Shown piece after piece: positions 1 to 7,268 of a DNA stretch of 7,268 bases. How positions within the stretch are numbered: position 1 is the stretch's first letter; each line of letters opens with the position of its first letter. This DNA is from a virus. The notes beneath the pieces were generated by a model. That model saw nothing but the letters and a program-made list of their open reading frames with translations. It was not told the DNA's origin and searched no databases. The position numbers and the translations under genes are program-made. Where the stretch lies: IMG/VR virus record IMGVR_UViG_3300008807_000984, positions 1-7,268 of that record; one strand, 5' to 3'.

Positions 1-99
1 ATAGCTATCGAATCGTGAAACACGATTGCAAGAAATCATGAAACCCTCTGCACGCATACGCTCCTGCCGATGGCTGCGTGTCGCTGTCTAAACGCAGTC
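1..99. repeat. Left copy of the 99-nt exact terminal direct repeat (circular wrap-around)
   Basis: atagctatcgaatcgtgaaacacgattgcaag...gtcgctgtctaaacgcagtc is identical to 7170-7268. The right copy is cut by the window end, so the true overlap is at least 99 nt. Confidence 0.95.
11..27. repeat. Inverted repeat aatcgtg-aaa-cacgatt just after the repressor stop; function unknown
   Basis: 7-bp stem and 3-nt loop read directly; also present at 7180-7196. No T-run follows on either strand, so it is not a canonical intrinsic terminator. Confidence 0.3.
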
Positions 100-130
100 G
101 CCCCCCCCGCAAGCGGGGTCCCCCCCCGAC
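97..130. repeat. Twin homopolymer tracts: gtcg-C8-gcaagc-gggg-t-C8-gac (G8...G8 on the gene-sense strand)
   Basis: C runs at 101-108 and 120-127 flank a ccccgc/gcgggg mini-hairpin. The outer gtcg/cgac are also inverted. Read directly. Confidence 0.9.
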
Positions 131-229
131 TGCAGACAGCGAGGCGGGGCTTTCCCAAGTAGCAGCGAGCACGGTGCACGAAGGTAGAGAAAGTCAAAGG
201 CGGTCTACAGGACGCGGTGAGCGCAGACG

Positions 230-312
230 CAGAACGACCGAACCAGCCGCGTCCGAGCACCACAGCAGATCGACCGCTCACCCCGGCCGCCCGACAGAAC
301 GACCCGCGAACC
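230..312. repeat. Intergenic direct repeat cagaacgacc(-/cgc)gaacc, two copies
   Basis: 230-244 is cagaacgaccgaacc; 295-312 is cagaacgacccgcgaacc. These are the same 15 nt with a 3-nt insertion, and the copies start 65 nt apart. Confidence 0.7.
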
Positions 313-446
313 GAATAGGGCCGCGCCCTGGCACGGTACGGGCTTGGTCTGTATGTCTCGCTCGCGCGAGCCATGTTTGTGGGCCTGCGGCCGGAGCCGG
401 CTGACGCCGGAACAAGAAAACCGACACCGACCCGGGTGCAACGAGC

Positions 447-476
447 ACGCCAGGTCGGGCCAGTAACGCCAGGTCG
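447..476. repeat. Intergenic 11-nt direct repeat acgccaggtcg, two copies
   Basis: 447-457 and 466-476 are identical, 19 nt start-to-start. Confidence 0.8.
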
Positions 477-500
477 AGAACCCCGCCGCAGGACGGGGCC
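472..500 (-). terminator. Candidate weak intrinsic terminator downstream of the 82-aa ORF
   Basis: The minus strand reads CCCCG(T)CC-TGC-GGCGGGG followed by TTCTCGACC, about 55 nt after the TAG at 553-555. The GC-rich stem has one bulge and the U-tract is poor. Confidence 0.3.
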
Positions 501-552
501 TCAGCTCAGTCGCTCATGGTCGACCCGCCCAGCGACGTTACCCAGAACCCGA

Positions 553-801
553 CTACACAGGAGCGAACAACACGTCGACCTTGAAACCGATCTGCTCAAG
601 AGCCGAGACGGCGGAATCAAGCGTCTTGAATTGCCGGGCCTCGTGATCCCGAGCGTCGACCAGCCAGCTTGCACCGTTACCCTTGCCAAGCCAGATGAAC
701 CAGCCGCCGCGCTTCCCGGTCGTCAAATCCCACCGCTTGACCTCGAATCGATCCAGGTAACCCAACTCGAAATCCCGCTTCGCTTGCGCCATCGTCGCCA
801 T
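553..801 (-). CDS. Hypothetical 82-aa cytoplasmic protein; independently promoted cargo gene downstream of zot
   Basis: ATG at 801 preceded by AAGGGG-N7, the same SD and spacing as the ssb gene. TAG stop at 553-555. Its own TTGACA-N17-TAACAT promoter lies upstream. Composition looks globular (MATMAQAKRDFELGYLDRFEVKRWDL...), with no signal peptide or TM. I do not recognise a family. Confidence 0.75.
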   Translation of the reverse strand: MATMAQAKRDFELGYLDRFEVKRWDLTTGKRGGWFIWLGKGNGASWLVDARDHEARQFKTLDSAVSALEQIGFKVDVLFAPV

Positions 802-835
802 CTTCGAACCCCTTACGTTTGTTGAAAGAGACTAG

Positions 836-864
836 ATGTTACGACGTTTCCTGCTTTTTGTCAA
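836..864 (-). promoter_or_regulatory. Sigma70-like promoter for the 82-aa ORF
   Basis: Minus strand: TTGACA (864-859), a 17-nt spacer, then TAACAT (841-836). The predicted start is about 28 nt upstream of the ATG at 801. Confidence 0.5.
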
Positions 865-872
865 GAGGTTTT

Positions 873-911
873 GCCTGTTTTGTTCCACGTGGAACAGGCA
901 ATAGTTGAGTG
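873..911. promoter_or_regulatory. 16-bp perfect palindrome tgttccac/gtggaaca with flanking gcc/ggc and adjacent aatagttgagtg; candidate Rep-binding or origin element
   Basis: The palindrome at 881-896 was read directly. It shares the words TTGTTCCA, TGGAACA, TCCACGT, AATAGT and (inverted) CACTCAAC with the f1/M13 plus-strand origin core as I recall it from phagemid vectors. It lies between the zot stop (928) and the ORF82 promoter. Confidence 0.35.
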
Positions 912-927
912 CCATGTAGGGCATTGA

Positions 928-2094
928 TCACCGCCCGGCCAGGTCGCCCACCTGGCCGACGACTGGCGAATAAACGCCCGCGACGGTCGCCCCCTTGGAG
1001 GATGCCGCCGCTGCCGCCTGGGGCGGCATCGGCGGCTGAGCAGGCGCAGACACCGGACGGGCAGACTCTGCCGCTTGCGCGTCGGCCTGCACTCCGTCTG
1101 GCAGGAACTCGAGGAACGGCATCCGCTCCACCCACTGCGCGCAGATCGATTCAGGCGTATGCAACGCTTGCCCCCGCTGGTTGTAACACTCGCACCGCCG
1201 CCGGGAACGAACGCACCCGACGGGATACTCCACCGCAACCGCCGCAGTCAGCTTTCCGTACACCGGCGCGCTGTAGGGCAACCCCGGTACAACGGGCCGC
1301 CGCGCCGCCATGTACTCGGCAACAGTGCCAGCCGGCAAAACCCGATCCTCGAGAACCGAGCCCGCATCCGCCAAACGCCGGCCCGCGCCCTCGACCTCCG
1401 AAGCAACCTCACCGACCGCCCCCGACAACCGACCGAAGGCGTACCAGCCGACGCCGAGTGTTACCGCGACCAAGAGCGCCCCCAGCCACACCGCACGCGG
1501 CACCCGCCGCACCCGCGGCGTATGCAGTTCGGCGCTTTTGTACAGCCCGAAGACCTCCGCCGGAGGCTGATACCGGACGCGCTCCGCCAGCTTGCGCGAA
1601 CCGACCTCATCCGGAGCGCCTATCTGCCCATCCCAGAACAGGAGCGACGCCCCGTAAGCCGTGCTATGCACGTGGTAATGCCGGTTGACCAGCTTGCGCA
1701 CAGCCGCATCTATCAGACCCGGATGCTGCGTGATCAAAATCACGTCCACGCCCACATGCCGACGCGTGCTCAGCGCCGCGACGTGATCGGGCACACGCGA
1801 CCCTATCGGCCTCGGTGGATAGACCCTCTGCGCCTCGTCCACGACCAGAACGCACCCCTGAGGCAGGCAGAAATACGCGAGCTGGAGAGTCGCGTCTTCC
1901 TCAGCCCGCCGCAGCTCCGTCCACTCTGCAACCGGCGGAGCCGGAGCATGTTCGACACGCAGATCGGGAATCCCGTGCACAAGCACATGCCGCCCCTGCG
2001 AACGCCGGAGCCAATCGACCACCAGAGCGGTTTTTCCCGATCCGGTCGCGCCTGTTACGAGCGTCAGACCCTGCGAGATCCCCAACGTCCTCAC
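928..2094 (-). CDS. zot: Zot-like / inovirus pI morphogenesis (assembly) ATPase
   Basis: 388 aa. Walker A GATGSGKT (aa 14-21) and Walker B-like VLVVDEAQ (aa 82-89). One TM segment, AVWLGALLVAVTLGVGWYAF (about aa 201-220). The periplasmic C-terminal part carries CECYNQRGQ. The GTG start at 2094 overlaps the upstream TGA (GTGA). It is the last gene of the morphogenesis block. Confidence 0.9.
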   Translation of the reverse strand: MRTLGISQGLTLVTGATGSGKTALVVDWLRRSQGRHVLVHGIPDLRVEHAPAPPVAEWTELRRAEEDATLQLAYFCLPQGCVLVVDEAQRVYPPRPIGSRVPDHVAALSTRRHVGVDVILITQHPGLIDAAVRKLVNRHYHVHSTAYGASLLFWDGQIGAPDEVGSRKLAERVRYQPPAEVFGLYKSAELHTPRVRRVPRAVWLGALLVAVTLGVGWYAFGRLSGAVGEVASEVEGAGRRLADAGSVLEDRVLPAGTVAEYMAARRPVVPGLPYSAPVYGKLTAAVAVEYPVGCVRSRRRCECYNQRGQALHTPESICAQWVERMPFLEFLPDGVQADAQAAESARPVSAPAQPPMPPQAAAAASSKGATVAGVYSPVVGQVGDLAGR

Positions 2095-2366
2095 GGTCGC
2101 TTACCCAGCCGCGCCGCCGCGACCAGCCCGGCCCGAGCAACGAGCGCACCCAGCATGATCCCCACGGCACCCGTCAAACCGGCCAGGTTGGCGAGCGCAA
2201 GCATCGCCGCCGGCATCCCTCCCCACAAGGCGATCACCTGCGCCTGCACCGACGCAGCCAGCGTATTGAGAACCTCGTAGGTGAGCCACACGATACCAAG
2301 ACTGGCGAGCACCTTCGCGGCCAGCGGGCCCGCCATCGCCAACAGCCATGCAGCCAAGTTACCCAT
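2091..2366 (-). CDS. pVI-like small hydrophobic minor coat / virion-cap protein (DUF2523-like by architecture)
   Basis: 91 aa and almost entirely hydrophobic with 2-3 predicted TM helices (MGNLAAWLLAMAGPLAAKVLASLGIVWL...). It sits between the pIII-like gene and zot, as in CTXphi ace and Ff gVI. The ATG at 2366 overlaps the pIII-like stop by 8 nt (ATGGGTAA). Confidence 0.65.
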   Translation of the reverse strand: MGNLAAWLLAMAGPLAAKVLASLGIVWLTYEVLNTLAASVQAQVIALWGGMPAAMLALANLAGLTGAVGIMLGALVARAGLVAAARLGKRP

Positions 2367-3837
2367 TGCGCACCCCGCCTACCACGAAGATCCCCGCTCC
2401 CAACCACGCGAGAGCCAGCACGAGCGGACGCACGTAGCCAGCCAGCAAACACGCGCCGTCGAACGGCACCGACCACTGCAAGACTTGAACCGGAGCCGGG
2501 CAGCCCAACGCCTCACCCGGCAGCCCGACAGCCGACACCCCGCCGCCGGTACCAGACGCGCTATCAGCACCCCCACCGGACGCCGGAGCGCCGAGACACG
2601 CAGGACCGTAGGGATCATCCCGACACGCGCTGCTACCATCGCCCTGCGTCTGGCTGCCCGTCGACGCGCTTGTACTGGTGCTAGTACCATTCGTCGCCGT
2701 TCCGCTCGAGCCCCCCCCGGCATTCGTTACCGTCGTCGTCGAGTTACAAGAACCGCCAGTACAAGTCTGCGTCTGCGTCGTCGCCGTCGTGCCCCCGCCA
2801 GGACCCGTCACGACACTCGTTTTCTTCGTCGAGGTCGTCTGCGCATCCACGCACACCACCGTACCGTTGACCGTGCCCCACTGCTTGCCAGCCTTCGCGC
2901 AATCCGCCTCAGGCGTATTCGGCTGCACAACCGGACTCGTCCCGGGAGCAGATGAACACGTAGCACCAGTGAACGAAGGCGAGCCGATCCAGAACCAATT
3001 GCCGCTCGTGCCATAGCCCGCGCCCGAATACTCGCTCCCGAGCGTCACCGTGCACCCCGACACGCACGTCGTCGCAGGTACAGTCGCGCCCACCCCCGTA
3101 TAGATCCGATAGTCAATCGTCAGCGGCTGATCAACCACGCGATACGGGTCACCGCCAACCCCGTTCGCCATGTACTTCCCCGCCGGGCAGGCGGTGCACG
3201 TGCCATCAGACGCCCGCCCGTACTGGCAGTCGGGACGGGTGCACTGATTGCCCTGCAAAGTCCAGTTCTGGCCCGCCGGGCACGAGTAGACCGAACCCTG
3301 ACTACAGGTCCACCCCGGGTACGAGCCCACGATGCTTCCCGCCGCGCAGTACCAATCCCGCCTGAGCTGATAAGTCCAACCCGATCCGCCGTTCCCCATC
3401 TGCGTAGCACTCTGACGAACCGTGAACCACTCGACGACACCACTACCGGCACCATCGTAAGCCGCTGGCCTCGGCGGAGGAGTAACACTCCAATACGACG
3501 GACCATAAGCCCAACCCCCGGCACCCGCCGCGCTGTAGTGTTGCAACGCCCGCGACTGCGCCTCGGAATACGTGCCCGTAAACGGAGCGCCCCAAGGCCC
3601 AGCCCAAGACTCGAGAGGCACAGCAGAACCCGCGGTCGCCGCTATCGTTTCCGCCCTCGCCGGCACGAGCCAGACGAAAGCGATCAGCACCCCGAACGCG
3701 AACGCCAGCAGCCCCCGCACCACACGCCAGATCACAGTCGCCACACCAGCACGCCACCAAGAAGAACGACGGTCAGGAACCCCGACCACTGCAGAAACAC
3801 GATGTCCACCGCTCACCCTCTCAGAAAGCGCCCCCAC
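2359..3837 (-). CDS. pIII-like adsorption / minor coat protein (start uncertain: GTG 3837, GTG 3816 or GTG about 3744)
   Basis: It is the largest ORF of the coat-to-zot block and lies immediately before the pVI-like gene. It has a signal-peptide-like segment, RGLLAFAFGVLIAFVWLVPARA/ETIA. I count 18 Cys in the ectodomain. A G/S/T-rich linker (TNAGGGSSGTATNGTSTSTSASTGSQTQGDGSS) precedes a C-terminal hydrophobic anchor, LVLALAWLGAGIFVVGG. GTG 3816 forms GTGA with the upstream stop. Confidence 0.7.
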   Translation of the reverse strand: MGALSERVSGGHRVSAVVGVPDRRSSWWRAGVATVIWRVVRGLLAFAFGVLIAFVWLVPARAETIAATAGSAVPLESWAGPWGAPFTGTYSEAQSRALQHYSAAGAGGWAYGPSYWSVTPPPRPAAYDGAGSGVVEWFTVRQSATQMGNGGSGWTYQLRRDWYCAAGSIVGSYPGWTCSQGSVYSCPAGQNWTLQGNQCTRPDCQYGRASDGTCTACPAGKYMANGVGGDPYRVVDQPLTIDYRIYTGVGATVPATTCVSGCTVTLGSEYSGAGYGTSGNWFWIGSPSFTGATCSSAPGTSPVVQPNTPEADCAKAGKQWGTVNGTVVCVDAQTTSTKKTSVVTGPGGGTTATTQTQTCTGGSCNSTTTVTNAGGGSSGTATNGTSTSTSASTGSQTQGDGSSACRDDPYGPACLGAPASGGGADSASGTGGGVSAVGLPGEALGCPAPVQVLQWSVPFDGACLLAGYVRPLVLALAWLGAGIFVVGGVRNG

Positions 3838-4196
3838 GCCAGCACACCGACCGCGACCGCGACCGCCGCTTGCTCGAACGCAACAACCACGCCGAAGTCA
3901 CCCGCATAGTCGACCGGATAGGTCACTCCCGGCGAGCACATCGACCCCATGTACAAATTGCTCCCCTGCACGGTGTACGACCCGCCAAACGCACGACGAA
4001 GAACGGTAATCGTGCCCGGGCCGAACGCATCGCCCAGCCCAACGGACCAGCAATAGTCGCCCCCGGTACCGCAACCGGCATCGCGCCCGACGAACGCCCA
4101 AGAACAGTAGCCAGTCTCCGGCAGGTACTGCCACGGGTCGCCGCCAGGCGCACCGAAAGCAGGTGCCGCAGGAGCACCAGGTGGAAGCGCAGGCAT
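3813..4196 (-). CDS. Hypothetical 127-aa protein with C-terminal hydrophobic anchor (putative minor virion or morphogenesis protein)
   Basis: The ATG at 4196 overlaps the upstream TAA by one base (TAATG). It has a P/A/G-rich N-terminus, 4 Cys, and the C-terminal segment FGVVVAFEQAAVAVAVGVLAWGRFLRG. Third-position G/T bias matches the other genes. The longer track ORF (to 4232) would overlap the upstream gene by 37 nt. Confidence 0.55.
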   Translation of the reverse strand: MPALPPGAPAAPAFGAPGGDPWQYLPETGYCSWAFVGRDAGCGTGGDYCWSVGLGDAFGPGTITVLRRAFGGSYTVQGSNLYMGSMCSPGVTYPVDYAGDFGVVVAFEQAAVAVAVGVLAWGRFLRG

Positions 4197-4534
4197 TACA
4201 AGAGCTGCCGCCGGATCACCGCGGCCCACCAAGCGACCAACAACACACCGAGAACCAGCATGCCAACCGCCGCGCCATCGACGAACGCGCCCGCCGGGTC
4301 ACAGGTGGCGACGCCCGACGAACTCACCGGCACCGAACCGCACGCCAGACCCGACCGCACCGCCGTCGAACTCAATTGCGCCCGGCAGAACTGCCAGCCC
4401 GCAGACGCATCCTTCTTGAAGAAGGTTTCATACGTAGTCGCCGCAGGGTTGTACGTCGGAGGAATCGCTCCGAAAGTGGCGTCCTGCCACTGTTCCCACG
4501 TGTCGTAACACATCGTTCCCCGCAAGTAACCCAC
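4196..4534 (-). CDS. 112-aa tail-anchored protein whose C-terminal 28 aa align without gaps to the major coat protein (coat paralog / putative minor coat)
   Basis: The GTG at 4534 is preceded by GGGAGG-N8. There are 4 Cys and no N-terminal signal peptide. The C-terminus VDGAAVGMLVLGVLLVAWWAAVIRRQLL aligns to the coat ADAITVATAMVGVTAALLVFRYIRRQLH with 10/28 identical residues, including IRRQL at the same distance from the stop. Confidence 0.6.
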   Translation of the reverse strand: MGYLRGTMCYDTWEQWQDATFGAIPPTYNPAATTYETFFKKDASAGWQFCRAQLSSTAVRSGLACGSVPVSSSGVATCDPAGAFVDGAAVGMLVLGVLLVAWWAAVIRRQLL

Positions 4535-4548
4535 GCGGCAGACCTCCC

Positions 4549-4575
4549 GAAGAAGAAGGGCCGCCGCAGCGGCCC
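4549..4575 (-). terminator. Intrinsic (probably leaky) terminator immediately after the major coat gene
   Basis: The minus strand reads GGGCCGC-TGCG-GCGGCCC followed by TTCTTCTTC, starting 11 nt after the coat TAA. The SD (GGGAGG) of the next gene follows directly. This matches the position of the attenuating terminator after gVIII in Ff phages. Confidence 0.6.
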
Positions 4576-4585
4576 GGACGCCGGC

Positions 4586-4771
4586 TTAGTGAAGCTGGCG
4601 ACGGATGTACCGGAAGACCAGGAGCGCCGCGGTAACGCCGACCATGGCGGTCGCCACCGTGATCGCATCGGCCTGCAGATCGGTAATGGCCGTGGTGATG
4701 GCCGTCGGAACGGCAGCGAACGCGCTCAGCGGAGCGATGGAGACGGCAACGCCGGCAATCTTCTTGATCAT
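4586..4771 (-). CDS. Major coat protein (g8p-type) precursor, 61 aa
   Basis: ATG at 4771 with a consensus AGGAGG-N6 SD. The signal peptide MIKKIAGVAVSIAPLSAFA has an AFA/A cleavage motif. The mature protein is about 42 aa, with an acidic/polar N-terminus (TDLQAD), a hydrophobic core and a basic C-terminus (RYIRRQLH). The 144-aa track ORF is a spurious upstream extension into rep. Confidence 0.9.
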   Translation of the reverse strand: MIKKIAGVAVSIAPLSAFAAVPTAITTAITDLQADAITVATAMVGVTAALLVFRYIRRQLH

Positions 4772-4783
4772 GACAAACCTCCT

Positions 4784-4846
4784 GAAAGGAAAAAGGAACG
4801 CACCATTGCGCCCCCGCAAGCCCCAAGGCTTGCAGTGAAACACTGG
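4784..4846 (-). promoter_or_regulatory. rep-coat intergenic stem-loops plus pyrimidine tract upstream of the coat SD
   Basis: Minus strand after the rep TAG: CAGTG-TTT-CACTG, then GCAAGCC-TTGG-GGCTTGC (4833-4816), then TTCCTTTTTCCTTTC (4798-4784) abutting AGGAGG. The structures were read directly. Whether this is an attenuator, a processing site or a translational enhancer is unknown. Confidence 0.3.
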
Positions 4847-4848
4847 CA

Positions 4849-5808
4849 CTACGCCGCCAACGCGGACACCTGACGCACCTCCACCTGCCGAACTACCCGA
4901 GTGAGAGCCTGCACATTGCACGGGACCCGGATATCGAAACCGCACGCAAGCAGACGATTCGCGACCCGGTGGAAGGTCGATTCCGCGCACAACGACCGCA
5001 CGTCGACACCATCCCGCCAAAGGACGGCGTAATGACGCAGCCGCGCCGGAATCTCATCCCACCGCTCGACACTCACCGAATCGCGGAACACCTGGCCCGC
5101 GAACCGCCCATAAATCACCTTCGCCATATCATCACCCGTGCCCCATGCCTCTACCGTGTCCAAACCTGCCCGACGCAGGTACTCCGCCCCCAGTTGAACC
5201 TCGAACCGAGCGACCGTAGGCCCAACGCCCCCCCGCTTCTTCCCGGCCAGCTCCGCAGTCTTGTCGTACAGCTTCGCCCGGTACCAGCCCGCGCGCTTCG
5301 CCCCGTAGCCCCACGTCGGCCCGTACCTCCCCATGATCGGGAGAATCCGCCCGATCCGCCGCACCGACATCGCGTGGCACAAACCCGCGTAATCGCTTAC
5401 CTCGTAGTTGCCGGCGAGGTCCACACGCGTCACCACGGTACCGAGCCGCCCGAACTCCGACCGAGAACCGGCAGACCCGAAGTCATGCAGCTCGAAGCCG
5501 CACACATCAAGAAGCACTCGCGCACGCTCGGCGCAATGAGCAACCGAATAGCCCCGCAGATTGTCCGCCCGCCCGTACCGCCCGATATTGCCGCTCACCC
5601 GCAGAGTGCGACCGTCGCACCGCGCCCTGATCGACGTGTCGCTGGACTCGCACCGGATGGAATCCCAACACTGAGACTGCCACTCCAGACAGCCGTCGGG
5701 ATCGAGCTTCAGGACCCGCCCGGACTCGCGCATGGGCACCCCATCCTGATAGGTGTGGACCAGCGTCAACCAGTCACAACAAACCGATTCCACGTGCCCG
5801 ACTCTCAC
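4849..5808 (-). CDS. Rolling-circle replication initiation protein, phage gene II/X (Phage_CRI-like) family
   Basis: 319 aa. It has an N-terminal CDWLTLVH motif, RVDLAGNYEV, and the Tyr-containing AKLYDKT motif, which I recall as typical of gpII/RstA-type inovirus Rep proteins. Size and position fit an inovirus replication module. The GTG start at 5808 lies inside an 18-bp palindrome (alternative GTG at 5793). Confidence 0.8.
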   Translation of the reverse strand: MRVGHVESVCCDWLTLVHTYQDGVPMRESGRVLKLDPDGCLEWQSQCWDSIRCESSDTSIRARCDGRTLRVSGNIGRYGRADNLRGYSVAHCAERARVLLDVCGFELHDFGSAGSRSEFGRLGTVVTRVDLAGNYEVSDYAGLCHAMSVRRIGRILPIMGRYGPTWGYGAKRAGWYRAKLYDKTAELAGKKRGGVGPTVARFEVQLGAEYLRRAGLDTVEAWGTGDDMAKVIYGRFAGQVFRDSVSVERWDEIPARLRHYAVLWRDGVDVRSLCAESTFHRVANRLLACGFDIRVPCNVQALTRVVRQVEVRQVSALAA

Positions 5809-5846
5809 ATGTGAGAGTTAGTTGCAGTGGTACTAGCACTGCAACT
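5801..5846. promoter_or_regulatory. Two adjacent dyads at the rep 5' end: an 18-bp perfect palindrome and a 10-bp-stem hairpin
   Basis: actctcacatgtgagagt (5801-5818) is a perfect palindrome containing the rep GTG. agttgcagtg-gtactag-cactgcaact (5820-5846) is a perfect 10-bp stem with a 7-nt loop. Both were read directly. Confidence 0.6.
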
Positions 5847-5866
5847 CGAAAACCGACCGTTTCCGG

Positions 5867-6067
5867 TCATGCCGCAGGCACCCCGGCAAGCTGCAATTGA
5901 TCGCCGCGCAGCGCATCCGAATCCCGACAGACGAGCGGCTGATGGCCAGCACAGTAAGCAGTCACGTCAGTCAGCGTGCCAACCCGAGAACAAAGCGCCT
6001 GACCCCTGGCCGGCGCAGTCGGCTTGCGAGCGTGCCGGCAGTTGAGACATTGCGCGTGCTCGCTCAC
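5867..6067 (-). CDS. Hypothetical small Cys-rich protein (66 aa from GTG 6067; 69 aa from GTG 6076)
   Basis: GTG 6067 forms GTGA with the upstream stop. The protein contains CLNC plus three further Cys. The stop at 5867-5869 precedes the rep-proximal hairpins. No family recognised. Confidence 0.45.
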   Translation of the reverse strand: MSEHAQCLNCRHARKPTAPARGQALCSRVGTLTDVTAYCAGHQPLVCRDSDALRGDQLQLAGVPAA

Positions 6068-6330
6068 TGTGCCCACTCCGACCCGTCAATGCCGCCGCAC
6101 ACATACGCGACATGTTGATCCGCCGTGAAATCCCCGACATCCAGGCAGCGACCCGTCGCACCCTCCACGAAACCACGCCAGTAAGCCAAGCGCAGCTCAC
6201 GCGGAAAAGCCTTGGCCAGCCGTTGAGCTTGCCTGCGAGCAATCACACCAAAAGCCACCAGATCAGGATGAGTCAGCGAGAACTCATCCACGCCCCGAAC
6301 AGTCACGCTCACGACCTCAGGCGCGTTCAC
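6064..6330 (-). CDS. Hypothetical 88-aa protein (GTG start coupled to the ssb stop)
   Basis: GTG 6330 overlaps the ssb TGA (GTGA). Composition looks globular (VNAPEVVSVTVRGVDEFSLTHPDLVAFGVIARRQAQRLAKAF...). The 158-aa track ORF would overlap ssb by 214 nt, and its extension is Arg/Gly/Ala-rich and junk-like. No family recognised. Confidence 0.5.
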   Translation of the reverse strand: MNAPEVVSVTVRGVDEFSLTHPDLVAFGVIARRQAQRLAKAFPRELRLAYWRGFVEGATGRCLDVGDFTADQHVAYVCGGIDGSEWAQ

Positions 6331-6635
6331 GCCGCAGACCTCGTCGCTGCGACCGTGGCCGAGGTAGCCGGCTTCAGCCGGAGACGCAGATCGAGCATGC
6401 GGAACCGATCCACGAAGAACGACGACGGGCAAATCGTATAGCTCCCAGGCGGGTAGGGCGCTTGGGTGTCCTCCAGACCGACCACCACCCGCTCGGGATG
6501 CGGCCGGACACGGCCCTCTTTGTCGCAGGTATGCACCCACGCCTCTTGCTCCCGAATGCTGTACTTCTTGCCGGTGCGCTGGCTCACACCCTCCTTGGTG
6601 ACGACTTCCGCACTGCTGATTTCCACTCGTAACAT
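6327..6635 (-). CDS. ssDNA-binding protein, inovirus G5P-like
   Basis: 102 aa, ATG at 6635 with AAGGGG-N7 SD. The sequence pattern MLRVEISSAEVVTKEGVSQRTGKKYSIREQEAWVH...PPGSYTICPSSFFVDRF...LRLKPA runs parallel to the Pf3-type ssDNA-binding protein as I recall it (short beta-rich OB fold, P-x-GSY motif, basic C-terminus). It is the first gene of the leftward operon. Confidence 0.75.
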   Translation of the reverse strand: MLRVEISSAEVVTKEGVSQRTGKKYSIREQEAWVHTCDKEGRVRPHPERVVVGLEDTQAPYPPGSYTICPSSFFVDRFRMLDLRLRLKPATSATVAATRSAA

Positions 6636-6664
6636 TTGCTTGCCCCTTGCGTTAGTTGGTAGGC

Positions 6665-6680
6665 GTCCGGCGAACCGGAC
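6665..6680. promoter_or_regulatory. Operator-like dyad O1: gtccgg-cgaa-ccggac
   Basis: Perfect 6-4-6 inverted repeat, located just downstream of the putative -10 of the leftward promoter, around the predicted transcription start. Confidence 0.4.
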
Positions 6681-6686
6681 ACCGCA

Positions 6687-6715
6687 ACGATAGTCCTGTC
6701 AGCCGGACGTTGCAA
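6687..6715 (-). promoter_or_regulatory. Putative leftward promoter of the ssb-to-zot operon
   Basis: Minus strand: TTGCAA (6715-6710), a 17-nt spacer, then TATCGT (6692-6687). The spacer is filled by dyad O2 (6693-6708). Confidence 0.4.
6693..6708. promoter_or_regulatory. Operator-like dyad O2: gtcctg-tcag-ccggac
   Basis: It has the same 6-4-6 geometry as O1 with one mismatch, 28 bp centre-to-centre from O1. It lies exactly within the -35/-10 spacer of the leftward promoter and abuts the shared TTGCAA. Confidence 0.35.
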
Positions 6716-6737
6716 GTCCTGCGAGAAGGTCTACGAT
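6710..6737 (+). promoter_or_regulatory. Putative rightward promoter of the repressor gene, sharing the palindromic -35 hexamer
   Basis: Plus strand: TTGCAA (6710-6715), a 16-nt spacer, then TACGAT (6732-6737). This predicts a start near 6744, which would favour the ATG at 6772 (SD AGGAG at 6759-6763) over the ATG at 6736. Confidence 0.35.
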
Positions 6738-6771
6738 GAAGAAGCAGAGTTGTGCAGTAGGAGAAACAGAA

Positions 6772-7173
6772 ATGACCCCAAGCGATTATCTCGACGCAGC
6801 GAAGCAAGCTATGGGCATCGCAAGCGACTACGAATTGGCGAAGCGACTCGATGTCCGCAGGCAGAGAATCAGCGCCTACAGAAACGGCACCGACTGGCCG
6901 GAAAATTACGTCGTCATGAAGATCGCCATAGCCCTGAACCTAGACCCGGTGGGCGTTCTAGCCGATTTGGAAAGCCAGAAGGAGAAGCGACCCGAACGCG
7001 CCGCATTCTGGAAGTCTTTTCTATCGCGTGCCGCCCTGCTGGCAGTCTTGGCGTGCACGCTGGCGTGGATTTCTACCGATATTTCGCTGCCCGGACTCGC
7101 GCGGATTTCTGGCGGAAGCGGGACTGACTATGCCGATGGACTTCGTATAATTTGGAGTTACGTAAGCCCATAG
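6772..7173 (+). CDS. HTH (Cro/C1-XRE-like) phage repressor with C-terminal hydrophobic helix; alternative start ATG 6736
   Basis: This is the only plus-strand gene and it diverges from the structural operon, as rstR does in CTXphi. The HTH-like segment is IASDYELAKRLDVRRQRISAYRNG. A hydrophobic stretch, AALLAVLACTLAWI, lies near the C-terminus. AGGAG-N8-ATG at 6772. The region is visibly lower in GC than the rest of the genome. The stop TAG (7171-7173) lies within the terminal repeat. Confidence 0.75.
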   Translation: MTPSDYLDAAKQAMGIASDYELAKRLDVRRQRISAYRNGTDWPENYVVMKIAIALNLDPVGVLADLESQKEKRPERAAFWKSFLSRAALLAVLACTLAWISTDISLPGLARISGGSGTDYADGLRIIWSYVSP

Positions 7174-7268
7174 CTATCGAATCGTGAAACACGATTGCAA
7201 GAAATCATGAAACCCTCTGCACGCATACGCTCCTGCCGATGGCTGCGTGTCGCTGTCTAAACGCAGTC
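7170..7268. repeat. Right copy of the 99-nt terminal direct repeat
   Basis: Base-for-base identical to 1-99 (offset 7,169). It contains the repressor stop codon TAG at 7171-7173 (equivalent to nt 2-4). Confidence 0.95.

Follow-up and report, generated by a model that had tools for sequence, protein, structure and literature searches.

Does the 7,268-nt stretch held as IMG/VR record IMGVR_UViG_3300008807_000984 (the window, meaning the whole of the DNA analysed) contain an entire filamentous phage, and how would such a phage be maintained in its host? The window is one complete 7.17-kb genome of a previously undescribed, otherwise ordinary filamentous (inovirus-type) phage. We consider it very probable that a temperate inovirus is represented here by one complete unit of 7,169 nt, on a contig with a 99-nt self-overlap, with a host most likely belonging to the Rhodocyclaceae and with integration that we infer to be Xer-dependent.

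Positions 1..99 and 7170..7268 are identical at 99/99 nucleotides, giving a period of 7,169 nt. A Rep 100% identical to that of the window (P0173) is on a record from a JGI contig of exactly 7,268 nt; therefore the window is the entire contig, no host DNA lies past its ends, and the 99-mer is a contig-end overlap, not a repeat truncated by the window edge as in the original prediction. Independent contigs run across the junction: L077, from another sample and 95-98% identical, is collinear from 5476 through 7268/1 to 224, L087 is collinear from 6061 through 7268/1 to 122, and L009 crosses the join as well. The relatives L009, L012, L081 and L085 also have k-mer-sized terminal overlaps, at differing genome positions. 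The unit is thus complete and self-closing, while "circularly closed" says too much, as a free circle and a head-to-tail tandem prophage are alike in sequence. Because the junction between copies in an Xer-type tandem array is sequence-identical to attP, reads spanning the junction, which had been proposed as a check, could not separate the two. The BLAST-type comparison with described phages that had been proposed gave no DNA-level match to GenBank phages, distant mode included, and the Zot and Rep proteins are at most 36% and 26% identical, respectively, to those of phages in GenBank records. The GC content is 0.639. The gene-carrying (minus) strand contains 2653 G, 1942 C, 1552 T and 1022 A, a richness in G and T as expected of a packaged ssDNA strand, which this strand presumably is.

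The filamentous-phage gene set proposed from the sequence was confirmed by Pfam, PHROG and NCBIfam matches and follows the typical inovirus order; the genes, promoter and hairpins described below lie on the minus strand unless noted. The major coat protein precursor (4586..4771; Phage_Coat_B, 1e-11) has AGGAGG before its ATG and comprises, at a corrected length of 61 aa, a signal peptide and a mature protein of ~42 aa, with two hydrophobic segments. A terminator-like GC hairpin with a T-rich tail (4558..4575) directly past the coat stop codon may act like the Ff terminator after gene VIII. The protein encoded by orf112 (4196..4534; phrog_12382, 7.4e-15), 44-64% identical to its relatives, carries a TM segment at its C-terminal end together with a coat-protein-like basic tail (IRRQLL), and is probably a membrane-anchored minor virion protein. 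The "112-aa" ORF described earlier as familyless was in fact two ORFs, this one, which is real and has a family, and 36-374, which is probably non-coding. A variable ectodomain with a C-terminal membrane anchor is predicted for orf127 (3813..4196), probably a minor virion or tip protein; homologues were found only in L083 (58%) and L087 (61%), and the positional analogues in L009 and L012 have only the anchor ...GR(F/L)LRG in common with it. A conserved hydrophobic ORF of 25 aa (MDIVFLQWSGFLTVVLLGGVLVWRL; 3732..3809), uncalled by gene finders and missed earlier, overlaps the pIII start with its stop codon (GTGA); it is also found in L009, L012 and L087 and may be pVII/pIX-like. The pIII-like adsorption protein (458 aa, 2359..3735, with the start corrected to 3735) matches the NCBIfam TspB C-terminal domain (27.7 bits, cut-off 24) and phrog_4352, and consists of a signal peptide, a variable N-terminal domain, a Cys-rich middle, a Gly/Ser/Thr-rich linker and a C-terminal anchor. 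It is followed by genes for a pVI-like minor coat protein (91 aa, 2091..2366; DUF2523 2.4e-12, phrog_1242) and a pI/Zot-type assembly ATPase (388 aa, 928..2094; Zot 5.5e-18, phrog_197 3.6e-59) with one TM segment at 198-221.

A conserved accessory gene, orf82 (553..801), is preceded by its own sigma-70-like promoter (TTGACA-17-TAACAT, 836..864, 10/12 consensus positions). None of its 52 homologue clusters is named or has a Pfam match; its AF2 model (pLDDT 89) has an alpha-beta3-alpha topology, for which a fold search gave no significant match. As first proposed, the 82-, 88-, 66- and 127-aa ORFs have no family match in Pfam, PHROG, NCBIfam or PADLOC. The unit has no secretin gene, and most non-Ff inoviruses likewise lack one. 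The coat and tip proteins would wait in the inner membrane, and pI/Zot, together with a host secretin, would extrude the virion.

The replication genes comprise a G5P-type ssDNA-binding protein (ssb; 102 aa, 6327..6635; Phage_DNA_bind 7.8e-20, phrog_1199), found in identical form on 4 Logan contigs, orf88 (6064..6330), whose start overlaps the ssb stop (GTGA), the Cys-rich orf66 (5867..6067; CxxC...C...C...C), and a rolling-circle Rep of the gpII/Rep_trans superfamily (4849..5808; G2P_X_C 1.1e-10, phrog_702 2.3e-27). Relatives retain orf88 at 54-91% and orf66 at 51-92% amino acid identity. The true start of Rep is likely the GTG at 5793, giving 314 aa. Its original designation as gpII-type holds for the C-terminal Pfam domain, the PHROG assignment, homologues at 50-56% identity that carry both PF05144 and PF05155, and a Rep_trans-like predicted fold (AF2, pLDDT 87; best PDB matches the S. 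aureus RepDE initiator structures 4cwc/4cwe, Foldseek E 3e-5), but not for its own N-terminal Pfam domain, as the match to Phage_CRI (1e-3) is under the cut-off. Across 44 sequences M223 and Y176 do not vary, and Met223 could start a 92-aa pX-like product.

Upstream of rep is an origin-like hairpin cluster (5802..5868; ssDNA fold z = -4.9) made up of hairpin 0 (5855-5868), the invariant hairpin 1 (5820-5846; AGTTGCAGTG-CTAGTAC-CACTGCAACT) and hairpin 2 (5802-5817), which is variable but covarying, with compensatory changes in 3/6 pairs. Hairpin 1 is 100% identical in the window, L009-13, L073-76, L077 and the Thauera prophage L086, while the Reps of these sequences are only 52-79% identical; its stems are retained in L081 and L083, and the loop differs in L081/L085. 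Hairpin 1 is likely the nick-site origin. Rep, with its predicted Rep_trans/gpII fold, would nick the coding strand at this hairpin, 26 nt upstream of rep, with the variable hairpin beside it probably setting Rep specificity, and rolling-circle replication would then produce ssDNA to be coated by G5P. Further hairpins lie between rep and the coat gene (4794..4846), at a recombination breakpoint relative to L087. The large intergenic region contains a long G-rich imperfect hairpin (82..141), a candidate packaging signal or minus-strand origin that is 85-97% conserved in L009, L077, L081 and L012 while its flanks diverge; it has one compensatory pair in L012 and a fold z-score of only -1.7.

A divergent gene on the plus strand (6772..7173) encodes an HTH repressor of 133 aa (HTH_3 1.3e-6, phrog_638 3.6e-21, weak RstR). 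It probably starts at ATG 6772, where AGGAGA lies 8 nt ahead and relatives have the equivalent Met; the alternative ATG 6736 would give 145 aa. Hydrophobic 19-mers spanning residues 82-107 mark a C-terminal hydrophobic segment. The region between repressor and ssb (6636..6771) is a candidate for the operator and promoters and contains an inverted repeat (I6; 6664-6680/6693-6709) of 17 nt, 82% complementary.

The last codons of the repressor gene contain a 29-bp dif-like attP (7140..7168, plus strand), composed of ACTTCGTATAA (XerC arm), a 7-nt centre, TTTGGAG, and TTACGTAAGCC (XerD arm). It matches the Rhodocyclaceae dif derived in this analysis, nnnnCG(C/T)ATAA-TTTGTA-TTATGTAAAGT, with a perfect CGTATAA arm and the TTTG on the XerC side of the centre; the XerD arm is degenerate, with 7/11 positions matching. 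The site pattern had no match in 5,000 shuffles and a chance expectation of <2e-4 per genome. It is conserved in L077, L081, L085, L087 and L009, and in the first four of these 27-29 of 29 positions are kept in surroundings down to ~80% identical. In the L012 lineage, the prophages of L010 and L082 have their junction at the homologous site itself: comparison with the circular form of L012 places the exchange exactly at the XerC-arm/centre boundary. A search with the flank-side 21-mer returned 53 exact matches, one per contig, against ~0.3 expected from the collection size; the named matches are mostly Rhodocyclaceae or unclassified Betaproteobacteria, and the CG(C/T)ATAA arm, outside the searched 21-mer, is conserved beside it. 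Prophages in L001 and L004 adjoin a perfect dif. The genes in the flank beside the L010 prophage are all unannotatable, so that flank alone is no proof of a chromosomal context. No recombinase or integrase is encoded in any frame of the unit. From these sequence comparisons, the phage appears to insert into the host chromosome via host XerC/XerD: its double-stranded form could integrate at the host dif with these recombinases and its single 29-bp attP, by an XerC-side exchange of the VGJphi class. Such integration would recast the repressor C-terminus from ...RIIWSYVSP to ...RIICIM, with a stop codon from the dif XerD arm.

The dif match, a relative (P0006, 61% identical) binned in an Accumulibacter MAG, a Rhodocyclaceae MAG as the best genome match of Zot, and the GC content of 64% together indicate indirectly that the host is most likely one of the Rhodocyclaceae of wastewater, in the Accumulibacter/Propionivibrio/Dechloromonas group. 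This narrows the beta- or gammaproteobacterial host type suggested at the outset. The range of TTTGTA-type dif sites may exceed the Rhodocyclaceae, as some matches fell in Burkholderiales and unclassified bins.

The uncultivated relatives L087, L009, L077, L081/L085 and the L012 lineage, from Logan, ENA and IMG/VR, have the same gene order, attP position and origin hairpin stem as the window. None is described or named, and no single one matches the window throughout. Sequenced relatives show the genome to be a natural mosaic of three modules. The module for replication and regulation shares 94-100% identity with L087, and that comprising the pIII C-terminus, pVI and Zot 96-97% with L009; no close relative was found for the third, which spans the coat gene through the pIII N-terminus. 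At 4794..4846 identity to L087 falls from 93-100% to ~65%. L079 is 100% identical to the window over 2,166 nt.

We considered whether such a mosaic could be an assembly chimera, in which co-occurring inoviruses were joined at shared sequence into a genome absent in nature. Identity to relatives shifts abruptly at ~4780, ~3300 and ~900, related lineages do share single assemblies (L081 and L082 are both from ERZ761603), and module B with its two joins (A-B at ~4780, B-C at ~3300) is found in this contig only. However, the same combination of Zot module, orf82, intergenic region and replication module occurs independently in L077, from another sample, at 95-98% identity; every ORF is intact, overlapping start and stop codons persist at the joins, and the switch at 3300 keeps the reading frame of pIII. 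Modular exchange is moreover usual among inoviruses, and we regard a chimera as very unlikely.

The state of the phage in its host allows two further readings. The contig may represent prophage copies arrayed head to tail in tandem at the host dif, which the assembler collapsed into a self-overlapping unit. Inter-copy junctions in such an array would be identical to attP, the contig breaks 1 nt away from the end of attP, as could result from a graph branch created by host junctions, and in the integrated relative L010 one full unit and an intact attP precede the beginning of a second copy. Against this, no host-phage hybrid junction of the window's lineage was found in any collection searched, and several relatives assemble as self-overlapping circles with breaks at unrelated positions. 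An array is possible but rather doubtful, and it would be compatible with the temperate inovirus that we favour, which is expected in both states. Alternatively, the phage could be purely episomal, with the 29-mer non-functional for attachment and conserved only as code for the repressor C-terminus. The degenerate XerD arm would fit this reading, as would the coding constraint on the site and the outcome of the genome searches: the lineage of the window was not found in integrated form in the collections searched, and the 185,579 species genomes contained neither a match to the predicted hybrid junction nor a relative of Rep. We judge it unlikely, because the 29-mer is near-invariant in diverged surroundings, crossover at its homologue is demonstrated in the L012 lineage, the XerC arm and XerC-side centre that matter in VGJphi-type exchange match the host dif perfectly, and so rare a site is hardly expected by chance.

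The temperate, Xer-integrating reading has a close parallel in the Vibrio phage VGJphi (VGJ-class IMEX), a ~7-kb filamentous phage that also has no integrase and a single 29-bp dif-like attP (11+7+11). In VGJphi, identity to dif is confined to the XerC arm and the XerC-proximal centre, and XerC catalyses integration of the double-stranded form (PMC4246890). The attP of the window is alike in these respects, so XerC-catalysed integration of its double-stranded form would be expected. On the other side, no sequence relationship between VGJphi and the window could be detected, their hosts belong to different classes, and the attP of the window differs in lying within the final codons of the repressor gene. 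Among 50,697 GenBank phage records, the best pI/Zot matches (33-36% identity over 84-96% of the protein) are the Ralstonia inoviruses PE226, RS611, RSBg, RSCq and the YO series, which infect Betaproteobacteria and resemble the window in size and module order, but show no DNA similarity, distant mode included, and no Rep match. The only detectably related GenBank phage Reps are the Ff/I2-2 gene II protein and "RstA1" of Pseudomonas phage WX-Y, at 24-26% identity over ~90% of the protein. Rep shares the G2P_X_C domain with them, and a gene-X-like nested product would be consistent with its invariant internal Met; however, it is shorter (314-319 aa, where f1 gpII has ~410 aa), its N-terminal Pfam domain is sub-threshold, ssb precedes rep instead of following it, and the origin is directly upstream of rep. 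Structurally, the predicted Rep is best matched by S. aureus RepDE, of the pT181-family Rep_trans initiators (probability 1.00), but sequence identity is only 11%, the TM-score is low, at 0.3, and these are plasmid, not phage, proteins. In pT181 plasmids nicking takes place at the conserved IR-II and IR-III determines specificity, and the origin of the window has a comparable layout, with a conserved hairpin at which nicking is predicted beside a divergent inverted repeat.

Positions 1-99 recur at 7170-7268 without a mismatch (99/99), which sets the unit at 7,169 nt with a GC content of 0.639. A JGI/IMG protein record (P0173) that is 100% identical to the Rep of the window is encoded on a contig with a length of 7,268 nt, exactly that of the window. 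The window thus spans the entire contig, and no host DNA lies beyond it. The original prediction described the 99-nt repeat as truncated by the window edge, a reading we rejected because the window is the whole contig and the 99-mer is a contig-end overlap. Such overlaps are typical products of de Bruijn assemblers on circular or tandem templates. The end-join was crossed collinearly by three independent assemblies of relatives from other sequencing runs: L077 (SRR19611631; 95-98% identical), which runs from 5476 through 7268/1 to 224 and then covers 548-2610; L087 (SRR19577261), which is collinear from 6061 through 7268/1 to 122; and L009 (SRR25998718), which likewise spans the join. Terminal overlaps were also present in relatives (30 nt in L009, 141 nt in L012, 55 nt in L081, and 123 nt in L085), and their genome positions differ. 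The window ends are adjacent in nature, and the exact overlap together with the three collinear assemblies bears out the claim that the genome unit is complete and self-closing.

The minus strand, which bears all genes but one, is rich in G and T (G>C and T>A skew). Such a bias is expected of the strand that an ssDNA phage packages. Along with the self-overlapping contig ends, the skew of the coding strand provides indirect support for a putative circular ssDNA genome in a filamentous virion. Sequence alone cannot distinguish a free circle from a tandem prophage because the inter-copy junction of a Xer-type array is identical to attP. The contig break (7169/7170) falls 1 nt past the end of the XerD arm of attP. 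This placement could be a coincidence, with a chance of ~1% of landing within ~30 nt either side, or it could also reflect a graph branch from integrated copies in the same sample.

Domain and PHROG matches confirmed the predicted inovirus gene set of ssb, Rep, coat, pIII-like, pVI-like, and pI/Zot proteins and a divergent repressor. The minus strand encodes ssb (6327-6635; Phage_DNA_bind, 7.8e-20), orf88 (6064-6330), the Cys-rich orf66 (5867-6067), rep (4849-5808, start probably at 5793; G2P_X_C, phrog_702), the 61-aa major coat protein (4586-4771; Phage_Coat_B, 1e-11) with an AGGAGG ribosome-binding site, orf112 (4196-4534; phrog_12382), orf127 (3813-4196), a 25-aa hydrophobic ORF (3732-3809) conserved in relatives L009, L012, and L087, the pIII-like protein (2359-3735; TspB C-terminal domain above the cut-off), the pVI-like protein (2091-2366; DUF2523, 2.4e-12), pI/Zot (928-2094; Zot 5.5e-18, phrog_197 3.6e-59) with one TM segment at residues 198-221, and orf82 (553-801), which has its own TTGACA-17-TAACAT promoter. 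The sole plus-strand gene (6772-7173) encodes an HTH repressor (HTH_3, phrog_638) with weak similarity to RstR, for which PADLOC returned generic HTH similarity only. Among the ORFs originally listed as matching no family, orf82, orf88, orf66, and orf127 indeed had no family match, but orf112 at 4196-4534 matched phrog_12382. Neighboring genes mostly overlap via GTGA, TAATG, or ATGGGTAA, which suggests that translation may be coupled between overlapping neighbors.

The 61-aa major coat protein has two hydrophobic segments. In the pIII-like protein, a signal peptide and a variable N-terminal domain precede a middle part rich in Cys, a linker rich in Gly, Ser, and Thr, and a C-terminal anchor. 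Because orf112, orf127, and the 25-aa ORF each have a hydrophobic helix and a coat-like basic tail at the C-terminal end, we infer that all three may be minor virion proteins, with the 25-aa ORF likely a pVII/pIX-type minor coat protein. The stop codon of this ORF (MDIVFLQWSGFLTVVLLGGVLVWRL) overlaps the pIII start, and gene finders did not call it in any relative.

Several other candidate genes were rejected. Long antisense ORFs (up to 401 aa) had no recombinase or other domain, and lack of a Pfam match and low GC3 led us to discard them. For an ORF at 36-374 on the minus strand, GC2 (0.72) exceeded GC3 (0.67), opposite to all real genes in the window; a family search was empty, and the ORF overlaps a conserved hairpin. 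When compared with relative L081, its amino acid identity was 58% and its DNA identity 79%, the reverse of a coding pattern, and this ORF is most likely non-coding. Rfam and tRNA scans of the window found nothing. There is no secretin gene in the window, as is usual outside the Ff group.

No near-identical described phage was found: megablast and blastn searches, including at distant sensitivity, returned no DNA match among 50,697 GenBank phage records. At the protein level, the GenBank phages closest in Zot were Ralstonia inoviruses (33-36% identity), and those closest in Rep were Pseudomonas WX-Y and I2-2 (24-26% identity). Searching IMG/VR for an exact 45-mer gave no match. Exact look-ups of the Zot, Rep, and orf82 proteins were also empty, all three because gene callers picked other start codons; the exact ssb look-up matched. 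Uncultivated relatives are common in large assembly collections.

Comparison with these relatives divided the genome into modules. Module A (~4780 through 7169 to 122; attP, repressor, ssb, orf88, orf66, origin, and rep) shares 94-100% identity with L087 and 100% with L079, and module C (~900-3300; the C-terminal two thirds of pIII, pVI, and Zot) is 96-97% identical to L009. Module B (~3300-4780; coat, orf112, orf127, the 25-aa ORF, and the pIII N-terminal domain) had no close relative, and orf82 with the intergenic region (~122-900) forms a fourth stretch that varies independently of the modules. Breakpoints fall at the hairpins between rep and coat (~4780), in frame within pIII (~3300), and directly past the Zot stop codon (~900). 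The C-orf82-A combination occurs independently in L077, which argues against a chimera at the joins involved; only the window contig shows the A-B and B-C joins.

Rep matched PF05155 (G2P C-terminal, gene X domain) with 42.4 bits (cut-off 25) and phrog_702 with 2.3e-27, and its score for PF05144 (G2P N-terminal nuclease domain) was 19.3 bits, under the 21.7 cut-off; homologs at 50-56% identity bear both domains. PDB sequence searches with Rep and pIII gave no match. For the AF2 model of Rep (pLDDT 87), the sole significant PDB matches were to the S. aureus rolling-circle initiator RepDE (4cwc/4cwe, E 3e-5). Rep is probably a gpII/Rep_trans initiator. Tyr176 (in KLYDK) and Met223 were invariant in 44 sequences, and Met223 fits a putative nested gene-X-like product of 92 aa.

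The probable start of rep is preceded, at a distance of 26 nt, by a 27-nt hairpin (hairpin 1, 5820-5846; AGTTGCAGTG-CTAGTAC-CACTGCAACT). This hairpin was 100% identical across the examined lineages of the Rep clade, which include IMG/VR contigs and a Thauera aromatica prophage, even though the Reps there are only 52-79% identical to that of the window. In relatives L081/L085 and L083 the stem is kept and the loop varies. The adjacent hairpin 2 (5802-5817) differs among lineages, with compensatory changes in three of six pairs, and the single-strand fold of the origin region gave z = -4.9. We infer that hairpin 1 is probably the Rep nick site (plus-strand origin) and hairpin 2 a lineage-specific Rep-binding element. 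This layout resembles IR-II/IR-III of pT181 plasmids. The T. aromatica contig (L086, 130 kb; GCA_023093595.1) carries two inovirus prophages in inverted orientation at 9100-20978. Both have the same structural gene arrangement (65-aa coat, 510-aa, 98-aa DUF2523, and 342/338-aa Zot proteins), and their Reps differ, one being Phage_CRI-type with the invariant hairpin and the other Rep_trans-type. A pattern search did not find a dif-like site in this contig.

The promoter of orf82 (553-864, minus strand) is near-consensus sigma-70. This gene is the best conserved between the window and the L012 lineage (88-90% amino acid identity, compared with 61% for Zot), and its family comprises 52 clusters, all without annotation. 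The confident AF2 model has a predicted alpha-beta3-alpha fold, and a structural search gave no significant fold match; a dsRBD-like topology appeared only at E ~0.5 and was not counted as evidence. We suggest that orf82 may be a moron-type accessory gene. The large intergenic region contains a 60-nt G-rich imperfect hairpin (82-141, minus strand; CGCTGTCTGCAGTCGGGGGGGGACCCCGCTTGCGGGGGGGGCGACTGCGTTTAGACAGCG) with two G8 runs. It is 85-97% conserved among lineages while its flanks diverge, and L012 has one compensatory pair; fold statistics were weak. This hairpin may serve as a packaging signal or as the minus-strand origin.

The attachment site was located only via the prophage junction of a relative. 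When the circular form of the L012 lineage was compared with an integrated copy on a 21-kb contig of an Accumulibacter bin (L010), phage identity ended at the 3' end of the repressor gene, inside a dif-like sequence. This sequence is ACTACTGATAA-TTTGCGA-TTATGTTAGGC in the circular form and ACTACTGATAA-TTTGTA-TTATGTAAAGT at the junction, the latter being the hybrid that would be expected from XerC-side exchange. The flank-side 21-mer ATAATTTGTATTATGTAAAGT had 53 exact matches in 185,579 species genomes (~0.3 expected from the collection size), one per contig. Named matches were mostly Rhodocyclaceae (Accumulibacter, Propionivibrio, Dechloromonas, Azonexus) or unclassified Betaproteobacteria and include a complete Ca. 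Accumulibacter phosphatis genome. Immediately 5' of the 21-mer, outside the search query, the canonical XerC-arm core CG(C/T)ATAA is conserved. From these matches and the conserved, unsearched arm, we derived the host dif as nnnnCG(C/T)ATAA-TTTGTA-TTATGTAAAGT. Among 26 dif loci flanked by 1.5 kb or more on both sides, the GC-skew switch was weak: 18 had it in the expected direction.

In the window, attP (7140-7168) reads ACTTCGTATAA-TTTGGAG-TTACGTAAGCC. Compared with the host dif, it matches CGTATAA at 7/7 positions, shares TTTG on the XerC side of the center, and matches 7/11 positions of the XerD arm. A scan for the E. coli dif consensus with the spacer fixed at 6 nt returned no site, having missed attP because the phage center is 7 nt long. 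The window site is the only one of its kind in the genome, and its pattern had no matches in 5,000 shuffles. It is nearly invariant in relatives L077, L081, L085, and L087, even where flanking DNA is only ~80% identical. No integrase, transposase, or serine-recombinase domain was found in any sense or antisense ORF. A further hybrid junction was present in L082, from the L012 lineage, and inovirus prophages adjoin a perfect dif in L001 (a Rhodocyclaceae MAG) and L004. No integrated copy from the lineage of the window itself was found: the predicted hybrid junction had no matches in species genomes, and no Rep relatives were found among species-representative genomes. On an ENA scaffold (L011, 7172-7272), a run of ~100 Ns lies exactly at the attP region with a variant attP copy on each side, which fits a possible assembly ambiguity between integrated and circular forms.

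The assignment of the host to Rhodocyclaceae is indirect. Checks of the L010 left flank and of L071 for host genes or prophage structure were uninformative. The flank beside the dif-integrated inovirus of L010 (1-5200; JAFLDM010000085.1, Accumulibacter sp. MAG) encodes only proteins without a Pfam match, one with tandem ~30-aa repeats (GGGQPGGGPSGFSGVLLERPD-ILGVVS), and may be another mobile element stacked at dif. In a Ca. Dechloromonas phosphorivorans MAG (L071, 7556-7745), a 35-aa repressor-like stretch lies 65 nt from dif, and in an Accumulibacter MAG (L061) a Zot homolog lies ~3 kb from dif; both resemble additional dif-located prophages, or what is left of them, in Rhodocyclaceae. Neither inoviruses of Accumulibacter or Rhodocyclaceae nor the sample accessions turned up in literature searches.

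Since attP overlaps the final repressor codons, integration would rewrite the end of the window repressor from ...RIIWSYVSP* to ...RIICIM*, with the stop codon supplied by the XerD arm of dif. The 130-aa L010 repressor has exactly the predicted post-integration end. For the L012 lineage, a 163-aa repressor becomes one of 130 aa upon integration at dif, and the integration state could thereby be linked to which form of the protein is made. Near the C-terminus, residues 82-107 of the window repressor form a conserved hydrophobic TM-like helix (FWKSFLSRAALLAVLACTLAWI) that is also present in relatives.

The end overlap, collinear relatives, and domain-confirmed core genes support the overall reading of the original prediction, and the window contains a complete genome unit of an undescribed, probably temperate inovirus. 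Roux et al. recognize inoviruses by features including a pI-like morphogenesis ATPase with Zot as the closest domain and one or two TM segments, and a small major coat protein with a signal peptide and one TM helix (PMC6813254). The window encodes both such an ATPase and such a coat protein (Phage_Coat_B, 1e-11), and its replication, ssDNA-binding, and pIII- and pVI-like proteins, short genes, and 7,169-nt unit agree with this definition (~5-10 kb genomes). That catalog comprises 10,295 inovirus-like sequences, and ~90% of its host-linked species came from Gamma- or Betaproteobacteria (PMC6813254), so a new inovirus from a betaproteobacterial host is expected rather than surprising. We tentatively propose, with slightly less than even confidence, that the window and its relatives are an undescribed Xer-dependent temperate inovirus lineage of polyphosphate-accumulating wastewater Rhodocyclaceae (Accumulibacter, Dechloromonas, Propionivibrio), marked by attP in the repressor gene and a pT181-like origin. 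For inoviruses, the literature searched contained no report of an attP within the repressor coding sequence or of an origin pairing a putative nick-site hairpin, invariant across Reps of ~50% identity, with a covarying lineage-specific one.

The genome leaves knowledge of how inoviruses work unchanged; its value lies in the full annotation, the Rhodocyclaceae dif/attP pair, the invariant origin hairpin, and a clear modular mosaic. It provides a complete annotated reference for a group of filamentous phages previously represented only by anonymous metagenome contigs, and the derived host dif ties this group to the bacteria behind biological phosphorus removal at wastewater plants. The fitness and strain dynamics of these bacteria could be influenced by chronic non-lytic inovirus infection and by lysogeny at dif. 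The 29-bp attP, the Rhodocyclaceae dif consensus, and the invariant hairpin are directly testable and usable as prophage search probes. Among known systems, phages of the VGJphi class integrate as dsDNA through a single 29-bp attP by XerC-catalyzed exchange (PMC4246890). The attP of the window has this architecture, being a single 29-bp site whose XerC arm and XerC-side center match those of the host dif, and by analogy the window phage is a predicted VGJ-type Xer exploiter that would integrate by XerC-catalyzed exchange.

Follow-up and report, generated by a model that had tools for sequence, protein, structure and literature searches.

A conserved gene between zot and the replication module of uncultivated inoviruses and its distant relationship to the plasmid ParC family

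In the inovirus CTXphi, the toxin genes ctxAB are located directly after zot and are transcribed from a promoter of their own. For the uncultivated inovirus considered here, an earlier note described an 82-aa open reading frame in the same position and proposed that it is an independently promoted cargo gene equivalent to ctxAB, whose product may act on the host. The locus therefore raises the question whether this gene is variable cargo or whether it serves the replicon on which it resides. The window, i.e., the whole stretch of DNA that was analysed, comprises 7,268 nucleotides (IMG/VR record IMGVR_UViG_3300008807_000984). Since bases 1-99 are identical to bases 7170-7268, it represents a complete circular inovirus genome with a unit of 7169 nt and an assembly overlap of 99 nt.

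All recognizable genes of the window except one are located on the minus strand and follow the inovirus order. The exception is a gene for an HTH repressor (6736-7173, plus strand), which is divergent from the remaining genes. These encode a G5P-type single-stranded DNA-binding protein (SSB, 6635-6327), a Rep protein of the G2P/CRI type (5808-4849), the coat region, which is situated between the Rep gene and the g3p-like gene in the gene list of the window, a g3p-like protein (3837-2359), a g6p-like DUF2523 protein (2366-2091), and Zot, the pI-type assembly ATPase (928-2094; Pfam Zot, 5.5e-18; PHROG 197, 3.6e-59). The zot gene ends at position 928, as the earlier note had stated, and is the upstream neighbour of the 82-aa gene (553-801), which occupies the slot directly after it. 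Owing to the circularity of the genome, the 82-aa gene is followed by a GC-rich non-coding region of 548 nt (5-552), beyond which the convergently oriented repressor gene is reached at its 3' end. A packaging signal, a minus-strand origin, or attP may be located in this non-coding region. At about 75-140 it has a long G-rich hairpin, which is also kept in the related phage L003, and bases 81-357 of the window share 71% identity with the phages L003, L004, and L007. Neither ParA nor ParB is encoded in the window, and an Rfam scan of the window gave nothing relevant. A DNA search with the whole window found nothing near-identical among deposited phages, and the Rep protein shares at most 26% sequence identity with the Rep of any cultured inovirus, so that an annotated relative of the window is lacking.

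The 82-aa open reading frame is real. It extends on the minus strand from an ATG at 801 to a TAG at 555-553, its sequence is the one that had been quoted, and the Shine-Dalgarno sequence AAGGGG is present at 814-809, 7 nt before the start codon; purine-rich Shine-Dalgarno sequences were also found in the related phages L013 and L003. The sigma70-type promoter recognized in the earlier note is composed of the hexamers TTGACA (864-859) and TAACAT (841-836), which are separated by 17 nt and match in 10 of 12 positions. The whole window contains two sigma70-like matches, one of them being this promoter, and shuffled sequences contain 0.9 on average; that the promoter is not a chance match follows mainly from its conservation, since hexamers and spacing are identical upstream of the orthologues in L013 and L003. 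The stretch GTTCCACGTGGAACAAAAC...AAACCTCTTGACA-N17-TAACAT is nearly base-for-base unchanged in both phages, and their coding DNA is only 70-76% identical to that of the window. Promoter and gene thus form a conserved cassette. The GC hairpin reported downstream of the gene exists as well (CCCCG, an 8-nt loop, and CGGGG at about 500-479, 3' of the stop codon on the minus strand), but it is hardly persuasive as an intrinsic terminator: a U-run is missing, the terminator scan did not call it, and its fold is no better than that of shuffled sequences (z = -1.24), so that it may at most be a weak one. In L013, L003, and the 2.2-kb circle described below, a different hairpin is found just past the stop codon in each case.

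Further elements are located upstream of and within the promoter. A perfect 16-bp palindrome, TGTTCCACGTGGAACA, lies at 881-896 (minus strand), its centre preceding the predicted transcription start by about 59 nt. This is its sole exact copy in the genome, and it is exactly retained in L013 and L003 despite diverged flanks, which makes it a candidate regulator-binding site. The HTH repressor of the phage was considered as its binder and rejected, because the repressor-ssb intergenic region contains GTCCGG-type repeats without a GTTCCAC half-site and because the palindrome is unique. An outer stem around the palindrome, which could have formed an RNA or single-stranded DNA hairpin, was likewise discarded, as it is absent from L013 and L003 and only the inner palindrome is conserved. 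Three A-tract repeats on the minus strand (ACAAAAC at 883-877, GCAAAAC at 874-868, and ACAAAAAG at 861-854, together spanning 854-883) flank and overlap the -35 hexamer and represent a candidate operator or UP-like element.

The arrangement recurs outside the window clade. A near-consensus sigma70 promoter is located directly 5' of the gene in most other lineages, e.g., as TTGACA-16-TATAAT in L031 and the 2.2-kb circle, and an A-tract (TTGACAAAAAG/C) typically comes right after the -35 hexamer. In an unbiased count of hexamers shared in the upstream 130 nt, ACAAAA was the commonest and exceeded TTGACA; 15 of 16 lineages have it in this interval, the expected value being 0.68. In L009, L011, and L028, the A-tract forms one arm of an inverted repeat, AACAAAAAGnnnTTTTTGTT, in the promoter spacer, close variants of which are present in L030, L037, and pA12BJ1. 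Direct repeats replace the inverted repeats in L032 and in the 2.2-kb circle. It may also be that the A-tracts are nothing more than promoter features resembling UP elements and that a host factor binds to the palindrome.

The search for relatives yielded 52 homologues at E<=0.01, and the family, here designated fam82, grew to 389 clusters at 50% identity in an exhaustive profile search, nearly all of which are stand-alone proteins of about 80 aa. Longer members were considered as domain fusions, an idea that was abandoned since their N-terminal extensions resemble miscalled starts and carry no Pfam domains. Two blocks of the alignment, TMAQAKRDFxIGYL and RxFKTLDAAVSALEQIGFKV, are invariant or nearly so. 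The gene is under strong purifying selection (dN/dS of 0.09-0.17 against near relatives), and its product is the best-conserved protein of the genome: identity to L003 amounts to 90% for the 82-aa protein, compared with 75% for Rep, 70% for SSB, 64% for the repressor, 61% for Zot, and 48% for the g3p-like protein. Identity to the L013 orthologue is 78%, and the Zot protein of L013 has no detectable similarity to that of the window. The gene shares some traits with a moron, namely its own promoter, a GC content of 0.53-0.61 versus 0.65-0.70 in the neighbouring DNA, and absence from all 50,697 deposited phage records.

Database searches with the protein or the family profile gave little. There was no match to Pfam at E<=1, the dsRBD and HicA families included, and none to PHROG, PADLOC, or PDB sequences; no toxin or antitoxin family was found, and NCBIfam, Pfam, and PHROG gave no toxin match. 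An AlphaFold2 (AF2) model based on the family alignment (pLDDT 88.9) predicts a compact globular protein of the order alpha-beta-beta-beta-alpha (helix 4-13, strands 19-23, 34-38, and 45-48, helix 61-71). Together with the lack of any visible long hydrophobic stretch, it agrees with the assignment in the earlier note of a protein devoid of signal peptide and transmembrane segment. The model corresponds to neither a helix-turn-helix nor a ribbon-helix-helix protein, and no DNA-binding fold was recognized in it. A comparison by Foldseek, which the earlier note had proposed as a check, led no further: nothing significant was obtained from PDB or BFVD, only uncharacterized phage proteins and weak matches of the dsRBD type. 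The dsRBD chains recurred with E>0.7, a probability of at most 0.14, and TM scores of 0.26-0.34, and only the order of elements agrees. The median pI of fam82 is 9.1, and that of the window protein is 8.1, i.e., close to neutral. No relationship to virion or replication proteins could be detected, and no clear homology to a core inovirus function was found, which is in line with the view taken in the earlier note.

A survey of the slot after zot, also proposed there, revealed the fam82 gene at the same junction in all inovirus lineages examined (about 14, metagenomic): it is placed between zot, or zot plus a secretin gene, and the replication/regulation module, and in such an arrangement "after zot" equals "before rep". 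The carriers comprise window-like phages with a G2P Rep (L003-L008 and L013-L015), phages with a Rep_1 protein (L009, L011, L028), and phages with a Phage_CRI Rep (L016, L030, L031). The gene also follows zot or zot plus secretin in L037 and in L027, a contig that ends before any rep gene, and a single locus, L029, has it convergent to rep. The only match in a scan of genome contigs was a prophage-like locus in a Nitrosomonas MAG (L032), which belongs to the carriers as well. In addition, fam82 is carried by plasmids, namely a Janthinobacterium plasmid with TrfA and an Iodobacter plasmid, where the gene is located after mobQ.

The most informative carrier is a circle of 2205 bp. Its fam82 protein, P0017, shares 59% identity with the window protein and is indexed in 528 blocks of the collection, all of the contigs concerned being smaller than 5 kb. 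Independent assemblies of three samples closed the circle through k-mer overlaps of their ends (141, 141, and 55 nt) and yielded units that agree to 99.9-100%; L036, a fourth contig, matches it at 99.9% without an exact end overlap. Its confident genes are only those for a Rep protein of the G2P/CRI type (402 aa), whose closest relationship is to the Rep of the window (44% identity), and for the fam82 protein, a reverse open reading frame of 39 aa being doubtful. Retention in such a minimal replicon, together with a conservation exceeding that of Rep, makes dispensable cargo unlikely.

The interpretation in the earlier note is supported in part: the gene is independently promoted and its product non-structural, but the comparison with ctxAB is a positional one only. 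Position right after zot and possession of an own promoter are shared by both. The 82-aa protein, however, has no sequence or structural similarity to the ctxAB products, neither a signal peptide nor homology to an AB5 toxin subunit was found, and it is a single protein of cytoplasmic type. Moreover, ctxAB is a lineage-specific toxin locus, whereas the fam82 gene is conserved at a junction of very different inoviruses and is also present on plasmids and on a circle that otherwise encodes only Rep. The fixed junction, the top conservation, the two-gene circle, and the homology described in the following paragraphs speak against a variable cargo comparable to ctxAB.

A distant relationship of the family was uncovered to the NCBIfam model NF041544, annotated as ParC family partition-associated protein. 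Sub-threshold matches to this model were obtained with 30 of 53 fam82 members, the best at E 2.3e-4; the window protein scored 13.6 bits (E 0.041), far under the curated cut-off of 95 bits, and the precomputed annotation PF28031 is carried by none of the 52 homologues. For profile comparisons, one set was formed from ParC proteins of the IncP-6/IncG plasmid Rms149 and of Xanthomonas, Bordetella, Pandoraea, and Pseudomonas plasmids, and a second one from PF28031-annotated proteins of small ColE1-like and Aeromonas plasmids. According to hhalign, fam82 is related to ParC (89.6%, E 1.9e-6, 53 columns) and to the small-plasmid PF28031 group (92.7%, E 4.2e-7), and the latter two are related to each other (96.5%, E 1e-9). 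In the reverse direction, all five ParC sequences matched the fam82 HMM. The AF2 model of ParC, which is of low confidence (pLDDT 63.6), predicts helix 29-38, strands 43-51, 54-61, and 64-71, and helix 81-90 plus C-terminal extras, i.e., the same alpha-beta-beta-beta-alpha order. Both families consist of small stand-alone proteins that are basic (fam82 for the most part; pI 10.0 for ParC and 10.8 for the small-plasmid PF28031 group), and common to both is a core of sheet and C-terminal helix in which the motif R-x-F-(K/R)-(S/T)-(L/F)-D-(A/G)-A-x(3)-L-x-Q-x-G recurs.

The genetic context is alike in part. Plasmid parC is a separate unit consisting of the gene and a strong hairpin, which lies between the par centromere repeats and rep in the order promoter, ParC gene, hairpin, rep; as in fam82, the gene thus has its own hairpin and closely precedes the replication gene in a small replicon. 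Within the complete plasmid context parA-parB-parS-parC-rep, however, the relatives of the 82-aa gene match only the position upstream of rep: unlike parC, fam82 genes have no adjacent parA, parB, or parS, and the host element is a filamentous phage. Further differences are the conserved C-terminal segment GW(I/V)P(R/K)T of ParC, which fam82 does not possess, its alignment ending soon after IGFKV, and the N-terminal helix TMAQAKRDFxIGYL, which is conserved in fam82 only. Because the core is homologous but scores remain below the cut-off and the C-terminal segment is missing, we file fam82, on the basis of these profile and motif comparisons, as a probable divergent branch of the plasmid ParC superfamily (NF041544/PF28031) and not as a member of ParC itself. 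The ParC annotation is found in 357 PLSDB records, and no functional study of the NF041544/PF28031 ParC was found in the literature. The parC gene of pRA2 has been reported to be dispensable for stability and possibly non-coding (PMC3235114, citing Kwong 2001). Other entities designated ParC (of pMF1, the parCBA genes of RP4, and the parC site of R1) are unrelated.

Gene and promoter being conserved, the best explanation is that small replicons carry this gene as an accessory one that is functional and transcribed on its own. Its fixed junction, its conservation above that of all other phage proteins, the circle with Rep as the only further confident gene, and the distant ParC homology indicate a replicon-linked function in preference to a host-conversion toxin. 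As to the nature of this function, we tentatively favour a factor that binds nucleic acid, regulates its own expression, and serves small replicons in maintenance or regulation. Its target would most likely be the promoter repeats in the double-stranded replicative form, and the bound protein would repress its own promoter. In relatives where rep is the next gene downstream, it could thereby determine how much transcription reaches the replication module, a Cop-like role as regulator of dosage or maintenance that differs from that of a virion, replication-enzyme, or toxin gene. In the window clade, rep would have been relocated behind a separate, repressor-controlled promoter; as no gene follows downstream in the window, control of rep in cis is inapplicable here, and the protein would act in trans; its gene, the last one ahead of the non-coding region, would be expressed constitutively from a sigma70 promoter of its own. 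The mostly basic character of the family speaks for a binder of nucleic acid and against a DNA mimic. If DNA is read, only the shared ACAAAA fits as the target, since the N-terminal helix is almost invariant and the inverted repeats are clade-specific. The very different replication systems among the carriers argue against a regulator specific for a single Rep. Further observations sit uneasily with this maintenance or regulatory factor, namely the lack of a recognized DNA-binding fold, with TM scores to dsRBD chains of only 0.26-0.34, the nearly neutral pI of the window protein, and the reported dispensability of the pRA2 parC.

A functional analogy is offered by CopG-type repressors, ribbon-helix-helix proteins that control the copy number of rolling-circle plasmids such as pMV158, where copG precedes repB. 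The layout of a promoter with an inverted repeat, a small gene, and an RCR rep gene is that of L009, L011, L028, L030, L037, and the 2.2-kb circle. The analogy is only functional, as fam82 has the predicted alpha-beta-beta-beta-alpha order instead of a ribbon-helix-helix fold and a hairpin lies between the gene and rep; furthermore, the rep gene of the window is found elsewhere, behind a different promoter.

A wider proposal, which is possible but which we hold to be on the unlikely side, is that fam82 and ParC together form an unrecognized establishment or maintenance superfamily of filamentous phages, small plasmids, and the very widespread 2.2-kb circle, with a new mechanism and a new alpha-beta-beta-beta-alpha fold. 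Its members might recognize ACAAAA-type repeats or DNA hairpins, or else they might neutralize a host system that targets small circular DNA.

Nearest to the idea of the earlier note is a moron, broadly understood: an accessory gene aimed at the host, whose product would bind a conserved host protein and help small circular replicons to establish themselves, e.g., by blocking a defence that targets plasmids or phages or by superinfection exclusion; expression from a strong host-type promoter would be immediate once the double-stranded form appears. The near-consensus sigma70 promoter in almost all lineages, the local GC content below that of the rest of the genome, the absence of the gene from all cultured phages, and the unrelated replication systems of the carriers (G2P, CRI, and Rep_1 as well as TrfA and MobQ plasmids) would suit such a role, a conservation above that of every phage protein is expected for a conserved host partner, and a need for anti-defence is also compatible with retention in the two-gene circle. 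We nevertheless consider it unlikely, as no PADLOC model and no solved structure was matched, PDB anti-defence proteins to 2026 included, as neither the basic character of the superfamily nor the operator-like repeats at the promoter would be accounted for, and as a connection with the replicon is suggested by the fixed place beside the replication module and by the location of the ParC gene ahead of rep.

The target could also be sought outside the promoter. A structure-specific nucleic-acid binder that recognizes hairpins in the non-coding region, be it at an origin of either strand or at the packaging signal, might serve as an accessory factor in the conversion of single-stranded to double-stranded DNA or in genome packaging. 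The alpha-beta-beta-beta-alpha topology with its repeated weak Foldseek matches to dsRBD chains, the mostly basic family, the constant adjacency of the gene to a large, hairpin-rich non-coding region, and the fact that all carriers have or can have a single-stranded stage (inoviruses, RCR circles, MobQ and MobV plasmids), though several of them, pA12BJ1 included, are typed as non-mobilizable, are consistent with this function. It appears quite improbable, however, since the resemblance to dsRBD is not significant, with no Pfam match to dsRBD or HicA, the hairpins vary between lineages whereas the protein is highly conserved, and cultured inoviruses do without a fam82 gene.

The RS1 satellite of CTXphi encodes the antirepressor RstC, a protein of about 75-80 aa whose gene follows rstB. 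By analogy, the 82-aa protein might inactivate the HTH repressor (6736-7173) and switch on the phage genes, and that of the 2.2-kb circle would activate a resident helper prophage. Both proteins are small, and both are encoded by minimal elements of inovirus origin that also carry replication genes. The 82-aa gene has its own promoter, the two-gene circle resembles a satellite, and the divergent HTH repressor of the window clade is conserved together with the gene. The analogy is again functional only: fam82 differs from RstC in the position of its gene, it is also encoded by phages and plasmids without a repressor of this type, and its homology points to ParC, whose plasmids have no such repressor. 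A tblastn search of all deposited phages at E<=1 retrieved no vibriophage inovirus, so that similarity to the products of those records, and in fact to any in the deposited phages, is undetectable. An antirepressor or helper-manipulating factor is therefore regarded as very unlikely.

A partner in a two-gene toxin-antitoxin-like module, which overlaps with small neighbouring open reading frames might suggest (ATGA with a 71-aa frame in L003 and with a 79-aa frame in L016; adjacent downstream frames in L011, L016, and pA12BJ1), was dropped as having next to no likelihood, because these neighbours are mutually non-homologous and match no Pfam family, no toxin or antitoxin family was matched, and neither the window nor L013 nor the abundant 2.2-kb circle has a partner next to the gene.

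Genes following zot in inoviruses are usually read as cargo for host conversion. The 82-aa gene in this position behaves like a part of the replicon backbone: it is better conserved than Rep or Zot, has its own promoter with a cis element, accompanies three types of Rep, and is carried by small plasmids. Through fam82, uncultivated inoviruses are tied to the plasmid "ParC" family, and the two-gene circle with its short conserved promoter offers a very small experimental system for the superfamily, the role of which, once found, would improve the annotation of plasmids and filamentous phages alike. If the proposal of a common establishment or maintenance superfamily were true, partition would not be the role of "ParC" proteins at all, and the junction between zot and rep would hold a backbone function that was missed because cultured inoviruses lack the gene.

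The first 99 nt of the window (positions 1-99) recur without change at its other end (7170-7268); the genome is therefore circular and closed, measures 7169 nt, and was recorded with an assembler overlap. On this circle, position 4 coincides with the stop codon of the repressor gene at 7173. The convergent genes for the repressor and for the 82-aa protein (fam82) are separated by a GC-rich non-coding region of 548 nt (5-552), of which the segment 81-357 shows 71 % identity to three inovirus relatives (L003, L004, and L007). Its minus strand can form a long hairpin with G8 runs at about 75-140 (CGCTGTCTGCAGTCG-G8-ACCCCGC..GCGG-G8-CGACTGCG..), which is found in L003 too, at 7470-7525. The non-coding region may be the seat of the packaging signal or of the minus-strand origin. 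Two long open reading frames listed within it, 36-374 (-) and 78-404 (+), look like artefacts of the high GC content.

The contig of L003 extends beyond the phage: homology to the phage ends after 'cgatagct' (about 7600), and an alpha/beta-hydrolase gene follows at 7843-8409. Adjoining this junction (region 7560-7860), the sequence TTATGTTAGG (reverse complement) resembles the XerD arm of dif, which suggests integration of L003 as a prophage at a dif-like site and a location of the window's attP near positions 1-20.

The divergent repressor and ssb genes flank an intergenic region (6640-6735) with three GTCCGG/CCGGAC repeats, namely CGTCCGGCT, GTGTCCGGTT, and GCCGGACGC, which are likely operators of the 145-aa helix-turn-helix (HTH) repressor; they bear no relation to the palindrome at the promoter of fam82. 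A short distance upstream of the start of rep (5808), a hairpin on the minus strand (5818-5847), composed of the arms AGTTGCAGTG and CACTGCAACT and the loop CTAGTAC, is followed by the palindrome CTCTCACATGTGAGAG, which overlaps the rep start codon. An 18-mer at this site (TAGTACCACTGCAACTAA) is identical in the relatives L003-L007 and in a 2.2-kb circular element, and the more distant L013 and L014 differ from the window by one gap and one mismatch over 31 nt. This hairpin is a candidate for the plus-strand origin, and its loop would contain the nick site.

The closest relatives (L003-L008) carry an additional 71-aa open reading frame between the conserved promoter and fam82 (6680-6895 in L003), which overlaps fam82 by ATGA and has neither a Pfam match nor a homologue among the other neighbouring open reading frames; it is absent from the window and from L013. 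In all other lineages fam82 is located between zot and rep on the same strand, whereas in the IMG/VR inovirus contig L029 it (1983-2198) has the opposite orientation to zot and rep and converges with rep, which may reflect a rearrangement or an assembly artefact. In the Iodobacter plasmid pl3 (L002), mobQ is followed by a fam82-like gene and by a gene for a 236-aa coiled-coil/transmembrane protein. The 12.3-kb record of this plasmid consists of two tandem copies of a unit measuring about 6.3 kb, so that BrnT/BrnA, rep, PAAR, mob, and mobQ each appear twice; it is probably either a dimeric form or an artefact of assembly.

Another element with fam82 is a circle of 2205 bp, whose only confident genes encode a 402-aa G2P/CRI Rep and a fam82 protein (P0017, which the collection indexes in 528 blocks); a 39-aa reverse open reading frame (L033, 1197-1316) is doubtful. 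Closure was identical in three assemblies (L033, L034, and L035), whose ends overlap by 141, 141, and 55 nt, and a fourth contig (L036) contains the same sequence at 99.9 %, with no exact end overlap seen. This circle could represent a minimal RCR plasmid or, alternatively, a satellite of an inovirus.

Rep, SSB, the repressor, and fam82 are common to L013 and the window at 62-78 % identity. Between the Zot protein of L013 (293 aa, 3428-4309) and that of the window (928-2094) no similarity was detectable, and the g3p proteins share only 36 % identity. The morphogenesis module was exchanged between the two lineages, and fam82 with its promoter was kept with the genes for replication and regulation.
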